Translations under genes and position numbers: made by a program | NCBI GenBank assembly: GCA_963765765.1 | Contig: CAVXYC010000028.1 | Span: 64,001-128,000, forward strand | DNA length: 64,000 nucleotides | Reading direction: 5' to 3' | From: an uncultured Chloroflexia bacterium | GTDB taxonomy: Bacteria > Chloroflexota > UBA6077 > JACCZL01 | Shown here: positions 1 to 64,000 of the stretch, piece by piece | Position numbering within the stretch: position 1 is the first letter of the stretch | How the letters are laid out: every line of letters starts with the position of its first letter | Notes under the pieces: model-generated | What the model saw: only the letters and a program-made list of their open reading frames with translations | What the model was told of the DNA's origin: nothing | The model's database searches: none

Positions 1-1
1 T

Positions 2-412
2 CCACGAGTCAGCGATTTGACCGCTCTAGTGACATCCACAGCCGGCAAAATCGAGCTCGACTCGGTCGGTGAGGGTACTGAAGAGAAGGTCATCGATAAG
101 CTGATCCAACGCGCGGTGCTCAATGTCTTCAATCGGCACATGAACGTGACTGAGATGCAGGAGCTCATCCAGAGCTTCGATCGCGGTCTGCACATCGAGG
201 TCGCCCCGGACATGCCGTCATTGGAGTACATGGCGCAGGCTTCCGAGGTTGCCGGGCTCTCGCCGGCAATGAGCCGACTGGGCGCCGCGGGGAACCCATC
301 GTCCGTCGCATCAGCCATGGAGTTTGTGCTGGAAGGCCTGCATTTGAGCAGGAAGCTAAACAAGGACCGGACGCAAGGCAGCGCCGCTGGGCGCTTCCGC
401 TACGGGAGCTAA
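2..412 (+). CDS. C-terminal part of AAA+ ATPase ('magnesium chelatase'-like, Rv0958-type), truncated by window start
   Basis: Frame open from the window edge; GKIELD...EFVLEGLHLSRKLNK C-terminus typical of this family; directly upstream of a VWA gene (common AAA+/VWA pairing). Confidence 0.7.
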   Translation, partial: PRVSDLTALVTSTAGKIELDSVGEGTEEKVIDKLIQRAVLNVFNRHMNVTEMQELIQSFDRGLHIEVAPDMPSLEYMAQASEVAGLSPAMSRLGAAGNPSSVASAMEFVLEGLHLSRKLNKDRTQGSAAGRFRYGS

Positions 413-415
413 CAC

Positions 416-2426
416 ATGCTTTTCCGCTACTCGCGGTGGGACGGAACGCAACAGCTCGCAGAGCTGGACGCTGACGACCTCATGGATGCCATGGCCGACG
501 ATCTGCTCGCCGATGGCGACATGGAGCGCGCAGTCCAACGCCTCTTCCGTTGGGGTACGCAAGATCGCGAAGGGCACCGAGTCGATGGCCTACGCGATCT
601 ACTCGAGCAGCTTCGCCAGCAGCGCAAGAATCAGCTCGAACGCCATGATATGGATTCGCTCATGCAGGACCTCCAGGAGCGGCTAGAGAAGGTCAAGCAA
701 ACTGAGCGCGAGGGCATCGAGAAGCGCGTTCAATCCGGTCGTGAAAAGACGCAACAAGACTCGGACAATAGTGCGCTTCAACAGATGCTGGAGAAGCTGG
801 CCGATCAGAAACGAGAGTTTCTCGATCGGCTGCCAGACAGTCCCGCCGGGTCAATCCGAGAGCTTCGCGACTATGACTTCATGGATCCCGACGCGCGTCA
901 GCAATTCCAGGAGCTGATGGACATGCTGCAGCAGCAAATGATGCAGCAACAGATCCAGGGTATGCAGCAATCGCTCCAATCTATGACCCCGGAACAGATG
1001 CAGGGCCTGCGCTCCATGATGCGCGACCTCAACGAGATGCTTCGAGAGAAGCTTGATGGTGGCGAGCCCGATTTTCAGAAGTTCCAGGAAAAGTGGGGCG
1101 ACGCTTTCCCAAACGCAAATTCACTTGACGAGCTCATTGAAGAGATGCAGCGTCGCAACGCGCAGCTTCAGTCGCTCCTGCAATCCATGTCGGCTGAGCA
1201 ACGTCGCGAGCTCGAAGACATGATGCAGTCGCTCATGCAGGATCCTGGGCTCCAGCATGAGATGTCTGAGCTGGCTATGAACCTCGAGCTGCTATCTCCC
1301 AATCAGCGGTCAAGTCAGGGCTATCCATTCTCCGGCGATGAGCCGGTGACCCTTGAAGAAGCCATGCAGCTCATGCAGGAACTGCAGAAGATGGATGAGC
1401 TGGAACGTGAGCTACGGCGCGCCGAGGAGTCGGCGCAAGTCGATAAGGTCGACGCTGAGCGCGTTCAGGAGCTGCTGGGAGATGAAGCCGCGGAGACGCT
1501 CAGGCAGCTCCAGCAGATCACCAAGGTGCTTCAGGAAGCCGGCTGACCTCGAGCAAGAAGGGGATGAGCTTACGCTGACTCCGCGAGCTATTCGGCGCAT
1601 CGGTCAAAAGGCGCTAAAGGATATTTTCGCCACTCTGCGTCACAATCGATTCGGCAACCACGAAACTGATTTCCGAGGTGCTGGAACCGACCGCGTGGAC
1701 GAGACAAAGGTCTACGAGTTTGGCGATCCGTTCCTCGTCGATATTCGACAAACACTCATGAACGCGGTCCAGCACAACGGACCGATGGTCCCGCAGCGAC
1801 TCGATCCGCGCGACTTTGAGGTTTACCGGACGGAGCATCTGACGGAGTGCTCCACGGTCCTTATGGTGGACATGAGTCGATCAATGATTCTGCGCGGATG
1901 CTTCCTTGCAGCAAAGAAGGTGGCTCTTGCACTAAACAGCCTCATCAAGGGCCAGTATCCTCGCGACAACCTGTACATCATTGGTTTTTCTCTGTTTGCC
2001 AAGGAGCTCAAGGCTGAATCGCTACCCACGCTCACCTGGAACGAGTGGGTCTATGGCACAAACATGCAGCATGGGTTCATGCTGGCCCGCCAGCTTCTTT
2101 CGCGACACAAGGGTGGCAATCGTCAGGTGATCATGATTACCGACGGGGAGCCCACAGCTCACTTTGAGCCCGGTCAAACCTACCCCGAGTTCGCCTACCC
2201 GCCGACCTATCGCACGATTCAGGAGACCCTTCGGGAAGTTGCCCGCTGTACTCGAGACAAGGTCACCATTAATACGTTTATGCTCGAGCGTAGTCACATG
2301 TTGATGAGCTTCGTTGAGCAGATGACGCAGATCAATCAAGGACGAGCCTTCTATGCGGCCCCCGAACGGCTCGGCGAGTACATTCTGGTGGATTACGTCA
2401 AACAAAAGCGCAAAGTTGTGGCCTGA
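416..2426 (+). CDS. VWA domain-containing protein (Rv0959-like), split by one indel near 1545
   Basis: FRYSRWDGTQ N-terminus, coiled-coil middle, MIDAS motif DMSRS and ITDGEPTAH in the second frame; removing one G in ggctgacctc gives EAGYLEQEG and joins ORFs 416..1546 and 1353..2426. Confidence 0.85.
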
Positions 2427-2519
2427 CCAACGCCGGCCTCGCTGTGCCGAATTCGTTATCCCCATGCTCTTGCGTCAGGTTCGGGGAACAGCTAAGCTTC
2501 GGCGGCGGGTGGAGATATA

Positions 2520-2747
2520 GTGACGGAGACGATGATGCCGCTCGGAAATCGTGGTGCAACGTGGCAGTCATCGCCGTCAACTTTGCAGCGCGAAGCCCAG
2601 ACCGCGGTGGCAATAGCGTCCGCGGTGGCTGTGGCGGCGCTGGCCATGGGCGTTAGTCACGTCGTCGCTCGATTGCGAGAGCGCAGACGAAGTCACAGCA
2701 TCTCTAATCAGCTACTCTCCCAGGTGTTTCCGAGCGGATTGAAGTAG
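2520..2747 (+). CDS. Small hypothetical membrane protein
   Basis: GGAG upstream; hydrophobic AVAIASAVAVAALAMGV followed by basic RLRERRR. Confidence 0.4.
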   Translation: MTETMMPLGNRGATWQSSPSTLQREAQTAVAIASAVAVAALAMGVSHVVARLRERRRSHSISNQLLSQVFPSGLK

Positions 2748-2816
2748 CGATCTGTTCCCCGGGCAGCCGACACATTGTGGTCTGGCACCAGATTCCCGGT
2801 TAAGATTCAACGCAGC

Positions 2817-3533
2817 ATGTACCGTCGCGCCCTCCCACCCGCGTTTCTTGTGGTCATTTCCTTGCTCTTTCTGGCGTGCCAGAATACGCCGCCGTCAGCT
2901 CCCACTGTGCAGGCTCCCCCCGCGGCGGCATCTCCGGTGCGTAGTCCTACGGCAGTGGCGCAGCCACCCGCGTCACCCACACAGCGGCCGATGGCATCAG
3001 GCGGCGGCACGGGACGCGATCTAGGATCTCCCGTAGCGGTCAGTGGGGGGGCCGCGGCCACAGTCGCCATTCCAAAGCCAGCCATTACGCTCGTCCCCCG
3101 CGAGCCCCCGCCGCCCTTTGTGGCGCCCGCCGATACGCCCTCTGCAGGGAATGCAAATCCAATTGGACCGTACCTCACGCCCCTTCCGAAGCCCGGTGGG
3201 CAGGGTGGCGCAGCTGGCGGAGCAGCCACTGGCGGCGCCGCAGGTGGCGCAGCGGGCGGCGCGGGTGCAACGGGCGGTGCCGGCGCAGCTGGTGGTGCCG
3301 GCGGTGCGGGCGCAGCTGGCGGAGCAGCAGCTGGTGGCGCGGGTGGAGCAGCAGGCGGTGGCGCAGGCGGAGCAGCAGCTGGCGCCGGAGCGGGTGGCGC
3401 GGGCGGAAACATCTCCGTGGCAACGGTTGGACCTGCCACACAGCTTCAACCGTTACCTGATGTCCCGTTCCCACCCACACCAACAGTGCTGCGCATAGAT
3501 CCCAACGCTGGAAACGCTGCTACAAAACGTTAG
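2817..3533 (+). CDS. Pro/Gly/Ala-rich putative lipoprotein
   Basis: MYRR + hydrophobic stretch + LFLA-C lipobox; Pro-rich and GGA-repeat low-complexity body. Confidence 0.65.
   Translation: MYRRALPPAFLVVISLLFLACQNTPPSAPTVQAPPAAASPVRSPTAVAQPPASPTQRPMASGGGTGRDLGSPVAVSGGAAATVAIPKPAITLVPREPPPPFVAPADTPSAGNANPIGPYLTPLPKPGGQGGAAGGAATGGAAGGAAGGAGATGGAGAAGGAGGAGAAGGAAAGGAGGAAGGGAGGAAAGAGAGGAGGNISVATVGPATQLQPLPDVPFPPTPTVLRIDPNAGNAATKR
3200..3408 (+). repeat. Imperfect Gly-Gly-Ala coding repeat
   Basis: Recurring GGCGCAGCTGG/GGTGGCGC units encoding GGAAGGAA... Confidence 0.8.
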
Positions 3534-3569
3534 CGACTCGGCGGCACCACAATCACCGCGGCGCTCGAT

Positions 3570-3992
3570 TTAAAGGAAGGGGTTGTAGCCGTCCCGCACA
3601 GCTACTGAAACTGCCACCGTGGACGGGCACTCAGCCCCGTGCTCCGCGCAACCGGTGGAGACCGTGAGCTGGTGGAAAACTGAGCGCGTCATCGGCGTCC
3701 AACGCCGATACTCAACAACCGTAGCGTCAGAACTTGGTCGCGGCACAAACGAGTAGCGTGAGCGCGGTGGATAGATGATCCAGCTCGCAGTGTGCTTCTC
3801 GTCAAAGTAGATGCACTCGTTGTCGGTACGTCGAGCAACCTGAAGATCCTCCATAAGCGGCCGATACTGCGGATGATCGGCCACAGTGACGTCCGGCGCC
3901 TTGGGATCGCGCGACTTGCGCAGAACATCCGGTCCCAGGACCAGCGGTTGTTCGGTCTCCGACGCGGAGCTCGGTCGTTCCGACTTCATCAT
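3570..3992 (-). CDS. Hypothetical protein with C-x2-H-x3-C motif
   Basis: ATGA overlap with the upstream MBL gene; CAEHGAEC near the C-terminus. Confidence 0.6.
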   Translation of the reverse strand: MMKSERPSSASETEQPLVLGPDVLRKSRDPKAPDVTVADHPQYRPLMEDLQVARRTDNECIYFDEKHTASWIIYPPRSRYSFVPRPSSDATVVEYRRWTPMTRSVFHQLTVSTGCAEHGAECPSTVAVSVAVRDGYNPFL

Positions 3993-5005
3993 GCAGACCC
4001 GCCGTAAACTATTCTGCCTGCGAGTGCCTGCCGATTGATAACACCTCGGCCTCGGAGCACCTCCAGATGCGCGAGCGTTTCCCCCAGCGCTAATCGACGA
4101 TGGTGCGGGCTGAGTCTATCCAGAGTGATGTCGCGGCGTGTCCAACGAACGCGATTTGCGATCTCAAAGGCGGTTGCCGGCTCCCTGAGCTCCCGTGCGC
4201 CTATCGCCAACTGGATTTCGTGCAGACGATGCTCGTGGTGTTCGAGTAGCTCGTCGATCCGACTCGTCACGTTGGATGATGCCGAACCATGTCCTGGGAG
4301 CATCGTGGCGGCGGGGAGCTCCCGCACCAGCTTCAACGAATCAATAAAGTCAGCGAGAGGGCTGCCCATCCCATTCGATTGGAGCGAAACATTCGGACTG
4401 ATACTGGGCAGCAAGTGGTCGCCAGTGAACAGCAGACCATTCACCTCTTCAAAGAAGCATAAATGGCCGGGGGTGTGCCCAGGAGTCCACACCGCGCGCA
4501 GTCGGTGGCGTCCGTTCTCGAAAACCTCATCTCCGACAAGCTCGAAATCCGGTTTGGGCGCCTTAAACCTCTGCAGTACAGCCTGGACGCTCGGCGAACG
4601 GGGGAATTGCTCACTGGTGGGCCAGCCATTCATACGATCCCAGGCGAACATCTGCTGCTCCCACTCCTCAAACCTCAGGAAGCGCGGCTGCATGAATTGA
4701 GACTCGAGGAGATGGTAGGCGAGCTTCGCATGACCGCGCTCCTGAGTAAGCCCGATGAGGCCGAAGTGATCAGGATGCAGATGCGTGACCAGCACCAGAT
4801 CGATCACGGACCAATTTGCTCCGCGCGTTGCGAGATGATCCTCGAGCAACCGCAATGCTTCGTTAGCGTCCCACCCCGTGTCCACGAGAATCCAGCCATC
4901 CGGGCCATCAAGCACGTAGGCATTCACAGTCATGCGAGGCTCGTTTGGGAATGGTGAGGTGAGGGCGACGATCCCGGGTGCAACTTCAACTGTCATGGCA
5001 CTCAA
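3989..5005 (-). CDS. MBL-fold metallo-hydrolase
   Basis: THLHPDH, TPGHTPGH, TGDH and PGHG motifs; C-terminal wHTH-like ETLAHLE. Confidence 0.9.
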   Translation of the reverse strand: MSAMTVEVAPGIVALTSPFPNEPRMTVNAYVLDGPDGWILVDTGWDANEALRLLEDHLATRGANWSVIDLVLVTHLHPDHFGLIGLTQERGHAKLAYHLLESQFMQPRFLRFEEWEQQMFAWDRMNGWPTSEQFPRSPSVQAVLQRFKAPKPDFELVGDEVFENGRHRLRAVWTPGHTPGHLCFFEEVNGLLFTGDHLLPSISPNVSLQSNGMGSPLADFIDSLKLVRELPAATMLPGHGSASSNVTSRIDELLEHHEHRLHEIQLAIGARELREPATAFEIANRVRWTRRDITLDRLSPHHRRLALGETLAHLEVLRGRGVINRQALAGRIVYGGSA

Positions 5006-5168
5006 TGGTAGCGGACCCGGAGAATCCCGAACGGTTCGACTCGCGACTACGAGACGATTGCTAGCTGCACACGCCCATTGCGGCAGACTTGCGATGCCTA
5101 ATTGCTAATTCGCCTCGGCACAGATCCTGCACCGCCACACGGGCTGGCGCTGAAAGGCGCCTGTGAGT

Positions 5169-5204
5169 TACAAAGCGCCAGGGATGGATACAAAGCGCCA
5201 GGGA
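5169..5204 (+). repeat. Perfect 16-bp direct repeat TACAAAGCGCCAGGGA x2 (20-bp period)
   Basis: Copies at 5169-5184 and 5189-5204, ending 10 bp before the ATG at 5215. Confidence 0.9.
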
Positions 5205-5214
5205 ACTTGTACAT

Positions 5215-5592
5215 ATGTCGACCGTGCTCATTGTCGAAGACGATCAGGAGATCCGCGAGCTCATTGGTGATGTGCTAATGCTCGAGGGATTTACCGTTCA
5301 TTCGATGGCGCGGTTGCCGCATGGCTTGGACCGCATCCGAAACATCGAGCCGGACGTTATTGTGCTCGATCTCGGCCTGCCAGGCATCGGTGGCATCGAG
5401 CTCATGAGGATCATCAAAGAGGATCCGAAACTGGGCTCGATCCCAATCGTTATCTGTAGCGGTGCCGTCGACACCATTCAAGCTCACCGCCAGGAGTTCG
5501 AGGATTTCGGAATACCGGTAGTCCGAAAACCGTTTCACCTCGAGCAGCTTTTGGAAGCGGTGAGAAACCCCGTTCGCACAGCAAGCGACTGA
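5215..5592 (+). CDS. Single-domain response regulator (CheY-like receiver)
   Basis: VLIVEDD, LDLGLP, KPF motifs; 125 aa. Confidence 0.9.
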   Translation: MSTVLIVEDDQEIRELIGDVLMLEGFTVHSMARLPHGLDRIRNIEPDVIVLDLGLPGIGGIELMRIIKEDPKLGSIPIVICSGAVDTIQAHRQEFEDFGIPVVRKPFHLEQLLEAVRNPVRTASD

Positions 5593-5647
5593 ATCGGTTC
5601 TGATAATGCCCAACTCCGGCACACCTCTGGTGGCGTGCGCGACAGGA

Positions 5648-6949
5648 ATGTCGCGTACCCTTTTCTGGCGCGCCTTTCTCTCCTTCATTACTGTAATCGC
5701 GGTCACGCTTATGAGCGGGCCCCCGGCGAGTGGACTGGCCGCGGAAGATTCATTTCCTTACTGGGTTAAAACGATTCGAGAAGCACGTCTGTGGGACGGT
5801 GCCGACGCAAAAGCCAAGTCTCGCGTCTCGATTCCCGCGGAATCTTACTTTGCGGTTACAGGCCCTGTTAGCAAGGGTAGACTGCCCGTTGTGGAGCTCA
5901 CAACTCAGCGAAACGGCTTCTTGAATGCGGACGACGTGGAGCGTGGAGCCCCACCGCCTGAACCAGCGAGCGTTGTCGCACCGACCACTGCGTCGCCAGA
6001 TCTGTCGTCGCCTCCGGCTCCCTCGGCGTCACCTGTCGCATCTCCAGTCCCCGCGACATCCGGATCGGCTCCCGCGTCTGCGTCATCTGCGCCACTCTGG
6101 GTATCAAACCATTCGCCCGCGCCACTATGGACCGGTAGCGGCGACAAGGCATTGCCGCTAGGCGTCGCCGAGCCCGGTCACTGGTTCAAGGTTGTGGAGC
6201 CTCAGCGCGGCCCGCGACTACGGGTCGTGGAGCGCTTGGCTGACAAAGAGATGTACGTTGATGCGTCAGCCGTCGGCCCGGTCGGGGAGCCCAGCGGGCC
6301 CTCGGTACTGGGCAAATGGTGGGGCAAAGTTGGACTTGACGGAATAAACGTCCGCTCCGCGCCAGATACACGGAGCACTGTAATCGGTCAGCTCACGGCC
6401 GGCACTCCGGTAGCTGTCGATGCCTGGGTTGAAGGAACAGACGTCTTTGGCGATCAGCCAGGTTGGGCTAAGCTCGGAAATGACGCCTACATTTATGGGC
6501 CACTGCTTCGTCGAATCGACCTGGGGGCGCCGCCTCCGCCGGCCAAGGCGCCCACACAGGGCAAATGGATCGACGTGAACATCACCCTTCAAGTTATGAC
6601 GGCGTATGAAGGTACGGTACCGGTGTACTGGACCGTGACGTCGGGGGGACGTCCTGGATGGGAGACCGCGGTCGGGAATCATCGAATCCTCTATCGAAGA
6701 GAAGTGGAAACTATGGAAAGCAATCGATTGCTTTCCGTTGATGCGGCGCGCGCGAGCTATCGGGTGGAAAATGTGAAATACACGCAGTACTTCACGAACG
6801 ACGGACAGGCAATTCACGAGAATTACTGGCGTGATCCGGAGCTTTTTGGGATACCCTCCAGTCACGGATGCCTGGGCCTCGCACTGGATGACGCGAAATG
6901 GTTTTGGGATTGGGGTCAGAACGGAATACCAGTAATCGTGCACGTCTGA
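5648..6949 (+). CDS. L,D-transpeptidase (YkuD) with N-terminal signal and SH3-like domains
   Basis: AIH...SHGCLGL catalytic motif; WIDVNITLQVMTAYEG; INVRSAP SH3b-like segment; start at ATG 5648 inferred. Confidence 0.88.
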   Translation: MSRTLFWRAFLSFITVIAVTLMSGPPASGLAAEDSFPYWVKTIREARLWDGADAKAKSRVSIPAESYFAVTGPVSKGRLPVVELTTQRNGFLNADDVERGAPPPEPASVVAPTTASPDLSSPPAPSASPVASPVPATSGSAPASASSAPLWVSNHSPAPLWTGSGDKALPLGVAEPGHWFKVVEPQRGPRLRVVERLADKEMYVDASAVGPVGEPSGPSVLGKWWGKVGLDGINVRSAPDTRSTVIGQLTAGTPVAVDAWVEGTDVFGDQPGWAKLGNDAYIYGPLLRRIDLGAPPPPAKAPTQGKWIDVNITLQVMTAYEGTVPVYWTVTSGGRPGWETAVGNHRILYRREVETMESNRLLSVDAARASYRVENVKYTQYFTNDGQAIHENYWRDPELFGIPSSHGCLGLALDDAKWFWDWGQNGIPVIVHV

Positions 6950-7032
6950 TCGATGTCGTGGCATAAAATCCTTTGCATAAAGTTGATCCGGCCTTAATAT
7001 TGTTCTCGTAGTATCTTCACGGGAGCGAGCGC

Positions 7033-7731
7033 ATGCCAAAGAGACGTGTGTTGGTCGTGGACGACGACGAGAACATCGTCAGACTCGTTACGATGTATCT
7101 CGAGAAGGATGGGTACCGGGTCGACGCCACATTCGACGGTCGGGATGCGCTAACTCAGTTCCGTCGCACCAAGCCCGACATCGTCGTTCTTGACCTCATG
7201 CTTCCGGAGATTGACGGACTCAGCGTATGTCGCACAATTCGCGAGCAGTCGGACGTGCCAATCATCATGCTCACCGCTCGCACCACGGAAGGCGATAAGC
7301 TCATAGGCTTGGATCAGGGCGCGGATGACTACGTCACGAAGCCGTTTAGTCCCCGTGAGCTACTGGCGAGGATTCGGGCTGTACTACGCAGAGTTCCCGG
7401 TGAAGAGTCGCCCGGCCCAGTAGAGCTTCGACACGGCGATCTTGTGCTCAACCTGCGGGAACACGTCGCATACGTTCGAGGCGACCAAATCCCGCTGACA
7501 CCAACCGAATTTAGTCTTCTTCAGTCCATGCTGCAATCGCCGGGTCAGGCATTCACTCGCGGTCAACTCATCGAAAGCGCCTTCGGGCACGACTTCGATG
7601 GATTCGAGCGCAACGTCGACGTCCACATCAACAGTCTTCGGAAGAAAATAGAGCCGCTCCCCGGGGAGCCAAGCTACATCAAAACCGTCTACGGTGTCGG
7701 TTACAAGCTTGATGCCCGGGTCCATGCATAA
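7033..7731 (+). CDS. OmpR/PhoB-family response regulator
   Basis: Receiver (VVDDD, LDLMLP, KPFS) plus wHTH (ERNVDVHINSLRKK, TVYGVGYK). Confidence 0.95.
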   Translation: MPKRRVLVVDDDENIVRLVTMYLEKDGYRVDATFDGRDALTQFRRTKPDIVVLDLMLPEIDGLSVCRTIREQSDVPIIMLTARTTEGDKLIGLDQGADDYVTKPFSPRELLARIRAVLRRVPGEESPGPVELRHGDLVLNLREHVAYVRGDQIPLTPTEFSLLQSMLQSPGQAFTRGQLIESAFGHDFDGFERNVDVHINSLRKKIEPLPGEPSYIKTVYGVGYKLDARVHA

Positions 7732-10700
7732 GCAGCTCTGGTTCCGACTACTCCTTGGCTCGTCGTTCATTCTCAGTGTTGCCCTGGCCACCGCGGGGCT
7801 GGTGCTCCATCAATCGACGACATCAAGTTTTGAGGATTATGTCGAGGACGTATCGGCTGCGCGGTCGCAGCGAATTGAAGCACTGCTGAGTCGCTACTAC
7901 AGTCGTCGTCAAGATTGGAACGGAGTCGATCCTCTCGTTGCACAGATTGCGGACCTCGTGGGTCAGCCGGTGGTCCTCGCCGACTCGCGCGACGTCATCA
8001 TCGTCGACAGTCAAAGTCAGCTAAATGGCCAGCGCGTTCGCGAAAACTGGCGCCATCAGGTAGTCCCTATCCGCTCGGGGGACGTCGCGGTCGGCACTCT
8101 CTATATCGATCCTCTGCACGCACCCAGCAAGCTTGGTGCCCGCGGCGACGCGTTCGTCTCCGAGCTAAGCGCATCACTCCTCTCCGCCCTTGGAGTTGGC
8201 CTTCTCGCCGCACTGGCGGTCAGCCTTTTAGTTGCGCGCCATCTTGCTCTTCCACTGGAAACACTTACCGGCGCGGTTCGGCGCCTCGAAGCGGGCGAGC
8301 GCAGCTCACACATGGATGCGAGCATGGGAGGTGAAGTCGGAGCCCTCGCTGTCGCGTTCAATTCACTCGTCGATTCACTTGGGCGCGTTGAGCGATTACG
8401 CTCCAACATGGTTAACGATATCGCGCACGAGCTTCGAACGCCGCTCACCACGATCCGTGGCTACGTCGAGGCTTTCCAGGATGGAGTCGCGGAGCCCACA
8501 CCGGAGATCCTTGATCTCCTCTTCGGCGAGCTCATGCAGCTCACGCGTCTCATCGATGACCTACGTGATATTGCGCTTGCAGAAGCGGGTCAGCTCCATC
8601 TTTCACCAGAACTCACATCTGTCGAGGCGCTCATCAGACACGACGTTCGCGCTGTCGCAGTGGCTGCGGCAGAACAAGAGCTGAGGGTTAGCACAAGCAT
8701 TCCTTCAGATATTCCAAGCATCTGGGTAGACGCAGGGAGATTCAGCCAGGCGCTTCGCAATCTTCTCAATAACGCGGTTGCTCATACACCTCGCGGCGGA
8801 CATGTCTCAGTGATCGCGGAGCACGACGGCAATGACGTAGTGATTCATGTCCAAGATACGGGGCCCGGCATTCCGGCTGAGGATCTCCCACACGTGTTCG
8901 AGCGTTTCTATCGAGGCGATCGATCCCGCTCCAGGCGTGCTGGCGGGAACGGACTAGGACTGACTATCACGCGTGAGCTTGTCTCAGCCCACCATGGCAC
9001 GCTGAGTGTCGCGAGTGAGCCCGGAAAAGGGGCTCGCTTCACTATCCGCCTGCCCATTCGACCACCCGTGACGGTAGAGCCTGCATCCGTCGATGCGCCT
9101 GTCGGAGCGCGCGTCGCGACTGGTTGGCGGCGTGCTACGAACACCGCGCGCTTGGTGTTCTACGCACTCATGTGCGGGGGACTTGCGGGCATGGTGGGTG
9201 GCATGGCTGAATCCCTGCTCGTCGCGATCGCGACGCGTCGGCCCTTGGACACCCTGGGATTGGCGTCTTACGCAATAGTCATCGATGCGATAGTAATTGG
9301 CGGTGTCTGCGCAATGCTGGCGCTCATCTATGGGCTCGTCGCGAGCGGCTTGGGCCACGTGCCACGATTTCGCGATCTCGCACCCGTTATTGGCGCCACC
9401 GGGATTCTCGCCGTTGGTTCCGTCCTTGCGCTTAAGTGGACCCAGCTTACTGCTCGTGATGCGACAATTCCAAATGCGATCACCGGGCAACTTCTCATCG
9501 TGGTCGGAACACTTCTGGTAGCCGTTGTAACGTTCGCCGCACTCTCGACATCTGCACGTTGGCCTCATCGGCCAGTGCTAGTGACTCGACGAGCGGTCCC
9601 TGCTCTCGCAATGACGATCGGATTGATAGCCCTGTTCGGGATCATGCGTGATCTCGCCGATCGGGGTTTCGAGACCCCAATGGCTGTCATGCAAGTGCTT
9701 CGCGACGCCACAACTCGTGAAAGCACTACAGACACAGGCACGGGTGCCACTGCCGCGGTGGCGAGCAACCTGCAGGCGGGTGTGCGCCCCAACGTACTAC
9801 TTGTGAGCGTGGACGCCCTTCGCGCCGATCACCTCGGTGCATATGGCTATAGCGCCGGCAAAACACCAGCGATGGACAGCCTCGCTCGCGAAGGCTGGAT
9901 GAGCGAGCTTGCCATCACTCCGCGTGCCGGCAGCTCCGCCTCTCACGCATCAATCATGACCGGCACCAGCCCGGAAAGGCACGGCATCAGGTCAGACTTG
10001 CTCGACACGCTCGCTCATGACGTTCCGACGCTCGCCGAGATCATGCACGCAAACGGCTATACAACCACCGGGCTCTATAGCTGGTTCAACTTTGAGCCGT
10101 CATACTCCGGGCTTGACCGCGGCTTCCAAACCTATGAGGACTACACGATCAACCTACCTCGGTACCTCGCCGACTCTCGAACTCAAGCGCTGGCGGCCAC
10201 TTACCGGCGACTGAAATCATATCTTGCCCTGCCAGGTGCTGCCGATTTCGACCTCTCGCAACTGGACGGAAGCGAGGGCAATTTGGACGGCAAAGCTGAC
10301 ATTACAGCCTCGGCGGCAGCCCGATGGCTCGAGCGCAGGCGCACCGATCCGTTTTTCCTGTGGGTGCATTTCAGAGATCCGCAATCACCGTATTCGGCGC
10401 CTCTTTCATCAGCTGAAGGAACAGATTGCGCTGACTGCCATGAGCGTTCGCTGGAGGTCTTGCAGCGAATTCGTGAAGGCGCGATAGACCTTTCGGCGCC
10501 CGAGATTAATCGCGTCGTCGGCTCTTATGACGATGAAGTGAGCTTCGTTGACAGGCAGCTCAACGTGATTTTGCAACAGCTCACGCAGCTTGGTTTAGAC
10601 TCGAGTACGGTGGTCATCGTTGTGGGGTCCTACGGTCAAAGCTTTGGCGATCACGGCGCCTGGCTGGAAGGATCAACCGTCTACAATTCAGAGATTCATG

Positions 10701-11101
10701 TGCCGCTCTTGATCCGTTACCCCGCGGTTCTAGCGCCGAATCGAATAGTCCCTGAGCCGTCCAGTGTCATGGACGTAGCTCCAACGATTCTGCATCTAAC
10801 AGGGATTCCCGTTCCATCAACGATGGAAGGTCTGAGCCTGGTATCTGCGATTGACCGCTCAAAGTACGCCGACAGAATCGTTACTTCCGAGAGCCCGTAT
10901 ACAGGCTCGAGGGCGCTCATCACCGGAGGTTGGAAGCTGATTCGGGCCGCGGATGGTCAGGTCGAGCTGTACGAAGTATCAGCCGATCCAGACGAGCTAT
11001 TCGATCGTTCCGAATCGGAGCCCGAACTTGTTCGGCATCTCGTGGAGATGCTGGATCGAGGCATCGACCAACAAGCTCACGTGACGCCGTTCGGCGTCTA
11101 G
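7724..11101 (+). CDS. BaeS-like sensor histidine kinase fused to ~5 TM helices and a sulfatase/alkaline-phosphatase-superfamily domain
   Basis: HAMP, H-box AHELRTPL, N-box NLLNNA, G1 DTGPG, F-box FERFYR, G2 GLGL; then hydrophobic segments and PNVLLVSVDALRADHLG...SHASIMTG in one uninterrupted frame; ATG overlaps the RR stop. Confidence 0.85.
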   Translation: MHKQLWFRLLLGSSFILSVALATAGLVLHQSTTSSFEDYVEDVSAARSQRIEALLSRYYSRRQDWNGVDPLVAQIADLVGQPVVLADSRDVIIVDSQSQLNGQRVRENWRHQVVPIRSGDVAVGTLYIDPLHAPSKLGARGDAFVSELSASLLSALGVGLLAALAVSLLVARHLALPLETLTGAVRRLEAGERSSHMDASMGGEVGALAVAFNSLVDSLGRVERLRSNMVNDIAHELRTPLTTIRGYVEAFQDGVAEPTPEILDLLFGELMQLTRLIDDLRDIALAEAGQLHLSPELTSVEALIRHDVRAVAVAAAEQELRVSTSIPSDIPSIWVDAGRFSQALRNLLNNAVAHTPRGGHVSVIAEHDGNDVVIHVQDTGPGIPAEDLPHVFERFYRGDRSRSRRAGGNGLGLTITRELVSAHHGTLSVASEPGKGARFTIRLPIRPPVTVEPASVDAPVGARVATGWRRATNTARLVFYALMCGGLAGMVGGMAESLLVAIATRRPLDTLGLASYAIVIDAIVIGGVCAMLALIYGLVASGLGHVPRFRDLAPVIGATGILAVGSVLALKWTQLTARDATIPNAITGQLLIVVGTLLVAVVTFAALSTSARWPHRPVLVTRRAVPALAMTIGLIALFGIMRDLADRGFETPMAVMQVLRDATTRESTTDTGTGATAAVASNLQAGVRPNVLLVSVDALRADHLGAYGYSAGKTPAMDSLAREGWMSELAITPRAGSSASHASIMTGTSPERHGIRSDLLDTLAHDVPTLAEIMHANGYTTTGLYSWFNFEPSYSGLDRGFQTYEDYTINLPRYLADSRTQALAATYRRLKSYLALPGAADFDLSQLDGSEGNLDGKADITASAAARWLERRRTDPFFLWVHFRDPQSPYSAPLSSAEGTDCADCHERSLEVLQRIREGAIDLSAPEINRVVGSYDDEVSFVDRQLNVILQQLTQLGLDSSTVVIVVGSYGQSFGDHGAWLEGSTVYNSEIHVPLLIRYPAVLAPNRIVPEPSSVMDVAPTILHLTGIPVPSTMEGLSLVSAIDRSKYADRIVTSESPYTGSRALITGGWKLIRAADGQVELYEVSADPDELFDRSESEPELVRHLVEMLDRGIDQQAHVTPFGV

Positions 11102-11877
11102 TGATTCCGAAAACGGGGCAGCCTTTTCTCGTGGAACGCGGCAATTCCCTCGTTCCTGTCATCGCTGTACAGGCAAGCGACGTACGCCTCCTCCTCTAGC
11201 GCCCAGCCAGTCCAGAGGTCCACGCCATGGCCGCGGTCCACCGCCCGCTTGATCTGTCGAGCCGAGATTGGCGAAACGCTTAGTATCTCCTGAGCGATCT
11301 CCCTTGCAGTTTGGTTCACCAGCTCGCTCGAGACAACTCGGTTCACCAGACCGATTCTGAGTGCCTCAGATGCATCAATCCGACGCCCCGTGAACATAAG
11401 CTCCTTGGCCATGGCTGGTCCAATGCGACGGGGGAGAAGCTGCGTTCCGCCCCCGCCCGGAAGAATGCCCACTTTCGCCTCTGGAAGAGCAAATTGCGCA
11501 CGCTCGCCGGCAATGATGAAATCACAGGCGAGTGCAAGCTCACATCCACCCCCCAGGGCGTATCCATCCACGACGGCGATCATTGGTCGTTCAACGGCCA
11601 CGAGAGCGCGGAACGCGCGCAGCATAGTGGGGCGCTGCGCGCGCCATTGATCCACGGACATGTGCTGGCGTTCTTTGAGATCAGCACCCACGCAGAATGC
11701 GCGGTCACCCGCGGCATTCAGAATAACCACCCAGGTCTCACCGTCCTCAGCGATCTGTTGACATGCTTGCACGATCTCCTCCGCCATCCGGGTGTTGATC
11801 GCATTCATCGCGTCGGGGCGGTTGAGGGTCAGGATCGCTAGGTGGTCGCGGGTCTCCAGCTGAATAGTATCCGTCAC
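11098..11877 (-). CDS. Enoyl-CoA hydratase/isomerase
   Basis: FCVGADLKE, ALGGGCELALACD, LPEAKVGILPGGGGTQ. Confidence 0.93.
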   Translation of the reverse strand: MTDTIQLETRDHLAILTLNRPDAMNAINTRMAEEIVQACQQIAEDGETWVVILNAAGDRAFCVGADLKERQHMSVDQWRAQRPTMLRAFRALVAVERPMIAVVDGYALGGGCELALACDFIIAGERAQFALPEAKVGILPGGGGTQLLPRRIGPAMAKELMFTGRRIDASEALRIGLVNRVVSSELVNQTAREIAQEILSVSPISARQIKRAVDRGHGVDLWTGWALEEEAYVACLYSDDRNEGIAAFHEKRLPRFRNH

Positions 11878-12015
11878 GGTTGCACTCCAATTGGGTAACG
11901 TGACCCACTGGGCTGGTCGGACGCTGTTACCCGTCTCGACTATGGATCAAAGAGGGGTCGCGATTGCGGGGTATATCGACGAGAAAAAAGCCGGCTCACG
12001 AGCTGAGCGCAGAGG

Positions 12016-13452
12016 TCAAACCACGCTCTCTTCACTGGCGTCAACGGCAACCGGGTGATTTTCACCTGGTCCGCCGTTGGATTGGCTCACCATGATGGAT
12101 TCTCGGAGATTCAGCAGTCGTTCGCTGAAATGCACCGGATACGGTGATGTCGGGTTGAGCTGTCGATAACGTTCCGGCAACGTTCGGAGATTATGCTGAG
12201 CCAACTCCCAGATCTCTGACAGTGGCGGCAGACTACCGGGCACGACGTCGCCATCAAGCACGACTGGCTTGAGCAACCGTTCAGCATCGGCGGAGGGCTT
12301 GGGCTCTTCCGCGAGCTGGATGATATCGCTATCGAATTTCCCGATACGCCAGACCTCTTTGATTCCAGGCCAGGTACTCTTCTCGCCGGCGACCTTCATT
12401 TTGGGAAAACTGACGCCGCGCTCATCAACGTATTGCACGGCCTTATATACACCGCCCAGGGCGCCGCCCTCGACTCCGTGCTCGGTGGAGCCTGCCGCGA
12501 TCCCAACGCTTGTCCCCACTCCAAAAACGTCAATCGGTGCGCCGGCGTCCAGGAGCTTGACGATGAGAAACTCATCGAGATCTCCACTTGCCAGCACTCG
12601 TACGTCTGACAAGCCAGCCTCGTCCAAAACGGAGCGCACGTAACGGCTGTCTTCGAGCAGATCACCACTATCCAACCGTACGCCGACGAGAGAATGGCCC
12701 AGTCTGTCACGGTACTTGCGACCAACGTCCACGGCAATATGGATCGCTCGTCTAGGATCGTAGGTGTCTAAGAGCAGCGTGTAGCGATTAAATGTGGCCG
12801 CGACCGCTTCGAACGCCTCATGTTCCTCATCGAAAATCTGTGTCAGCGCATGCGGTACAGTCCCTGTGGCGAGCAAACGATACCTGTGCGCTGCACCTAG
12901 AAATGACGTGCTCGTGAATCCGCCAATGCGCGACGATCTCGTGACCGCGAAGGGCTCATGCGCCCGACGGAGTGCAAACTCAGCAACAGGCCGGCCGCGC
13001 GCCGCCCAGGTAATGCGCGCGGCCTTGGTGGCAACGAGCGTGGCGAAATTCATAGCCTGAAGCAAACCGGATTCCAGCAGGATCGCTTCGCGAAATGGCG
13101 CCGTAACGCGCAGCAGTGGTTCGTTAGGAAATGCTACGGAGCCTTCGGGCATCGCCAGGATCTCGCCGCTGAATCGTAGCTTTCGGAGCATTTCCAGGAA
13201 ACCGGGATCGTAGTCACGGATCTGCGAGAGAAACGCGAGGTCTTCGTCCGTGTAGTGGAACTCGCGTACGTATTCGAGCGCCATCTCCAAACCTGCCACA
13301 AGATGGAACGCTCCGCCAAATGGCGCTTGACGTGCATACAGGTCAAACGTCGTCATCCCGTTCTTACCCACTCTCCAGCTCACATAGGCTGAGTCAGGGT
13401 GGTACATGTCCGTCATGAGCGCCGGGTGATAGCCCAGATCGCTTCGGTTCAC
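12016..13452 (-). CDS. pncB: Nicotinate phosphoribosyltransferase
   Basis: LMTDMY, EFALRRAH, GTVPH, LLDTYD, GVRLDSGD, FGVGT. Confidence 0.9.
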   Translation of the reverse strand: MNRSDLGYHPALMTDMYHPDSAYVSWRVGKNGMTTFDLYARQAPFGGAFHLVAGLEMALEYVREFHYTDEDLAFLSQIRDYDPGFLEMLRKLRFSGEILAMPEGSVAFPNEPLLRVTAPFREAILLESGLLQAMNFATLVATKAARITWAARGRPVAEFALRRAHEPFAVTRSSRIGGFTSTSFLGAAHRYRLLATGTVPHALTQIFDEEHEAFEAVAATFNRYTLLLDTYDPRRAIHIAVDVGRKYRDRLGHSLVGVRLDSGDLLEDSRYVRSVLDEAGLSDVRVLASGDLDEFLIVKLLDAGAPIDVFGVGTSVGIAAGSTEHGVEGGALGGVYKAVQYVDERGVSFPKMKVAGEKSTWPGIKEVWRIGKFDSDIIQLAEEPKPSADAERLLKPVVLDGDVVPGSLPPLSEIWELAQHNLRTLPERYRQLNPTSPYPVHFSERLLNLRESIMVSQSNGGPGENHPVAVDASEESVV

Positions 13453-13562
13453 TCACATCTCCCGTTGGCTTCCAATTGGCCAGTATTGTAGCGAGTAGCC
13501 ACGGGGCTAGCTCTACGCACCAATCAGCTCAGCGTATCCACATCATCGGCGACTCCCGTCGC

Positions 13563-13571
13563 TGTTATAAT
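13563..13571 (+). promoter_or_regulatory. Extended -10 element TGTTATAAT
   Basis: Matches TGnTATAAT, 33 bp upstream of the A-type carrier start. Confidence 0.6.
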
Positions 13572-13604
13572 CAGAGCAATTCACTCGGTATTATCGAGGT
13601 GCAT

Positions 13605-13961
13605 GTGATCACAGTGACAGATGATGCTCTCAAGCATCTCCAACAGCTTCGCGAACGAAAGAATGTCAACGAGCTCGGGCTGCGTGTATTTGTCCAGCCA
13701 GGCGGGTGCTCCGGCTTTTCATACGGCATGACGGTTGAAGACGATTCCGACGATGACGATCGCGTATACAGCTTCGATGGTGTGCGGGTCGTCGTAGATC
13801 CATTCAGCATGCAGCATATTGAAGGCGCAGAAATTGACTATGTTGACGCGCTGATGGGCGGCGGCTTTCAGGTACGGAATCCGAATGCCGCGAAGTCATG
13901 TGCGTGCGGTCAGTCGTTTGATTCCGTCCATGGTGGCGGAACCGCAAAGCCCTGCAGCTAG
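13605..13961 (+). CDS. Iron-sulfur cluster assembly accessory protein (HesB/IscA/ErpA)
   Basis: GGCSGFSY and NPNAAKSCACGQSF; GAGGT RBS before GTG 13605. Confidence 0.93.
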   Translation: MITVTDDALKHLQQLRERKNVNELGLRVFVQPGGCSGFSYGMTVEDDSDDDDRVYSFDGVRVVVDPFSMQHIEGAEIDYVDALMGGGFQVRNPNAAKSCACGQSFDSVHGGGTAKPCS

Positions 13962-13965
13962 CCAG

Positions 13966-14701
13966 CTAAATTCCAGCTCCAAGTAACCGGTCGGACGTGG
14001 GCCATTTGCTCCCGCCGGCCGGTTCTCGCGTTACTCCGATTGTCTCGAAGCTGCTCACGGGTCCTGGCGCCTGGATAATTGTGTAGCCGCTGCCGTCCGG
14101 ATTTGTTCGAAGCACTCCACCATCTACACGCTCGCCGTGCCCCACAAACCAGAGCTGGTAGCACTGCCCTTCGCCCAGCGGCGGAAGCTTATGCATGATC
14201 ATCCCTGAGCCGGTCTCCTCGATCTAGAAAGATGCGGCCCATCGAACCGGGTGCAGACTCACTTGCGGACATGTTCTGGATCGTCACTCTATTCGCCGCA
14301 AGCACGCCCACGATCGTGTCGTAGCGGCGGCTGAGACCTGTCAGGGTAGTTCGTTGCGTCTCGAGGTCGTTATTGAGTTTGATCGACCAAGCCAAAGAGA
14401 CCGCTGCGATACCCGCGGCGGCCGCCATCATCCACTGAGACCAGCGGGTAGACGCGCTGGAAGCTGGACGGCGGTCGACGCTCCGAGCCGCCTCTGCCAT
14501 GATGACCTGCCGCAGCGACCGAGGGGGATCTCGTTCTCCCATTCCCAGGGCCAGAACACTTAGCCCCTCGAGATAGTCTCCGGCGGTGCTGGCGCAATCC
14601 GGACAACCCCGCATGTGGGCCAGAATCTCAAGCCGCTCATCTTCGTCCGGACTGCCTATCGCGAACGCATCTAGGCGATCTTCAAACTCGCACTGACTCA
14701 A
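13966..14701 (-). CDS. Anti-sigma factor (RskA-like, zinc-binding), split by an indel near 14205-14215
   Basis: HMRGCPDC (HxxxCxxC), TM helix, and C-terminal LPPL..YQLW...VTREPAGGS..PT RskA domain in the second frame. Confidence 0.8.
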
Positions 14702-15282
14702 AGAGTCTCCTCCAATGCCAGCGGTTCGAGTATAGTTCGCAGCTTGCGCATGGCCAGACGCGTGCGCGTCTTGATGGTTCCAAGTGGCTCGCCCAGATAC
14801 TCTGCAATTTGCGTCTGAGTCATTCCTCGTATGTAGGCCAGCTCGAGTGCTACTCGTTGCGCATCGGGTAGGCTCGCCAGGGCACGGCTCACCTCATCTC
14901 TCCGGATTGAACCGTCCAGTAGTGTTCCCGGGTCTCCGCCAACACCAGAGTGCTCAACGGGATCCACGCCTTCCGCCTCGTGCCTTCGTTCAAGGGTTCG
15001 ACGCCGAAGCCAGTCGATTGCTCGGTGGTGAGCCATGCCCAATAACCAGGGCGTCACCCTGCCCTTCTCAGGGGCGTAAAGCTCTGGTTGTCGCCACAGC
15101 TTGAGGAAGCACTCCTGGACGATGTCCTCGGCGACGTGTGCATCCCCGACGAGACGCACGGCAAGTGCATAGATGGATCGGGAATACCGTGCATACAGGA
15201 CTTCGAGGGCATCGACATCTCTCGTGCGGAGCCTGCCAACGAGGAATTCGTCGCTCGCTCCTGAGTCCCGATACGATTGCAC
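14698..15282 (-). CDS. ECF sigma-70 factor (SigK-like)
   Basis: AEDIVQECFLKLW; region 4 TQTQIAEYLGEPLGTIKTR; overlaps the anti-sigma gene. Confidence 0.92.
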   Translation of the reverse strand: MQSYRDSGASDEFLVGRLRTRDVDALEVLYARYSRSIYALAVRLVGDAHVAEDIVQECFLKLWRQPELYAPEKGRVTPWLLGMAHHRAIDWLRRRTLERRHEAEGVDPVEHSGVGGDPGTLLDGSIRRDEVSRALASLPDAQRVALELAYIRGMTQTQIAEYLGEPLGTIKTRTRLAMRKLRTILEPLALEETL

Positions 15283-15557
15283 GGATATGCCCTGCGCACT
15301 CCTTGGATCCGGCCGCGTGCGGCAGCAATGAGGGCAGTATATAGAAGCCGGGAGAGCACGTCAGTGATTCGAGTTGGTCTCCATCGTGTGTAGTACGACC
15401 GAATAGCCCAAATGGATTGAATGTCGGGCAAGACCGCCCACATCGACAATGAGCTCGACGGTGGATGTTCTGGTATGCGCCTGTGCCCGACGCTGGGCGT
15501 CCGAAGGATGCCCAGCCTGGATCGCTGTGCTAGAATCCGACGATACGGAGGGCACGT

Positions 15558-15848
15558 ATGGTAACGGCGATTGTCCTGATTCGAGCGACAATGGGGCGGA
15601 CGCCGGATATCGCCGAGTCGCTTCTCCAGCTTCCTGAGGTATCCGAGGTGTACTCCGTCACCGGTGAGTACGATCTCGTTGCCATGGTGCGTGTACAGCA
15701 GTACGACCAGATGGCAAATGCCGTTCCCAGCAAACTCGCGCGCATCGATGGCATTGAGCGCACGCACTCGCTCATGGCCTTCCAGTGCTACTCACGACGT
15801 GATCTCGAGCGCATGTGGGGAATAGGCATGGAGAGCGAATCGGCGTGA
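15558..15848 (+). CDS. Stand-alone Lrp/AsnC ligand-binding domain protein
   Basis: VSEVYSVTGEYDLVA; GGAGG RBS; TGCTAGAAT at 15528-15536. Confidence 0.88.
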   Translation: MVTAIVLIRATMGRTPDIAESLLQLPEVSEVYSVTGEYDLVAMVRVQQYDQMANAVPSKLARIDGIERTHSLMAFQCYSRRDLERMWGIGMESESA

Positions 15849-15864
15849 TCTTTTCGCCGCATCT

Positions 15865-17028
15865 GTGATTCGCCTCACAGCGCTCATTTTTCTCCTCATC
15901 GTCATGGCGGGTTGTTCCTCCGCGGGAGTGCCGTGGCGTCCCGATGAGCTGCAATGGTGGTGGTCCAATCAGGATCCGCCGGAGGTCACCCTCTCGGGTC
16001 CTGCCCGAGCCGTTAGAGCGAGCACAAGCATCCAGGTGACTCTTCGCCCTGCCGACCGAGCAAGCCTCGTTAGTGCATCGTTGGATGGCTCCGAGATTCC
16101 AGCCCAGACGCCCTTGCAGCTTGATACATCCATCATGAGTGACGGTCTCCATACGATCAGCGTCATGGCGGAAGATCGCTCTCGTCGACGAAATCGCTCT
16201 GAAGCGTCGATCACGATCCAATCCGACAACACTCCACCAAGCCTCACCTGGGACATCCAGCCGAATACGCTGACGCAAGGATCGGCGGCCATCATCCGGT
16301 TGCGTTCCAATGAGCCGACCGCGGTAGAGGCGTCAAGCGACGACCGACCACTTCCACTGGACCTCGGCAACGACTACGCCTGGGCAATCGTGAGCTTCAG
16401 TCCGGACGCCCCGATAGGCCAGAAGTCGCTCACGTTTGTGGGGCGCGACGAGGCCGGAAACGAGTCACGATTGAGCACCACTCTTAGCATCGGCAGCGGT
16501 GATTTCCCATCTGAGGATGTTGAGATCCCTCCCGCTTTGGCGACACTACTCCAACCTGAGTTCCGCGCCGATGAAGAAACCATGCTCGCGGGTATTTTTG
16601 CAAAATCCAATGAGCCACCGCATTGGACAGGCCGCTTTAGAGTGCCCACGGAGGGCACAATCCTTACCGAGTTTGCCACGGAGCGCGCTTTCAATGGCGG
16701 CCCCACGGTTGGTCGCCACGCGGGGGTAGACATCGCCGCGCCACAAGGTTCAGCGGTCCTGGCCTCCCAGGCGGGACGCGTCGCGCTCATAGATCCGCTC
16801 ACAGTGCGGGGCAACACTCTTGTCATTGATCACGGTCACGGCATCTACACGTTGTACGCGCATCTTTCGGAAATCCTTGTCTCGCCGGATGCACAGGTAG
16901 AGGCTGGACAACAGGTGGCGCGTGTCGGTACCACTGGACTTTCCACCGGACCGCATCTTCATTGGGAAGTCTGGGTCGGCGGCGCTAACGTCGACCCCTT
17001 CAATTGGACGAAGCTCGACCTGCCCTGA
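15865..17028 (+). CDS. M23-family peptidase lipoprotein
   Basis: MAG-C lipobox; HAGVD and TGPHLHWE zinc motifs. Confidence 0.9.
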   Translation: MIRLTALIFLLIVMAGCSSAGVPWRPDELQWWWSNQDPPEVTLSGPARAVRASTSIQVTLRPADRASLVSASLDGSEIPAQTPLQLDTSIMSDGLHTISVMAEDRSRRRNRSEASITIQSDNTPPSLTWDIQPNTLTQGSAAIIRLRSNEPTAVEASSDDRPLPLDLGNDYAWAIVSFSPDAPIGQKSLTFVGRDEAGNESRLSTTLSIGSGDFPSEDVEIPPALATLLQPEFRADEETMLAGIFAKSNEPPHWTGRFRVPTEGTILTEFATERAFNGGPTVGRHAGVDIAAPQGSAVLASQAGRVALIDPLTVRGNTLVIDHGHGIYTLYAHLSEILVSPDAQVEAGQQVARVGTTGLSTGPHLHWEVWVGGANVDPFNWTKLDLP

Positions 17029-17138
17029 TCGCGAAGAACCGCGCCGTATCGAAACTGTGTCGTCTCACCATCTGGCTGTAGCGGCGGCGTGACAAGCTCG
17101 TATCTACACTGGCACCACGCGCAACTGCGCGATGCAAG

Positions 17139-18365
17139 GTGTTGCCTGTGGGCTCCAAGCTGCATTCCCGACTGCTCTTTTGGGGGCCTCTCTTCGGCCT
17201 CCTCCTCTTGTTACCGCTGGTTCAGCCGCCGGTGGAATCGGTCCAAGCCGTTGATGGACCAACTCGCCACATTGTGAAATCCGGCGATACGTTGAGCTCA
17301 ATTGCGTTGAACTATGGCGTAGCGATCGATGAGCTCGTCTCGCTCAACTCGATTTCCAATCCAAATCGCATCCCCGAGGGCAGCGCGCTCAGGCTGCCCT
17401 CGGGGGCAGGTGCGTCGGGCAAACGTGAATACATCGTGCGCCCAGGTGACACACTTTCATCAATCTCCGCGACAAATAACATCAGGATCGCCGCGATTTT
17501 GGAGCTCAATGAACTGGAAAATCCCCATCGATTGCGTGTGGGTCAGCAGATTGTGCTCCCACCGGCCTCAGCGGCCCCTGCAAGTCCATCTGCGTCAGCG
17601 CTCGCGGCGCCGCCCAAGGCATCAGCCGTTCCAACGGCCGTCGGATCCGCCCAGACTGCAATTCTGAAGCTCATCCAGACCAAGGTCCCGGAAGGAGCGC
17701 GCGTTGGTATCCTTGCTGTGAACCTGAGTACAGGTGAACGAGTGGAGCATCGCGCCTGGGAATCGTTCCCGGCCGCTAGCGTTGCGAAGCTCGCCGTGCT
17801 CGTCGAGGTTCAGCGCCAGGTTGAAGCAGGCACACTCAAACTCGACGATACGATTCGTAACGACATGCGCAATATGATCGTACTGAGTGACAATCAGGCC
17901 GCCAACCGGCTCATCAACCTGGTGAGTTCAAGCAAGATCAACGCGACAATGGCGCAGCTGGGATTCAAATCCACGATTCTCCGAAATCTGTTTGAGGGCG
18001 CAGCACTTCCGGGTTTCAATGGGCAGCTCAATCAAACCAGCCCAGGTGACATGGTGGCGCTACTCACGCGAATGACTACTGAGCAGCTAGTGTCGCCTTC
18101 CAGTAGCCGCGCCATGCGAGACCTACTGCTCGCCACTCGCGACACCACACGACTGCCACAGCTCTTGCCTTCCGAGGCACGCATCGCTCACAAGAGCGGC
18201 TGGTATCAGGGCGTGTCAAATGATGTCGGCATTATCTACGCTCCAACCGGGCGGTTTGTGGTGGCAGTATTCACGACGGGCTCTAATGACTCCGCCGGCG
18301 AGAGTCGGTTCATCGCTGAGGTCGGTCAGACGCTATACAAAATCTGGACGCAAAAGCCGTCCTGA
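17139..18365 (+). CDS. LysM x2 + class A beta-lactamase-like serine hydrolase
   Basis: HIVKSGDTLSSIA and YIVRPGDTLSSIS LysM repeats; SVAK, SDN, HKSG motifs. Confidence 0.88.
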   Translation: MLPVGSKLHSRLLFWGPLFGLLLLLPLVQPPVESVQAVDGPTRHIVKSGDTLSSIALNYGVAIDELVSLNSISNPNRIPEGSALRLPSGAGASGKREYIVRPGDTLSSISATNNIRIAAILELNELENPHRLRVGQQIVLPPASAAPASPSASALAAPPKASAVPTAVGSAQTAILKLIQTKVPEGARVGILAVNLSTGERVEHRAWESFPAASVAKLAVLVEVQRQVEAGTLKLDDTIRNDMRNMIVLSDNQAANRLINLVSSSKINATMAQLGFKSTILRNLFEGAALPGFNGQLNQTSPGDMVALLTRMTTEQLVSPSSSRAMRDLLLATRDTTRLPQLLPSEARIAHKSGWYQGVSNDVGIIYAPTGRFVVAVFTTGSNDSAGESRFIAEVGQTLYKIWTQKPS

Positions 18366-18400
18366 CACGCACACCGCTGAGGTACGAAGGGCCTCAGCAA

Positions 18401-18841
18401 CTAGTGATGATGCGTGGCGGTTGCCGAGGCCGCGACACATTTTGCGCACCGGCCAATCAGCGCGAAATGCGCGAGATCAAGCTCAAATCCGTACTGCTGG
18501 TCCAGTGACTGGCCTAGCGGGCGAAGAATGTCCACGTCGAGCTCCTGCTCGGTCCCGCAGCCTCGACAAATGAGGTGTTGATGGAGCTCGGATTCGGCGC
18601 GATGGTACTGCGCCACACCGTCATCGAAGTGCGTATGACGAACCAGCTCCATCTCCTCCAATAGGTCGAGTGTACGGTAGACCGTGGAGATATTGATTTG
18701 AGGAAACTGCTCCGTCACGCGAGTGTGGACGGCGTCCGCGGAGATATGCCCCTCGAGCGACTCAATGGCTTCGAGAATCAACTGACGCTGCGGAGTCATA
18801 CGCAGCCCACGCTCGCGAAGCACTTCGACAAGCTGGCTCAT
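18401..18841 (-). CDS. Fur-family transcriptional regulator
   Basis: GLRMTPQR, STVYRTL, HQHLICRGC, CAKC. Confidence 0.92.
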   Translation of the reverse strand: MSQLVEVLRERGLRMTPQRQLILEAIESLEGHISADAVHTRVTEQFPQINISTVYRTLDLLEEMELVRHTHFDDGVAQYHRAESELHQHLICRGCGTEQELDVDILRPLGQSLDQQYGFELDLAHFALIGRCAKCVAASATATHHH

Positions 18842-19027
18842 GGCATCTCCTATCGCAATCTCGGAGCGTACCAGGAGTATAGCCAGAACGCTTCGCCGAA
18901 AAGCCCCGAAGATCATCGCTGATCGGTGGAACGAGCTGTGCCTGGAGTCCGAAATAGATGAGCTTCATGTTCCTACACTCCGCGCTTATCCGATCCCCAA
19001 ACATCAGCAGCGGAAGGCACATCCTCC

Positions 19028-20480
19028 ATGGCAGAAACAGCGACTCCAGGCACAACTCGAGATCGATTAAGCACAACGCCGCCATCGCCAATCGAGGCGT
19101 TCTTCTCACTGCGCCAGCGTGGAACGACCGTCGGGACGGAGGTACTGGCTGGCGTTACGACATTCCTGGTGATGGCGTACATCATCTTTGTCAATCCAGC
19201 AATACTGACCTTTGCCAGCGCGCCGCCCTCCAGGGATCGGGTCCACCGTTTGCAGCGACACTCGCCGCAACATGTCTGGTGGCCTCGGTGTCGACCATCG
19301 CCATGGGGCTCTTTAGTAACTACCCTTTCGCGCTTGCTCCTGGGCTAGGGTCTCAACGCGGTGGTATCGTTCACCCTCATCGCCGGGTTGAACCTACCCT
19401 GGCAGGCCGCCATGGGCGTCATCTTTATGGAGGGGCGCTCATTACGATTCTGGTCCTCACCGGCTTCCGTGAAGCAGTGATGCACGCGATCCCAAACTCG
19501 CTGAATAAGGGAATCAGCGTTGGGATCGGCCTGTTCATTCTCTTCATCGGGTTAGAGATTGGCGAGCTCATTGTCTGGGGCTCCAGAGATATCTGGTACT
19601 CCCGTCGCGATTGCGCCGATGGACTCACCGCGGCAATTGGTCACAGTCGTAGGCTTCGCCTTGACGCTCGGCTCTTCGCGCGTGGCACGCTCGGCGCGCT
19701 GCTCTAGGGAATTCCCAACACAACACTCTTTGCTGTCATTGTGAATGCCATAACTGGAACTACGGCGATTACGATTCCCGGGTATGGCGACCGTGCCAAG
19801 CGCCATCGTGGTGCGCCTGAGTTCTCTACCATCGGGCAGGGACTCAACTTCAGCGTTTTCAGTTACATCGGTGTGTCGGCGGCGGTGCTCACGATCTTTT
19901 CGCTGATGCTCTCGGACTTCTTCGACACCATGGGTACGGTAATCGGCGTTGGCGAAGAGGCCAATTTGCTGGATACAAAGTGGCCGACTTCCAGGCCTCA
20001 ACCGGGTCCTTCTGGTTGATTCACTTGCAGCCGCTCTGGGCGGAATCTGCAGTGCGAGCTCAGCCACGACGTATATCCAGAGCGCCGCGGGCGTCAGCCA
20101 GGACGGTCGCACCGGTCTGACATCCGTTGTCGTTGGGGTCCTATTTCTGGCCGCGCTTTTCTTTTCTCCGATCGCCGTCGCCGTTCCTCCGCATGCCACG
20201 GCTCCAGCACTCATTATCGTCGGGTTCCTGATGGCCGGGCTCGTCCTTGAGATTCCGTTCGACGACGTGGAGGAAGGTTTTCCTGCGCTGGTCACCATCG
20301 CACTTATGCCGTTTACATTTCAGCATTTCCAACGGCATTGGCGGGGGCTTCATCACCTACGTGTTCATCCAACTCGTTCGAGGAAAAGCTAGCGATGTCC
20401 ACCCCTTGCTTTATGGAGTGGCGGTTGCATTTGCGATTTACTTTGCACTCGTGCCGATCCGCTCCGCATTGGGGGTGTGA
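19028..20480 (+). CDS. NCS2/AzgA-family purine permease, broken by about 5-6 frameshifts (assembly error or pseudogene)
   Basis: EVLAGVTTFLVMAYIIFVNP, ALAPG, DFFDTMGT, GRTGLT, ATAPALIIVG distributed over successive frames. Confidence 0.8.
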
Positions 20481-20620
20481 TGCGTGGGCTACGTTCGCCT
20501 GAGCGATGAGTATTGAACGTTTCAGCACCGCTAAATCTGGTTGTCCAGTATGGTGGCGACTTCCGGAAGTGCAACGGGCCTTATGCTACAATCCAGGCAC
20601 CTAGACTCAGGGGGCGAGGC

Positions 20621-21196
20621 TTGATTGGACGCATAATCAAGCGTACGATCGTGCGATCCGCTAGTGGTATTGCACAACACTGGGGCGCTCTCCTGATGCT
20701 GTTGGTGCTCGCTTTAGGTGGTGGCACGGTAGCCTACTGGCAAGGGATGCTCCGTATGCCGGGACAAGGTCTGGGTAACACCGGGCAGAATCTCGAAATG
20801 TCAGTGGAGCGCATCGAGCAAACTCGGCAAACCGGCTCATACAACGTCGTGCTACGTGAAAAGCGTGGGACACGGCGACTGGCCGTAACCGTTGGCCCCG
20901 CTGAAGCTTTTGCCATCCAGTCGGATCTCAGCAACATGCGTTCTGAGCGCCCGATGACCTATGACCTCATGAAGAGTCTCGTGTCGGGCCTTGGCGGCGA
21001 CCTCAATCGTGTCGTCGTGAATAATGTGACTGACACAACGTTCTACGCCAAGGTAATCATGAACTCGAACGGGAAGGAGGTCGAGATCGACTCACGCCCC
21101 AGTGATGCCATTGCCCTCGCCCTCCGCGCGAAAGTACCGATCTTCGCGGATGTGGCGGTCCTCGACAAAGCAAGCACTGGCCCCGCCAACAATTAG
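20621..21196 (+). CDS. Bifunctional nuclease (DUF151) domain protein with N-terminal TM helix
   Basis: VGPAEAFAI, RPMTYDL, IDSRPSDAIALALR; TGCTACAAT at 20584-20592 and GGGGCGAGG support TTG 20621. Confidence 0.82.
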   Translation: MIGRIIKRTIVRSASGIAQHWGALLMLLVLALGGGTVAYWQGMLRMPGQGLGNTGQNLEMSVERIEQTRQTGSYNVVLREKRGTRRLAVTVGPAEAFAIQSDLSNMRSERPMTYDLMKSLVSGLGGDLNRVVVNNVTDTTFYAKVIMNSNGKEVEIDSRPSDAIALALRAKVPIFADVAVLDKASTGPANN

Positions 21197-21683
21197 CCCG
21201 CTCTCTATCCTCGCTTCGCCCGAATCCAGGCACCGCGCCCTGCTGTTGGTCTGGAAGTATTTCCCAATTCCCAGTGTCGTGCGAAGGGCGTACATAGAGC
21301 ATACGCATCCTCGGTTCCTCGTGGGCGTTGTGGCCTACATCCACAATGCGAGTGATGAGGTACTGCTTTTCCACCATACGTACAGGCGGCGGAACTCATG
21401 GAGCCTCCCTGGCGGCTATCTCGAGTCACATGAGACTCCTCAAGAAGGCATTGAACGAGAGATCCTCGAGGAGTCTGGCCTCGAGGTCACAGCCGGCCGA
21501 ACACTGGCGGCCTCATTTCACAAGGCCGAGCAGCTTGATTTACTCATCGAGTGCGCCATCGTCAACGGTACGCCTGCCCCTACACCCGAGGTGGACGGCT
21601 GGCGATATGTCCCCCGTGCGGAGCTTTCAGCAATCCTGCCAAACCACCGAACGCTTTTACGTCACGCTGGCCTGATCGAGTAG
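21102..21683 (+). CDS. NUDIX hydrolase (true start probably after 21200)
   Basis: Nudix box LPGGYLESHETPQEGIEREILEESGL. Confidence 0.85.
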   Translation: MMPLPSPSARKYRSSRMWRSSTKQALAPPTISPLSILASPESRHRALLLVWKYFPIPSVVRRAYIEHTHPRFLVGVVAYIHNASDEVLLFHHTYRRRNSWSLPGGYLESHETPQEGIEREILEESGLEVTAGRTLAASFHKAEQLDLLIECAIVNGTPAPTPEVDGWRYVPRAELSAILPNHRTLLRHAGLIE

Positions 21684-21755
21684 CCCACGCCCAGTGTAAA
21701 AGCGGCTGGGCCGGACGTCTGGACCGCGTTCGGCCGGTATCTTAGGGGGTGGATG

Positions 21756-23189
21756 TTAGGAGCTAGCCCCAGTCGCTTCCTGGTACAGATCCCGATCGTC
21801 GATCACGCGTCGGGCCTTGAATTCCGTCCTGGGGAGAGTGCCTGGCTGCTCTATTCGAATCGTTGTTCGAAGTCCAAGCGTCGCGCGCAGCTCTCTAACG
21901 AGGTGCGACTCGAACGCCTCTCGTCGCACATCATCGGCATACGTCTCAGCATCGACTTCGGTTTGAACCACCAGCTCATCCATCGACTGCTGGCGGCTCA
22001 CGATGATGCGATACTCGCCGCCATATCCCGGCGTCGCCAGCAGCACCGCCTCGATCGCGCTCGGGAGCACATTCTCACCGCGAACGGTGAACTGGTCGTC
22101 GATTCGACCGTAAATGCCCCGGGGTAATCGTGGGTATGTACGGCCACACGGACACGCATCGTCTGTCCAGGTTGTGAGATCGCCGCTTACCAGACGGATC
22201 ATCGGCTGCGACGTTCGCTCGAGATGGGTGTAGATTGGCGTCCCTTCTTGTCCGAATGGAACGGGCTGATACGTCTCCGGGTCGCAAACCTGTCCGTAGA
22301 CCATGTCCTGCCAGAGATGCATGCCGGTGCGCTCACTACACTCACCGAGATGTGCCCACGGCGTCATCTCGGCCATACTGCCCGAATCATGGCAAGTAGC
22401 GCCGAATGTCTTCTCGATGCGAGTGCGAGTCGCAGGGATGCCAGCACCTGGCTCACCTGAGAAGAAGAGAATGCGCAGGCCGAATTCGCGCGGATCAACT
22501 CCTTCACTCCGAGCAACCTCAGCGAGGTACAGGGCATACGAAGGCGTACCGTAAAACGCAGTCGGCCGAACTTCTCGCATCCAGCGAACCGCCAGCAACG
22601 TCTGGCCGGGAGCACCGGCCCCGAATGGAAACGCGGTGGCGCCCAGGCGTTCACAGCCGACCAACGTTGCCCAGCTCCCCATGTAGAGCGAGAAGAACGA
22701 CCCGATAAATACCGTGTCCTCAGGACGAATTCCCATCGCCCACAGGACCCGAGCGTGGGAGTTTGCGATTCGTCGCCAGTCATCCTTACCGACGCAAAAC
22801 GCAGTCGGTTTACCGGTCGTTCCACTCGTTCCGTGAATTCGCGCGACGTCGTTTCGATCGATGCAGAGATAAGATCCAAACGGTGGGTGCTGCTCCTGGT
22901 CGAACCGAAGCTCAGCCTTCAAGACGACTGGAAATTTGTTCAGATCGTCAAGCGACCGTAGTGAGCCTGGGATAACTCCCGCCGCATCCCACTTACGTCG
23001 GTAAAACGGCGAATGATCGTAAGCCCAGGCGACCTGTCCTTGCAGCTTTTGCAGGATCCGCTCCTCGCGCTGTGCCGGCGATTCAGTTTCTAGCTCCCGA
23101 TTCCAGTAAGGATCGTCGCTTGATGGCCGGAATTCTGGAGAATACTCGGGAGGCCATGCACCTTCGGCGCTGGTGAGAAATTGACTCAC
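21756..23189 (-). CDS. hcl: Phenylacetate-CoA-ligase-family enzyme, probably 2-hydroxyisobutyrate-CoA ligase
   Basis: [22 protein letters not shown]; WPPEY...PYW..ELET N-terminus as recalled for Hcl; coupled to hcmB. Confidence 0.75.
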
Positions 23190-23614
23190 GGAAGAGCACC
23201 AGCGCTTTGACGCTCGGCATGCTTATCGACAATCCACCGGACGGTCGTCTCAGTCGGAGTGTCCTGTAAGAAGATCTCGTCCACGCCTTGGGCTCGAAGC
23301 GAAGCAGCATCCTCATCAGGCATCACGCCGCCACCGAAGAGCACGATATCTTCAGCCTGCTGCTCACGCATGAGCTCGAGAATGCGCGGAAAGATGGTCA
23401 TGTGAGCGCCCGAGAGAATGCTGATCCCGAGAAAATCGGCGTCTTCCTGGACGGCCGCAGACACCACCTCTTCGGGCGTACGATGCAGACCCGTGTAGAT
23501 CACTTCCATGCCAGCATCTCTCAGCGCCCGTGCCACAACCTTGACGCCGCGGTCATGACCGTCGAGACCCACCTTGGCAAGCACTACGCGGATGGGTCTC
23601 CCGAAAACCGTCAT
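23186..23614 (-). CDS. hcmB: Cobalamin-binding small subunit of acyl-CoA mutase
   Basis: [10 protein letters not shown] (DxHxxG), SILSGAH. Confidence 0.85.
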
Positions 23615-23630
23615 GGCTGGATCCTTTGCC

Positions 23631-25380
23631 TCACTCGACTAAGAACACCGGCGCTTCGACGTGAGTACCGTACACCACCTTGAGGGCATTGATGATCTCA
23701 CCTGCCGTTGCCAGTGAACGAACTGCCTCAATAGTCGGAGGCATCAGATTGTGGTCATCCGCGTCGTCGTGTCTGGCCGCGTCCTGCAATGCCGCAAGTG
23801 CTCGATCTACGCGCCCATTGTCGCGCCGAGCTTTCAGCGCCCGTACGCGTTTGATCTGACGCGACTCAACGTCCGCGTCGACTTTGTGCAGCTCAGATGG
23901 CGCGGCCTTTCCTTCGCCACCTTCGGATTGATAGCGATTCACACTCACCAGGACGATCTCATTGCGATCCTTCTGGCGCTGATATTGGTACGCGGCGTCG
24001 GCAATCTCCCGCTGCGGGAAGTTCTGCTCCACCGCCGCGACCGTGCCTCCCAGTGCGTCGATCTGATCGATGTAATCACGCGCACCTTGCTCGATCCTAT
24101 CGGTGAGAGTCTCGACGAAATACGAACCGGCCAATGGGTCAATGGTATTGGCGGCGCCCGTTTCCTCGAGAATGATCTGCTGCGTCCGCAGCGCGATTCG
24201 CATAGCGTGCTCAGACGGTATTGCTAACGCCTCATCCCAGCCGTTTGTGTGCAGCGACTGAGCTCCACCGAGTACCGCCGCCAGAGCCTGGACCGAGGTA
24301 CGCGCGACGTTGTTGAGCGGTTCTTTGGCCGTCAGCGAAGATCCCGCGGTCTGGCAATGAAAGCGCAACCGCATGCTCTCCGGCTTCTCTGGCTCGAAAC
24401 CGCTCCTTCATGATTCTGGCCCAGAGACGGCGTGCCGCGCGGAACTTTGCGATCTCTTCGAAAAAGTCTCGTTCAGCGATGAAGAAGAACGCCAGTCGCG
24501 GCGCAAAATCGTCAACGTCCAGGCCGGCTGCCACGACATCCTCAACATAGGCAATGCCATCGGCGAGCGTGAACGCCACTTCCTGGATGGCCGTGGAACC
24601 GGCCTCGCGGATGTGATAGCCGGACACGTTGATCGGGTTGTAGCGCGGAAGGTTCTGAACCGAATAGACGATCAGATCTCGCACGATGCGCATACTTGCC
24701 CGCACCGGAAAGACCCACTCTTTTTGAGCAATGAACTCCTTGAGTATGTCCGCCTGGACGGTGCCGGAAAGCGATTCACGCGAAATGCCGCGTTCTTCGG
24801 CCACTACTAAGTACATGCTCAAAAGAATCCACGCACTCGGGTTGATCGTCATCGAAACCGAGATTTTTCCGAGATCGATTCCGTCGAATAGCTCGTGCAT
24901 GTCCTCGACCGAATCGATCGCTACACCCTCGCGACCTACCTCGCCAAGCGAGCGCGGGTCATCCGAGTCAATGCCCATGAGCGTGGGCATATCGAAATCG
25001 GTGCTGATCCCCGTCTGCCCCTGAGCGATGAGGAACTTGAAGCGACTATTCGTGTCACTGGCCGTTCCGAACCCGGCAATCTGACGCATGGTCCAGGGAC
25101 GAGCCCGGTACATTGTGGGGTAGGGACCGCGCGTGTAGGGGAAGTCCCCTGGAAATCCGACGTCTCGCAAGAAATCGTGCTCCGAGACGTCGTTGGGCGT
25201 GTAGACCGGTGCGACAGGCTCGCCGGACAACGTGGTGAACTCTTCTTTTCGCTGCGGGACCGCTCGAAGCGAAGCGGCATACGCTCCGTTCTCCCACTCC
25301 ACCTGTCGTTCTCTGACAGGATCGGAGCTTGAGGTGGAGTCTGCGCCCGTAGGGTCCTTTCCTCGATCGGTCTGAGACAC
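23631..25380 (-). CDS. hcmA: Acyl-CoA mutase large subunit of 2-hydroxyisobutyryl-CoA mutase type, one indel near 24390
   Basis: [47 protein letters not shown]; GTG 25380 with GAGG RBS. Confidence 0.8.
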
Positions 25381-25384
25381 GATG

Positions 25385-26455
25385 CTACCTCGTAGGAGTC
25401 TGCTCCCCGAACCATCGATCCACGATGATTCGGGCGGCACGATGGGCGTCCGACTGTCCTGAGCGGACAGTGGCAATCGTATCGCGAAGCGCGGCCTGTT
25501 CACGAACCGCCTGATCGAATCTTTGACGCATCTGCGTCAGCACGAGGTCGAGGACATGTGCTTCCGCATGCATTGCACGCCGCTCGAGCAGTGCTCCGGA
25601 ATCCTCCGACACATGATGATGCCGAACGATGGTCTGCCAGAGCGTCTCTAGCCCCGTCCCATCGGTCGCGATGGTCTCAATGATTGGAACGCCCCAGCTC
25701 TTATCGGCGCGCTCACCAAGTGTCAGCATCGCCCGAAGCTCGGCCATCGTCTGGCTTGCACCGGGCCGATCGGCCATATTGACAACCAGCACATCCGCGA
25801 TCTCCAGAACGCCCGCCTTGAGGGTCTGCACCGAATCACCTAACCCCGGCGCAACGAGAACAACGACCGTGTCAGCGGTTCGAACGATGTCTATCTCACT
25901 CTGCCCAACGCCCACGGTCTCGACGAGTATCAGGTCGTATTCACAGGCATCCAAGATGTTGATGGCATCGCGCGTCGCGGCAGCGAGACCACCCATGGCA
26001 TGTCTTGCCGCCATGCTGCGAATGAACACGCCGGAATCTCCGGCGTGCCGGTTCATCCGAACCCTGTCGCCCAGGATCGCTCCGCCGCTATATGGACTGG
26101 ACGGGTCTACGGCAATAACCGCGACCCGTAGCGAATCGGCACGTGCCTGGTCGATGAGCTTATCAACGAGTGTGCTTTTGCCAGCGCCAGCGGGGCCGGT
26201 GATGCCCACCACATGCGCATGGCCTGATGGAGGAACAACGAGGCTATTCAAGGCTGTGTCGGCGTTCTCCGCAGCCGAGAGTCCACGACCGATCTCACGC
26301 GGTGTAGAGCGACGGCTCCAGACGCCGGAATGACCACGGGGTTGGGCTTCGGGCGGATGCGAAATCTGACCGGTCACGAGAGGCAAGTATACTCTCCCGC
26401 ACCAGTCGCCCCTGATCACCGACTCAATTTCTACGTTCGGAGAAGCAATGACCAA
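25385..26455 (-). CDS. meaB: MeaB/MeaH mutase-associated GTPase (start uncertain, probably near 26340)
   Basis: [46 protein letters not shown]. Confidence 0.9.
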
Positions 26456-26993
26456 GCTACCGTATCTCGATCATTGGCCCAATTTGCCTGATACCGTGTT
26501 CGTCGCTCCTGGTGCCATGATCATCGGTCGCGTCACTATGGGCGATCACTGTAGCGTGTGGTTCGGGTCCATCGTTCGAGCCGACAGTAACGACATCGTT
26601 TTTGGCGTGGGCGTCAACATTCAGGACAATTCGACACTTCATACGGATGCGGACGCGCCAACGATTCTCGGCAACGATGTCACTGTGGCTCATCGGGCAG
26701 TAGTGCACGGCTCAAAGGTCGGCGATCATTCGATGATCGCCATCGGCGCGGTGGTACTGAGTCGTTCCACGATCGGTGAAGGCTCGATCATCGGCGCTGG
26801 CGCGCTGGTCCCCGAGGGCTCAACCATACCGCCACGATCGCTTGTTCTTGGCGTGCCAGGCAAAGTGGTCCGAGAGGTTAAAGATTCGGAATACGAGCGT
26901 ATTTTGCGCACGGCGAATAACTATCGTCGCTATTGCGCCGAGTATCTCAAGCGTCTCGGCAGCTCCATCGAATCGCTTCCTCACCTGGGTTAG
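26448..26993 (+). CDS. Gamma carbonic anhydrase family protein
   Basis: Hexapeptide repeats, NIQDNSTLH, VAHRAVVHG. Confidence 0.92.
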   Translation: MTKLPYLDHWPNLPDTVFVAPGAMIIGRVTMGDHCSVWFGSIVRADSNDIVFGVGVNIQDNSTLHTDADAPTILGNDVTVAHRAVVHGSKVGDHSMIAIGAVVLSRSTIGEGSIIGAGALVPEGSTIPPRSLVLGVPGKVVREVKDSEYERILRTANNYRRYCAEYLKRLGSSIESLPHLG

Positions 26994-27067
26994 AGAGCTT
27001 CCACGCGCGTCTAACTGTCCTTAGCGGTTCGGTTGAAAGCGCTACGGCACCTTGTGCGCGACTCGAC

Positions 27068-27787
27068 TCAACTGGCGGCGTCGGTCTCCGCGCCGGCCTC
27101 CGACGACGTCGTTACAACCGTCGAGTAGGGCTCCAGCGCCGCAACAAGCCGACGGACCAGGTCTCGGTGGCGCGCCGATTCTTCAGCCGTCATCTCAGGT
27201 AGATCCACGGCGAGCAAAAGGTGTGGGAATTGTCGACGTACGGCGAGTCGCCAAAGTCGGCCGCGCTGTTCTCCCAGCGTGTTGAGCAGCACTTCACACA
27301 GCGCCTCGGCCTTGCCGCCTCCGTGAGCCACGCGGTGATCGCTACTGGATAGCTCATTGACGCCCCATTGCTCAGTCTGAATCTCTTTCTGTGCCAGTCC
27401 CGAGAGCAGCGTTCGCGGACGATACACTTCCAAACCCCAGATAGGCTGGTGTCGTAGCTCAAAGCGCAGCAAGAGCAGGTCGTTTCGCCGAAGAAGCCGA
27501 TTGACGATCAGCAAGGCAATCAAATCCCGTGGTTTGAGCAGCACAGTCACCACCATGCGCTGAAAAGGCGCGTCCTGGTCTGAAGCGGTGATGTGAAACG
27601 CCGAGCTCGCCGTCCATCGTACCTGCGACGTACCACCTAGCGGCTGAATCAGCTCAGTCACCCAGGCGGCGGCCGCCCGGAGTCGGCGCCGGCCGCCGAA
27701 GAGCGCAACCGCATACGAGCCGAAAAAGGCAATGCAGAACGCCGTGGCGAGAATGCCACCGATGTCTTCAAAGATTGTTGGATCCAC
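27068..27787 (-). CDS. Hypothetical membrane-anchored protein
   Basis: N-terminal TM helix; starts immediately after the mpg stop. Confidence 0.65.
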   Translation of the reverse strand: MDPTIFEDIGGILATAFCIAFFGSYAVALFGGRRRLRAAAAWVTELIQPLGGTSQVRWTASSAFHITASDQDAPFQRMVVTVLLKPRDLIALLIVNRLLRRNDLLLLRFELRHQPIWGLEVYRPRTLLSGLAQKEIQTEQWGVNELSSSDHRVAHGGGKAEALCEVLLNTLGEQRGRLWRLAVRRQFPHLLLAVDLPEMTAEESARHRDLVRRLVAALEPYSTVVTTSSEAGAETDAAS

Positions 27788-28396
27788 TTACACCGCTCCG
27801 GGGCTTGCATCACCTAGACCAATGCTTCGTCTGGGTGGCCGAGACACCCAGGGATTGTCGCGTATCCAGAAGCGCCAGGGCCGCGTGGCCCATTCGCCCG
27901 CGTAAGCCACACCCACACGAGGTCCGGACTCGACGTCTAGCGGATCAAGATTGCGCTCAGCCTGGAGGTACAACGGAGGCATAGTGATATCGTGGCCGGT
28001 AAACTGACGGTCAATTCCTAGCGCCTGACATCAGCCGGCCCGGGCCGTCTGTGCGTTTTTCGACGTTCTGCAGAGGCTCTCCGCCACGAATCAATACGGC
28101 AGCCGGTATATTGATTTCCTCCGTGACGATGTTGAGGCAATTATGGAATCCATAGATCAGGAAAACGTAGGCGTGTCCCGCTGGGCCGAACATCACCTCC
28201 GTCCGACGAGTGCGGCCCCGCGATGCGTGACTCGCGCGATCCTCGGCCCCACGTACGCCTCCGTTTCCACGATTCGCACGCGTGAAATGACACCTGTGGG
28301 ACGTTCGAAAACAAGCACAGTCCCCAGAAGCTCTCGCGCCACGGTCACGGTGTCTCGTTCGAAGTAGGCCCGATCGAGGACCGTTCCGCTCTCCAT
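27788..28396 (-). CDS. mpg: DNA-3-methyladenine glycosylase, split by two indels
   Basis: [48 protein letters not shown] across three frames. Confidence 0.88.
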
Positions 28397-28474
28397 GCGC
28401 TCATTCTAATCGCCGAGCGTTTGTTCTGTGGGGCGGCTTGCTATGATGGGTTCAGCCTGGGCGAAGGAGTTGCG

Positions 28475-29455
28475 GTGGCGGAGCGCACGCTGGTTGAGGC
28501 CATTCGAGACGGGCTGCGAGAAGAGATGAAGCGCGACTCCAGCGTCATTGTGTTGGGCGAGGACGTTGGTAAGCACGGGGGCGTCTTTGGCGTGACCGAG
28601 GGTCTTCAGTCGACGTTTGGCGCCGATCGCGCGATCGACACTCCGCTTGCCGAGCTAGGGATCGTTGGCATCGCCATTGGAGCGGCACTCAATGGACTAC
28701 GGCCGGTCGCCGAGATCCAGTTCGCGGATTATATTCATCCCGCATTCGACCAGATCGTAAACGAGGCCGCGAAGATCCGATATCGCTCGAACGGACAGAA
28801 CATCTGCCCACTGGTAGTCCGGGCCCCATTCGGCGCAGGCGTCGGCGGCGGTCTCTATCATTCGCAGAGCGTTGAGGCGCTGTTCTATCACGTTCCGGGG
28901 CTGAAGGTAGTCATTCCTTCGGATCCCTATGACGCCAAAGGACTTCTGAAGGCCGCAATCCGTGATGACGATCCCGTCCTGTTCTTTGAGCACAAGCATT
29001 CATACCGACGGTCGAAATTGGATGTCCCCGACGCCGAGTACGTCATACCGCTCGGCACTTCGGCCGTGAAGAGATCGGGAACGGACATCTCCGTCATCAC
29101 CTACGGCGTTGGTGTGCATCACGCTCTCGAGGCTGCCGACCAAGCGGAGCGGGAGGGCATTTCGGTGGAAGTGCTTGACCTTCGCTGTCTGGCGCCGCTT
29201 GATCGCGACGGGATTGCTGCCACAGTTACGAAGACGAACAAAGTGCTCATCTTGCATGAGGACGGCAAAACTGGCGGGGTGGGCGCTGAAGTATCGGCCT
29301 ACATCGGCGAAGCACTCTTCGAGGAGCTGGATGGACCGTTAATGCGCATCGCCGGCGCGGATTCTCATATTCCGTATGCACCGTCGCTGGAATCCGCGGT
29401 CATTCCCAATGTAGCTGACGTTGTCAACGGAATTCGTAAACTCGCGGCCTATTAG
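28475..29455 (+). CDS. 2-oxoacid dehydrogenase E1 beta subunit (branched-chain/pyruvate)
   Basis: LGEDVG..GGVF, DTPLAE, EIQFADY, YHSQS; AAGGAG RBS before GTG 28475. Confidence 0.93.
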   Translation: MAERTLVEAIRDGLREEMKRDSSVIVLGEDVGKHGGVFGVTEGLQSTFGADRAIDTPLAELGIVGIAIGAALNGLRPVAEIQFADYIHPAFDQIVNEAAKIRYRSNGQNICPLVVRAPFGAGVGGGLYHSQSVEALFYHVPGLKVVIPSDPYDAKGLLKAAIRDDDPVLFFEHKHSYRRSKLDVPDAEYVIPLGTSAVKRSGTDISVITYGVGVHHALEAADQAEREGISVEVLDLRCLAPLDRDGIAATVTKTNKVLILHEDGKTGGVGAEVSAYIGEALFEELDGPLMRIAGADSHIPYAPSLESAVIPNVADVVNGIRKLAAY

Positions 29456-29474
29456 CCCTCAGGTGGAGACGTAG

Positions 29475-30755
29475 ATGCCGGTCAATATCACCATGCCGCA
29501 GCTCGGCGAGTCCGTTGCGGAAGGAACGATTGGGAAGTGGCTCAAGCAGGCCGGCGAGTCTATAGGCAGAGACGAGCCGTTGGTCGAAATCATCACTGAT
29601 AAGGTAACTGCCGAGATGCCCTCGCCAGTGGCCGGAATCGTTGAATCCATCGCGGTCAACGACGGCGAGACCGTTCCCGTAGGCACCACGATAGCGGTAA
29701 TCGGAGACAAACCCGGCGCATCTGCTGAGGGCTCACCCGCGCCGGAACAGGTCGCCGAGCCCGTTCACGAGACGGGGAGCACGGCCCCTACGTCCCCGTC
29801 TCGGCTCCAGGACTCTGGAGGTGAGCACCGTGCTTCGCCGCTGGTTCGCAGATTGGCTCAAGAGCACTCCGTGAACATTTCCGTAATTGAAGGCACTGGT
29901 TCTGGGGGCCGCGTCACAAAGCAGGACATTCTCGCCTACATCGAGAATCGCCCGTCCGCCGATAAGCCTGCAGCCGTTGTAGCGACTACAGCCTCTCCTG
30001 ATGCGCAGCCCGCGATTGAGCACAAGCCAACGACAGCGCCCCAGCCCATTCTGGGAGAGCACGATGAGCTGGTGCCGCTCAGCACGATTCGTCGCGCGAT
30101 CGCCGAGCATATGGTTCGAAGCGTTACCACAGCTCCACACGCCTGGTGCCTGGTAGAAGTCGACGTCAGTGAGCTCGTACGCACCCGCGAGCGGCTACTG
30201 AAAGACTGGCAGGATCGAGAAGGATTCGAGCTTACTTTTGTGCCGTTCTTTATCAAGGCAGTGACCGAGTCGCTTCGGGATCATCCAATCATAAATTCCA
30301 GCTGGTCAGATGCCGGAATCATCATGAAGGGACATATCAACATCGGCCTCGCTGTTGCGGTCGAAGATGGTCTCATCGTCCCCGTAATCCATCATGCAGA
30401 CCGCCAGAGCATCGCGGGGCTTGCCCACGGAGCACGAGAGCTTGTGGTTCGAGCCCGTCAACACCAGCTTCAGCCTGCCGACGTCCAGGGTGGAACGTTC
30501 ACGGTGAATAACACGGGCGCCCTGGGCTCCATCATGTCCGCACCGATCATCCCGCAGCCCCAGGCAGGCATCGTCACGATGGAAGCAATCGTCAAACGCC
30601 CCGTGGTAAGGGATGATGCTATTGCCATCCGATCGATGATGAATGTCTGCCTGTCCTTTGACCATCGGGTCACCGATGGTGCGCAAGGGTTGCGATTCTT
30701 GCAGAGTGTGCGTCGGCGACTGGAGTCATTCGATCGCGGAACATCACTCTACTGA
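29475..30755 (+). CDS. Dihydrolipoamide acyltransferase E2
   Basis: Lipoyl domain TDKV, E3-binding GTGSGGRVTKQD, catalytic DHRVTDG. Confidence 0.95.
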   Translation: MPVNITMPQLGESVAEGTIGKWLKQAGESIGRDEPLVEIITDKVTAEMPSPVAGIVESIAVNDGETVPVGTTIAVIGDKPGASAEGSPAPEQVAEPVHETGSTAPTSPSRLQDSGGEHRASPLVRRLAQEHSVNISVIEGTGSGGRVTKQDILAYIENRPSADKPAAVVATTASPDAQPAIEHKPTTAPQPILGEHDELVPLSTIRRAIAEHMVRSVTTAPHAWCLVEVDVSELVRTRERLLKDWQDREGFELTFVPFFIKAVTESLRDHPIINSSWSDAGIIMKGHINIGLAVAVEDGLIVPVIHHADRQSIAGLAHGARELVVRARQHQLQPADVQGGTFTVNNTGALGSIMSAPIIPQPQAGIVTMEAIVKRPVVRDDAIAIRSMMNVCLSFDHRVTDGAQGLRFLQSVRRRLESFDRGTSLY

Positions 30756-30795
30756 TCGCGCGCCCCTGGAAGCATCTGGTATCCTGAGCCCCGCA

Positions 30796-31746
30796 ATGCT
30801 CGAATTGCCCGTGTTTGACCACGTCCCGCGCACGCAACCGATAAGCCCGGACGCCCCGTCGGTGCGCGGCTCCCGGCCTGACTGGCTTCGCGTTCGACTG
30901 CGCATGGGCGATCACTACCGTGAGCTCAAGTCGCTGATGCGAGAGCGAGGCTTGCACACGATTTGTGAAGAAGCGATGTGCCCGAACATTGGTGAGTGCT
31001 GGGAAAATCGTACTGCGACGTTTCTGATTCTCGGAGATGTGTGTACTCGAAACTGCGGATTCTGTTCCGTCACTACGGGCCGGCCACCTGCCCTAGATGA
31101 GAACGAGCCTGAGAGACTTGCGGAAGCTGTTTCGAGCCTCGGGCTGCGCCACGTTGTGATCACTTCTGTCACCCGAGATGACCTTCCTGATGGCGGCGCC
31201 CAGATATTTGCCCGAACGATCAAGCGACTTCGCGAACAGGACCCTGAGATAGGGATCGAGGTGCTGATCCCTGATTTTCAAGGCAATTGGTCAGCTCTTG
31301 AGACGGTCATGGATGCGCGGCCAGATATTCTCAATCACAATCTGGAATCGGTGCCGCGGCTCTACCAACGAGTGCGACCGAAAGCCATCTACCACCAATC
31401 GCTGGAGCTACTTCAACGGGCGAAGACCCGCGTACCATCGGCCGTGACGAAGTCCGGTCTCATGGTGGGTCTCGGAGAATCGCGCGATGAGCTGATCTCG
31501 ACATTTCACGATCTCCGGAGGCACAACGTGAATGTACTGACCGTTGGTCAATATCTCCGACCCACCCCCAGGCATTTACCAATCGAGCGTTACTACACCC
31601 CTGACGAGTTCGCTGAGCTTAAGCAGGTCGCCGTCGAGCTGGGTTTTGAGCACGTCGAGTCCGGACCGTTAGTTCGTTCGTCATACCACGCACATGAGCA
31701 GGTGCCATCGAGCGCCCAGCGATCCTCCAGCGGAAGGTCTTCTTGA
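30796..31746 (+). CDS. lipA: Lipoyl synthase
   Basis: CEEAMCPNIGEC, CTRNCGFC, RSSYHA. Confidence 0.96.
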   Translation: MLELPVFDHVPRTQPISPDAPSVRGSRPDWLRVRLRMGDHYRELKSLMRERGLHTICEEAMCPNIGECWENRTATFLILGDVCTRNCGFCSVTTGRPPALDENEPERLAEAVSSLGLRHVVITSVTRDDLPDGGAQIFARTIKRLREQDPEIGIEVLIPDFQGNWSALETVMDARPDILNHNLESVPRLYQRVRPKAIYHQSLELLQRAKTRVPSAVTKSGLMVGLGESRDELISTFHDLRRHNVNVLTVGQYLRPTPRHLPIERYYTPDEFAELKQVAVELGFEHVESGPLVRSSYHAHEQVPSSAQRSSSGRSS

Positions 31747-32395
31747 GTCAGCAGCCCACACCCGGCCGGCCCACCGGGCCCCCACCACAGGCGACGCCCC
31801 TCGTTCCCCGGAGGGGCCGGCGCAGCCTCCAGAGAATGGCACTCCAGCCGAAGCAGAGACATCCGCACCCGCGGACGAATCAACAGCCCCCTCGACGCCA
31901 GTCGGCGATGATCCGTCCATGACTCCCACCACCGTGAATTCAGAAGAGACGCTCGAGGCTCAGCGTGTAAGTCCAGATAGCGAGTCGTCTACCACGCACG
32001 TCCACGCTGCGGCAGCGAACAGCGCATCAGTTGCCGCCGCTGCTGAAACGAGCGCTCAGCCCGTGGCTTCATCGGTGGTCTCGCCGTTAGGGGGCTCGCC
32101 CACGAGTCAGCCGGCTGGGGCACCGCCTGTCATTGTGCCCACACCGTCAGGTCCGAATGGCGCCCAGGTATCGGAGTCGTTTCCCTCTACTGTGACACGC
32201 TCAACAGAAGCATCCGCCGACGACATCGTGTACACCCCCTTCGCTTTGTCAATCGGAGATGGCTTCAAGTTCGGTTGTGGCGTCGTGCTGGCCTTGTTCG
32301 TCACCGTCATGACCCTGGCCTTAGTGGCAGCCGTCGGCTTTCTTATTGCCAGCCTCGCGGGGTTCTCGATACCAATCGGGGCCGTGGGTAAATAG
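31694..32395 (+). CDS. Hypothetical protein, low-complexity N-terminus and C-terminal TM (start uncertain)
   Basis: Pro/Ser/Ala-rich region then LSIGDGFKFGCG + hydrophobic helix. Confidence 0.55.
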   Translation: MSRCHRAPSDPPAEGLLESAAHTRPAHRAPTTGDAPRSPEGPAQPPENGTPAEAETSAPADESTAPSTPVGDDPSMTPTTVNSEETLEAQRVSPDSESSTTHVHAAAANSASVAAAAETSAQPVASSVVSPLGGSPTSQPAGAPPVIVPTPSGPNGAQVSESFPSTVTRSTEASADDIVYTPFALSIGDGFKFGCGVVLALFVTVMTLALVAAVGFLIASLAGFSIPIGAVGK

Positions 32396-32482
32396 AGTCA
32401 AGGCGAACAAAGAGCGAAGAACCGGGGGAGGCACGAACTCTTCACCTGTCTCAGAGTGAGCTCAGCGTGGAAAGTGATCCGC

Positions 32483-33067
32483 TCAAGCGCTCACATCGTG
32501 CGCCAGGAGAATCGCTTCAGCAACTTCGCGCATGGACTTACGGCTGTTCATGCTCAACTTCTGGATCTTTCGGAAGGCCTCGGTCTCTTTCAGACCCTGC
32601 GCATCCATAAGCACACCCTTGGCGCGCTCCACCAGCTTGCGCGTCTCCAGAGCTTCCCGAGTGTCCCCTAGCTCCTGCTCCAACGAGCGGAACTCCTGGA
32701 ACCGAGCGAGGGCTACTTCAATCGCCGGAACTAGCTCAGCTTCGCCAAACGGCTTCACGATGTAGCCCATCACACCGGATTCACGGGCGCGATCGACAAA
32801 TTCGCGATCTGAGTAAGCGGTCAACAGGAGAACTGGCGCAACTCGCTCCTCGGCGAGGATTTTGGCTGCGCCAATCCCATCCAGCTCCCCGGGCATCTGA
32901 ATATCCATGAGCAGCAGATCCGGCTTCAGCTCACGGGCAAGATTGATTGCACTGCGACCGTCGGAGGCTTCACCCACTACGAGGTAACCCTGGTTCTCGA
33001 GCATCTCCTTGAGGTCGAGGCGAACCAGCGATTCATCTTCAACAATCACGATGCGATGTTGTGCCAT
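32483..33067 (-). CDS. pdtaR: Receiver-ANTAR response regulator (PdtaR-like)
   Basis: VEDESLVRLDL receiver; ANTAR RKLVERAKGVLM...EAFRKIQKLSM. Confidence 0.9.
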   Translation of the reverse strand: MAQHRIVIVEDESLVRLDLKEMLENQGYLVVGEASDGRSAINLARELKPDLLLMDIQMPGELDGIGAAKILAEERVAPVLLLTAYSDREFVDRARESGVMGYIVKPFGEAELVPAIEVALARFQEFRSLEQELGDTREALETRKLVERAKGVLMDAQGLKETEAFRKIQKLSMNSRKSMREVAEAILLAHDVSA

Positions 33068-33094
33068 ATGTCTTCTCCCGGACAGCAACAAGTG

Positions 33095-34591
33095 CTAGTC
33101 AGTTGGCAGTTGCTCGGCTCGAGGAAAGGAGATCAAGGTACGCACTCCACCGTCGTTTTCGATGCTGAGATCGCCCTTGAGATCTTCCCGGACGAGTGTT
33201 CGAACGATCTGGAGTCCCAGCCCACCCCGATTGATGTCAAATCCTTCTGGAAGTCCTCGCCCATCGTCGCGGATATCGATAAGCATGCTATCGTCGGTCT
33301 CTTCGAGGCTCACGACTATCGTTCCTTCCGAGCGATCGGCGTAAGCATGCTCCACAGAATTCTGAAGTAGCTCATTGATGATGAGCGCACATGAGGTTGC
33401 CTGTTGAGCGGGCAACATGAAGAGCTTTTGGCCTTCCAGCTTGAGTGAGATGCGCTTGGCCGGATCCAATGTGCCTCTCGTCACCTCACCGAGGATTCGA
33501 TTGCACACTTCATGAATGTTGATTGCGCTCGTCTCGTCCTTGGAGAGAAACTCGTGAACGAATGCGACACTCAGGATGCGATTGATGGACTCCTGGAGCA
33601 GCGCGGCCACGTCTTCGGAGTCTGTGCGACGAGCCTGAAGTCGGAGCAAGGCAGCGATCGTCTGGAGATTATTCTTCACTCGGTGATGAATCTCCTGGAT
33701 CATCGCAGACTTGATCTTGAGCTCCTGCTCCTTTCGGGTCTCTTCGGTGATGTCCTGAATAGCGACGATTGCACCCGGGGCGACGTCGCGCAATCCAAGG
33801 AACCGTCCAACTAGACCATCACGATGGATCGGCACGATCGGAATCACTCTCTTGATCCAGATCTGGTCTTGCTCCTCGACCTGTTGCTCCATGCAGACAT
33901 TCCGTTCCATGGCTTTGAAACAGATGTATTCATTCGTCTCAAGGTCAGAAAGCTGAGTATCCACGATGGAATCTGGATAACCTAGTCGACGGTAAAGATG
34001 CTCAGCAACCACGGTGGTGTAGCGAATCTGGCCTCCCTTGTCGATGATCAGCACTCCATCGTGAAGACCAAGGCGCCCCAGTGCTTCGCCACCCTGCAAG
34101 AGGCCCAATCGAAGCATTTCCCGCACGTGCGCGATGGCTCGGCGGAACGTGATGTCGCGCTTTCGCTGACGCTCATGCTCCAGCATGGCCATCTCGCTCA
34201 CGAGTACGGCGATAACTCCGCGGTCACCCATGATCGGCATAGCCTCATGCATGGTAGGCACCCCGGAGATGACGATCGCTCGCTCGTGATGCGCGTTTGG
34301 AGCGTCGATACAGCGAAACACGAGCGGCGACTCGGCCCGTCCAACTCGCTTGCCAACCTGACTTTGCGAATATAGAGAGGGGACCGGGTGCGGCTGCGCA
34401 TGGACTACCACTTGCATCTCATCGCGATCCATGGGCACGAGCAACATGAGGTCCGCCGAGCTCAGGTCAGCGACCAACGGCATGTTGTCTAGCGCAAGGT
34501 GAAGCCGCTCTTGATCCTGCTCGGAAAGAGCGCTCAATGATGCCAATGAAACGACGCCGGCGGTAGGGTCAGCCGACACTCGAACAGCCAT
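33095..34591 (-). CDS. pdtaS: Cytoplasmic HisKA_2 histidine kinase (PdtaS-like)
   Basis: ADLSSADL N-terminal domain; EIHHRVKNNLQ; NELLQNSVEHA; DDGRG; GLGL. Confidence 0.9.
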   Translation of the reverse strand: MAVRVSADPTAGVVSLASLSALSEQDQERLHLALDNMPLVADLSSADLMLLVPMDRDEMQVVVHAQPHPVPSLYSQSQVGKRVGRAESPLVFRCIDAPNAHHERAIVISGVPTMHEAMPIMGDRGVIAVLVSEMAMLEHERQRKRDITFRRAIAHVREMLRLGLLQGGEALGRLGLHDGVLIIDKGGQIRYTTVVAEHLYRRLGYPDSIVDTQLSDLETNEYICFKAMERNVCMEQQVEEQDQIWIKRVIPIVPIHRDGLVGRFLGLRDVAPGAIVAIQDITEETRKEQELKIKSAMIQEIHHRVKNNLQTIAALLRLQARRTDSEDVAALLQESINRILSVAFVHEFLSKDETSAINIHEVCNRILGEVTRGTLDPAKRISLKLEGQKLFMLPAQQATSCALIINELLQNSVEHAYADRSEGTIVVSLEETDDSMLIDIRDDGRGLPEGFDINRGGLGLQIVRTLVREDLKGDLSIENDGGVRTLISFPRAEQLPTD

Positions 34592-34625
34592 GGTCCGTCA
34601 GCCTAACAATCAGAAAGGCGACAGA

Positions 34626-35246
34626 CTACTCGAAGAACTTGAGCAGGCCGAGCGCCGAATTTCCTAGGAGTGCAAGAGAAGTGTACTTGATCGTATTGCC
34701 GATCAGGCAGGCCAGAAATACTCTACTGATCGGAAGAGCAAGTGAGCCGGCGATCACTCCGATTGCGTCAAAGAATGGATTCGGGAAACTAGCAAACAGT
34801 AACACGGTGATGAATCCATTTTTCTTCATCCAATCCTCAGCGCGCGTCCACCACTTGCCACGCCGAGTCTCAATTGCCTCTCGGCTACCGAGCCCGACGA
34901 TGTAACCTGTCATCTCTCCAATTGAGCTTCCCAATCCGGCAAATGGTCCAACAACCCAGGGATTGATCATGGTTCCCGCACCGAGGACGGCAGCGAAGCC
35001 TGGTGCTGGCAAAAGCACCGTCGCGCTGGAGAAGAACATGATCAGAGAGATGCCGGGATAGCCGTATTGGAGCAACATCATCGGATCCATGCCGTTGGCG
35101 AAGGCCACACCAATTCCGACCATGAACGCGATCAGAAGAACGACGGCGGCTACCCAGATCCACCGAACGGTGGTCCTATGCGATCGCTTGGAAGCGGCGG
35201 GAAAGCCGGTGGATGTCGCGGCCATTTCACCGCCCTGGTTGAACAA
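34626..35246 (-). CDS. DedA/VTT-domain membrane protein
   Basis: GSSIGEMTGY.VG, FPNPFFDAIG. Confidence 0.85.
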   Translation of the reverse strand: MFNQGGEMAATSTGFPAASKRSHRTTVRWIWVAAVVLLIAFMVGIGVAFANGMDPMMLLQYGYPGISLIMFFSSATVLLPAPGFAAVLGAGTMINPWVVGPFAGLGSSIGEMTGYIVGLGSREAIETRRGKWWTRAEDWMKKNGFITVLLFASFPNPFFDAIGVIAGSLALPISRVFLACLIGNTIKYTSLALLGNSALGLLKFFE

Positions 35247-35312
35247 GCGACCCTCGTGCCAAGTGGATTCGATGGTTCATGATAGCCATGGCGCATCCGT
35301 CATGCAACTGAT

Positions 35313-35348
35313 ATTACCGACTTGACTTAGATTACCGACCTGACTTAG
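35313..35348. repeat. 18-bp tandem repeat ATTACCGAC(T/C)TGACTTAG x2
   Basis: 35313-35330 and 35331-35348, 17/18 identical, intergenic. Confidence 0.9.
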
Positions 35349-35510
35349 CAGCCAGCTTTACTACCGTGCACCCCGGCACTCTAATCGCGATCGAGAGATC
35401 ACTCGAACTGCGAGAAGGTCCTGCGCGGAAAGGAGTGGAGCAGAAGTAATCTGCGCGTTCAGATCTGTCAGGCAATAGGTCCCGCATGGTAGCATCGCGC
35501 AAGGTACATC

Positions 35511-35846
35511 ATGATCTTTGTTGACTTTCTAGGGTCCAAATCTGCCTTCGAATCACTCCAGGAGGGTGTGGCGGAAGAGATTGCCGCGGCCCTCCGATCG
35601 TCGCGCTCGAGCGTCGTCATTCGGCGCATTGTGGTCGATCCTGAGCCCACGGAGATCGAGCTGTGGGTTGAGCTCAGCTCCGATGAGCAGTTCGTGCGCT
35701 ATGGCCGAACCATCGCAGAACGAGTGGCCGAACGAATCCGTTCAGATGGCAGCTCGGATGTCTGGGTGATGTTTCGAATCGTCCCACTGAGCCACGCGTT
35801 CCTAAACGGCCAGCCCCGAGCGCGCGGACGAGCGACGCTCGACTGA
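35511..35846 (+). CDS. Hypothetical protein, possible tautomerase-like fold
   Basis: Repeated beta-alpha-beta pattern, ends HAFLNG. Confidence 0.6.
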   Translation: MIFVDFLGSKSAFESLQEGVAEEIAAALRSSRSSVVIRRIVVDPEPTEIELWVELSSDEQFVRYGRTIAERVAERIRSDGSSDVWVMFRIVPLSHAFLNGQPRARGRATLD

Positions 35847-35863
35847 GACGACGAGTCCGAGGG

Positions 35864-37798
35864 CTACGGGATCGGCGCCTGGGTCTGGCGCGCGGGAGTC
35901 GGGGCTGGTGTTGATGCGGATCCGCCCTGGTCCATCTGTGGCAGTTTGAAATATTGCCGGATAATCCGCATTGCGATGGGCGCGGCGTTCTTACTGCCCG
36001 TGCCCTTCTCCACAAAGACCGTGACCGAGATCTCAGGATCTTCCGCGGGTGCCAAGCCAGTGAACCAGCCATGCGTTGGTAGCGCGCCATTCGTGTCGCG
36101 AGGCCCTGTGTATTCACCAGTTCCGGTCTTGCCAGCGATACGCAGCTCCGGCACGCGATAATCCTTGAGAAGCTGGCCCGCGAACCCAGCCTCCATGCCT
36201 TCCAGAATCGTGGCCCGGTGCTGAGGCGACATGTCGATATCTCGAATGACCTGAGGAGGTACCGTGCGCACTTGCTGTCGGTCCGTATCCGCGATCTCTT
36301 TCACCAGACGCGGCCGAACAAGCTTCCCTCCGTTCGCCAGCGCGTTGGTGAAATTGGCTACCTGAAGCGGTGTTGACAACACGTATCCCTGACCAATGGA
36401 CATGTTGTACGTGTCACCCTTGACCCACCGCTCTCCGCGTCGCTGAAGCTTCCAGGCTTCATCTGGAATGACTCCAGCCGCTTCATTGGGTATGTCTATA
36501 CCCGTCATGCTTCCGTAGCCGTACTGGCGCGCGTATGCCGCGAGTCGCTCGTTGCCGAGTCCTTGAAAGCGCTCGGGCTCGTAGCCGCCCCCGAGATAGA
36601 AGAAATACACATTGGACGAGTTTGCGAGGCCGCCAATCATATTGAGTCGGCCCAAGACGGACCAATCGGGGAAGATCTGCCGATAGTTCGGGTCGTACTC
36701 GCTCGGCACGAAAATCGCACCCTTGCTCTCGATCACCGTATTGCGGTTTGCAATGCCGTCCTTCAACGCCGCCGCGGCAGTCACCAATTTGAACGTGGAC
36801 CCAGGTGGGTACAGTCCAGACGCGGCTCGATGGAAGAATGGCTGAGAAGGGTCCTTGAATAGCTGTTCAAGCTCGTCTTCACGATCATCGTCAGCAAAGA
36901 TGTTGTCGTCGTAAGTCGGCAAGCTCATCATCGCGAGGATGTCGCCGGTCTTCGGATTCATAACGACAGCAACGCCAGTGGTCTCGCCGTTCAGCCCCTC
37001 CTGGAGTATGCGAGACACTTCTCGCTGCAGGTCCAGGTCTACGCTGAGAATGAGATTGCGCCCAGGATCTGGGTTTTCAATCCGAATTTCGTTCACCGGT
37101 CGTCCACTAGCCTCGACCTCATACATCCTGCGACCAGGCTGCCCGCGCATCACGCTTTCGTACTGCTCTTCGAGACCGGCCGCGCCGATGCGGTCATTGA
37201 TCGTGTAGCCTTCTCGATCGATCTTCGAGCGGTATTCTGCTGGCGACAGTAAAGTAGGTGAGATGAGACCGGTGTACCCCAGCAGGTGCGCGAGTAACGG
37301 GCCCTCGCTGTATTTTCGGGTGGACTCTACGCTGATAACCACTCCTGGCAGCTCTTCATGACGCTCTTCAATACGGAGTGCCGCGGTGCGCTCGACGTTG
37401 TACTTCACTGGAATAGGCGTGAAGAGATCGTCGTCAGATCGGCGTCGCTCGATGACCCGTCGAAGGTCGATGGGCGACATGCTGAGAAGCGCCGCGAGAC
37501 GGTCGTAAATCTCGGTTTCACGGCGAGCTGGAATATCAGCCGGAACGATGGATGCGACGAAAATCGGAGCATTGGATGCGAGAAGCTGACCGCGACGATC
37601 GTAAATGACGCCGCGGGGAGGCTTGATTGCGCTCACACGAACGCGGTTGTTGTCCGCTTTCTGGCGAAAATTCGGGCCGTCAACGATCTGGAGTCGCCAG
37701 AGCTGGGCTCCAAGGATGAGAAAAGATATGACTACCGCGGCTCGGAAGAGGTTCGCCGGCAGTCTCGGCGCGCCCGTTCGCTCAGATGCATCAAGCAT
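35864..37798 (-). CDS. mrdA: Penicillin-binding protein 2
   Basis: PPRGVIYDR, YPPGSTFK, SSN, AGKTGT; N-terminal TM. Confidence 0.93.
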   Translation of the reverse strand: MLDASERTGAPRLPANLFRAAVVISFLILGAQLWRLQIVDGPNFRQKADNNRVRVSAIKPPRGVIYDRRGQLLASNAPIFVASIVPADIPARRETEIYDRLAALLSMSPIDLRRVIERRRSDDDLFTPIPVKYNVERTAALRIEERHEELPGVVISVESTRKYSEGPLLAHLLGYTGLISPTLLSPAEYRSKIDREGYTINDRIGAAGLEEQYESVMRGQPGRRMYEVEASGRPVNEIRIENPDPGRNLILSVDLDLQREVSRILQEGLNGETTGVAVVMNPKTGDILAMMSLPTYDDNIFADDDREDELEQLFKDPSQPFFHRAASGLYPPGSTFKLVTAAAALKDGIANRNTVIESKGAIFVPSEYDPNYRQIFPDWSVLGRLNMIGGLANSSNVYFFYLGGGYEPERFQGLGNERLAAYARQYGYGSMTGIDIPNEAAGVIPDEAWKLQRRGERWVKGDTYNMSIGQGYVLSTPLQVANFTNALANGGKLVRPRLVKEIADTDRQQVRTVPPQVIRDIDMSPQHRATILEGMEAGFAGQLLKDYRVPELRIAGKTGTGEYTGPRDTNGALPTHGWFTGLAPAEDPEISVTVFVEKGTGSKNAAPIAMRIIRQYFKLPQMDQGGSASTPAPTPARQTQAPIP

Positions 37799-37946
37799 GA
37801 ATGATCCTAGAACAGGCCCAATTCTACAGGAGAGATGACTTGAGGGGACAACCAGATCATGATGTCCATCGACCACATGAAGGAGTAAGCGCTATCGGTC
37901 CTGATCCGTATAATCGGCGGTCAGATGCTTCCCGGGGAGGCCCAGT

Positions 37947-39068
37947 GTGATCCGCCGAATCGGAATTCTGAGTGGTGGCGGGGATTGTCCCGGTATCAAC
38001 GCCGTCATCCGAGCTGTCACGTATTCATCCATCGTGTCCCATGGCTGGGAGGTCGTGGGTATCGAAGATGGCTATGAAGGCTTGCTCAGGCGTGAGGGCA
38101 CTCGGCGACTTCGTGTCTCCAATGTGCGAGGAATTCTCGCTCAGGGTGGAACAATTCTCGGAACGACGAATCGTTCCAACCCATTCGCCTATGTATCTGA
38201 AAAAAATGGGGAGGTCGTCACTGATGACCGTTCAGGCGATGTTCTGAAGGCGATCAGCGACCAAGGCTTGGACGCATTGGTTGCGATCGGGGGGGACGGT
38301 TCGCTCACGATCGCTCAGCAGTTCTCCGATCTTGGCGTTCCGGTCGTGGGCGTTCCGAAGACGATCGATAACGATCTCGCATGCACGGACTACACGTTTG
38401 GATTTCATACGGCAGTGGAAGTCGCCACGCATGCTTTGGACCGATTGCACACCACCGCGGAAAGTCATCATCGAGCCATGATTCTCGAGGTGATGGGTCG
38501 GGATGCCGGCTGGATTGCACTGGAGAGTGGAATCGCCGGGGGCGCCCACGCGATTCTCATTCCTGAGATTCCCTTCGATATCGAAGTGGTCAGTGAGTTC
38601 ATCCGATATCGGGAACGCGATCTGGGGACCAAATACAGCGTCATCGTGATAGCCGAGGGTAGTGTGATTCCGGGATTAGGGCAGGTGATGGAGCCTGCCA
38701 CGGTGCCGGGAGCCGCCGCTCGGCTCTCTGGCGTCTGTGCCTGGCTTGCCGGACAAGTGGGAGCGCGAACGGGCGTTGAATTGCGCACCACGATTCTCGG
38801 CCACCTGCAACGAGGCGGCACTCCGAATGCTGTTGATCGGATTCTGGCCACCAGATTTGGTGCGGCGGCGGTTGAGCTCGTGGCGTCCGAGCAGTTCGGC
38901 CGGATGGTTGCGCTTCGAGGCCAGGAGATAGTCAACGTGCCGATTTGTGACGCCGTTGGATCAGTGCGTAAAGTGCCGCAGGATCACCAGCTTGTGAGGC
39001 AGGCCCGTGAGATTGGCGTGTGCTTCGGAGACCGTCTCCCGCCTAGAGCGAACCGCCAGAGAAAGTAG
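37947..39068 (+). CDS. pfkA: 6-phosphofructokinase
   Basis: GGGDCPGIN, GGDGS, PKTIDND, EVMGR, GHLQRGG. Confidence 0.95.
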   Translation: MIRRIGILSGGGDCPGINAVIRAVTYSSIVSHGWEVVGIEDGYEGLLRREGTRRLRVSNVRGILAQGGTILGTTNRSNPFAYVSEKNGEVVTDDRSGDVLKAISDQGLDALVAIGGDGSLTIAQQFSDLGVPVVGVPKTIDNDLACTDYTFGFHTAVEVATHALDRLHTTAESHHRAMILEVMGRDAGWIALESGIAGGAHAILIPEIPFDIEVVSEFIRYRERDLGTKYSVIVIAEGSVIPGLGQVMEPATVPGAAARLSGVCAWLAGQVGARTGVELRTTILGHLQRGGTPNAVDRILATRFGAAAVELVASEQFGRMVALRGQEIVNVPICDAVGSVRKVPQDHQLVRQAREIGVCFGDRLPPRANRQRK

Positions 39069-39070
39069 TA

Positions 39071-39149
39071 AAGAGTGAAAAAGTTAAGCGTGAAGAACTC
39101 GGCTTTTCACAGAGCTACCGAATTCCTTCACGCTTAGCTTTTCACTCTT
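39071..39149. terminator. Long AT-rich inverted repeat between convergent pfkA and ftsZ
   Basis: AAGAGTGAAAAAGTTAAGCGTGAAG (39071-39095) pairs with CTTCACGCTTAGCTTTTCACTCTT (39126-39149). Confidence 0.7.
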
Positions 39150-39166
39150 CATTCGCTGGCGAGCGT

Positions 39167-40348
39167 TCAGTCGTCCTGGATTGAACCGCTCCGACGTCGA
39201 AGGAACGACGGTGCGTCAAAATCGTCATTTGACTGTTCTCGCTCCGCCCTCGTCTGCCGGGGCGACCGACTCATGGAGTCCACGGACGTTTGCTCCCGAC
39301 GCCGGTCTGCTTGCTTCTTCAGACCAGTTGCAATGACGGTGATCTTTATATCAGGCTGCGGATGGGGATTGACAACAGCGCCAAAGATGATGTTTGCTGA
39401 TTCGTCGACTGCTTCTCTGACTGCATCGGCGGCATCGGCAACCTCGCTCAGTGCCAGATCCGGACCGCCAGTGATGTTCAAAAGGACGCCACGGGCACCT
39501 TCAATTGAAACGTCGAGAAGCGGGCTATTGAGCGCGGCGCGGGCCGCCTGGACCGCTCGGTCTTCACCACGAGCCTCGCCAATGGCCATGAGCGCAGGAC
39601 CCGAGTCAGACATGATCGACTTGACGTCCGCAAAGTCCAGATTGATGAGCCCAGTCATTGTTACCAGGTCTGAAATACCCTGGATACCCTGACGAAGAAC
39701 GTCATCCGCCATCTTGAATGCGTCCACCACGGTCATGCGAACGTCACCCAGCCGGAGCAGCTTGTCGTTCGGGATAACGATGAGGGCATCGACCTCATTT
39801 CGAAGTCGCTCCACTCCCTCGGCCGCGATGCGAGCACGTTTCGCACCTTCGAACCGAAATGGCAGCGTTACGATTCCGACGGTGAGAGCGTGAGTCTGTT
39901 GGCGTGCAATCCGAGCAATCGTTGGCGCGGCGCCAGTCCCCGTTCCGCCCCCCATGCCAGCGGTAACAAAGATCATGTCAGCGCCGCTGAGCGTTCCAGC
40001 CAGCTCATCTTGTTCGATCTCGGCTGCCCGCTCGCCCGCGCTCGGGTCGCCGCCGGCACCCAGGCCGCGGGTGGATCTGGCACCGATGATGATCTTTCGA
40101 TAGGCGTTGGAGGCTGCCAACGCCTGTGCGTCGGTATTTACTGCTATGAACTCGACACCTTGCACACTGGCGTCCACCATGCGGTTCACAGCGTTCCCGC
40201 CGCCCCCGCCTACACCTACGATCTTGACCTCGGTAAAGCCCTTTGCAGGAGAGGACAGTGGCGAATCGATGATTCGCGGAACCACTGCTTCCTGTCGAGA
40301 CAGGTCAAGAACCCGCCCGGGGTCAAACCCACCGCTAAGCTTGGACAC
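39167..40348 (-). CDS. ftsZ: Cell division protein FtsZ with N-terminal extension
   Basis: GVGGGGGNAVNRM, GMGGGTGTG, T7 loop INLDFADVK, C-terminal core DDFDAPSFLRR; GGAGGAGG RBS before GTG 40348. Confidence 0.95.
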   Translation of the reverse strand: MSKLSGGFDPGRVLDLSRQEAVVPRIIDSPLSSPAKGFTEVKIVGVGGGGGNAVNRMVDASVQGVEFIAVNTDAQALAASNAYRKIIIGARSTRGLGAGGDPSAGERAAEIEQDELAGTLSGADMIFVTAGMGGGTGTGAAPTIARIARQQTHALTVGIVTLPFRFEGAKRARIAAEGVERLRNEVDALIVIPNDKLLRLGDVRMTVVDAFKMADDVLRQGIQGISDLVTMTGLINLDFADVKSIMSDSGPALMAIGEARGEDRAVQAARAALNSPLLDVSIEGARGVLLNITGGPDLALSEVADAADAVREAVDESANIIFGAVVNPHPQPDIKITVIATGLKKQADRRREQTSVDSMSRSPRQTRAEREQSNDDFDAPSFLRRRSGSIQDD

Positions 40349-41102
40349 GGCGAATGACCTCCTCCGCGAGCGTGGTATAGATATCGACGGCTTTATCGGC
40401 ACCGGAATATTGGAACACCGAAGTTCCGGCCGATCCTGCTTCAAGAATCTTGCTGTTTGTCCCAACTTCAACGTCGAACACCTTACCGCTCCATCGCTCA
40501 CGTAGATATTCGGACACCTGGCGCTCTTCGCGTAGTCTGCGGTCCAATTTGCTTAGCACAATGCCTAACACTTTGAGTCGGGGATTCAGATAAAGGATCT
40601 CCTGGATGCTTTCCTCGAGCATCTGAAGACCCTGTAGTGAGAAGAATCGCGCTTCTGTTGGAATAACCACCTGGGTAGCCGCCACAAGCCCGTTGATGGT
40701 TAGAAGTCCAAGAGATGGGGGAGTGTCAATCAAGATGAAGTCGTACCTGGAATCCACCTGCAGTAAATGATCTCTCAGCCGCAGCTCGCGTCCCAGCTTG
40801 TTCATCAGGGCCGCCTCTGCGCTGGCCAAAGGGACCGACGCTGGCACAACGTCCAGCTTCTTGACGCCGCCGTTCTCCACGGGCAGCACGGGCAACGGGA
40901 AATTCCTGTCAAGCAGGGAGTCAGCAACCGTATGAGTGACGCGCTTCTCAAGCCCGAATGCGCTGGTCAGATTTCCCTGCGGGTCCATGTCAACCAGCAG
41001 GACGCGCTTGTCTCGGCGAGCCAACGCGGCACCTAGATTGGCCGTCGTGGTAGTCTTGCCGACACCGCCTTTTTGATTGGCGATGGCGATCACAGTCGCC
41101 AC
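40335..41102 (-). CDS. ParA/Soj-family ATPase
   Basis: Deviant Walker A NQKGGVGKTTT, DMDPQGN, IDTPP; GGAG RBS before GTG 41102; 14-bp overlap with ftsZ. Confidence 0.93.
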   Translation of the reverse strand: MATVIAIANQKGGVGKTTTTANLGAALARRDKRVLLVDMDPQGNLTSAFGLEKRVTHTVADSLLDRNFPLPVLPVENGGVKKLDVVPASVPLASAEAALMNKLGRELRLRDHLLQVDSRYDFILIDTPPSLGLLTINGLVAATQVVIPTEARFFSLQGLQMLEESIQEILYLNPRLKVLGIVLSKLDRRLREERQVSEYLRERWSGKVFDVEVGTNSKILEAGSAGTSVFQYSGADKAVDIYTTLAEEVIRRVQA

Positions 41103-41283
41103 ATATTTCTCCGTTCTTCTAAACAGAAGAATAACATTCGAAATGGTAGCACGGGCGTCCTCACGTCGACAGTTGGATCGAGGCTGCCCGCACTTCGATT
41201 CCGTCTCAATTGTCAGCTCACAAGATGATTCGACCCTTTTCGGCAAATGTTGAGGGGAACGTTGTGGGGGATTGTCGTTTGCG

Positions 41284-41847
41284 ATGATTCAATGCCCGGG
41301 TTGCGGTGGACGAAATCCTGAGAATGCGGTCGTCTGCGACTGGTGCGCAAGGCCGCTCCGGGGAGCCAGCTCCCCGGAGCGTTCATCCCGACGAATCGGA
41401 CTCCCAATCGTTATCGGAGTTGTGCTGATCGCGAGCGCACTCGTGGCAGTCATCGCTCTGTCCTCTCTCTCACGAAGCGGAATCATCGCGACTCCCGTCG
41501 TAGTGGTCTCCAGTCCAATTCCCGCCGCGAGTCCACGCGCCATTGCCCCAACATCGATTCCAACAATCACACCCTTGCCACCCAGTACGCCTGTAGTCCG
41601 CAGCGCCAGAATCGTGAATACCAACGGTGAAGGCGCGTTGATAAGACGTGAGCCGTCGGTCAATGCCCCCAGCGCGGGGCTGGTGCGCGAGGACGGTGTA
41701 GTAATGCTTCTGGGCCCTGAGGAGACAGTCCAGGCACAAGTTTGGCGTCAGGTGGAAGACGCGCAAGGAAATCAGGGGTGGATCCGAGCTGACTACCTGG
41801 TTCAGGTCGAAGCCGCCAGTCCAATGCCGCTTGCTCCACCACCCTGA
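41284..41847 (+). CDS. Zinc-ribbon + TM + Pro-rich linker + SH3-like domain protein
   Basis: CPGC...CDWC; IVIGVVLIASALVAVIAL; GALIRREPS...WRQV...GWI. Confidence 0.8.
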   Translation: MIQCPGCGGRNPENAVVCDWCARPLRGASSPERSSRRIGLPIVIGVVLIASALVAVIALSSLSRSGIIATPVVVVSSPIPAASPRAIAPTSIPTITPLPPSTPVVRSARIVNTNGEGALIRREPSVNAPSAGLVREDGVVMLLGPEETVQAQVWRQVEDAQGNQGWIRADYLVQVEAASPMPLAPPP

Positions 41848-41943
41848 TATTGTGATCCGAAGGATTACCTAGGTAACAAGCTTTACGATGCTATAATCAG
41901 CGCAATCACACTGCCGAGTGACACCCTCCGCGACTCACCTGCC

Positions 41944-42342
41944 ATGACCGACCGCATCAACCGCGAGATCGACGACCTGTTGCGACATATGGAAGATCGG
42001 GAGCGCCGTTCTGTCAAGCGGCGGTTCCAACGATGGTCGCACGCATTCTCCGAATCATGGCGCAGTATGTTCGGCGGCTTTCTCCGTCGATCACCCGTGG
42101 AGCAGTTCATGATTGCCAGCGTTCTGCTCCTGATGATCTCATTGGTGATGCAGTATTTCTCCAAGACGCTCGCCGGCTACGCCAGTATCCTTAGCATTCT
42201 GCTGTTTGTGCTGGCCCTGGTCCTCTCAGTCACTTCGCCAGGACGCGGTGGCTACCAGAAGCGGTGGCGTGGCAAAGTCATCGACTACAACCAACCCACC
42301 ATCTGGACACATATCCGTCAGTGGTTCAACCGCCGCCGCTGA
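41944..42342 (+). CDS. Hypothetical two-TM membrane protein
   Basis: TGCTATAAT at 41889-41897; two hydrophobic helices; KRWRGKVIDY tail. Confidence 0.75.
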   Translation: MTDRINREIDDLLRHMEDRERRSVKRRFQRWSHAFSESWRSMFGGFLRRSPVEQFMIASVLLLMISLVMQYFSKTLAGYASILSILLFVLALVLSVTSPGRGGYQKRWRGKVIDYNQPTIWTHIRQWFNRRR

Positions 42343-42493
42343 CCTTCCCTTATATCCTCCAGCATAGGAACGCCCCAACCACAACGCTGAGGCGTGGACA
42401 CCTCAATGCATGTAGTGAGCTCTTCAAGGGCTACTGGGCCGGTCGATCGCGACCTGATCAGCTCCCGCCGCTCCCGGCTAGGATCCCGCGGAG

Positions 42494-42838
42494 CTAGCTC
42501 CGAGTCCCTCGCCATCGATGGGGGTCAAACCCGTGCGCGCGGAACCAGTAATAGATCCCATCCCAATAAGGCTCAGGATCGATAGCCAGGACATCGCCGC
42601 CATCACGGGCTCGCGACATGACCAGCTTTCCCCATTGCTCAGGATTCTGACGGGCAGCCCCCACGTCGATGCTCGCTGCGGAGCTGTCGGGACCTTCCAG
42701 ATCGTTCAGAAAATCGGTGAGTAGCGGCGTATCGGCGCGCCACGCTTTCAACACCGCCTCCGAACCCCCGGATTGTCCGACCAGGATAAGGGCGTCATCG
42801 CCCTTGTCTCTGGTGCGCCATTCAATGCGTTCGGTCAT
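42494..42838 (-). CDS. Hypothetical protein, tandem paralog B
   Basis: Clearly homologous to 42888..43244; GGAG/AGG upstream. Confidence 0.8.
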   Translation of the reverse strand: MTERIEWRTRDKGDDALILVGQSGGSEAVLKAWRADTPLLTDFLNDLEGPDSSAASIDVGAARQNPEQWGKLVMSRARDGGDVLAIDPEPYWDGIYYWFRAHGFDPHRWRGTRS

Positions 42839-42887
42839 GGATGCCTATCAGTGGCCAGTTCTCGGTGCTCTCGAGAGTATGGAGATA

Positions 42888-43244
42888 TTAGGAACTCGAG
42901 CGACCACGCCATGGGTGCGGATCCACACCGCGCGCCCGGAACCAGTAATAAATACCATCCCAGTAGGGCTCGGGATCGATATCGAGCACATCGCCGCCAT
43001 CGACCGATCGGGAAATCACGAGCTTGCCCCACTGTTGCGGATTGCGATGACTCACGTCGGTCTCTAGACGCCCCTCGGCGGTCTCGAGGTCGTCCATGTC
43101 GTTGAGGAAATCGGCAATGACGCCCTGATCGGCACCCCACGATTTCATCACCGTGTCGCCGGCTTCGCCGTACTCTCGAACGAACAACAGGGCATCATCG
43201 CCCTGGCCTTTGGTTCGCCACTCTATTCGTGCAGTCATGGTCAC
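42888..43244 (-). CDS. Hypothetical protein, tandem paralog A
   Basis: Shares RIEWRT, QWGKLV.SR, IDPEPYWDGIYYWFRA with the downstream gene. Confidence 0.8.
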   Translation of the reverse strand: MTMTARIEWRTKGQGDDALLFVREYGEAGDTVMKSWGADQGVIADFLNDMDDLETAEGRLETDVSHRNPQQWGKLVISRSVDGGDVLDIDPEPYWDGIYYWFRARGVDPHPWRGRSSS

Positions 43245-43308
43245 CCTGCCGATAATTTAGCCCGCTAAAGCGAAGGGCAGTCCCTTAGAGATTCCTTGAA
43301 GAAGCGAT

Positions 43309-43854
43309 TTAGAAGAACGTATTGACGACTTTGGGAATCATCACGTTCATGGCGATGATGATCTTGCGTCGATACAGCTTGAACTTCGTTTCCGGATCGC
43401 GTCGCATGATGTCTTCGCGTCGTCCGACGAAGTGGTTCACCTCGTCGTGCAGCCGATTCTGGTAGCAGAAGAACTTGCTGTTGACGTGAATCTCGTCGCC
43501 TTCGACCCGCTCTACCTCAACGTTGCTGATGAAGTGCTCGAATCGCGAGACCGGCTCTTCTGGCCAGTGGATGCCCGTGTTGAGCTGGCGGATTCGGCCG
43601 GCCAGGATGTCCTTGCCTTCGTCGAACCAGTTGATCTCGGTTTCGGCGCTGGTGAACTCCATGTCCCAGTCGCCAAACTTGATGTTTCGGCGCATCGGCA
43701 TCCAGTAGTGGAGATCATCGTGCAAGAGATCCAACCACTCATTGAGCCGGCGCTCATCGAGTAGGCGCGCCTCGAGGTAGAGGAATTGCTCCACATCTTG
43801 CTGCAGAACCAGTCTCTCCAGCCGGGCCGCGTCCACTCCTACGCTCTCAATCAT
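43309..43854 (-). CDS. Aromatic ring-hydroxylating dioxygenase beta subunit
   Basis: EQFLYLEARLLD...WLDL...YWMP, W.EEP.SR, G.RED. Confidence 0.92.
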   Translation of the reverse strand: MIESVGVDAARLERLVLQQDVEQFLYLEARLLDERRLNEWLDLLHDDLHYWMPMRRNIKFGDWDMEFTSAETEINWFDEGKDILAGRIRQLNTGIHWPEEPVSRFEHFISNVEVERVEGDEIHVNSKFFCYQNRLHDEVNHFVGRREDIMRRDPETKFKLYRRKIIIAMNVMIPKVVNTFF

Positions 43855-43886
43855 TGTGCTGCTCCTATGAGAATCGCGGAGACGCT

Positions 43887-43936
43887 GAGGCGGGTCAGCC
43901 CGAACGAGCTTTCGCGCGCTCGAGCTGACCCGCCTC
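43887..43936. other. Intercistronic stem-loop with perfect 13-bp arms
   Basis: GAGGCGGGTCAGC (43887-43899) / GCTGACCCGCCTC (43924-43936). Confidence 0.8.
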
Positions 43937-43941
43937 GCTAA

Positions 43942-44175
43942 CTATCCCTCTGCTGATCGAACCTCGTTGAAGAAGACGTACTCTTCTTCGCCCACCTTCG
44001 ATGGATCCTGTGTGTGCTCTAACCAGGTGACGAGAACGAATCCACCGTCGCCCGGATTGGCAATGACTTCGCCCACAGATCCATTGATCAGCGTAATCTT
44101 CACGCCCTCGGGCAAAGTACGGAACTCTTCAGCTCCATGCTGGCCCGAGATATCGTACTTCTTGGCTTCGGTCAT
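43942..44175 (-). CDS. Small hypothetical protein between dioxygenase alpha and beta
   Basis: AAGG RBS 10 bp after the alpha stop; acidic and beta-rich, ANPGDGG motif; no Cys. Confidence 0.75.
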   Translation of the reverse strand: MTEAKKYDISGQHGAEEFRTLPEGVKITLINGSVGEVIANPGDGGFVLVTWLEHTQDPSKVGEEEYVFFNEVRSAEG

Positions 44176-44185
44176 CTGAGCCTTA

Positions 44186-45574
44186 CTACCAGATCCGATG
44201 ATTGGCGGTCTTGTTCACCGGATACAGGTCGTCCCAGCTCTCAGCTTCCATGAAGGCCAACCAGCGGCTGAACCGCGCCCGGTGCGCCTCTTCCGTGTAG
44301 GAGCCGTTGATCACCACGCCCGGGAACCGGTCGTCGTACCGGCCATGTCCTATGCCGTTGCGGAAGAAGTAGTCGTTCTTCCGCGCCGTGGCGCCCTGAC
44401 TGGCCGGATAGACGTAGTTCCAGTTCTCCATGTCGTCCGACTCGAAGAACCCGACTGGCCCATTGAAGCGCTCGGAGTAGTGGCGCAATGCCTGCTTCAC
44501 ATGCTCCGGGGCGTTCTTGTCGACGCCAGAGAGTGTCCAGCGCTCCGTCATGCCCACCTGGTGCGGGTGGTAGTAGCGGATACGCCAGCTATCAACCATT
44601 ACAGCCGGCCAGATCGCAAAGTGCCCGCCACCCCAGCCGTGCGGAGGCATGATCTTGCCCTTGAGCTTCTCGGCCTTCTTTGCCGTCTGCTCACGGAAGT
44701 AGTCGTCCACACCCGGCTCAAACCACTCATTGGTGTAGGGGGGAACGCCCGTCTCGTTGTACAGGGTCAGCATTCCGCCGTGTCCCAGATTGTGGTCGCC
44801 GCAGGCGTACTTCTCTTGCGGGAATTTGACCGACGCCACTTCCTTGCCCTCACCGCGGTCCTCATGGAGGCCCGCTGCCGCGGCAGAGCGGTGGGTCATG
44901 GCGGTGTGAGTGAGATCGGTCACCGAGGTGAAGCCGGGAACCTTCCAGTTGGTCGGGAGGCGATGCCGCTGGAACGGGGTGAACATTTCCAGCCCGGCAT
45001 CCTCGCCATCACTCGACTGCAGGCAGTGTCGTAGGCTCTCCGCGAATGGGCCCATATAATCCTGGAATGACGGGGCTTTGCGATCCCAGGTGGCCCAGAT
45101 GAGGCCATAGAAATTACTGAGCTGGGCGACTTCGACCAGGCCCCACTCGGTCTTGTTCAGCGTGTCCGTGTAGGCCTCAGGGGAATTCTGAAAGCCGGCG
45201 CCCACGAGCTTGCCCTTGGTGTCATAGGTCCAGGCATGGAAGGGGCAGGTGAACACCAAGCTGTTGCCCTGGTCGTATCGGCAGACTTTCTCGCCGCGAT
45301 GGCGACAGGAGTTGAGGAACGCCCGGATCTGCTTGTCCTTGCGATCCCGCACCATGATCACCTCTTCGGTGCCCATGCGCGTGACAACGAAATCGCCGGG
45401 ATTCGGAATCTGACTCTCGTGTCCCAGCAGAAGCCAGCAGCGCTGGAAGATCTGCTCCATCTCCTGATCGAAGATATCCGGGTTTACGTACGTCTCCCGA
45501 CTGATAGTGCCACGATCAGGATCGATGTACGATCGGATGGACCGGTCCCCCGGGGCTCGAATGAAGGCTACCAT
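44186..45574 (-). CDS. Rieske aromatic ring-hydroxylating dioxygenase alpha subunit
   Basis: CRHRG...CPFHAW Rieske ligands; DLTHTAMTH and DDMENW mononuclear Fe ligands; GAGGAGG RBS. Confidence 0.93.
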   Translation of the reverse strand: MVAFIRAPGDRSIRSYIDPDRGTISRETYVNPDIFDQEMEQIFQRCWLLLGHESQIPNPGDFVVTRMGTEEVIMVRDRKDKQIRAFLNSCRHRGEKVCRYDQGNSLVFTCPFHAWTYDTKGKLVGAGFQNSPEAYTDTLNKTEWGLVEVAQLSNFYGLIWATWDRKAPSFQDYMGPFAESLRHCLQSSDGEDAGLEMFTPFQRHRLPTNWKVPGFTSVTDLTHTAMTHRSAAAAGLHEDRGEGKEVASVKFPQEKYACGDHNLGHGGMLTLYNETGVPPYTNEWFEPGVDDYFREQTAKKAEKLKGKIMPPHGWGGGHFAIWPAVMVDSWRIRYYHPHQVGMTERWTLSGVDKNAPEHVKQALRHYSERFNGPVGFFESDDMENWNYVYPASQGATARKNDYFFRNGIGHGRYDDRFPGVVINGSYTEEAHRARFSRWLAFMEAESWDDLYPVNKTANHRIW

Positions 45575-45709
45575 AACGACCTCCTCTGTCTGGGCGAATT
45601 CTAATCCTGACTGATCCTGTTGTCCATGCCTTAAAGTTCACAATCGCCGGGACGTATGTGGAGCCGATCTGGCATCCCATGACTCCTTGGCGTGAGCCAA
45701 CGAAAAACA

Positions 45710-45750
45710 GGTGGAGCCGGAAGGGACTCGAACCCCCTGCTTGTAAGGCA
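45710..45750 (-). other. Degenerate duplicate of the tRNA-Ala 3' half (att-like remnant)
   Basis: GGTGGAGCCGGAAGGGACTCGAACCCCCTGCTTGTAAGGCA vs tRNA GGTGGAGCCGAGGGGACTCGAACCCCTGACCCCCTGCTTGCAAAGCA (+ strand). Confidence 0.75.
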
Positions 45751-45980
45751 CAACGCGCTAAGCGCTGTACTGCAAGTATAGGTCCACGTTCAAAAGCGGT
45801 GCAGTTAAGGAGTCTGGGGCGGGCTCTTAAGGGGCTTCAGGCTCGATCACCTCAAGTGTTCGACGAATGCCCAAGCGACTAGGCCAACCGAGTCTGCTTG
45901 TAGCAACGCTGTAGCAGCTGCGAGATGACTGTGTAGCCAAAGAAAAGAGCCCCACCTATATTGAGTGGAGCCCAATGTCT

Positions 45981-46056
45981 TGGTGGAGCCGAGGGGACTC
46001 GAACCCCTGACCCCCTGCTTGCAAAGCAGGTGCTCTCCCAGCTGAGCTACGGCCCC
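45981..46056 (-). tRNA. tRNA-Ala(TGC)
   Basis: GGGGCCGTAGCTCAGCTGGGAGAGCACCTGCTTTGCAAGCAGGGGGTCAGGGGTTCGAGTCCCCTCGGCTCCACCA; cloverleaf, G3:U70 pair, encoded CCA. Confidence 0.98.
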
Positions 46057-46297
46057 ATCTGATGCTGCGATTCGTCTTGAACGCTCTCTGAGTATATATA
46101 AATGTGCTCGGCTTCTCGTGGCGCACCCGTAGGTCCGTCTGCGTCACGCCCGGCTATAAACAACCACGCAATCGACGATTTGGGCTGCCACCGTACTTGG
46201 TGCTCTGTCCGGAGAGCCGTAGCTAGCTCAGGCTCAGTCGATCGGCTTCCAGCCGGCGAGAAAGCGGCGAAGGCCGCCGCAGTCCAGAGAGTTCTGG

Positions 46298-47263
46298 TTA
46301 CCTCGGGCGCTCCACGGTATAGCTGGCGATCTCAAACAGCGTATCTCGAGCCTCACCTGACGGAAGAATGTCGAGCGACTGCTGCGCTTCCTCTATAAGG
46401 CGATGGGCCTCGGAGTACGCATCGTCAATCGCCCCGCTGGTGCGCACGAGCTCGATGAACTCTTCCATGTCGTCTGGATCGCGGTCGAACCACGCCTCGT
46501 ATTCCGCGGAGGCGATTCGCTCTCGAACGCAAAGTACGGGCAACGTGACGATGCCCTGCCGAAGATCCGATCCAACCTTCTTACCCAGTACGCGCTCGTC
46601 GCCAATGAAATCGAGAATGTCGTCCACCACCTGGAACGCAAGCCCGAGACGATCTCCGTAGCTCCGCATCGCCTGGATCTGGTCGTCGTTCAAGCCGGCC
46701 AGAATTGCTGATCCCTGACACGCTAATACAAATAAGGAGGCGGTCTTGCCCCAGATGGTCTGGTAGTAGCCATCTCGCGTCAGAACTCGATGCGCTTTGC
46801 CCAGCCGCGAAGCTTCTTCAATCTGGCCCTGGCACATGCTTGCCAACGTCTCGGCGAAGAGGCCAATGACCCGCATGTCACCCGTCGCAACGCAGCGCGA
46901 CGCTGATTGCGCGAAGAGATAGTCACCCACGAGCACGGCTAGTGCATTTCCGACCCGAGTAAAGAGGGTCTCGTCTCCACGACGAAGCGCCGATTCATCC
47001 ACCACGTCATCGTGCACCAGGCTGGCGGCGTGCAGGAGCTCAACGCCCACGGCCATGTTGGTCATTGCCTGCGGAGCCGCGTCACCCAGTCGAGCAGTGA
47101 GGAGCGCAAGGGCGGGACGCATCCGTTTACCACTCCCCGGAAGAACCATACTGAGCATGGGACCCATGAGCGGATGCTCGGATTGAGCGGTCTCAATAAG
47201 CGTCTCTTCCACGGCAGCGAGCTCTTGCTCAATCAGCGTAAGAGATGGGGCGGTGCTCGTCAT
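46298..47263 (-). CDS. Polyprenyl diphosphate synthase
   Basis: GKRMRP, HDDVVD...RRG, FQVVDDILD. Confidence 0.94.
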   Translation of the reverse strand: MTSTAPSLTLIEQELAAVEETLIETAQSEHPLMGPMLSMVLPGSGKRMRPALALLTARLGDAAPQAMTNMAVGVELLHAASLVHDDVVDESALRRGDETLFTRVGNALAVLVGDYLFAQSASRCVATGDMRVIGLFAETLASMCQGQIEEASRLGKAHRVLTRDGYYQTIWGKTASLFVLACQGSAILAGLNDDQIQAMRSYGDRLGLAFQVVDDILDFIGDERVLGKKVGSDLRQGIVTLPVLCVRERIASAEYEAWFDRDPDDMEEFIELVRTSGAIDDAYSEAHRLIEEAQQSLDILPSGEARDTLFEIASYTVERPR

Positions 47264-48087
47264 TCAGCCACCTCACCACGAGAGAGCCATTCGCCTATTG
47301 CAGGAAACAACCGCGATGCGTTTAGAGTCGATTCTTGCGAAACCCGCTCCATTGACACCCCGCGCAGCTCGGCCAGCTTCTCCGCCACCAATCGAACGCG
47401 TGCAGGCTCATTTCGCGAACCGCGAAATGGATGCGGTGAGAGGTACGGGCAGTCCGTTTCGGTCACATACGCACTTGACGGCACCGCCGCCGCGACGTCA
47501 GGAAGTGCCCTGGCGTTCTTAAAGGTCACCGGGCCTGCGAATGAGACCATCAGATTTGCATCTACGCCACGCTGCATGAGTGCGACATCCCCGGAGAAAC
47601 AATGCAGGACCCCGACCGGTCTGCCAGGCCCCCGATTGCTGGACCAGTCACTCAATATGCTCAATGTGTCGTCGTCCGCGTCGCGATTGTGCACAATGAT
47701 CGGCAAAGACAGCTTCTGGGCTAGTGAGAGGTGCGCCTTGAACCAATCGCGCTGCTCACCGGCGTCAGAGAAATCCCTGAAGTAGTCCAACCCGCTTTCA
47801 CCAATAGCGACGACCTTTGGGTCAGCCGCAAGCTCTTCCACTGCTCTCAGATCGGTGTCCTTCGCCGCGCGCACGTAGTTTGGATGGATGCCAACGGAGG
47901 CGAAGCACATCGCCTCGCTTCGGGCCAGCTCAACAGCGGCCCGGCTGGTATCAAGGTCATATCCCACGCACACGATTGCCGCGACCCCTGCCTCACGTGC
48001 GCGCTCCAGAAGCCCCCGGAGATCTGATTCGAGCTCCGGATCCATCGGGTGCGCGTGTGTATCCACCAGCCGATAGGCGGCAGTCAT
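47260..48087 (-). CDS. tatD: TatD-family DNase
   Basis: DTHAH, GESGLDY, VHNR, LHCF, ETDCPY. Confidence 0.94.
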   Translation of the reverse strand: MTAAYRLVDTHAHPMDPELESDLRGLLERAREAGVAAIVCVGYDLDTSRAAVELARSEAMCFASVGIHPNYVRAAKDTDLRAVEELAADPKVVAIGESGLDYFRDFSDAGEQRDWFKAHLSLAQKLSLPIIVHNRDADDDTLSILSDWSSNRGPGRPVGVLHCFSGDVALMQRGVDANLMVSFAGPVTFKNARALPDVAAAVPSSAYVTETDCPYLSPHPFRGSRNEPARVRLVAEKLAELRGVSMERVSQESTLNASRLFPAIGEWLSRGEVAE

Positions 48088-48770
48088 TCTAGCATAGCCC
48101 CCTGCCCAGCCCCGGCCATCACCAGCGTGAACTCACCGCGAGGCTCGTGTCGCTCAAAATGCTCCTGCACCGAAGTCGTCGTTCCCCGAACGAGCTCTTC
48201 AAATTTCTTTGTCAGCTCGCGCCCAACGACCATTGGGCGGTCTCCAAACACTGCCGCGATGTCGGCGAGCGACGATCGCAGGCGGTGTGGCGATTCGAAT
48301 GCGATCAGCGCATGCTCGAGCGCGGCGTGCTCAGTGAGTAGAGAACGGCGCTGACCCGACTTGCGCGGCAGAAATCCGAGAAAAGTGAAAGCGTGCATTG
48401 GAAGTCCTGAGGCGACCAGCGCCGCGAGGACGGCCGATGGACCCGGTATTGGCACCACAGGATGGCCTGCTTCGATGGCCGCGCGAATCAGCGGATATCC
48501 CGGATCCGAGATACCGGGCATGCCGGCGTCTGAGATGATCGCTACGTCGCCCGCGCCAAGACGCTCCACGAGCCGCTCGACCTTGCCCTGTCCTGTAAAG
48601 GCGTGGAAGCTCGTGGTTGGCGTTGTCACGTCGTAATGCTTCAGCAACACACGGGAAGTGCGCGTGTCCTCGGCGGCAATGAGATCGACCTCGCGCAGAA
48701 CCCGTACGGCCCGGAAGGTCATATCCTCCAGATTCCCGATTGGCGTGCCAACGACATAAAGGGTTCCCAT
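48084..48770 (-). CDS. rsmI: 16S rRNA C1402 2'-O-methyltransferase
   Basis: GTPIGNLED, AEDTR, SDAGMPGISDPG, RELTKKFE. Confidence 0.95.
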   Translation of the reverse strand: MGTLYVVGTPIGNLEDMTFRAVRVLREVDLIAAEDTRTSRVLLKHYDVTTPTTSFHAFTGQGKVERLVERLGAGDVAIISDAGMPGISDPGYPLIRAAIEAGHPVVPIPGPSAVLAALVASGLPMHAFTFLGFLPRKSGQRRSLLTEHAALEHALIAFESPHRLRSSLADIAAVFGDRPMVVGRELTKKFEELVRGTTTSVQEHFERHEPRGEFTLVMAGAGQGAMLE

Positions 48771-48851
48771 ATTGAGTCCCAGAAATTATAGGATCGGGAG
48801 CTTTCCATTGGGATCGCGTCTGGAGCTGTCAGTCGAAGCGCCGGCTTCTAC

Positions 48852-48899
48852 ATACAACATATTGCCCTGAGTCACTTGCATACATACAATATGTTGTAG
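48852..48899. promoter_or_regulatory. Pair of NrdR-box-like sites 32 bp apart
   Basis: Cores CAACATATTG (48855-48864) and CAATATGTTG (48887-48896), both preceded by TACATA; resemble CwAtATaTwG. Confidence 0.6.
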
Positions 48900-48941
48900 C
48901 GAGCGTTGGTTCGCGCTTCGCCAGGAAGGACTAAGAAATCG

Positions 48942-48970
48942 TTGACGGTCCGACGCTCTATTGGTATGCT
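48942..48970 (+). promoter_or_regulatory. Sigma-70 promoter for the guaB operon
   Basis: TTGACG - 17 bp - TATGCT with TG extension. Confidence 0.75.
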
Positions 48971-48992
48971 GATACCAAGCGATCCACGGTTG

Positions 48993-49054
48993 GCCCAGTT
49001 GCGAGGCTGCGAGCGCGTTGAAGCGCCGCTAGCCGGGCGAAACTGGGCTTTTTT
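48993..49054 (+). terminator. Structured leader ending in a U-tract (candidate attenuator or sRNA)
   Basis: GCCCAGTT...AACTGGGC closing stem with nested GGCT/AGCC, GCG/CGC and GCGC/GCGC helices, then TTTTTT. Confidence 0.6.
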
Positions 49055-49080
49055 GTAACCTTCGCCAGGAGAGGGAGACA

Positions 49081-50271
49081 ATGCCAGGCGGACTCATCGA
49101 CACCATTGAGGCCCATCTAACACGACCGAGTACCCGTACGCGGTCAGACCGATTACGCCATGCATACGGATTCGATGACGTCGCAATTGTGCCCGGCAAT
49201 GTCACCGTGGATCCCAATGAAACAGATGTGACTTGGAGCATCGGTGCGGTCCGTCTCGGACTTCCCGTCATCGCCTCCGCCATGGATGGAGTCGTGGATG
49301 TCTCCTTTGCCATCTCCCTTGGCAAACTTGGCGGATTAGCTGTCCTGAACCTCGAGGGCGTCCAGACACGATATCAGCACCCCGAGGATGCGCTTCAACA
49401 GATCGTCGAGTCTAATCCGGACGACGTCACCGCCCTCATGCAAAGGCTCTACCAGGAGCCCGTAAAAGACGAGCTTATCGCTGAGCGGATTCACGCCATC
49501 AAAGCCGCCGGAGTTCCGGCGGCTGTTTCATCTACACCGATGACGGCCGAGCGCTTCGGCCGCATTGCCGTGGAAGCCGGCGTAGACATCTTCGTGGTGC
49601 AATCCACCGTCTCGACCGCGCGTTTCAAGACACATTCTGGTCCGGTGCTCGACTTCGCGCGCTTCTGCGCGTCGATGCCCGTGCCGGTCGTCGTTGGCAA
49701 CTGTGTTTCCTACACGGCGGCAACGGAGCTCATGGAGACAGGCATCAGCGCCCTTCTCGTGGGAGTTGGCCCTGGCGCTGCGTGCACGAGCCGCGAGGTC
49801 CTTGGCATCGGTGTGCCTCAGGTAACCGCGACTATGGACTGCGCGGAAGCGCGCGATGATTACTTTGAGCGCAGCGGCCGATACGTGCCGATCATCACCG
49901 ATGGTGGTATGCGCACCGGCGGCGATCTCTGTAAGGCCATCGCAAGCGGAGCGGACGCCGTCATGCTTGGCTCCCCATTTGCACAGTGTGCGGAAGCGCC
50001 TGGGAAGGGGCACCACTGGGGCATGGCCACGCCTCACGGAGCATTGCCACGAGGCACGCGCATCAAGGTAGGCATTCACGGCACACTGGAACAGACGCTG
50101 TTCGGTCCGACGTCTCGAACCGATGGTACGGAGAACTTGATCGGGGCCATCCGCACATGTATGGGCGTTGTGGGCGCGTCCGCGCTTCGCGACATGCATG
50201 ATGCCGAGCTGGTTATTGCACCGTCCATCAAGACCGAAGGAAAGATCTGGCAGCTTGCTGGAGCACGCTAG
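49081..50271 (+). CDS. guaB: GuaB3-family IMP dehydrogenase
   Basis: YGFDDVAIVPG, ASAMDGVV, VGVGPGAACTSR, WGMAT. Confidence 0.92.
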   Translation: MPGGLIDTIEAHLTRPSTRTRSDRLRHAYGFDDVAIVPGNVTVDPNETDVTWSIGAVRLGLPVIASAMDGVVDVSFAISLGKLGGLAVLNLEGVQTRYQHPEDALQQIVESNPDDVTALMQRLYQEPVKDELIAERIHAIKAAGVPAAVSSTPMTAERFGRIAVEAGVDIFVVQSTVSTARFKTHSGPVLDFARFCASMPVPVVVGNCVSYTAATELMETGISALLVGVGPGAACTSREVLGIGVPQVTATMDCAEARDDYFERSGRYVPIITDGGMRTGGDLCKAIASGADAVMLGSPFAQCAEAPGKGHHWGMATPHGALPRGTRIKVGIHGTLEQTLFGPTSRTDGTENLIGAIRTCMGVVGASALRDMHDAELVIAPSIKTEGKIWQLAGAR

Positions 50272-50274
50272 AGC

Positions 50275-51987
50275 GTGACTGACGGCGGCAGCGACAATCC
50301 GACCAATCAACCGGCCTCGCCCACGGGTGAGGCCGGTTCGCATCGTGTTTCTGTTTCAGACGATCTCGAGATCTCGACCTATCTCGAGATCGGAACGTCT
50401 GGCACCACGTCCAGTCCCGCGTCATCGGGATCGCGGGACCAGGTAAGCCGCGATTGCATCGCGGTTATTCACTTCGGTTCCCAGTACAGTCAGCTCATCA
50501 CGCGCCGCGTGCGTGAGCTTCACGTCTATTCCGAGCTGCTTCCGCACGACGTCAGCGAAGAACGCGTCAAGGCGCTGAATCCGAAGGGGTTCATCCTTTC
50601 CGGCGGACCATCCAGTGTCTACGATGAAGGCGCTCCGACAATTCCGCGCTTCATCCTGGAGAGCGGAAAGCCCATACTGGGCGTCTGCTATGGCATGCAG
50701 GCGCTGGTACATCAGCTCGATGGCGTGGTGGCTCCGAGCGATAAACGCGAGTACGGGCACGCCGTCGCTCAATGTCGCCGACTGCGCACTCGCCACTCTT
50801 CGAAGGTCTCCCCAGTCAGTTCTCGGTCTGGATGAGCCACGGCGACTCCATCACCCAGCTTCCCACGGGTTTGACGACAATCGCCCAGAGCGAGAATTCG
50901 CCGGTCGCTGCGATGAGCGATGGCAAGGGAATCTACGGTCTCCAGTTCCATCCGGAGGTCGTCCATACCGCAAACGGCAAAGATCTGCTGGCCAATTTCG
51001 CGTTTCGCGTGTGCGGCTGCGAAGCATCGTGGACACCGGATATCTTCATTGAATCCAACATCGCCGAGATTCGCGAGCGCGTCGGAAACGGCCGCGTCAT
51101 CTGCGCCCTTTCTGGCGGTGTGGACTCGGCCGTGGTCGCGAGCCTGCTGCATCGAGCTATCGGCGATCAGCTCATCTGCATCTTCGTCAACAACGGCCTC
51201 CTGCGCCGTGGTGAGCCTGAGCGTGTTGTGGAAACCTTTGAGCGCAACATGCGCATGAACCTCCGCCATGTGGACGCGACGGGCTGGTTCCTGCGCCGAC
51301 TCCGAGGCGTCATCGACCCCGAAGAAAAGCGCAAAGCTATTGGCGACGAATTTATCCAGGTCTTTCGTGAGATCGCCGGCGAATACGGTGATCGCGACTT
51401 CCTGGCGCAGGGCACGCTCTACCCGGACGTGATCGAGAGCGCGGGGTCGGGTCTTGGCGCTGAGCACGTCATCAAATCGCACCACAATGTCGGCGGACTG
51501 CCCAAGGACCTGCCCTTCCAGCTTATCGAGCCGCTCCGCTACCTCTTCAAGGATGAGGTACGCGAGGTGGGGATCTGCGCTGGGACTGCCAGAAGACATG
51601 GTCTGGAGACAGCCATTCCCGGGCCCCGGGCTCGCAATTCGGATCATCGGCGAGGTCACGCCTGAGCGTCTGGAGAAGGCTCGCGGCGCCGACTTCATCG
51701 TGATGGACGAGATTCGGCAGGCCGGACTATACCGACAAGTCTGGCAGAGCTTCGCCGTCATTACGCCAGTCCGCACAGTCGGCGTGATGGGCGACAAGCG
51801 AACGTACGACGAGGTCGTAGCGGTGCGTATCGTGACCAGCGACGATGGCATGACCGCAGACTGGGCTCGTGTACCGTACGACCTACTGGCACGCATCTCC
51901 AATCGCATCGTGAACGAAGTCGCCGGCGTGAACCGCGTGGTCTACGACATCAGCTCGAAGCCACCCGGCACCATCGAGTGGGAATGA
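50275..51987 (+). CDS. guaA: GMP synthase, split by two indels (near 50770 and 51575)
   Basis: [54 protein letters not shown] over three frames. Confidence 0.93.
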
Positions 51988-52094
51988 GCCGCTACGGCTC
52001 TCGGCGGTGCGGGTCTCCGGGCCGGCCGTTCCACCAGCTCGTCTGCGTGGCAGGTGCAGAGAGCAGCGGCACCGAAGACACCCAAGCGACGAGC

Positions 52095-53393
52095 ATGAAC
52101 GTCCTTGTCATCGGCAACGGCAGCCGCGAGCATGCCATCTGCTGGAAGCTCCGGCAGAGTCCGCGGCTTGGGTCCCTGTACTGCGCACCCGGTAATGCTG
52201 GCACAAGGCTGCAGGCTGAGAACGTCCCGCTGGATCCCGCTGACCATACAGCGGTGGCTGACTGGTGTCGCCAGAACGCAATCGACCTGGTTGTCATTGG
52301 CCCCGAGGCGCCTCTGGCCGACGGGCTGGCGGATTCGCTCATCGCGGCTGGTCTGCTTGTCTTTGGTCCAACCGCGAGTGCCGCGCGGATCGAAAGCAGC
52401 AAGATCTGGACGAAGGCGTTTGCGCATCGGCACGGAATTCCAACGGCAAACGCGTCTGCGACCTCCGATTACGAGCAGGCCATGTCGGCCATCGAACAGC
52501 TTCAGCTCCCGGTCGTCATCAAAGCCGACGGACTGGCCGCCGGCAAAGGCGTGGCCATCGCGGGCGATCACGCGGCCGCCGAGGAAGTGGTGCGTGGGTA
52601 TCTGCTCGAGGGCCAGCTCGGCGAAGCGGGCAAGAGTCTGCTTGTAGAAGAGTTCCTGGAGGGCGTCGAGGTCTCGCTTCTGGCCTTTGCCGACGGCGAG
52701 CGATATGCCGTGATGCCGCCAGCGCGCGATCACAAGCGCATCTTTGATGGCGACCGAGGACCGAACACGGGCGGCATGGGAGCCTTTGCTCCGGTTCAAG
52801 ATGTGGACGTTGCATCGCTTGCGGAACAGTTCATAGCTCCCGCTGTCCGCGGCATGGTGGCAGAAGGTTATCCGTTCCGCGGCGTACTCTACGCAGGCCT
52901 CATGCTGACAGCCCATGGGCCAAGGTTGATTGAATACAACTGCCGCTTTGGTGATCCTGAGACGCAAGTGATCCTGCCGCTGCTCGAAACGGATCTCCTC
53001 GACATCTGCGAGTCTGCCGCGCGAGGGCAGCTCCAGCCTGAAACAGTCACCTTCCGTTCCGAGACAGCCTGCGGAGTGGTGCTCGCGTCACACGGTTACC
53101 CGGGCCCAGTGACGTCGGGCGACATCATCAAGGGTTTGCATGACACACCCTCGGATGTTCTCGTATTTCAGGCAGGCACGGCCGTGAATTCGTCCGGGGA
53201 GACCGTAACGGCAGGCGGACGCGTGCTGACGGTCACGGGGATGGGCCAGGATATTCACGCCGCCCGCGCGCGAGCGTACGCAGGCATCCAGGCCATATCA
53301 TTCGAGGGCTCGCAGATGCGTACTGATATCGGACTCCCATCTGATCCAGAAGCTCGCGGGACAAGTCCCACGACAACAGGTTTGCATCCATGA
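52095..53393 (+). CDS. purD: Phosphoribosylamine-glycine ligase
   Basis: GSREHA, KADGLAAGKGV, GPNTGGMG, RFGDPE. Confidence 0.96.
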   Translation: MNVLVIGNGSREHAICWKLRQSPRLGSLYCAPGNAGTRLQAENVPLDPADHTAVADWCRQNAIDLVVIGPEAPLADGLADSLIAAGLLVFGPTASAARIESSKIWTKAFAHRHGIPTANASATSDYEQAMSAIEQLQLPVVIKADGLAAGKGVAIAGDHAAAEEVVRGYLLEGQLGEAGKSLLVEEFLEGVEVSLLAFADGERYAVMPPARDHKRIFDGDRGPNTGGMGAFAPVQDVDVASLAEQFIAPAVRGMVAEGYPFRGVLYAGLMLTAHGPRLIEYNCRFGDPETQVILPLLETDLLDICESAARGQLQPETVTFRSETACGVVLASHGYPGPVTSGDIIKGLHDTPSDVLVFQAGTAVNSSGETVTAGGRVLTVTGMGQDIHAARARAYAGIQAISFEGSQMRTDIGLPSDPEARGTSPTTTGLHP

Positions 53394-54682
53394 TTCCTCG
53401 CTATTCGAATCCCGAGATGGCCCGCATCTGGTCAGATGAGCACAAGATGGAGGTCTGGCTACGGGTGGAGATCGCCGCGTGCGAGGCCTGGGCTGCATCT
53501 GGTGTCATCCCAGCGGAGGACATGGCTCAGATTCGTGGTGCCACGTTCGACATGGCGCGATGGGACGAGCTGTACCAGGAGACTCATCACGATGTGATCG
53601 CCTTTATACGAACGGTCTCGGAGCGCATCGGTCCTGCCGGGCGCTGGATCCATTACGGCATGACGTCGCAAGACGTGTGGGATACATCGACGTCCATTCA
53701 AATGATGGAAGCCGCCGAGCTAATCGAGCGCGATCTTGATGCGCTGGAGCAAGCGGTCACGAAACAGGCGCTGCGTTACAAAGACACGCCGGCCATCGGT
53801 CGAACGCACGGCGTGCATGCGGAGCCCACGACATTCGGCCATAAGCTGGCCGTCTGGATTGATCAGCATCGGCTGAATCGCGAGCGGGTGAAGCGTGCGC
53901 GCGAGGAGATCTCCATCGGAATGTTCTCCGGCGCCGTCGGCACGCACGCCAATGTTCCGCCGGAGATTGAAGAGCGCGCCTGCGAGATACTCGGACTGAA
54001 GCCAGCGCCCGTGTCTTCACAGATTATCCAGCGGGACCGCCACGCCGCTTACATGACGGCACTCGCAGTGGTGGCGTCTACGCTGGAGCAGCAAGCGCTC
54101 GAGATTCGACTGCTACAGCGGACTGAGGTCAGCGAGGTCGCAGAGCCGTTTGGCTCGGGTCAGCAGGGCTCGTCGGCCATGCCGCATAAGCGCAATCCGG
54201 AGCTGGTAGAGCGGATCTGCGGACTCGCACGGGTCGTTAGAGCGAATGCGCTTCCGGCTCTCGAGGATGTCGCTCTGTGGCACGAGCGCGACATCAGCCA
54301 CTCGTCAGTTGAGCGCGTGATCCTGCCTGACTCGTGCATTCTCCTCGACTACATGCTCCAGATGTTTACGGGCATTGTCAGCGACATGGATGTGAACGTA
54401 GAGCAGATGAAAGCCAATTTAGAGTCCACGCGAGGTCTCGTGTACTCGGGACGCGTGTTAATCGCACTGGTCGAAGCGGGCATGCAACGCAACGACGCCT
54501 ACCAGATCATTCAGGGATACGCGAAACGGGTGTGGGCGGGCGACGGCGACCTACAGTCGCACCTTGCTCAAGACTCCAAAGTTCGCGAGCACATGAGCTC
54601 CGAGCAGCTTGCCGAGCTCTTTTCGCTGGACTACCACCTGCGAAATATCGATGTGCCGTTCAAGCGACTGGGGTTGCTCTAG
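53390..54682 (+). CDS. purB: Adenylosuccinate lyase
   Basis: GRTHGVHAEP, GSSAMPHKRNP. Confidence 0.96.
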   Translation: MIPRYSNPEMARIWSDEHKMEVWLRVEIAACEAWAASGVIPAEDMAQIRGATFDMARWDELYQETHHDVIAFIRTVSERIGPAGRWIHYGMTSQDVWDTSTSIQMMEAAELIERDLDALEQAVTKQALRYKDTPAIGRTHGVHAEPTTFGHKLAVWIDQHRLNRERVKRAREEISIGMFSGAVGTHANVPPEIEERACEILGLKPAPVSSQIIQRDRHAAYMTALAVVASTLEQQALEIRLLQRTEVSEVAEPFGSGQQGSSAMPHKRNPELVERICGLARVVRANALPALEDVALWHERDISHSSVERVILPDSCILLDYMLQMFTGIVSDMDVNVEQMKANLESTRGLVYSGRVLIALVEAGMQRNDAYQIIQGYAKRVWAGDGDLQSHLAQDSKVREHMSSEQLAELFSLDYHLRNIDVPFKRLGLL

Positions 54683-54724
54683 TGCTCTGTAAAACACGGT
54701 CTGTCGTCCTGGCAGCCAGGGAGT

Positions 54725-54808
54725 GCTCTCGGTGGGGCGGGTCTCTGTACCCGACACTACCAGGCTTTGCTGTCTGGCGGGTACAGAGAGGCCCGCCCCA
54801 CCGAGAGC
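54725..54808. repeat. REP/REPIN-like inverted repeat pair between purB and purC
   Basis: GCTCTCGGTGGGGCGGGTCTCTGTACCCG (54725-54753) and its near-perfect inverse (54778-54808). Confidence 0.75.
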
Positions 54809-54868
54809 GCTTCAGCTTCCCACACGCGTCAAACGCTCTCACCTTACGGGGACATTAGCCGTGCATCC

Positions 54869-55772
54869 ATGCCTTCAGCCAGGAGCGCCATTTCCGCCGA
54901 CGCTGACAGAACAAATCTTCCTGGCCTTCCGCTTTTTTCGCGCGGGAAGGTGCGCGAGATGGTAGATCTTGACGATCATCTGCTCATGGTGGCCAGCGAC
55001 CGAGTCTCAGCGTTTGATGTGGTGATGAACGAACCGATCCCGGGCAAGGGCATCGTACTGACAGCATTCTCGGAGTTCTGGTTCGGCCACACGCATCAAA
55101 TAGTTCCAAATCATCTCGTCAGCGCCGACGTCTCTGATTTCCCATCGAGCGTCCATGCCTTTCCGCGACCAGCTCGACGGGCGAGCCATGCTGGTGCGCA
55201 AAGCCGAGCGTGTGGACATCGAATGCGTGGTGCGCGGCTATCTGGCTGGGTCCGCCTGGGCTGAATATCGGCGTCATGGAACAATGGCCGGCGAGCCCCT
55301 CCCGGAGGGGATGAGTGAGGCAGAGCGTTTGCCTGAGCCGCTCTTCACACCCGCGACCAAGGCCGATAGCGGCCACGACGAGAACATCCCGATGTCGCGA
55401 ATGCGTGAGATCGTTGGTGCGTCACTGGCGGACCGCCTTCGCGAGCTGAGCATCGCGCTCTACCAATTCGCGGAAGAGCACGCTCGACAGCGCGGGATCA
55501 TCCTTGCGGACACGAAGTTCGAATTCGGACTCATCGATGGAGAGATCACCCTGATCGATGAAGCGCTTACACCCGATTCCAGCCGGTTCTGGCCGGCGGA
55601 TGGTTACGAGAAGGGGCGATCGCAGCCGAGCTTCGACAAGCAGTACTTGCGCGACTATCTGGAATCAACTGGCTGGAACAAAGAACCTCCGCCGCCACCG
55701 CTCCCCGATCAGGTGGTGAGCCGAACCGCGGAAAAGTATCGAGAGGCATATCAGCGTGTTGTGGCTGGCTAA
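54869..55772 (+). CDS. purC: SAICAR synthase, one indel near 55160
   Basis: [41 protein letters not shown]. Confidence 0.93.
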
Positions 55773-56013
55773 AGTCAACATCGTTCTCAAGCCCGTGGTG
55801 AATGATCCCGAAGGCCTGGCCATCCAGGGAGGGCTGAAGTCGCTCGGTTTTGAGCAAGTTACCGACGTGCGCTCAGGCAAGCTCATCGAGATCCGTCTGG
55901 AGTCTCCGGACCGTAAGTCAGCGCGCGATCAAGTAGTCAGTATGTGCCGCAAGCTGCTGGCGAATCCGGTGATCGAAGACTATCGGTTCACGCTGTCGGA
56001 GGCGAAATCCTAA
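55756..56013 (+). CDS. purS: FGAM synthase subunit PurS
   Basis: LKPVVNDPEG, VRSGK, LLANPVIEDY. Confidence 0.94.
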   Translation: MLWLAKVNIVLKPVVNDPEGLAIQGGLKSLGFEQVTDVRSGKLIEIRLESPDRKSARDQVVSMCRKLLANPVIEDYRFTLSEAKS

Positions 56014-56117
56014 CCGCTAGAGCATGACAATGATTCCCTGGTGCGAAATAGGAGAATCACCCTTGAATCTGCTGGTTTGGCGCCGGATCTACGCGTTCGA
56101 CGGGTTACACTAAGCGC

Positions 56118-56357
56118 ATGAGCGGCTACCAGCTCTGGGACACACTTAGCGGTGACCTGCTTGATGACTTCGGAACGGAGTCGGACGCACTGGAATGCGT
56201 TCAAGGTCTCTTTGAGGCTCGTGAGCTCGACGACGACCCGAATATCGCCCTTGTCTCCGTTGAAGATAGTGGCGACACGGCCACGATCGCAGACGGTCAA
56301 GCTCTGGTCCGCCTGGCTCGAGCCCGTTCCGAACAACCAGGCCAAGCGGAAAGATAG
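56118..56357 (+). CDS. Small acidic hypothetical protein
   Basis: YQLWDTLSGDLLDDFGTE..AL; plausible composition. Confidence 0.6.
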   Translation: MSGYQLWDTLSGDLLDDFGTESDALECVQGLFEARELDDDPNIALVSVEDSGDTATIADGQALVRLARARSEQPGQAER

Positions 56358-56369
56358 CCCGGCTTCGGG

Positions 56370-57219
56370 TCACACTGCGCTCGAATCGTCTGGCCGCGCT
56401 TTATGCCGCTTCAATATCGTCGATCGCAAGTCGTCGAAGCAGCTCCTGGGAACGGCCTGCGAGCCAATGGTGACGCCATTCGCTCGGCCATGTGAATCCG
56501 ATCCACCGGTGGCAATGGCACTCAGTTGGTCAGCGATAGCGCGGAAATGATCTCGAGTTGTGTCTAAATGCGCCACGGACCAGCATTCGAGGCCGTCCAG
56601 GCCGGAGCGCATGAGTGACTCGACCTGATGGGCCGCCAGAACTGGCCCGCCGCGAATAATCTTTCCCGGATGGGCGAGAACTGCTACACCGCCGACGCGA
56701 TGAATGAGATCGATCCCGTCCTCGATTGATGCAGTAACGGGCTGCTGCGCTGCACGCCGCAGGGTTTTCCACGGGTTCTTCAATTCGCCGAGAAGACGCT
56801 CGCGCGTCAGTGCCAGGACGACCGAGGTTCCCGTGGGATAACGACTATGAGCCCGCTGGAGAGACTCCAGAGGAACATCGTGGCCTTCGTCTCGCAACTC
56901 AGAGCGAAGCTCCGCGACGTGCATCTCCATCGCCCGCTCCGCTGCTCCAAGCCTATCGACTGAGCAAGGAGTGCGTGTGAACGATTCCGTAGCCCAGAAG
57001 ATGGACCACACGCCGGCCCCATCGCACGGTGAGCTCAATGGCTGGGATCACTTCAACACCAAGTCGGCGACCGGCGATCAGCGCTTCATCCGTCCCACCG
57101 ACCACATCGTGATCGGCGATGGCAACTGCCTCGAGTCCAATCTCTGCCGCCCGCTGCACGACCTGCGTTGGAGTAAGCCGGCCGTCGGACCAGGTGGAGT
57201 GCAGGTGCAGATCGATCAT
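56370..57219 (-). CDS. PHP-domain phosphoesterase (TrpH-like), one indel near 56960-57000
   Basis: DLHLHSTWSDG, IADHD, HLLGY, LAHP, GGSDSHG. Confidence 0.85.
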
Positions 57220-57340
57220 GATGTCAACTCACCCGTGCCATCCTCACCAACAATCGACGACCCAAAGCCGCCTCCGAGCCGCACCCTTACGGGATGCGGC
57301 TCTGTTAGTGCGTTGATGATTTCGGTGGTCAATCGGAGGA

Positions 57341-57934
57341 TTAGTCCAGGACGCCTTTGGTGCTCGGGATCTCGCCCGCGATGCGCTCGTCAAAACGCGT
57401 TGCGTCGTCCAGTGCCCGCGCCATGGACTTGAACGCCGACTCCACTCGGTGGTGGTCGTTCTCCCCCATCATGGTGTGCACGTGAAGCGTGATGCGGGCT
57501 TCCTGGGCGAGGGAGAGGAAAAAGTGCGGCACCATCTCAGTGCTCAACGTTCCGATGGCTGCGCCCTTCAAGCCAAGGTCGACGACAGCCATTCCCCGTC
57601 CGCTCAAGTCCACTGACGCCATCGTCAGCGCCTCATCGAGCGGCACGATGGCGTGCCCGAAGCGCCGAATTCCGCGTCGTTCGCCAAGAGCTTCCGCGAA
57701 TGCTCGGCCGAGGCCAATGCCGATATCCTCGACGGTGTGATGATCATCGATATGCAGATCCCCGGTTGCCTTGACGGTTATGTCAAATCGACCATGGCGC
57801 GCCAGACTGTCCAGCATGTGATCCAGAAATCCAATACCCGTGGAGATGTCTGAGATCCCGGTGCCGTCGATCTCCCAGCGAATCGTGATGCTGGTCTCAC
57901 GGGTCTCTCGAGTGCTCGAACCGACGCGGCTCAC
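57341..57934 (-). CDS. hisB: Imidazoleglycerol-phosphate dehydratase (monofunctional)
   Basis: FLDHML, IDDHHTVED, NDHHRVES, PSTKG. Confidence 0.96.
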   Translation of the reverse strand: MSRVGSSTRETRETSITIRWEIDGTGISDISTGIGFLDHMLDSLARHGRFDITVKATGDLHIDDHHTVEDIGIGLGRAFAEALGERRGIRRFGHAIVPLDEALTMASVDLSGRGMAVVDLGLKGAAIGTLSTEMVPHFFLSLAQEARITLHVHTMMGENDHHRVESAFKSMARALDDATRFDERIAGEIPSTKGVLD

Positions 57935-59034
57935 GTGCGCGGCGCCGATCGCAAGGCTTGGATGAGTCTGTCCGTTTGCTCCGGCTTGCCAACGCTGATG
58001 CGCACGAATTCTCGAAGTCGCGCCGAGTTGTAAAAGCGCACCAGGATGCCGTTGTCAGCCAGATACTGAGTGAGATCCGCCCCCGAGATTCCATCCGCGT
58101 GCACCAGCATGAAGTTCGCCGCCGAGGGATATGGGGTGAGGTAATCGATCTCACTTAGCAGCTTCGTCATCCGCTTCTGCTCGGCCTGAATCTTCGCGAC
58201 GTTCTCCTGGAGCCAGGTCCGATCATTGAGCGACGCTTCCATCGCGACCACGGCCGCCTGATTGATATTGAACGGCGCCTTCAACTTCCACATGTGGGGC
58301 GAGATGCTGGACGGAAGCACCGCGTAACCGAGCCGAAGACCAGCCAGCCCAGCCCACTTGCTAAAGGTCCGTAAGAGCACCAGGTTGTCGCGTTCGGCAA
58401 CCATGGGCGCCAGCGACTGGCCGTAGAACTCGGCATAGGCCTCGTCCAGGACCACTAGAACGCCCGTATCAAGAATCCGGTCCAGAAGCTCCCGAGACGC
58501 AGGGTTGCCTGTTGGATTGTTCGGCGATGCGATGAACGTGATTTTGGTCTTTGGTGTGATCGCCCGAAGCGCAGCATCTGGATCGATATCGAACCGCTCG
58601 TCACGCGGAACGTCGATCAGTGGCGCCATGTACTGCTGCGCAACGAATGCGTAGACACCAAAGGTCGGGGAGAAATCCACGACCTCATCGCCGGGATTGA
58701 GAACCGCGCGCATGAGCAAGTCGATCAGCTCGTCGGATCCGTTGCCCAGGAAAAGGTATTGCGGGTCTACACCCACGTAGCCCGAGAGCACCTCACGTGC
58801 GTGCTCCTGATCCGGATCCGGATAGATATGGTAGTTGCTGAACTCGGCCAGCGCATGGCCGACCTTTGGAGACGCGCCGTACGGATTCTCGTTCGCGTCC
58901 AGCTTGATGACCTGGCTGACCGGTATGCCGAGGCGCTTTGCGAGTCGATCTGGATCTTCTGGCGGCGAGTATGGCGTCATGGACGCGACGGCGTCGCGAA
59001 TGAGCGAGCGTGGGCGCTGAGTCGACGTCCTCAT
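57931..59034 (-). CDS. hisC: Histidinol-phosphate aminotransferase
   Basis: LDANENPY, GNGSDE, SPNNPTG, DEAY, RTFSK..LAGLR. Confidence 0.96.
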   Translation of the reverse strand: MRTSTQRPRSLIRDAVASMTPYSPPEDPDRLAKRLGIPVSQVIKLDANENPYGASPKVGHALAEFSNYHIYPDPDQEHAREVLSGYVGVDPQYLFLGNGSDELIDLLMRAVLNPGDEVVDFSPTFGVYAFVAQQYMAPLIDVPRDERFDIDPDAALRAITPKTKITFIASPNNPTGNPASRELLDRILDTGVLVVLDEAYAEFYGQSLAPMVAERDNLVLLRTFSKWAGLAGLRLGYAVLPSSISPHMWKLKAPFNINQAAVVAMEASLNDRTWLQENVAKIQAEQKRMTKLLSEIDYLTPYPSAANFMLVHADGISGADLTQYLADNGILVRFYNSARLREFVRISVGKPEQTDRLIQALRSAPRT

Positions 59035-60371
59035 GTCAGGTCCTTTAGTCGCAGCTCGATCGCGTAAGCGTGTCCGTGGAGCCCCTCCGCGCGTGCCAAA
59101 TCCATGGCCGGCGGTCCCAAGCGCTTGACATCAGACTCGCCCATGGCGAACACCGAAGTGATCTTCACAAAGTCATCCAGGTTCACTGGCGAGGCGAATC
59201 GAGCCGTGCCACCGGTGGGCATGATGTGGCTGGGTCCGGCGGTGTAATCACCAATGCTCTCCGCGGCGAGCTCACCCACAAACACGCCTCCCGTGTTTCG
59301 GACGGCCGGCAGGAGCTTCCAGGGATCCCGTGTGCAGATGGCCATATGCTCGGGAGCGTAGAGATTGGCCAGTTCCATAGCCTCTTCGACTGAGTCGGCC
59401 ACAACGGTCATGCCTCGAGCGGCAATGGAATCTCGCATGATCTGCGCGCGCGGTGCGCTTTCTAGCTGTCGCTCGGCAGCCGCCAGAACATCCTCAACGA
59501 TCGTTGGCGAGGTTGCGATGAGCACTGGCTGTGCCATCGGATCGTGCTCGGCTTGAGCTAACAGATCAGATGCGAGGTACTCCACATTTGATGACTCGTC
59601 GGCAATGAGCACGCACTCCGTTGGTCCGGGAAGCCCGTCGATACCAACGAATCCGTTTACCAGCCTCTTGGCGGCGACAACGAAGAGATTTCCGGGGCCA
59701 ACGATCTTGTCCACGCGCTCGACGGATTCAGTCCCGAGGGCCAGCGCCGCGATGGCCTGTGCACCACCGAGTCGGTACACGCGATCTGCGCCGGCCAGAT
59801 GCGCGGCCGCCATGAGGACATCCGCGATCTCGCCGCTGGGCCCCGGCGGTGATGCGATCACAATCTCACCGACCCCGGCTACCCTTGCTGGAATCGCCGC
59901 CATAAGCACGGAGCTGGGATACGGCGCGCGCCCGCCTGGCGCGTATATCCCGACTCGATCCAGCGGTCGAATAATCTGCCCGAGGGCGCCGTCGCCGCGA
60001 TAATCGAGCCACGAGTTGCGGCGTGCGCGCTCATGGAAGTCGCGTAAACGATCCGCGGCAACTTCCAGGGCGTTCCGAAGCTCTGGAGTGATGGACTCGA
60101 ACGCCGCTTTGAGGCGCTCCCGGGGCACAACGAGCTCTGGCAGCTCCACTCCGTCGATCGCTCGACTGTAATGCTTTAGCGCCTCGTCGCCACGCGCGGC
60201 GACATCGGCGATGATGCGGCGAGCCACCTCTTCCACGCCAATTCGTTCACCGAACACATCGGCAATACGCGCCTGCACCGATTCAGGCAGCGGGACGTCG
60301 TCGATCATGCGCTGCTTCACCATCGCGGAACGCGCCGCCCGCGCACTTTCGAACTGTCGAATCTCGATCAT
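59031..60371 (-). CDS. hisD: Histidinol dehydrogenase
   Basis: YPSSVLM, GGAQAI, GPGN, LLAQAEHD, APEH, GDY..GPSH. Confidence 0.96.
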   Translation of the reverse strand: MIEIRQFESARAARSAMVKQRMIDDVPLPESVQARIADVFGERIGVEEVARRIIADVAARGDEALKHYSRAIDGVELPELVVPRERLKAAFESITPELRNALEVAADRLRDFHERARRNSWLDYRGDGALGQIIRPLDRVGIYAPGGRAPYPSSVLMAAIPARVAGVGEIVIASPPGPSGEIADVLMAAAHLAGADRVYRLGGAQAIAALALGTESVERVDKIVGPGNLFVVAAKRLVNGFVGIDGLPGPTECVLIADESSNVEYLASDLLAQAEHDPMAQPVLIATSPTIVEDVLAAAERQLESAPRAQIMRDSIAARGMTVVADSVEEAMELANLYAPEHMAICTRDPWKLLPAVRNTGGVFVGELAAESIGDYTAGPSHIMPTGGTARFASPVNLDDFVKITSVFAMGESDVKRLGPPAMDLARAEGLHGHAYAIELRLKDLT

Positions 60372-61396
60372 GCTTCCTCATCCTCGGCCTCGCCGAAGAG
60401 CTGGCGCCGAAGCGCTTCAAACGTCCAGGCTTTGTGCTGAAACACGTAGCGCAATGGAATCGCTGTCACATCGGCAGCGCCGGCCTTGCGCAGCGCATCC
60501 ACAGCTTTTTGAAGCACCTTGTCTTCCACCACGATCGTGGCGGCGTACCAGCCGCTCTGCCCATCGAGCCTGTAAACGGGCGCCACCGTGGGCCCTTGCA
60601 ACCCAGCGACCTCGCCATGACTCGTGACGACGTGCGCAATTGCTTCAGGACTATCACCATGAATATTCGCCGTGAGCGAGTAGAAGCTTCGGGCGCGTAA
60701 ATGCGCTTCAATCAGCTCGAGAATCTGTCTGGTGAGCTGCAGCTTGTCGTCAACAGATCGGAGTGCGATCTTGTTGGCGATGAGGCATGCCTGCGATTCC
60801 AGAATCGCCCCACCGTTCACTGGCTTCAATCGATTCTCGCGCAGTGTCACCCCGCTCGATGTGAGGTCGCAGATCATATCCGCGTATCCCATGGCCGGTG
60901 CGGCTTCCAGCGCTCCACTGCTCTCCACGATGGAGAAGTAGTTGATCCCTCGATCGAAGAGGAATTGGCGAGTCAGATTCACGTACTTCGTGGCGATGCG
61001 AAGCTCGCGTCCGCGCGCTCGCAGGTCCGCCGAGATCTCTGCCAGATCAGTCACGCCACTGACGTCGATCCATCCCTCTGGCACGGCCAGTACCAGTGAG
61101 CAGTGGCCAAAGCCGAGTTTCGGATGCAGCATGATGACGCTGTCATCCTCGCGTTCATGCTCGCGGACGAGATCGTAACCAGTAATCCCTACGTCGACAC
61201 TGCCCTCGCTTACTTTTTCAACGATGTCAGGCGCCCGCTGAAAGAGCACTTCGACACCCTTTAGCGAGCGCACGGTCGCGCGATATTGCCGTGGGTTACT
61301 GCGATTGACCGAGATACCGCACGACGATAGAAACGAGAGCGCCGCGTCTTCCATCCCTTTCGATGGGATCGCGATTCGAAGGCGTGTGTCGCTCAT
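60368..61396 (-). CDS. hisG: ATP phosphoribosyltransferase, long form
   Basis: AIPSKG, GITGYD, IATKY, GALE, DLTSSG.TL; C-terminal regulatory domain GLQGPTV. Confidence 0.94.
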   Translation of the reverse strand: MSDTRLRIAIPSKGMEDAALSFLSSCGISVNRSNPRQYRATVRSLKGVEVLFQRAPDIVEKVSEGSVDVGITGYDLVREHEREDDSVIMLHPKLGFGHCSLVLAVPEGWIDVSGVTDLAEISADLRARGRELRIATKYVNLTRQFLFDRGINYFSIVESSGALEAAPAMGYADMICDLTSSGVTLRENRLKPVNGGAILESQACLIANKIALRSVDDKLQLTRQILELIEAHLRARSFYSLTANIHGDSPEAIAHVVTSHGEVAGLQGPTVAPVYRLDGQSGWYAATIVVEDKVLQKAVDALRKAGAADVTAIPLRYVFQHKAWTFEALRRQLFGEAEDEEA

Positions 61397-62919
61397 ACGA
61401 CCGTCTGCTCTGTGGACGTGAGCGCTCTAGACAGCTCGGCCACGGGCACGAGCCGTTCTTCCCGCTGCTCCATGTCTCGCAGTAGCACCATCGCATCAGC
61501 GCGCTCCCGAGCGCCTATCAAGACGAGGTGACGCACACCCGCGCGGTCGGCGTGTCGCAAATTGCCACGCACGCCTCGATACCGCAGATCCAGCTCAACG
61601 CGGTGCCCCTGTTCTCTGAGTGTCTGCGAGATCCTGATTGCATCTGGAGTGTCCTCCTGCTCGATCGGGGCCACCAGGATGGTTTCGACATTCGCGCTCG
61701 ATGGAGCGCCGCGCTCCTGTTCCAGCGCCAGCTCAACTCGTTCCAGGCCGAAGGAAAAGCCACATGCTGGCACCTGCGCTCTCCCGCCCAGCGCGCGCAC
61801 CAGACCGTCATAGCGCCCACCCCCGCAGAGTTGAACGGGTCCGCGCGGTCCATCGTGATACATCTCGAAGACGAGCCCGGTGTAGTAGCGCAATCCACGG
61901 GCGAGGCTGAGGTCCACAACGATGTTATGGCCGCTGTAACCATACGCATCGAACACGTCCAGCACACGCTCCACCTCGTCAAGCGGCGTCGAATGAAGGC
62001 CGTGTTCCTTAAAGATGGCGCGCGTCGCGGGAAGCGCGGACTCCAACGGACCCGCGGCGCGATGCAGCGCCAGTACACACTCCATGGCGCGATCCACCTG
62101 GTCTATCAACTTCCGACGCTCACCCTTACGCAGGAGCCGCTGCACGATCTCTTCCGGGGTGCGAGTGCTTCCCTCGAGACCGAAACTGGCACGCTCCAGC
62201 AGGTCAATGGTCATCCGGGTGGCGTCGCCCGGCCCCAGCTCATCCAACAAGGTGCTCGGGCTGGCGCCGTCCGGTTCACCAGAAGGCGCTCCCAGTAGAT
62301 CGAGCATGCGCTCTCGAACAGCACCGCGGTCGGCGGACCGATGGATAAGCATCTCCATATGACCCAGAATCACCGACTGGGCATGCTCTTCCAACCCAAG
62401 CTGTTGAAGTGATTCCAGCACCGCGCCAAGGTGACCAACCACTATACGATGCCCGGTGAGACCGATGCGCTCTAACGCGCCGCAAGCAATCGCCAGCACC
62501 TCAGCATCTGCATCGGGGGCGGGTCCACCGACACATTCCAAACCCACTTCGGTGAACTGGCGGTATCGCCCCCGCTGAGGCTTCTCGTATCGAAATGTCG
62601 GCCCAGCGTAGTACAGCCGCGTTGGTAACGGCTGGTCCTGGAGGTGGTTGACGTAGGCACGCATCACGGATGCGGTGAACTCGGGACGCAAGCACAACCG
62701 CCGGTTCCAGTGGGTGAACGTGTACATCCGAGCGGCTATCTCTTCGCCCGACTTACGAAGGAAGAGATCGAGATTCTCGAGTACCGGTGTGCTGATGGGT
62801 CGATACCCGTATGACTCGAAGTGTTGGAGGAGCTCCGACTGGAGCGAATCGAGCCGCGCGGCGCGGTCCGGCAGCAGGTCTAACGTGCCGCGCACGCGCT
62901 GAATCTCAGATATCTCCAT
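61393..62919 (-). CDS. hisS: Histidyl-tRNA synthetase or HisZ-like protein with anticodon-binding domain
   Basis: LRPEFT, motif 2 FRYEKPQRGRYRQF, RGLRYYTG, GGGRYDG, motif 3 GFSFGLER, C-terminal HGTP domain; ATG 62919. Confidence 0.8.
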   Translation of the reverse strand: MEISEIQRVRGTLDLLPDRAARLDSLQSELLQHFESYGYRPISTPVLENLDLFLRKSGEEIAARMYTFTHWNRRLCLRPEFTASVMRAYVNHLQDQPLPTRLYYAGPTFRYEKPQRGRYRQFTEVGLECVGGPAPDADAEVLAIACGALERIGLTGHRIVVGHLGAVLESLQQLGLEEHAQSVILGHMEMLIHRSADRGAVRERMLDLLGAPSGEPDGASPSTLLDELGPGDATRMTIDLLERASFGLEGSTRTPEEIVQRLLRKGERRKLIDQVDRAMECVLALHRAAGPLESALPATRAIFKEHGLHSTPLDEVERVLDVFDAYGYSGHNIVVDLSLARGLRYYTGLVFEMYHDGPRGPVQLCGGGRYDGLVRALGGRAQVPACGFSFGLERVELALEQERGAPSSANVETILVAPIEQEDTPDAIRISQTLREQGHRVELDLRYRGVRGNLRHADRAGVRHLVLIGARERADAMVLLRDMEQREERLVPVAELSRALTSTEQTVV

Positions 62920-63135
62920 CCGTCCGGCGGCCACCCTCTCACGAAAAACGCTTTCGGATTCTAACATGGCCCGATTGACGCTCTGAGAGGCGCAAGCGTC
63001 CTCGTCCCCTAACAGAGAGCTGGGGCGCGGGTGGAGCGGATGGGGTCTACTGGCAACCCGCACCTCAACCATCTGCCGGGGCGAGGGAGCTAATTCCGGG
63101 GCGCCAGCGACGATAACCTTGAGCACAATTCAGAT

Positions 63136-63981
63136 TTGCTGCACACTCCGCGCATGAGAATCGATGAGTCTTCGCCGCGGATCTATCTGATCATCATGCT
63201 GCTCGCCGTGCTTCTCATCGGCGCGTCCCTCAGCTATGTACTGGTCGGAGCTTGCAGGACTCGTACGCGCACTGGCCTCACCGTAGTGCAGGCGCTGCGG
63301 AGCGTCTGGGCCGCGGGGCTTACAACGCTCTTCCCATCGCGCTGCGTAGGCTGCGGGAGAAGGGATAGCGATCTCTGTTCCGAATGTCGATCTGGACTGG
63401 AGCGGCTACCAGAACGTCGATGCCCACACTGCGCGGCGCCTCCCGGTCGATTAGGAGTCTGCGAGCGATGCCGTACACACCGCATCCACCTGGACTCAGT
63501 ACGAGTGGATCTCGTGTTCGATGGTCCGTTGCGGAACGCGATTCACACGCTGAAATACAAACAGGGCACTTACCTCGTACCCGTGCTGCGGGATCTATGT
63601 CTTCAGACGGTTCAGGCTAGACCGCTCAAACCGGATGCGCTCGTTCCGGTACCCATTGGCCCACGGCGGCTTAGGGAGCGGGGTTACAACCAAGCAGAGC
63701 TCCTGGCCGAAGCTATCGGAAAAGTCATGAATGTGCCGATAATGCCGGTGCTGGAGCGCATTAAAGAAGGCCCATCACAGACTCAGCTCAATGTCGCCCA
63801 GCGACGCGCAAACGTGCGTGACGCGTTCCGGGTGCGCGCAGATCTGAACCCAGATGGCCTTCGATTGCTTGTAATCGATGACGTCATGACGACTGGCGCT
63901 ACACTCGATGCGTGTGCTCGCATGCTCAAGAGCTCCGGCGCTGCGAAGGTCTTTGGGATGACTATTGCCCGGGAGGTCTGA
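63136..63981 (+). CDS. comF: ComF-family amidophosphoribosyltransferase (true start may be near 63286)
   Basis: CxxC zinc ribbons, RGYNQAELLA, IDDVMTTGAT. Confidence 0.9.
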   Translation: MLHTPRMRIDESSPRIYLIIMLLAVLLIGASLSYVLVGACRTRTRTGLTVVQALRSVWAAGLTTLFPSRCVGCGRRDSDLCSECRSGLERLPERRCPHCAAPPGRLGVCERCRTHRIHLDSVRVDLVFDGPLRNAIHTLKYKQGTYLVPVLRDLCLQTVQARPLKPDALVPVPIGPRRLRERGYNQAELLAEAIGKVMNVPIMPVLERIKEGPSQTQLNVAQRRANVRDAFRVRADLNPDGLRLLVIDDVMTTGATLDACARMLKSSGAAKVFGMTIAREV

Positions 63982-64000
63982 TACGCCGCCCCTCTGTTTG

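What the first reader, a model, noticed from the sequence alone, without database searches (positions are those of the whole stretch)
7724..11101. Histidine kinase fused to a membrane-tethered, catalytically degenerate sulfatase-like domain
Seen: a complete TM-HAMP-HisKA-HATPase kinase (ending ARFTIRLP near 9050) continues in frame through a Pro-rich linker, about 5 hydrophobic helices and a ~440-aa sulfatase-like domain from about 9785. Established: kinases normally end at the HATPase, and sulfatase-family enzymes use (C/S/T)xPxR/H, DPH and SDHG motifs. Here these read SSASHAS, DPQ and GSYG, so metal-binding Asp/His residues appear lost. Inference: an odd TM count would put the domain outside the membrane, as in LtaS/EptA-type proteins, where it could be a pseudoenzyme sensor or scaffold for sulfated or phosphorylated envelope polymers. 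It is in an operon with an OmpR regulator and follows an L,D-transpeptidase gene, consistent with envelope sensing. I know of no described system with this architecture.
Basis: partly seen in the sequence, partly recalled or inferred. Interest (0 to 1): 0.8.

Follow-up and report, generated by a model that had tools for sequence, protein, structure and literature searches.

The report
Kinase fused to inactive sulfatase-like domain
A soil Chloroflexota family has a membrane sensor kinase whose chain goes back through the membrane and ends in an outside-facing, enzyme-shaped domain that has lost its catalytic residues but is still strongly conserved, so it probably binds or senses something rather than acting as an enzyme.

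Summary
Window 7724-11101 (+) is one open frame of 1125 aa. It reads TM, PAS/PDC-like sensor, TM, HAMP, HisKA, HATPase_c, an unconserved linker, five TM helices, then a ~440-aa sulfatase-fold domain.

It is not an assembly artefact. All 10 species genomes of the family carry one copy, and 8 are complete single frames at 44-73% identity. Each of the 8 loci that reach upstream has an OmpR-type regulator directly upstream. The fused form was not found in the other 56 genomes of the class. Only 2 full-length fused representatives appeared among the best 150 matches out of 1.84 billion protein clusters.

The domain belongs to an uncharacterised clade anchored by 5 TM helices, whose standalone members keep six conserved positions (Asp, Thr, His, Asp-His, His). 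Fused proteins keep only 1-4 of the 6, never the Thr, and three subclades lost different residues. Even so, dN/dS of the domain is 0.12-0.18, as low as the kinase core.

In a sister family, standalone intact homologs lie directly downstream of regulator-kinase pairs (5 of 9 loci).

My best reading is an enzyme turned into a non-catalytic, outside-facing sensing or regulatory module built into the kinase. PbgA/YejM is the closest analogue. The ligand and the coupling mechanism are untested.

The parts
7033..7731 (+). OmpR-type response regulator (232 aa), the cognate partner; its stop overlaps the kinase start by 8 nt
   Evidence: Pfam Response_reg 8.7e-32 and Trans_reg_C 2.4e-25. The overlap ATGCATAA is seen. 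A homologous regulator lies directly upstream in all 8 fused loci that reach upstream.
7724..11101 (+). Whole fused gene, 1125 aa plus stop
   Evidence: Single ORF. Full-length single-frame orthologs in 7 other genomes.
7736..8257 (+). TM1 (aa ~5-29), extracytoplasmic PAS/PDC-like sensor domain (aa ~30-142), TM2 (aa ~143-178)
   Evidence: Hydropathy. AF2 model has pLDDT 88.5 with a long helix, a short helix, a 4-stranded sheet and a helix. Best folds are the WalK extracellular domain (7dud_A, E 3.7e-4, rmsd 2.8 A), then BaeS, CitA and DctB.
8228..9061 (+). Cytoplasmic HAMP (aa 169-219), HisKA (226-289) and HATPase_c (336-446) kinase core with intact H, N, G1, F and G2 boxes
   Evidence: Pfam. 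H235, N346/N350, D378-G380-G382, F392-R397 and G407-L413 are invariant in 12 fused sequences.
9062..9121 (+). Unconserved Pro/Ala/Val-rich linker between kinase and membrane re-entry (aa 447-466)
   Evidence: Residues 448-475 show 7-30% identity among orthologs and pN 0.62 against pS 0.78.
9122..9661 (+). Five-helix transmembrane module (aa 467-646) with a conserved polar signature (G489, G493, E496, R505, Y516, D521, W572, R622)
   Evidence: AF2 helices, hydropathy and loop charge bias. The signature is invariant in the fused forms and shared with most standalone relatives. No Pfam family at E<=0.01.
9662..9787 (+). Poorly conserved stalk between the last TM helix and the soluble domain (aa 647-688)
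   Evidence: 6-39% identity, dN/dS 0.36-0.65, and pLDDT <50 for model 198-219.
9788..11053 (+). Extracytoplasmic sulfatase-fold (alkaline phosphatase superfamily) domain, catalytically degenerate (aa 689-1110)
   Evidence: Pfam Sulfatase and SGSH_C. Fold match to S1 sulfatases at Z 31-41. dN/dS 0.12-0.18.
9812..9814 (+). D697, the only one of six core positions retained in this protein (first-strand Asp)
   Evidence: Column table.
9932..9946 (+). S737-S-A-S-H741, at the position of T-x-P-x-H in standalone relatives and C-x-P-x-R in S1 sulfatases
10382..10384 (+). Q887, at the position of the His of the DPH motif
10427..10438 (+). C902-x-x-C905, a Cys pair invariant in all fused forms and in the closest standalone relatives
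10628..10669 (+). S969-Y970 (position of the D-H pair) through E982 (position of a conserved His)

Best explanation
SHOWN
- This is a genuine, family-wide gene for a seven-TM class I histidine kinase.
- After a normal periplasmic-sensor kinase (TM, PAS/PDC-like domain, TM, HAMP, HisKA, HATPase_c), the chain passes through the membrane five more times and ends in an outside-facing sulfatase-fold domain.
- That C-terminal module descends from a clade of standalone, 5-TM-anchored proteins of the alkaline phosphatase superfamily that keep six conserved positions (Asp, Thr, His, Asp-His, His).
- In every kinase-fused copy, 2 to 5 of the six positions are replaced. The Thr is always replaced, and different subclades lost different residues.
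- The domain as a whole is under purifying selection as strong as that on the kinase core.

INFERRED
- Catalysis became dispensable once the module was tethered to the kinase.
- The module now works without catalysis, most likely as a second extracytoplasmic input. It would bind an envelope lipid or polymer related to the ancestral substrate, and pass occupancy to the kinase through its TM bundle and/or the neighbouring PAS/PDC sensor domain.
- This would set phosphorylation of the co-transcribed OmpR-type regulator.
- It would then be a built-in version of arrangements normally made of separate proteins: WalK with YycH/YycI, MtrB with LpqB, or the 5-TM pseudo-hydrolase PbgA/YejM.
For: REAL GENE
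- All 10 species genomes of the family have one copy. Eight are complete single frames with no stops at 44-73% identity. One is cut by a contig end inside the TM region. One is cut inside the kinase; that genome, G006, is unpublished, and only the figure '10 of 10' rests on it.
- Five further full-length fused proteins come from metagenomes, and two fused cluster representatives from the exhaustive search.

TOPOLOGY
- Five TM helices follow the cytoplasmic HATPase.
- The loops expected inside are K/R-rich in 12 of 12 sequences.

CATALYTIC LOSS ONLY IN FUSED FORMS
- The 12 distinct fused sequences keep 1-4 of 6 core positions; this protein keeps 1.
- Of 11 standalone sequences, 8 keep 6 of 6, one keeps 5 and two keep 4. 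All 6 TPR-linked outgroups keep 6 of 6.
- In a second set, fused P0122 keeps 2, P0123 keeps 4 and the fused fragment P0002 keeps 2. Of 17 standalone representatives, 15 keep 6 and 2 keep 5.
- Thr at column 737 is present in 0 of 15 fused sequences, against 9 of 11 and 16 of 17 standalone sequences.

INDEPENDENT DECAY
- Subclade A keeps the Asp but lost the D-H pair. Subclade B lost the Asp but keeps the D-H pair (D-N in one member). Subclade C has D-N, E-N or D-Q.
- An intact standalone protein (P0009) nests among the fused forms. Forcing all fused forms into one clade is marginally rejected (AU p=0.03).

SELECTION
- In four unsaturated pairs, dN/dS of the sulfatase-like domain is 0.12, 0.18, 0.14 and 0.17. 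The kinase core gives 0.25, 0.20, 0.17 and 0.21, and the stalk 0.36-0.65.
- Identity to distant fused orthologs is 44-47% for this domain, against 45-48% for the N-terminal sensor region.

FUNCTIONAL LINKAGE WITHOUT FUSION
- In 5 of 9 standalone loci, all five in sister family f4, the intact homolog lies directly downstream of a regulator-kinase pair on the same strand.

NO BACKUP ENZYME
- Family f1 genomes have no standalone member of the TM-anchored clade.

PRECEDENTS
- PbgA has five TM helices plus a periplasmic alkaline phosphatase superfamily domain lacking the usual catalytic residues (PMC7018646, passages read).
- Full-length PbgA (6xlp_A) is the only listed structure whose aligned range spans both the TM and soluble parts of the model (Z 33.2, 451 aligned, rmsd 12.7 A).
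- The N-terminal sensor is WalK-like. WalK/YycG is modulated by the membrane-anchored YycH/YycI, encoded in the same operon, and mtrAB/lpqB is organised the same way (PMC3262814, passages read).
Against: - No ligand, binding event or effect on kinase activity has been observed. The sensing step is pure inference.
- Subclade A, including this protein, keeps Asp697 and has Ser at the Thr position. P0007 and P0123 keep 4 of 6 positions. Residual or altered chemistry is therefore not excluded.
- Calling the six positions 'catalytic' rests on their correspondence to known motifs of the superfamily (for three of them, recall for the rest). No member of this clade has been characterised. I could not inspect model coordinates, so the geometry of the former metal site was not examined.
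- The kinases of the family f4 three-gene loci are not close relatives of this kinase (phmmer E 1e-35 to 1e-47, against about 1e-100 for the nearest unfused kinases). Those nearest unfused kinases have no TM-sulfatase gene beside them. The fusion is therefore not shown to descend from such an operon.
- One expected outer loop (TM3-TM4) carries 2 K/R in most sequences.
- P0124 (644 aa, Thr retained, 4 of 6) starts inside the first helix of the module. It could be a fragment of a fused protein, which would break the '0 Thr in fused' count.
Confidence: 0.55

Rival explanations
1. Scaffold or anchor. The dead domain is conserved because it positions or stabilises the kinase, for example by tethering it to a wall polymer or a membrane zone, or by helping it dimerise. 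It would carry no signal.
For: - There is purifying selection without the catalytic set.
- The fold and the motif neighbours are conserved (LRADH, D885-P886, W980, G983).
- The kinase already has its own WalK-like sensor domain, so a second input is not required.
Against: - The recurring pairing of this clade with regulator-kinase pairs in another family suggests a regulatory relationship more than a structural one.
- The PbgA precedent is regulatory.
- Nothing here separates binding for localisation from binding for signalling.
Confidence: 0.2
2. Bifunctional protein with a still-active enzyme. The domain would catalyse a reaction with a changed active site, for example a Ser nucleophile in subclade A, and the fusion would only co-localise enzyme and kinase.
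For: - Ser737 and Asp697 are kept in this protein and its close relatives. H741 is nearly invariant.
- The TM polar signature shared with intact relatives is invariant.
- dN/dS is low.
Against: - Subclade B has Ile or Arg at the nucleophile position (Ser in G005) and has lost the first-strand Asp.
- Subclade A has lost the D-H pair and the late His.
- No single alternative set is conserved across the fused clade. A common chemistry is hard to see even though the rest of the domain is 44-47% conserved.
Confidence: 0.1
3. Output rather than input. The kinase's conformational or nucleotide state would control an activity of the 5-TM module, such as lipid binding or transfer, with the soluble domain as an accessory.
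For: - Membrane-embedded polar residues (E496, R505, Y516, D521, W572, R622) are invariant in fused forms and shared with standalone relatives.
- In PbgA the TM domain is the part essential for growth (PMC7018646).
Against: - The TM region is the less conserved part: 23-31% identity against 44-47% for the soluble domain, and dN/dS 0.25-0.40 against 0.12-0.18.
- I know of no precedent for a HisKA kinase driving a C-terminal membrane effector (recalled, not searched).
Confidence: 0.1
4. Artefact. Two adjacent genes were joined by an assembly or sequencing error, or the fusion is recent, neutral and decaying.
For: - The source is a metagenome-assembled genome (91.8% complete, 6.9% contamination).
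- A two-gene arrangement exists in another family.
Against: - The same single frame is present in 8 independently assembled species genomes across 6 genera. It is also present in separate metagenome proteins.
- No indel was reported on the junction.
- Purifying selection acts on both halves.
Confidence: 0.02

Closest known systems
PbgA/YejM (LapC) of Enterobacteria
   Same: - It has five TM helices followed by an extracytoplasmic alkaline phosphatase superfamily domain that lacks the usual catalytic residues (PMC7018646, passages read).
- It acts in regulation of envelope lipid balance through LapB/LpxC rather than as an enzyme (titles and abstract starts only: PMC7240159, PMC9356133).
- Structural matches: full-length 6xlp_A at Z 33.2 with an aligned range over both the TM and soluble parts, and the periplasmic domain 6vat_A at Z 32.9, rmsd 3.2 A, 329 aligned.
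   Different: - PbgA is a free-standing protein that signals through protein partners. Here the module is covalently joined to the C-terminus of a histidine kinase.
- PbgA's TM domain is described as DUF3413 in that paper. This TM region matches no Pfam family at E<=0.01.
- The soluble domain here is closer to S1 sulfatases (Z up to 41) than to PbgA. The full-length superposition is loose (rmsd 12.7 A).
- The host is a Chloroflexota lineage, and the ligand is unknown.
Accessory-protein-regulated wall kinases: WalK(YycG)-YycH/YycI and MtrB-LpqB
   Same: - An OmpR-family regulator and a kinase with a small extracytoplasmic PAS/PDC-type sensor are encoded together with a membrane-anchored extracytoplasmic partner that modulates the kinase (PMC3262814, passages read).
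- The N-terminal sensor here is closest in fold to the WalK extracellular domain.
- The three-gene loci of family f4 (regulator, kinase, TM-sulfatase) have the same layout.
   Different: - YycH, YycI and LpqB are unrelated folds and separate polypeptides.
- Here the partner is an alkaline phosphatase superfamily pseudoenzyme fused in cis after the ATPase domain.
- The NCBIfam WalK, MtrB and BaeS models score far below their cut-offs (214.5 vs 725; 181 vs 450; 240.5 vs 500).
LtaS/LtaP and EptA/EptC/MCR-1 type membrane-anchored transferases
   Same: - N-terminal multi-TM anchor plus an outside-facing alkaline phosphatase superfamily domain. The five-TM count and the Thr nucleophile of these enzymes are recalled, not tested here.
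- Standalone relatives of the module keep Thr at the matching motif position.
- Structural similarity: Z 32.6 (LtaP), 29.2 (LtaS), 28.6 (EptC), 27.6 (EptA) and 26.9 (MCR-1).
- eptA(pmrC) being co-transcribed with pmrA-pmrB is a recalled parallel to the f4 loci; it was not checked here.
   Different: - The fused forms lack the Thr and several other core positions.
- The domain carries the C-terminal SGSH_C subdomain and is nearer to S1 sulfatases and phosphonate monoester hydrolases in sequence and fold.
- The aligned ranges of these hits covered only the soluble domain.
S1 formylglycine-dependent sulfatases and phosphonate monoester hydrolases
   Same: - Best sequence matches (6hhm_A, 3.5e-26; profile hits 1e-77 to 1e-47).
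- Best fold matches (Z 31-41, rmsd 2.3-3.9 A; Foldseek E about 1e-21).
- Same two-subdomain build.
   Different: - There is no C/S-x-P-x-R motif, either here (S-S-A-S-H) or in the wider clade (T-x-P-x-H/x).
- The positions aligned to the D-H pair and to the PH histidine are lost here.
- This domain is membrane-anchored and joined to a kinase.
PorX (response regulator with a PglZ alkaline phosphatase superfamily domain)
   Same: A two-component protein fused to an alkaline phosphatase superfamily domain (PMC9757075, abstract start only).
   Different: There the fusion is to the regulator, not the kinase. I recall it as cytoplasmic and enzymatically active, but only the abstract start was seen. 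The branch of the superfamily is different.

Membership tests
Class I (HisKA) sensor histidine kinase | HisKA dimerisation/phospho-acceptor domain with the H-box His, and HATPase_c with N, G1, F and G2 boxes | tested here: met
   Pfam HisKA 56.1 bits and HATPase_c 113.9 bits, both above cut-off. H235, N346/N350, D378/G380/G382, F392-R397 and G407-L413 are invariant in 12 sequences.
BaeS / WalK / MtrB equivalogs (NCBIfam) | Whole-protein score above the curated cut-off | tested here: not met
   BaeS_SmeS 240.5 vs 500, HK_WalK 214.5 vs 725, MtrB 181 vs 450. This shows similarity of the kinase core only.
Pfam Sulfatase PF00884 (alkaline phosphatase superfamily) | Domain score above the gathering threshold | tested here: met
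   137.7 bits vs 25, residues 689-1028 covering profile positions 1-301 of 301. SGSH_C scores 46 vs 29.3.
S1 formylglycine sulfatases | C/S-x-P-x-R signature that is converted to formylglycine | tested here: not met
   S-S-A-S-H aligns to C-A-P-S-R of 6hhm_A. Relatives have T-x-P-x-H/x.
S1 formylglycine sulfatases | Metal-binding Asp, Asp and Asp-His/Asn set | tested here: not met
   D-A where D-D lies, and S-Y where D-H lies.
S1 formylglycine sulfatases | Two-subdomain sulfatase fold | tested here: met
   VIA-align Z 31-41, rmsd 2.3-3.9 A, 347-391 residues aligned. Foldseek E about 1e-21, target TM-score 0.61-0.74.
LtaS / EptA-type membrane-anchored transferases | Multi-TM N-terminal anchor followed by an extracytoplasmic catalytic domain | tested here: met
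   Five predicted helices followed by the domain. Topology is inferred from the cytoplasmic kinase plus loop charge bias. It was not measured.
LtaS / EptA-type membrane-anchored transferases | Thr nucleophile and metal ligands | tested here: not met
   Thr is present in 0 of 15 fused sequences, and this protein keeps 1 of 6 core positions. The feature is met in most standalone relatives.
LtaS / EptA-type membrane-anchored transferases | Closest structural neighbours | tested here: inconclusive
   Z 26.9-32.6, below the S1 sulfatases at 31-41. Only the soluble domain was aligned.
PbgA/YejM | Five-TM domain plus alkaline phosphatase superfamily periplasmic domain lacking catalytic residues | tested here: met
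   The definition is taken from PMC7018646.
PbgA/YejM | DUF3413-type TM domain | tested here: not met
   No Pfam family matched residues 447-688 at E<=0.01. 6xlp_A aligns over model 11-669, but with rmsd 12.7 A, so the TM fold relationship remains open.
PbgA/YejM | Binds LPS or lipid and regulates LpxC through LapB | not testable with these tools
   Needs biochemistry. Whether this lineage makes LPS was not examined.

The most novel reading that the evidence does not exclude
This would be a previously undescribed class of histidine kinase in which the polypeptide re-enters the membrane after the ATPase domain. It would present a former envelope-modifying enzyme as a second, non-catalytic receptor on the outside, so that one protein reads two extracytoplasmic inputs.

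The clade would also preserve the route from enzyme to receptor in living lineages. The stages are:
1. Intact standalone enzymes.
2. Intact enzymes encoded next to regulator-kinase pairs.
3. Fused forms in which three lineages lost different catalytic residues independently while the fold stayed under selection.
Probability: 0.45. Interest if true: 0.8.

Novelty: new variant of a known kind. Interest (0 to 1): 0.66.

Why it matters
Sensor kinases are normally built with the input first and the catalytic core last. A conserved kinase that carries a membrane re-entry and an outside-facing domain after the ATPase breaks that rule, and it widens what domain-architecture searches should expect.

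It is also a clean natural case of an enzyme turning into a probable receptor. Intact relatives are available as controls, different catalytic losses occurred in sister lineages, and selection on the dead domain is measurable.

If the module does report on an envelope lipid or polymer, it would be a one-protein counterpart of PbgA/YejM or WalK-YycHI. It would also give a first handle on envelope homeostasis in poorly known soil Chloroflexota.

The uncharacterised 5-TM-anchored, Thr-type sulfatase-fold clade is itself a target for enzymology.

Tried and rejected
- COMPLEX PREDICTION. I asked whether the C-terminal module (aa 465-1125) contacts the kinase's own TM1-sensor-TM2 region (aa 1-180). 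One search was collected. The result was 'no answer' (ipSAE 0.29 and 0.26, mark 0.32, controls not run). This is neither support nor evidence against.
- READ SUPPORT. No run held more than 28% of the sampled words. Only 151-374-nt contig pieces could be laid. One piece bridges 9050-9200, and most of 9200-9320 had no cover. The single RNA-library piece (9486-9649, 4 mismatches) does not show transcription.
- NAMED-GENOME SCAN with the single module sequence. It found only the congener (L013, a Chloroflexota MAG record), so it gave no wider named distribution.
- EARLIER NOTES OF THIS SCAN: nothing.
- LITERATURE. Four searches found no paper describing a kinase-sulfatase fusion. The term sets were: histidine kinase / sulfatase / pseudoenzyme / sensor domain; HATPase_c / Sulfatase / domain architecture; alkaline phosphatase superfamily / histidine kinase / fused / transmembrane; sulfatase-like / threonine nucleophile / transmembrane / alkaline phosphatase superfamily. 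This covers only the held open-access library.
- OTHER KINASE-SULFATASE FUSIONS. The 16 long or multi-stretch hits of the profile search that I scanned were tandem kinases or tandem/TPR sulfatases.
- L,D-TRANSPEPTIDASE NEIGHBOUR as a clue: rejected, because the upstream genes differ among orthologous loci.
- THE ~45-aa INSERT (aa ~808-850). It is highly conserved but has low pLDDT. I considered it as a fusion-specific interface and rejected that, because it is present in standalone TM-anchored relatives too.
- Q vs G001 dN/dS: synonymous sites were saturated, so I replaced it with closer pairs.
- THE A1 PROFILE against PDB sequences picked up TPR proteins, because TPR-bearing relatives were in the alignment. 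Those rows were ignored.
- EptA, LtaS and PbgA did not appear in the 60 best sequence matches shown, nor in the listed Foldseek top 50. They appeared only in the VIA-align search.

Full report
WHAT IS THERE

Window 7724-11101 (+) is a single open frame of 1125 codons. Pfam finds HAMP (169-219), HisKA (226-289) and HATPase_c (336-446). After a 240-residue stretch with no family, it finds Sulfatase PF00884 (689-1028, 137.7 bits) with the SGSH_C subdomain (975-1095).

The gene start overlaps the stop of an OmpR-type regulator (7033-7731) by 8 nt. The junction DNA is clean.

The stretch with no family holds five hydrophobic segments. AlphaFold2, run on a 57-sequence alignment, models them as five long helices at protein residues 467-646, followed by a confident alpha/beta domain (mean pLDDT 83.6, pTM 0.76). 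Together with TM1 and TM2 of the kinase this makes seven membrane passes. The ATPase domain must be cytoplasmic, so the C-terminal domain is outside. Loop charges agree with this in 12 of 12 fused sequences, except that one expected outer loop carries two K/R.

IS IT REAL?

Yes. A search of 41 related genomes gave full-length, stop-free matches in 7 other genomes, at 73% identity in the congener and 44-46% in five other genera.

All 10 species genomes of the family have exactly one copy:
- Eight are complete single frames.
- G003 is cut by a contig end at residue 617, already inside the extra TM region.
- G006 is cut at residue 361, so its architecture is undetermined. G006 is an unpublished genome, and only the figure '10 of 10' rests on it.

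The fused form was not found in the other 29 genomes of the order at E<=1e-105, or in the other 56 genomes and 17 families of the class at E<=1e-130.

The word-indexed protein search found five more full-length fused proteins from metagenomes and two partial ones. The exhaustive profile search of 1.84 billion cluster representatives listed two full-length fused representatives and two fragments among its best 150. Everything else was a standalone kinase, a standalone (TM-)sulfatase or a tandem protein.

Public read data gave only short contig pieces. One bridges 9050-9200 without gaps, and no indel was reported.

The organism is a soil-type Chloroflexota lineage, judged from the names carried by relatives.

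WHAT THE C-TERMINAL MODULE IS

By sequence and by fold the soluble domain is nearest to S1 sulfatases and phosphonate monoester hydrolases. Foldseek gives E about 1e-21, and VIA-align gives Z 31-41 at rmsd 2.3-3.9 A.

Its own relatives, however, form a distinct and uncharacterised clade. This clade has an N-terminal five-helix anchor with a conserved polar signature (E496, R505, Y516, D521, W572, R622) and a ~45-residue insert. Its motifs are D-x-L-R-A-D-H, T-x-P-x-H/x, D-P-H and D-H-G-E...H-G. Thr sits where S1 sulfatases have the Cys that is converted to formylglycine.

Further out are hundreds of sulfatase-TPR proteins with the same six positions.

The match of these six positions to the Thr, Asp-His and His sets of EptA/MCR-1-type enzymes is my recollection and was not tested. 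The alignment to S1 sulfatases for three of them is shown.

THE KEY RESULT: CATALYTIC LOSS ONLY IN THE KINASE-FUSED FORMS

I tabulated six core columns: 697, 737, 887, 969, 970 and 982.

First set:
- The 12 distinct fused sequences keep 1-4 of the six. This protein keeps only D697.
- Of 11 standalone sequences, 8 keep all six, one keeps five and two keep four. The two that keep four are both from G035.
- All 6 outgroups keep all six.

Second set, from the exhaustive search:
- Fused P0122 keeps 2 and P0123 keeps 4. The fused fragment P0002 keeps 2.
- Of 17 standalone representatives, 15 keep six and two keep five.

Thr at column 737 is found in 0 of 15 fused sequences, against 9 of 11 and 16 of 17 standalone ones. 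One sequence is ambiguous: P0124 starts inside the first helix, retains the Thr and keeps 4 of 6.

The losses differ by lineage:
- Subclade A (this protein and its relatives) keeps the first Asp, has Ser for Thr, and replaced the D-H pair by S/A-Y/F.
- Subclade B lost the first Asp and has Ile or Arg at the Thr position (Ser in G005), but keeps the D-H pair (D-N in G004).
- Subclade C has Ala, Gly or Val at the Thr position and D-N, E-N or D-Q at the pair.

A maximum-likelihood tree of the module puts all fused forms in one well-supported group whose sister (L019) is intact. One intact standalone protein (P0009) nests inside that group. Holding the fused forms together as a clade is marginally rejected (AU p=0.03). 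P0009 has no kinase remnant at its N-terminus, although I could not see its upstream DNA. Whether there was one fusion with one later fission or more than one fusion, the catalytic residues must have been lost more than once.

THE DEAD DOMAIN IS STILL NEEDED

Its identity to distant fused orthologs (44-47%) equals that of the N-terminal sensor region (45-48%). It is well above the TM region (23-31%), the linker (7-30%) and the stalk (6-39%).

Against the congener, synonymous sites are saturated. In four closer pairs, dN/dS values are:
- Sulfatase-like domain: 0.12, 0.18, 0.14 and 0.17.
- Kinase core: 0.25, 0.20, 0.17 and 0.21.
- Stalk: 0.36-0.65.

Residues flanking the lost catalytic positions stay invariant (L699-H703, H741, D885-P886, W980, G983). 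A Cys-x-x(-x)-Cys pair is invariant in fused forms and their nearest standalone relatives. This fits a maintained pocket in an oxidising compartment, but that is inference.

The family's genomes contain no standalone member of the TM-anchored clade. The tethered, inactive copy is therefore the only one they have.

LINK TO TWO-COMPONENT SIGNALLING WITHOUT FUSION

Of nine standalone loci fetched from sister families, five have an OmpR-type regulator and a kinase directly upstream on the same strand. These are G026, G031, G029, G018 and G033, all in family f4. Four do not: two in G035, one in G015 and one in G013, and two of those sit on short contigs.

These f4 kinases are not close relatives of the fused kinase. 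The nearest unfused homologs of the fused kinase (in G020 and G039) have no such neighbour. The association with regulator-kinase pairs is therefore recurrent, but a direct operon-to-fusion descent is not shown.

Only the regulator-kinase pair is conserved around the fused gene. The upstream L,D-transpeptidase in this window is not conserved.

THE KINASE'S OWN SENSOR

Residues 1-185 fold confidently (pLDDT 88.5) as TM1, a long helix, a small alpha/beta domain and TM2. The closest structures are the extracellular domain of WalK (7dud_A, E 3.7e-4, rmsd 2.8 A over 131 columns), then BaeS, CitA, DctB and DcuS. The protein therefore has two outside-facing modules.

HOW IT MOST LIKELY WORKS

- Shown: the architecture, the number of helices, the lineage-specific loss of the core positions, the purifying selection, the conserved regulator partner and the recurrent genomic pairing.
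- Inferred: the outward topology, the loss of catalysis, and a non-catalytic role.
- Proposed (confidence about 0.55): the module binds an envelope lipid or polymer related to its ancestral substrate. It passes occupancy to the kinase through membrane-helix packing and/or contact with the WalK-like sensor domain, and so sets phosphorylation of the OmpR-type regulator.

Precedents for the parts of this logic:
- PbgA/YejM has five TM helices and an alkaline phosphatase superfamily domain without the catalytic residues (PMC7018646, passages read). Its role in LpxC control I saw only in listings.
- Full-length PbgA was the only listed structure whose aligned range ran over both parts of the model (6xlp_A, Z 33.2, 451 residues, rmsd 12.7 A).
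- WalK-YycH/YycI and MtrB-LpqB are kinases modulated by membrane-anchored extracytoplasmic partners encoded in the same operon (PMC3262814, passages read).

Rivals are a pure scaffold or localisation role (0.2), a still-active enzyme with altered chemistry (0.1), the module as an output controlled by the kinase (0.1), and artefact (0.02).

NOVELTY

The components are known kinds: a HisKA kinase, an alkaline phosphatase superfamily pseudoenzyme and a 5-TM anchor. My four searches of the held literature found no description of the arrangement, in which membrane re-entry follows the ATPase domain and a dead sulfatase-fold domain is displayed outside. It is rare in sequence space.

I file it as a new variant of a known kind. 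It is not a member of the S1 sulfatases because the signature and metal set are not met. It is not a member of LtaS/EptA because the nucleophile is not met. It is not a member of PbgA/YejM because no DUF3413 match was found. It plausibly works like PbgA joined to a WalK-type kinase.

LIMITS

- No biochemistry has been done.
- Model coordinates could not be inspected.
- The complex prediction gave no verdict (see Tried and rejected).
- The function of the standalone clade is unknown.
- The third fused subclade is known only from metagenome proteins.
- Supplements of the cited papers were not consulted.

Noticed in passing
window 5215-5592 and 5606-6949: A receiver-only response regulator (125 aa) is followed directly by a 447-aa protein. 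That protein has a signal/TM start, a long Pro/Ser/Ala-rich low-complexity stretch, an SH3_3 domain and a YkuD L,D-transpeptidase domain. This pair lies just upstream of the regulator-kinase unit but is not conserved there in orthologous loci.
   Followed up: partly
window 18958-19704 and 19949-20389: Two adjacent same-strand ORFs both match the Xan_ur_permease family, at profile positions 33-140 and 266-381. This looks like one permease gene split by a frameshift, a stop or a sequencing error.
   Followed up: no
window 15865-18362: An M23 peptidase (387 aa) lies next to a protein with two LysM repeats and a class-A-like Beta-lactamase2 domain (408 aa), followed by a Fur-family regulator on the opposite strand. 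These wall-related genes are about 5 kb from the finding, and no link to it was tested.
   Followed up: no
L017:1847-3874 and L021:12-2042 (both genome G035): Two standalone TM-sulfatase paralogs in one genome each keep only 4 of the 6 core positions (E/S..D-E and D/T..D-N/Y). Partial degeneration therefore also occurs outside the kinase-fused context.
   Followed up: partly
window 9122-9661 (aa 467-646) and relatives: The five-helix anchor carries a membrane-embedded acidic/basic signature (E496, R505, Y516, D521, W572, R622). It is invariant in fused forms and shared by most standalone relatives. It matches no Pfam family and may be an undescribed lipid- or substrate-binding membrane domain.
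   Followed up: partly
window 10145-10273 (aa ~808-850): A ~45-residue insert typical of the whole TM-anchored clade is absent or shorter in the TPR-linked outgroup. It is nearly invariant in fused forms yet modelled at pLDDT 47-68.
   Followed up: partly
L014:3279-3698 (genome G031): In one unfused locus, an extra ORF matching a response regulator (E 2e-24) sits between the kinase and the TM-sulfatase gene.
   Followed up: no
proteins P0012-P0121: Hundreds of proteins, named from Acidobacteria and other phyla, join the same Thr-type sulfatase-fold domain to long TPR arrays. A few join it to a YbhN/UPF0104 membrane domain (P0067, P0095). The six I tabulated keep all six core positions. I found no characterised member.
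   Followed up: no

Follow-up and report, generated by a model that had tools for sequence, protein, structure and literature searches.

The window analysed here, a stretch of 64,000 nucleotides from an uncultured Chloroflexia bacterium, carries on its reverse strand a parA gene followed by a gene for an FtsZ paralogue, which we call ftsZ2 (Table 1). As the TAG stop codon of parA lies at 40337-40335, the two reading frames overlap by 14 nt. The first-pass annotation had described a parA-ftsZ operon with such an overlap and with a ribosome-binding site within parA, and the coordinates agree with this description, the Shine-Dalgarno sequence GGAGGAGG standing 9 nt before the ftsZ2 GTG. In orthologous loci, GAGG or GGAGG was present at the same place, and the ftsZ2 GTG overlapped the end of parA in 27 of 30 loci of the order as well as in 20/20 loci from other families and classes of the phylum. 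In five loci this GTG is the sole start codon (open frame, at most 120 nt past the alignment start).

Table 1. Features of the parA-ftsZ2 locus and its surroundings, in window coordinates.
Feature	Position	Strand	Remarks and basis
parA, FtsZ2-linked ParA, 255 aa, GTG start	40335..41102	-	Soj-like deviant Walker A ATPase, clade apart from Soj
ftsZ2, 393 aa plus stop, GTG start	39167..40348	-	complete FtsZ paralogue with N-terminal extension and C-terminal peptide
overlap of ftsZ2 GTG start and parA TAG stop, 14 nt	40335..40348	-	sequence reading
GGAGGAGG, ftsZ2 Shine-Dalgarno sequence inside parA, 9 nt 5' of GTG	40358..40365	-	sequence reading
GGAG, ribosome-binding site of parA, 6 nt 5' of parA GTG	41109..41112	-	sequence reading
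FtsZ2 N-terminal extension, coding region of residues 1-38	40235..40348	-	predicted flexible; conservation, AF2 pLDDT 53-66
tail motif, residues 7-13, G-F-D-P-G-R-V in the window	40310..40330	-	FtsZ2 alignment, n=39
C-terminal conserved peptide, DDFDAPSFLRRR, FtsZ2 residues 373-386	39191..39232	-	missing in 6/39 orthologues
inverted repeat TTCTTCT-N4-AGAAGAA	41114..41131		not conserved, probably no operator; sequence scan and same-genus comparison
divergent neighbour with Cys-rich N-terminus (CxxC...CxxC by eye), hydrophobic stretch and SH3	41272..41847	+	accompanies the pair in the order, not outside it
class-B PBP (PBP_dimer plus Transpeptidase), downstream of the pair	35864..37876	-	Pfam

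The ParA protein contains the motifs KGGVGKT (residues 11-17), DRRLR (187-191) and NSK (216-218) and matched the Pfam families AAA_31, CbiA and ParA, with 179 bits for AAA_31. Its closest solved structures are Soj-type, namely 8RAY (2e-52, 181 bits) followed by 1WCV and 2BEK. Scores of 106.9 bits against NCBIfam ParA_partition (cut-off 180) and 68 bits against TIGR01968 MinD (cut-off 212.9) were obtained, and the match to Pfam MipZ, at 37.4 bits with a cut-off of 20.7, lies far under that to AAA_31. Since the end of the protein coincides with the end of M. xanthus ParA(21-274), a MinD-type tail is absent, and the initial view of a Soj-like ATPase with these three motifs and without such a tail is therefore sustained.

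In a tree of 40 FtsZ2-linked ParAs and 26 Soj proteins of the same order and class, one branch separated the two groups (SH-aLRT 100). Given these separate clades and the identity of 36-44% between linked ParA and Soj, a recent duplication of soj was ruled out as the origin of the gene. The genome also holds, on contig C15, a parA-like gene without a Walker A motif in frame, which was excluded as an outgroup. Clade-specific residues occupy 34 of the 255 ParA positions, nine of which (149-152, 154, 155, 157, 161 and 168) fall within the segment containing the pocket for the ParB peptide. At the position of M. xanthus R238, which we take to be the equivalent of the DNA-binding position R189 of B. 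subtilis Soj, the linked clade has an invariant lysine (K218). The clade-specific positions were related, by way of the 8RAY alignment, to the residues that the available text of PMC12462528 names, and in this mapping the ParB-pocket residue L187 is replaced by an invariant glutamate (E168) throughout the linked clade. Judged from these alignments, the ParA forms a distinct clade with a remodelled partner site, and the clade-specific changes could serve another partner.

FtsZ2 matched Pfam Tubulin with 166.6 bits (cut-off 33), FtsZ_C with 116.7 bits (cut-off 27) and NCBIfam ftsZ (TIGR00065) with 406.8 bits (cut-off 295.2). The GTP-binding motif GGGTGTG (G133-G139) and the T7-loop motif NxDFAD (N236, D238, F239, A240, D241) show no variation across 39 FtsZ2 sequences, and in the window a variable linker is followed by the C-terminal DDFDAPSFLRRR, in line with the earlier reading of an intact FtsZ. 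Both the linker and the C-terminal peptide are absent from 6/39 FtsZ2, so that a role in a membrane-anchored ring fits badly in those lineages. On another contig (C20) of the same genome we found the dcw cluster murF-mraY-murD-ftsW-murC-murB-ftsQ-ftsA-ftsZ1. The slot behind ftsA, which is usual for ftsZ though not strictly defining, is taken by FtsZ1, which shares 57% identity with FtsZ2, whereas FtsZ2 sits behind parA. A single branch parted 25 FtsZ1 from 39 FtsZ2 sequences (SH-aLRT 98). The suspicion that the window FtsZ is a paralogue, for which a second ftsZ in a dcw cluster had been proposed as the thing to look for, was thus justified by the ftsA-ftsZ1 genes. From its sequence, FtsZ2 is a paralogue of the dcw-cluster FtsZ1 that is predicted to be competent for polymerisation and GTP hydrolysis.

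In the AF2 model of FtsZ2 the first strand spans residues 41-46, which means that about 40 residues precede it, compared with about 10-20 in FtsZ1 orthologues; the N-terminal extension of roughly 38 residues noticed in the first reading is therefore real. Alignment of the 39 FtsZ2 revealed in this tail the consensus G-F-[DN]-P-x-R-[LM], followed by a second conserved arginine (R18). F8 is invariant (39/39), and G7, P10, R12 and R18 are each conserved in at least 90%. Conservation averaged 0.80 over the motif, as against 0.72 in the core and 0.24 in the linker; the tail motif is as conserved as the GTPase core of FtsZ2. The tail had pLDDT values of 53-66, as against more than 90 for the core, with residues 22-28 predicted to be helical. 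In the window protein the net charge of the tail is near zero and a proline lies within the motif. The N-terminal extension must be translated. Its conservation and its translation had both been set as tests of the original proposal, and both were found, the former in the motif value and the latter in the 27/30 overlapping GTG codons and the five loci with a sole start.

A profile built from 29 ParB N-termini, with the ParA-binding motif x-G-L-G-[RK]-G-L-x-A-L-[IL], scored FtsZ2 tails no better than shuffled tails (median of -0.9 versus -1.7 bits, maximum of 1.7 versus 8.8). The likeness of the FtsZ2 tail to ParB is therefore one of position and residue type only, and descent of the tail from the 5' end of a parB gene was dropped as an explanation. 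A predicted complex of two ParA, two ATP, two Mg and FtsZ2 residues 1-40, run with custom alignments and with controls absent, did not reach the mark of 0.32, its scores being 0.02 and 0.04; this is evidence neither way.

Within the order, 34 of 39 genomes carry the pair, and among 401 genomes sampled from the phylum 93 do. A ParA orthologue stood directly upstream of ftsZ2 in 30/30 loci of the order and in 20/20 of other families and classes, and a scan of the whole genome collection placed ftsZ2 directly behind parA in 79 of 80 loci, the 80th ending 2 nt past parA. Because the pairing recurs in every orthologous locus examined (79/79 testable ones in the scan), it goes far beyond chance and beyond one genome, as the first-pass annotation had asked to be checked. 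Adjacency unique to this genome, an unconserved extension and an untranslated extension, the three testable outcomes it had named against itself, were none of them observed. All carrier records with a title are uncultured MAGs, and all but two are labelled Chloroflexota. Each of the eight sampled single-contig genomes (2.1-3.8 Mb) has the pair on its only contig, and in the genome studied here the pair is surrounded by housekeeping genes, the G+C of its 210-kb contig being ordinary. An ordinary soj-parB is retained elsewhere in pair-carrying genomes. Of the 401 phylum genomes, 119 had a MinC above its cut-off, none of them among the 93 carriers, and 189 had neither MinC nor the pair; as few independent clades lie behind this non-overlap, it is weak as a functional argument. 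Neither MinC nor SepF was found in the genome studied here (91.8% complete). Our literature search found no publication on the parA-ftsZ2 pair.

A Pfam scan of the ORFs between about 24 and 46 kb detected no parB, min, ftsA or sepF gene, which bears out what had been said of these neighbours, although a class-B PBP does lie downstream. The parA-ftsZ2 operon contains no further partner gene. In six loci from another family of the order, a class-B PBP gene comes straight after ftsZ2 and in the same orientation. PFK, this PBP, the SH3 protein and orf132 were kept beside the pair only within the order and were for this reason rejected as a third component; outside it, the flanks hold GAF, DUF402, PspA, SpoIID or DHODH genes. 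Since the mreB-mreC-mreD-rodA cluster of the same genome has no class-B PBP, the PBP of the window may be an elongation PBP. Collectively, parA and ftsZ2 are a self-contained two-gene module that is old within Chloroflexota.

The palindrome in the parA leader exists as first noted and is the only inverted repeat of at least 7 nt in 41050-41300. Its supposed operator role was discarded, because its arms are TTGTTCT and ACATGAA in a same-genus relative, changes that do not compensate each other. Promoter and terminator scans returned matches at chance level only. RNA-library contigs 90-99% alike, from four runs of four studies, cover parts of parA and ftsZ2; none spans the junction with 31 nt on each side and DNA contamination is possible, so these matches are no evidence for co-transcription. 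The habitat shares were small (0.08-0.29), and no habitat was therefore assigned.

According to the available text of PMC7993993 and PMC10241942, partners of ParA/MinD ATPases work by way of short peptides at their N-termini in which basic residues are essential. FtsZ2 shares the layout of such activating partners, among them ParB, MinE, PomX, McdB and ParG, being encoded beside the ATPase and carrying a short flexible N-terminal stretch with conserved R12 and R18. The most likely role of its tail is that of a peptide by which FtsZ2 docks on the ParA encoded with it and activates the ATPase. By sequence and by analogy, it is about an even call that the two genes form a module in which the tail would dock on ParA and activate it and so position an FtsZ2 filament for division. 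ParA-ATP dimers would cover the nucleoid and FtsZ2 filaments would present many tails, which would bind at the ParA dimer interface and lead to ATP hydrolysis; by binding and triggering hydrolysis in this way, the FtsZ2 filament would act as a ParA cargo. A diffusion ratchet like that modelled for PomXYZ and McdAB would then move the filament to a defined nucleoid position or keep it there. There, in lineages without Min, FtsZ2 could set the division site via its C-terminal peptide, to which mixing with FtsZ1 perhaps contributes. From the genes and their conservation we infer the binding of the tail to ParA, the stimulation of the ATPase, DNA binding by ParA, the positioning and the link to division. 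The wider idea, that an FtsZ polymer is itself both cargo and ATPase-activating partner of ParA and replaces Min in a large part of Chloroflexota, is offered tentatively, as somewhat less than probable.

The linkage of the genes and the conserved tail would be expected just as well if ParA were a negative regulator resembling MipZ or MinCD, with ParA dimers at the nucleoid or pole binding FtsZ2 by its tail or its core and blocking its polymerisation. Such a system would amount to nucleoid occlusion instead of cargo transport, and the tail would act as a tether and not to activate the ATPase. Pair carriers lack MinC, the ParA passes the Pfam MipZ cut-off (37.4 versus 20.7 bits), and inhibition of FtsZ by ParA-family division regulators is known, according to the available text of PMC3355305. 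Nevertheless, the protein is far nearer to the Soj type (181 bits to 8RAY, 179 bits to AAA_31) than to MipZ, and a pure inhibitor needs no dedicated second FtsZ. We also know of no N-terminal FtsZ tail that takes part at the FtsZ-binding surface of MipZ, and we hold inhibition of this kind to be unlikely. The tail might instead have nothing to do with ParA and bind the PBP, the SH3 membrane protein, FtsZ1, the membrane or the FtsZ body, the two genes being only co-regulated, for instance so as to couple chromosome segregation with a specialised FtsZ2 role in septation or elongation. This would suit the possible elongation PBP and the divergent Cys-rich, hydrophobic SH3 protein that accompany the pair within the order, as well as the absence of a ParB signal in the tail. 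Archaeal FtsZ has an N-terminal helix, and the predicted helix at residues 22-28 might pack in a similar way. However, outside the order the PBP and SH3 neighbours are lost and the tail motif and ParA are retained; strict 1:1 adjacency with overlapping frames across the phylum is typical of interacting pairs, which is no proof; and the ParA clade is remodelled at precisely the partner-peptide site. A tail unconnected with ParA seems to us correspondingly improbable.

Tubulin-family filaments segregate plasmids in other bacteria, as the available text of PMC9178275 describes, and some FtsZ2 proteins lack the C-terminal membrane-anchor peptide, as might be the case if FtsZ2 filaments and ParA formed a TubZ-like machine that partitions a replicon or other cargo apart from cell division. 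Against this stand the position of the pair on the sole contig of eight genomes and, in the genome studied here, among housekeeping genes on a contig whose G+C is ordinary, the lack of an adjoining gene for a TubR-type centromere-binding adaptor, and the score of FtsZ2 above the TIGR00065 cut-off as a bona fide FtsZ. We regard such a machine as very improbable indeed.

To our knowledge, it is for most phyla an open question how bacteria that have neither Min nor Noc place the Z ring, and the ParA/MinD division regulators known to us all act on FtsZ via other proteins or as inhibitors. The sequence of the ParA-coupled FtsZ2 points to another possible way of placing the division ring. If docking and activation of ParA by the FtsZ2 tail hold true, a tubulin-family filament with a 'luggage-tag' peptide would surf on nucleoid-bound ParA in a minimal two-protein system, and no system of this kind simpler than this direct pairing of ParA with an FtsZ cargo would be known. 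The pair would also offer a handle on the cell biology of an abundant soil and marine phylum, whose lineages considered here have no genetic model, and a compact module (an ATPase and a 20-residue tag) for synthetic positioning. Two recombinant proteins and a single peptide would suffice for a direct test of the proposal.

Among known systems, the FtsZ paralogue pairs of chloroplasts and cyanobacteria and the archaeal FtsZ1/FtsZ2 likewise place two complete FtsZ in one cell, one of them encoded outside the classical division cluster, although none has been described with coupling to a ParA gene or with the FtsZ2 N-terminal motif. For archaea, this arrangement of two paralogues is set out in the available text of PMC9871819, where Chloroflexota are mentioned as the phylum next to whose FtsZ that of CPR is placed, and also with regard to CetZ-like proteins. 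In Caulobacter MipZ and in MinCDE, ParA/MinD-family ATPases decide where FtsZ assembles, and pair carriers have no MinC. The linked ParA differs from MinD in having no membrane helix, and its genome has no MinC. MipZ function relies on ParB, and its gene is not known to be paired with an ftsZ.

Chromosomal ParABS (Soj/ParA with ParB/Spo0J) resembles the pair in gene order, with the ATPase first, the partner second and the reading frames overlapping, and in a conserved motif at the extreme N-terminus of the partner, in which a central arginine stands between hydrophobic residues; the linked ParA is also nearest to Soj-type structures. Here, however, the partner is an FtsZ and not a CTP-dependent parS-binding clamp, the ParA belongs to a clade apart from Soj with the ParB pocket altered (L187 to Glu, in the mapping given above), and the tail has no detectable similarity to the ParB motif. 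Compared with PomXYZ of M. xanthus, the operon lacks any gene resembling PomX or PomY, an FtsZ paralogue is proposed to be cargo and activator at once, and the ATPase is of another, Soj-like clade. In PomXYZ, and by the present proposal in parA-ftsZ2 too, an ATPase of the ParA family that is bound to the nucleoid places a large cargo by which the division site is marked. In PomXYZ, as the available text of PMC7993993 describes it, the activator works through a short conserved peptide at its N-terminus whose basic residues are essential, and of which a filament-forming cargo displays many.

The product of parA in the window belongs to the Pfam families AAA_31/CbiA/ParA and that of ftsZ2 to Tubulin and FtsZ_C, the latter scoring 406.8 bits against the NCBIfam ftsZ equivalog (cut-off 295.2). 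The C-terminal end of this ParA coincides with that of the crystallised M. xanthus ParA(21-274), so that it lacks a MinD-type tail. All that the first-pass annotation had described, the 14-nt overlap, the ribosome-binding site and the absence of a MinD-type tail included, was confirmed in the sequence. The same annotation had suggested an operator at a TTCTTCT-N4-AGAAGAA palindrome in the parA leader; this inverted repeat exists in the window, but the same-genus genome does not keep it, and an operator function finds no support.

Features of the parA-ftsZ2 locus and its surroundings in the window
Feature	Position	Strand	Remarks
Two-component genes	32483-34591	-	PdtaS-type histidine kinase (GAF_PdtaS, HisKA_2) and ANTAR response regulator; downstream of the DedA/VTT gene
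DedA/VTT membrane protein gene	34626-35246		
Class-B PBP	35864-37876	-	Beside ftsZ2
ftsZ2	40348-39167	-	Start GTG 40348-40346; 14-nt overlap with parA
Shine-Dalgarno of ftsZ2	40365-40358	-	GGAGGAGG, 9 nt 5' of GTG
parA	41102-40335	-	Start GTG 41102, stop TAG 40337-40335; Soj-like start MATVIAIANQKGGVGKT; GGAG 6 nt upstream of GTG
Inverted repeat	41114-41131		In parA leader
Divergent neighbour 1	41272-41847	+	Cys-rich N-terminus (CPGCGG...CDWC), hydrophobic stretch, SH3 domain (Pfam SH3_4)
Divergent neighbour 2	41944-42342	+	132-aa ORF, no family
Tandem paralogous ORF 1	42494-42838	-	114 aa, no Pfam family; contains ...IEWRT...GDDAL...YWDGIYYWFRA.G.DPH.WRG
Tandem paralogous ORF 2	42888-43244	-	118 aa, no Pfam family; contains the same pattern

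The assembly to which the window belongs (6.49 Mb in 33 contigs, 91.8% complete, 6.9% contamination) carries another ftsZ on contig C20, last in a murF-mraY-murD-ftsW-murC-murB-ftsQ-ftsA-ftsZ cluster. We named this dcw copy FtsZ1 and the window copy FtsZ2; both are 57% identical over the core, as the proposal of a paralogous FtsZ had anticipated. The contig of the window, C28, has a G+C content of 0.599, similar to that of the remaining assembly. FtsZ1 was also present in all five carriers checked from other families of the phylum, split over three frames in one of them. In a quick IQ-TREE analysis (LG+G4, midpoint root) restricted to sequences of this one phylum, a single branch divided 25 FtsZ1 from 39 FtsZ2 proteins (SH-aLRT 98). 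These 39 were taken from 50 FtsZ2 in hand after exclusion of close kin (L014, L026, L028, L032), near-duplicates (L118, L120, L125, L135), an incomplete sequence (L017), one with an unclear start (L023) and one with a run of X (L033).

FtsZ2-type matches, defined by alignments starting at query residues 1-6 as against 25-42 for the FtsZ1 type, occur in 34 of the 39 order genomes searched, one as a contig-end fragment, and the two genomes from other orders of the class in this search had the FtsZ1 type only. ParA orthologues (62-100% identity) were likewise detected in 34 of the 39, the five without them being 57-76% complete, and in none of 27 genomes from other orders of the class; the order counts include the unpublished G006, which has FtsZ1 only. 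Across an even sample of the phylum, orthologue-level ParA (E <= 2e-89, 58-100% identity) occurred in 93 of 401 genomes, the unpublished G100 and G196 included, and another 14 gave Soj-level matches only (41-45% identity).

Directly behind the ParA orthologue lay ftsZ2 in 30/30 loci of the order and in 20/20 loci retrieved from elsewhere in the phylum, outside its family set. When 185,579 species genomes were scanned for the ParA-clade motif PTEARFFSLQG, written as a degenerate pattern, ftsZ2 had this position in 79 of 80 loci among the matches listed (80 of 83), the sole exception being a contig that stops 2 nt past parA. The adjacency noticed in the window extends to every testable locus; since the three sets share genomes, their counts are not to be summed. 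All titles among the matches listed are of uncultured MAGs, labelled Chloroflexota, Chloroflexi or Chloroflexia except for loci L188 and L200, and carriers in protein collections are named only 'MAG ... Chloroflexota bacterium'; no cultured carrier was seen among these matches and names. L188 and L200, titled 'Proteobacteria bacterium' by their depositors, show the same tail motif and are 64-73% (ParA) and 53-64% (FtsZ2) identical to the window.

The first-pass annotation had raised the possibility that the N-terminal extension of FtsZ2 (residues 1-38, the tail) is a partner peptide of ParA. The ftsZ2 GTG overlaps the parA stop by 8, 11, 14 or 26 nt in 27 of 30 order loci, with a spacer in the other three, and by 8, 11 or 23 nt in 20/20 loci from other families; an SD-like GAGG or GGAGG precedes it throughout the order loci. 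In five loci (L016, L027, L030, L031 and L032) no ATG, GTG or TTG other than this GTG occurs in the open frame as far as 120 nt beyond where the alignment begins. Judged from these reading frames the extension is translated, and it is also conserved: F8 is invariant in 39/39 FtsZ2, a set whose members share as little as 43% identity overall with the window copy, and G7, P10, R12 and R18 are each kept in at least 90% of them. By mean top-residue frequency, residues 7-13 (0.80) rank ahead of the core (0.72), the C-terminal peptide (0.57) and the linker (0.24). The consensus of the tail is [RK]-G-G-F-[DN]-P-x-R-[LM]-x4-R-P-x2-V-V-P-x-I, a motif that FtsZ1 orthologues, mostly with 10-20 residues ahead of the first strand, do not have.

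In an AF2 model of FtsZ2 (pLDDT 86.2), the usual FtsZ body begins at residue 38 (pLDDT >90); the tail is modelled with low confidence (pLDDT 53-66) and contains two short helices, residues 10-14 and 22-28. The net charge of the window's own tail is about zero. ParB of relatives carries [RK]-G-G-L-G-R-G-L-[DG]-A-L-I-P at its N-terminus, and against a profile of 29 such ParB N-termini FtsZ2 tails fared no better than shuffled ones; the tail resembles ParB in place and residue type only, and homology is not claimed. At the other end, most FtsZ2 keep a C-terminal peptide D-x-[DE]-x-P-[SA]-F-[LI]-R-R-R, and 6 of 39 (families f19, f21 and f31) are about 342 aa long, stopping straight after the core. 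These six (L127, L129, L131-L134) have no linker or C-terminal peptide, yet both the N-terminal motif and the accompanying parA are retained.

A single branch (SH-aLRT 100) split 40 FtsZ2-linked ParAs from 26 Soj; at L129 the tool flagged a long-branch join. The Soj came from 30 soj-parB loci after omission of L058 and L063 (in pieces), L069 (no Walker A in frame) and L074 (short). The two groups differ at 34 of 255 conserved positions. According to one study, the ParB-binding pocket of M. xanthus ParA comprises V116, L150, L152, L155, L187 and L192, shifts are perturbed at E176, L181, T184 and Q190, and R238 is exchanged in the ParA* variant (PMC12462528). We placed the window ParA on this protein by a phmmer alignment to 8RAY, whose register holds because all residues named in that study land on the expected letters. 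L150, L152, L155 and L192 remain hydrophobic (L131, L133, I136 and L172), and L187 becomes E168, an invariant Glu in the FtsZ2-linked clade and mostly Leu in Soj of the same genomes. The helix flanking the pocket reads TEARFFSLQGLQM in FtsZ2-linked ParA versus VQCEYLALEGLGQ in Soj. The position of R238, which we take to be a DNA-binding arginine, is an invariant Lys in the clade. A remodelled pocket with a new acidic residue, which would face the invariant Phe and the Arg of the tail, is what a partner switch would be expected to look like.

The window's genome has its own soj-parB locus (L036/L058, contig C32), with soj split over two frames and intact in a same-genus genome, and a third parA-like gene (C15:387542-388402) without Walker A in frame; both probably reflect assembly indels rather than pseudogenes. 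It also encodes another protein with a ParB_N domain (354 aa; L037, contig C19, ORF 790-1854, minus strand), without N-terminal GLGRGL or an adjoining parA; such orphan copies are present in most relatives.

The parA-ftsZ2 pair is the only universal part of the neighbourhood. Within the order, a convergent PFK, a class-B PBP or both lie downstream; in six family f3 loci the PBP comes directly after ftsZ2 and shares its strand. On the upstream side are a divergent gene for a Cys-rich/hydrophobic/SH3 protein and a small ORF of membrane-like character. Both divergent neighbours recur in many order genomes; neither was seen in the 20 loci of other families, where the flanks are unrelated (GAF, DUF402, PspA, SpoIID, DHODH). 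The window's genome has three SEDS/bPBP sets (loci concerned: the window PBP, L149 at C20:325000-337000 and L150 at C29:131000-142000). Because its mreB-mreC-mreD-rodA cluster has no bPBP and the remaining bPBPs belong to the dcw cluster and to an fhaA-fhaB-rodA-pbpA cluster resembling the actinobacterial one, the PBP adjoining ftsZ2 may be the elongation enzyme (PBP2).

Of the 401 phylum genomes sampled above, 119 had MinC_C above its cut-off, none of them among the 93 carriers, as cross-tabulated by hand; G089 and G122 gave sub-threshold hits only, and 189 genomes had neither MinC nor the pair. Neither MinC nor SepF was found in the window's genome. This non-overlap fits a division-site role, within few clades whose members are kin and not independent.

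We regard the gene pair, the paralogy of its FtsZ and the conserved, translated nature of the tail as solid. The literature searched, as far as its text was accessible, does not mention the pair or the tail; a FtsZ/tubulin survey names Chloroflexota for CPR FtsZ placed beside theirs and for CetZ-like proteins, and its supplements could list the paralogue (PMC9871819). The best explanation, to which we give about even odds, is that the tail would serve as a docking and activating peptide for the co-encoded ParA, in a system that would place FtsZ. In the ParA/MinD family, the gene of the partner comes after that of the ATPase, and ParB, MinE, ParG, PomX and McdB act via a short peptide at the N-terminus in which basic residues are essential (PMC7993993; PMC10241942). 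Like the genes of these partners, ftsZ2 fills the slot behind the ATPase gene, and no other candidate partner gene is present beside the pair. If this holds, FtsZ would be cargo and activator at once, an unusual variation on the cargo-positioning theme of the ParA/MinD family.
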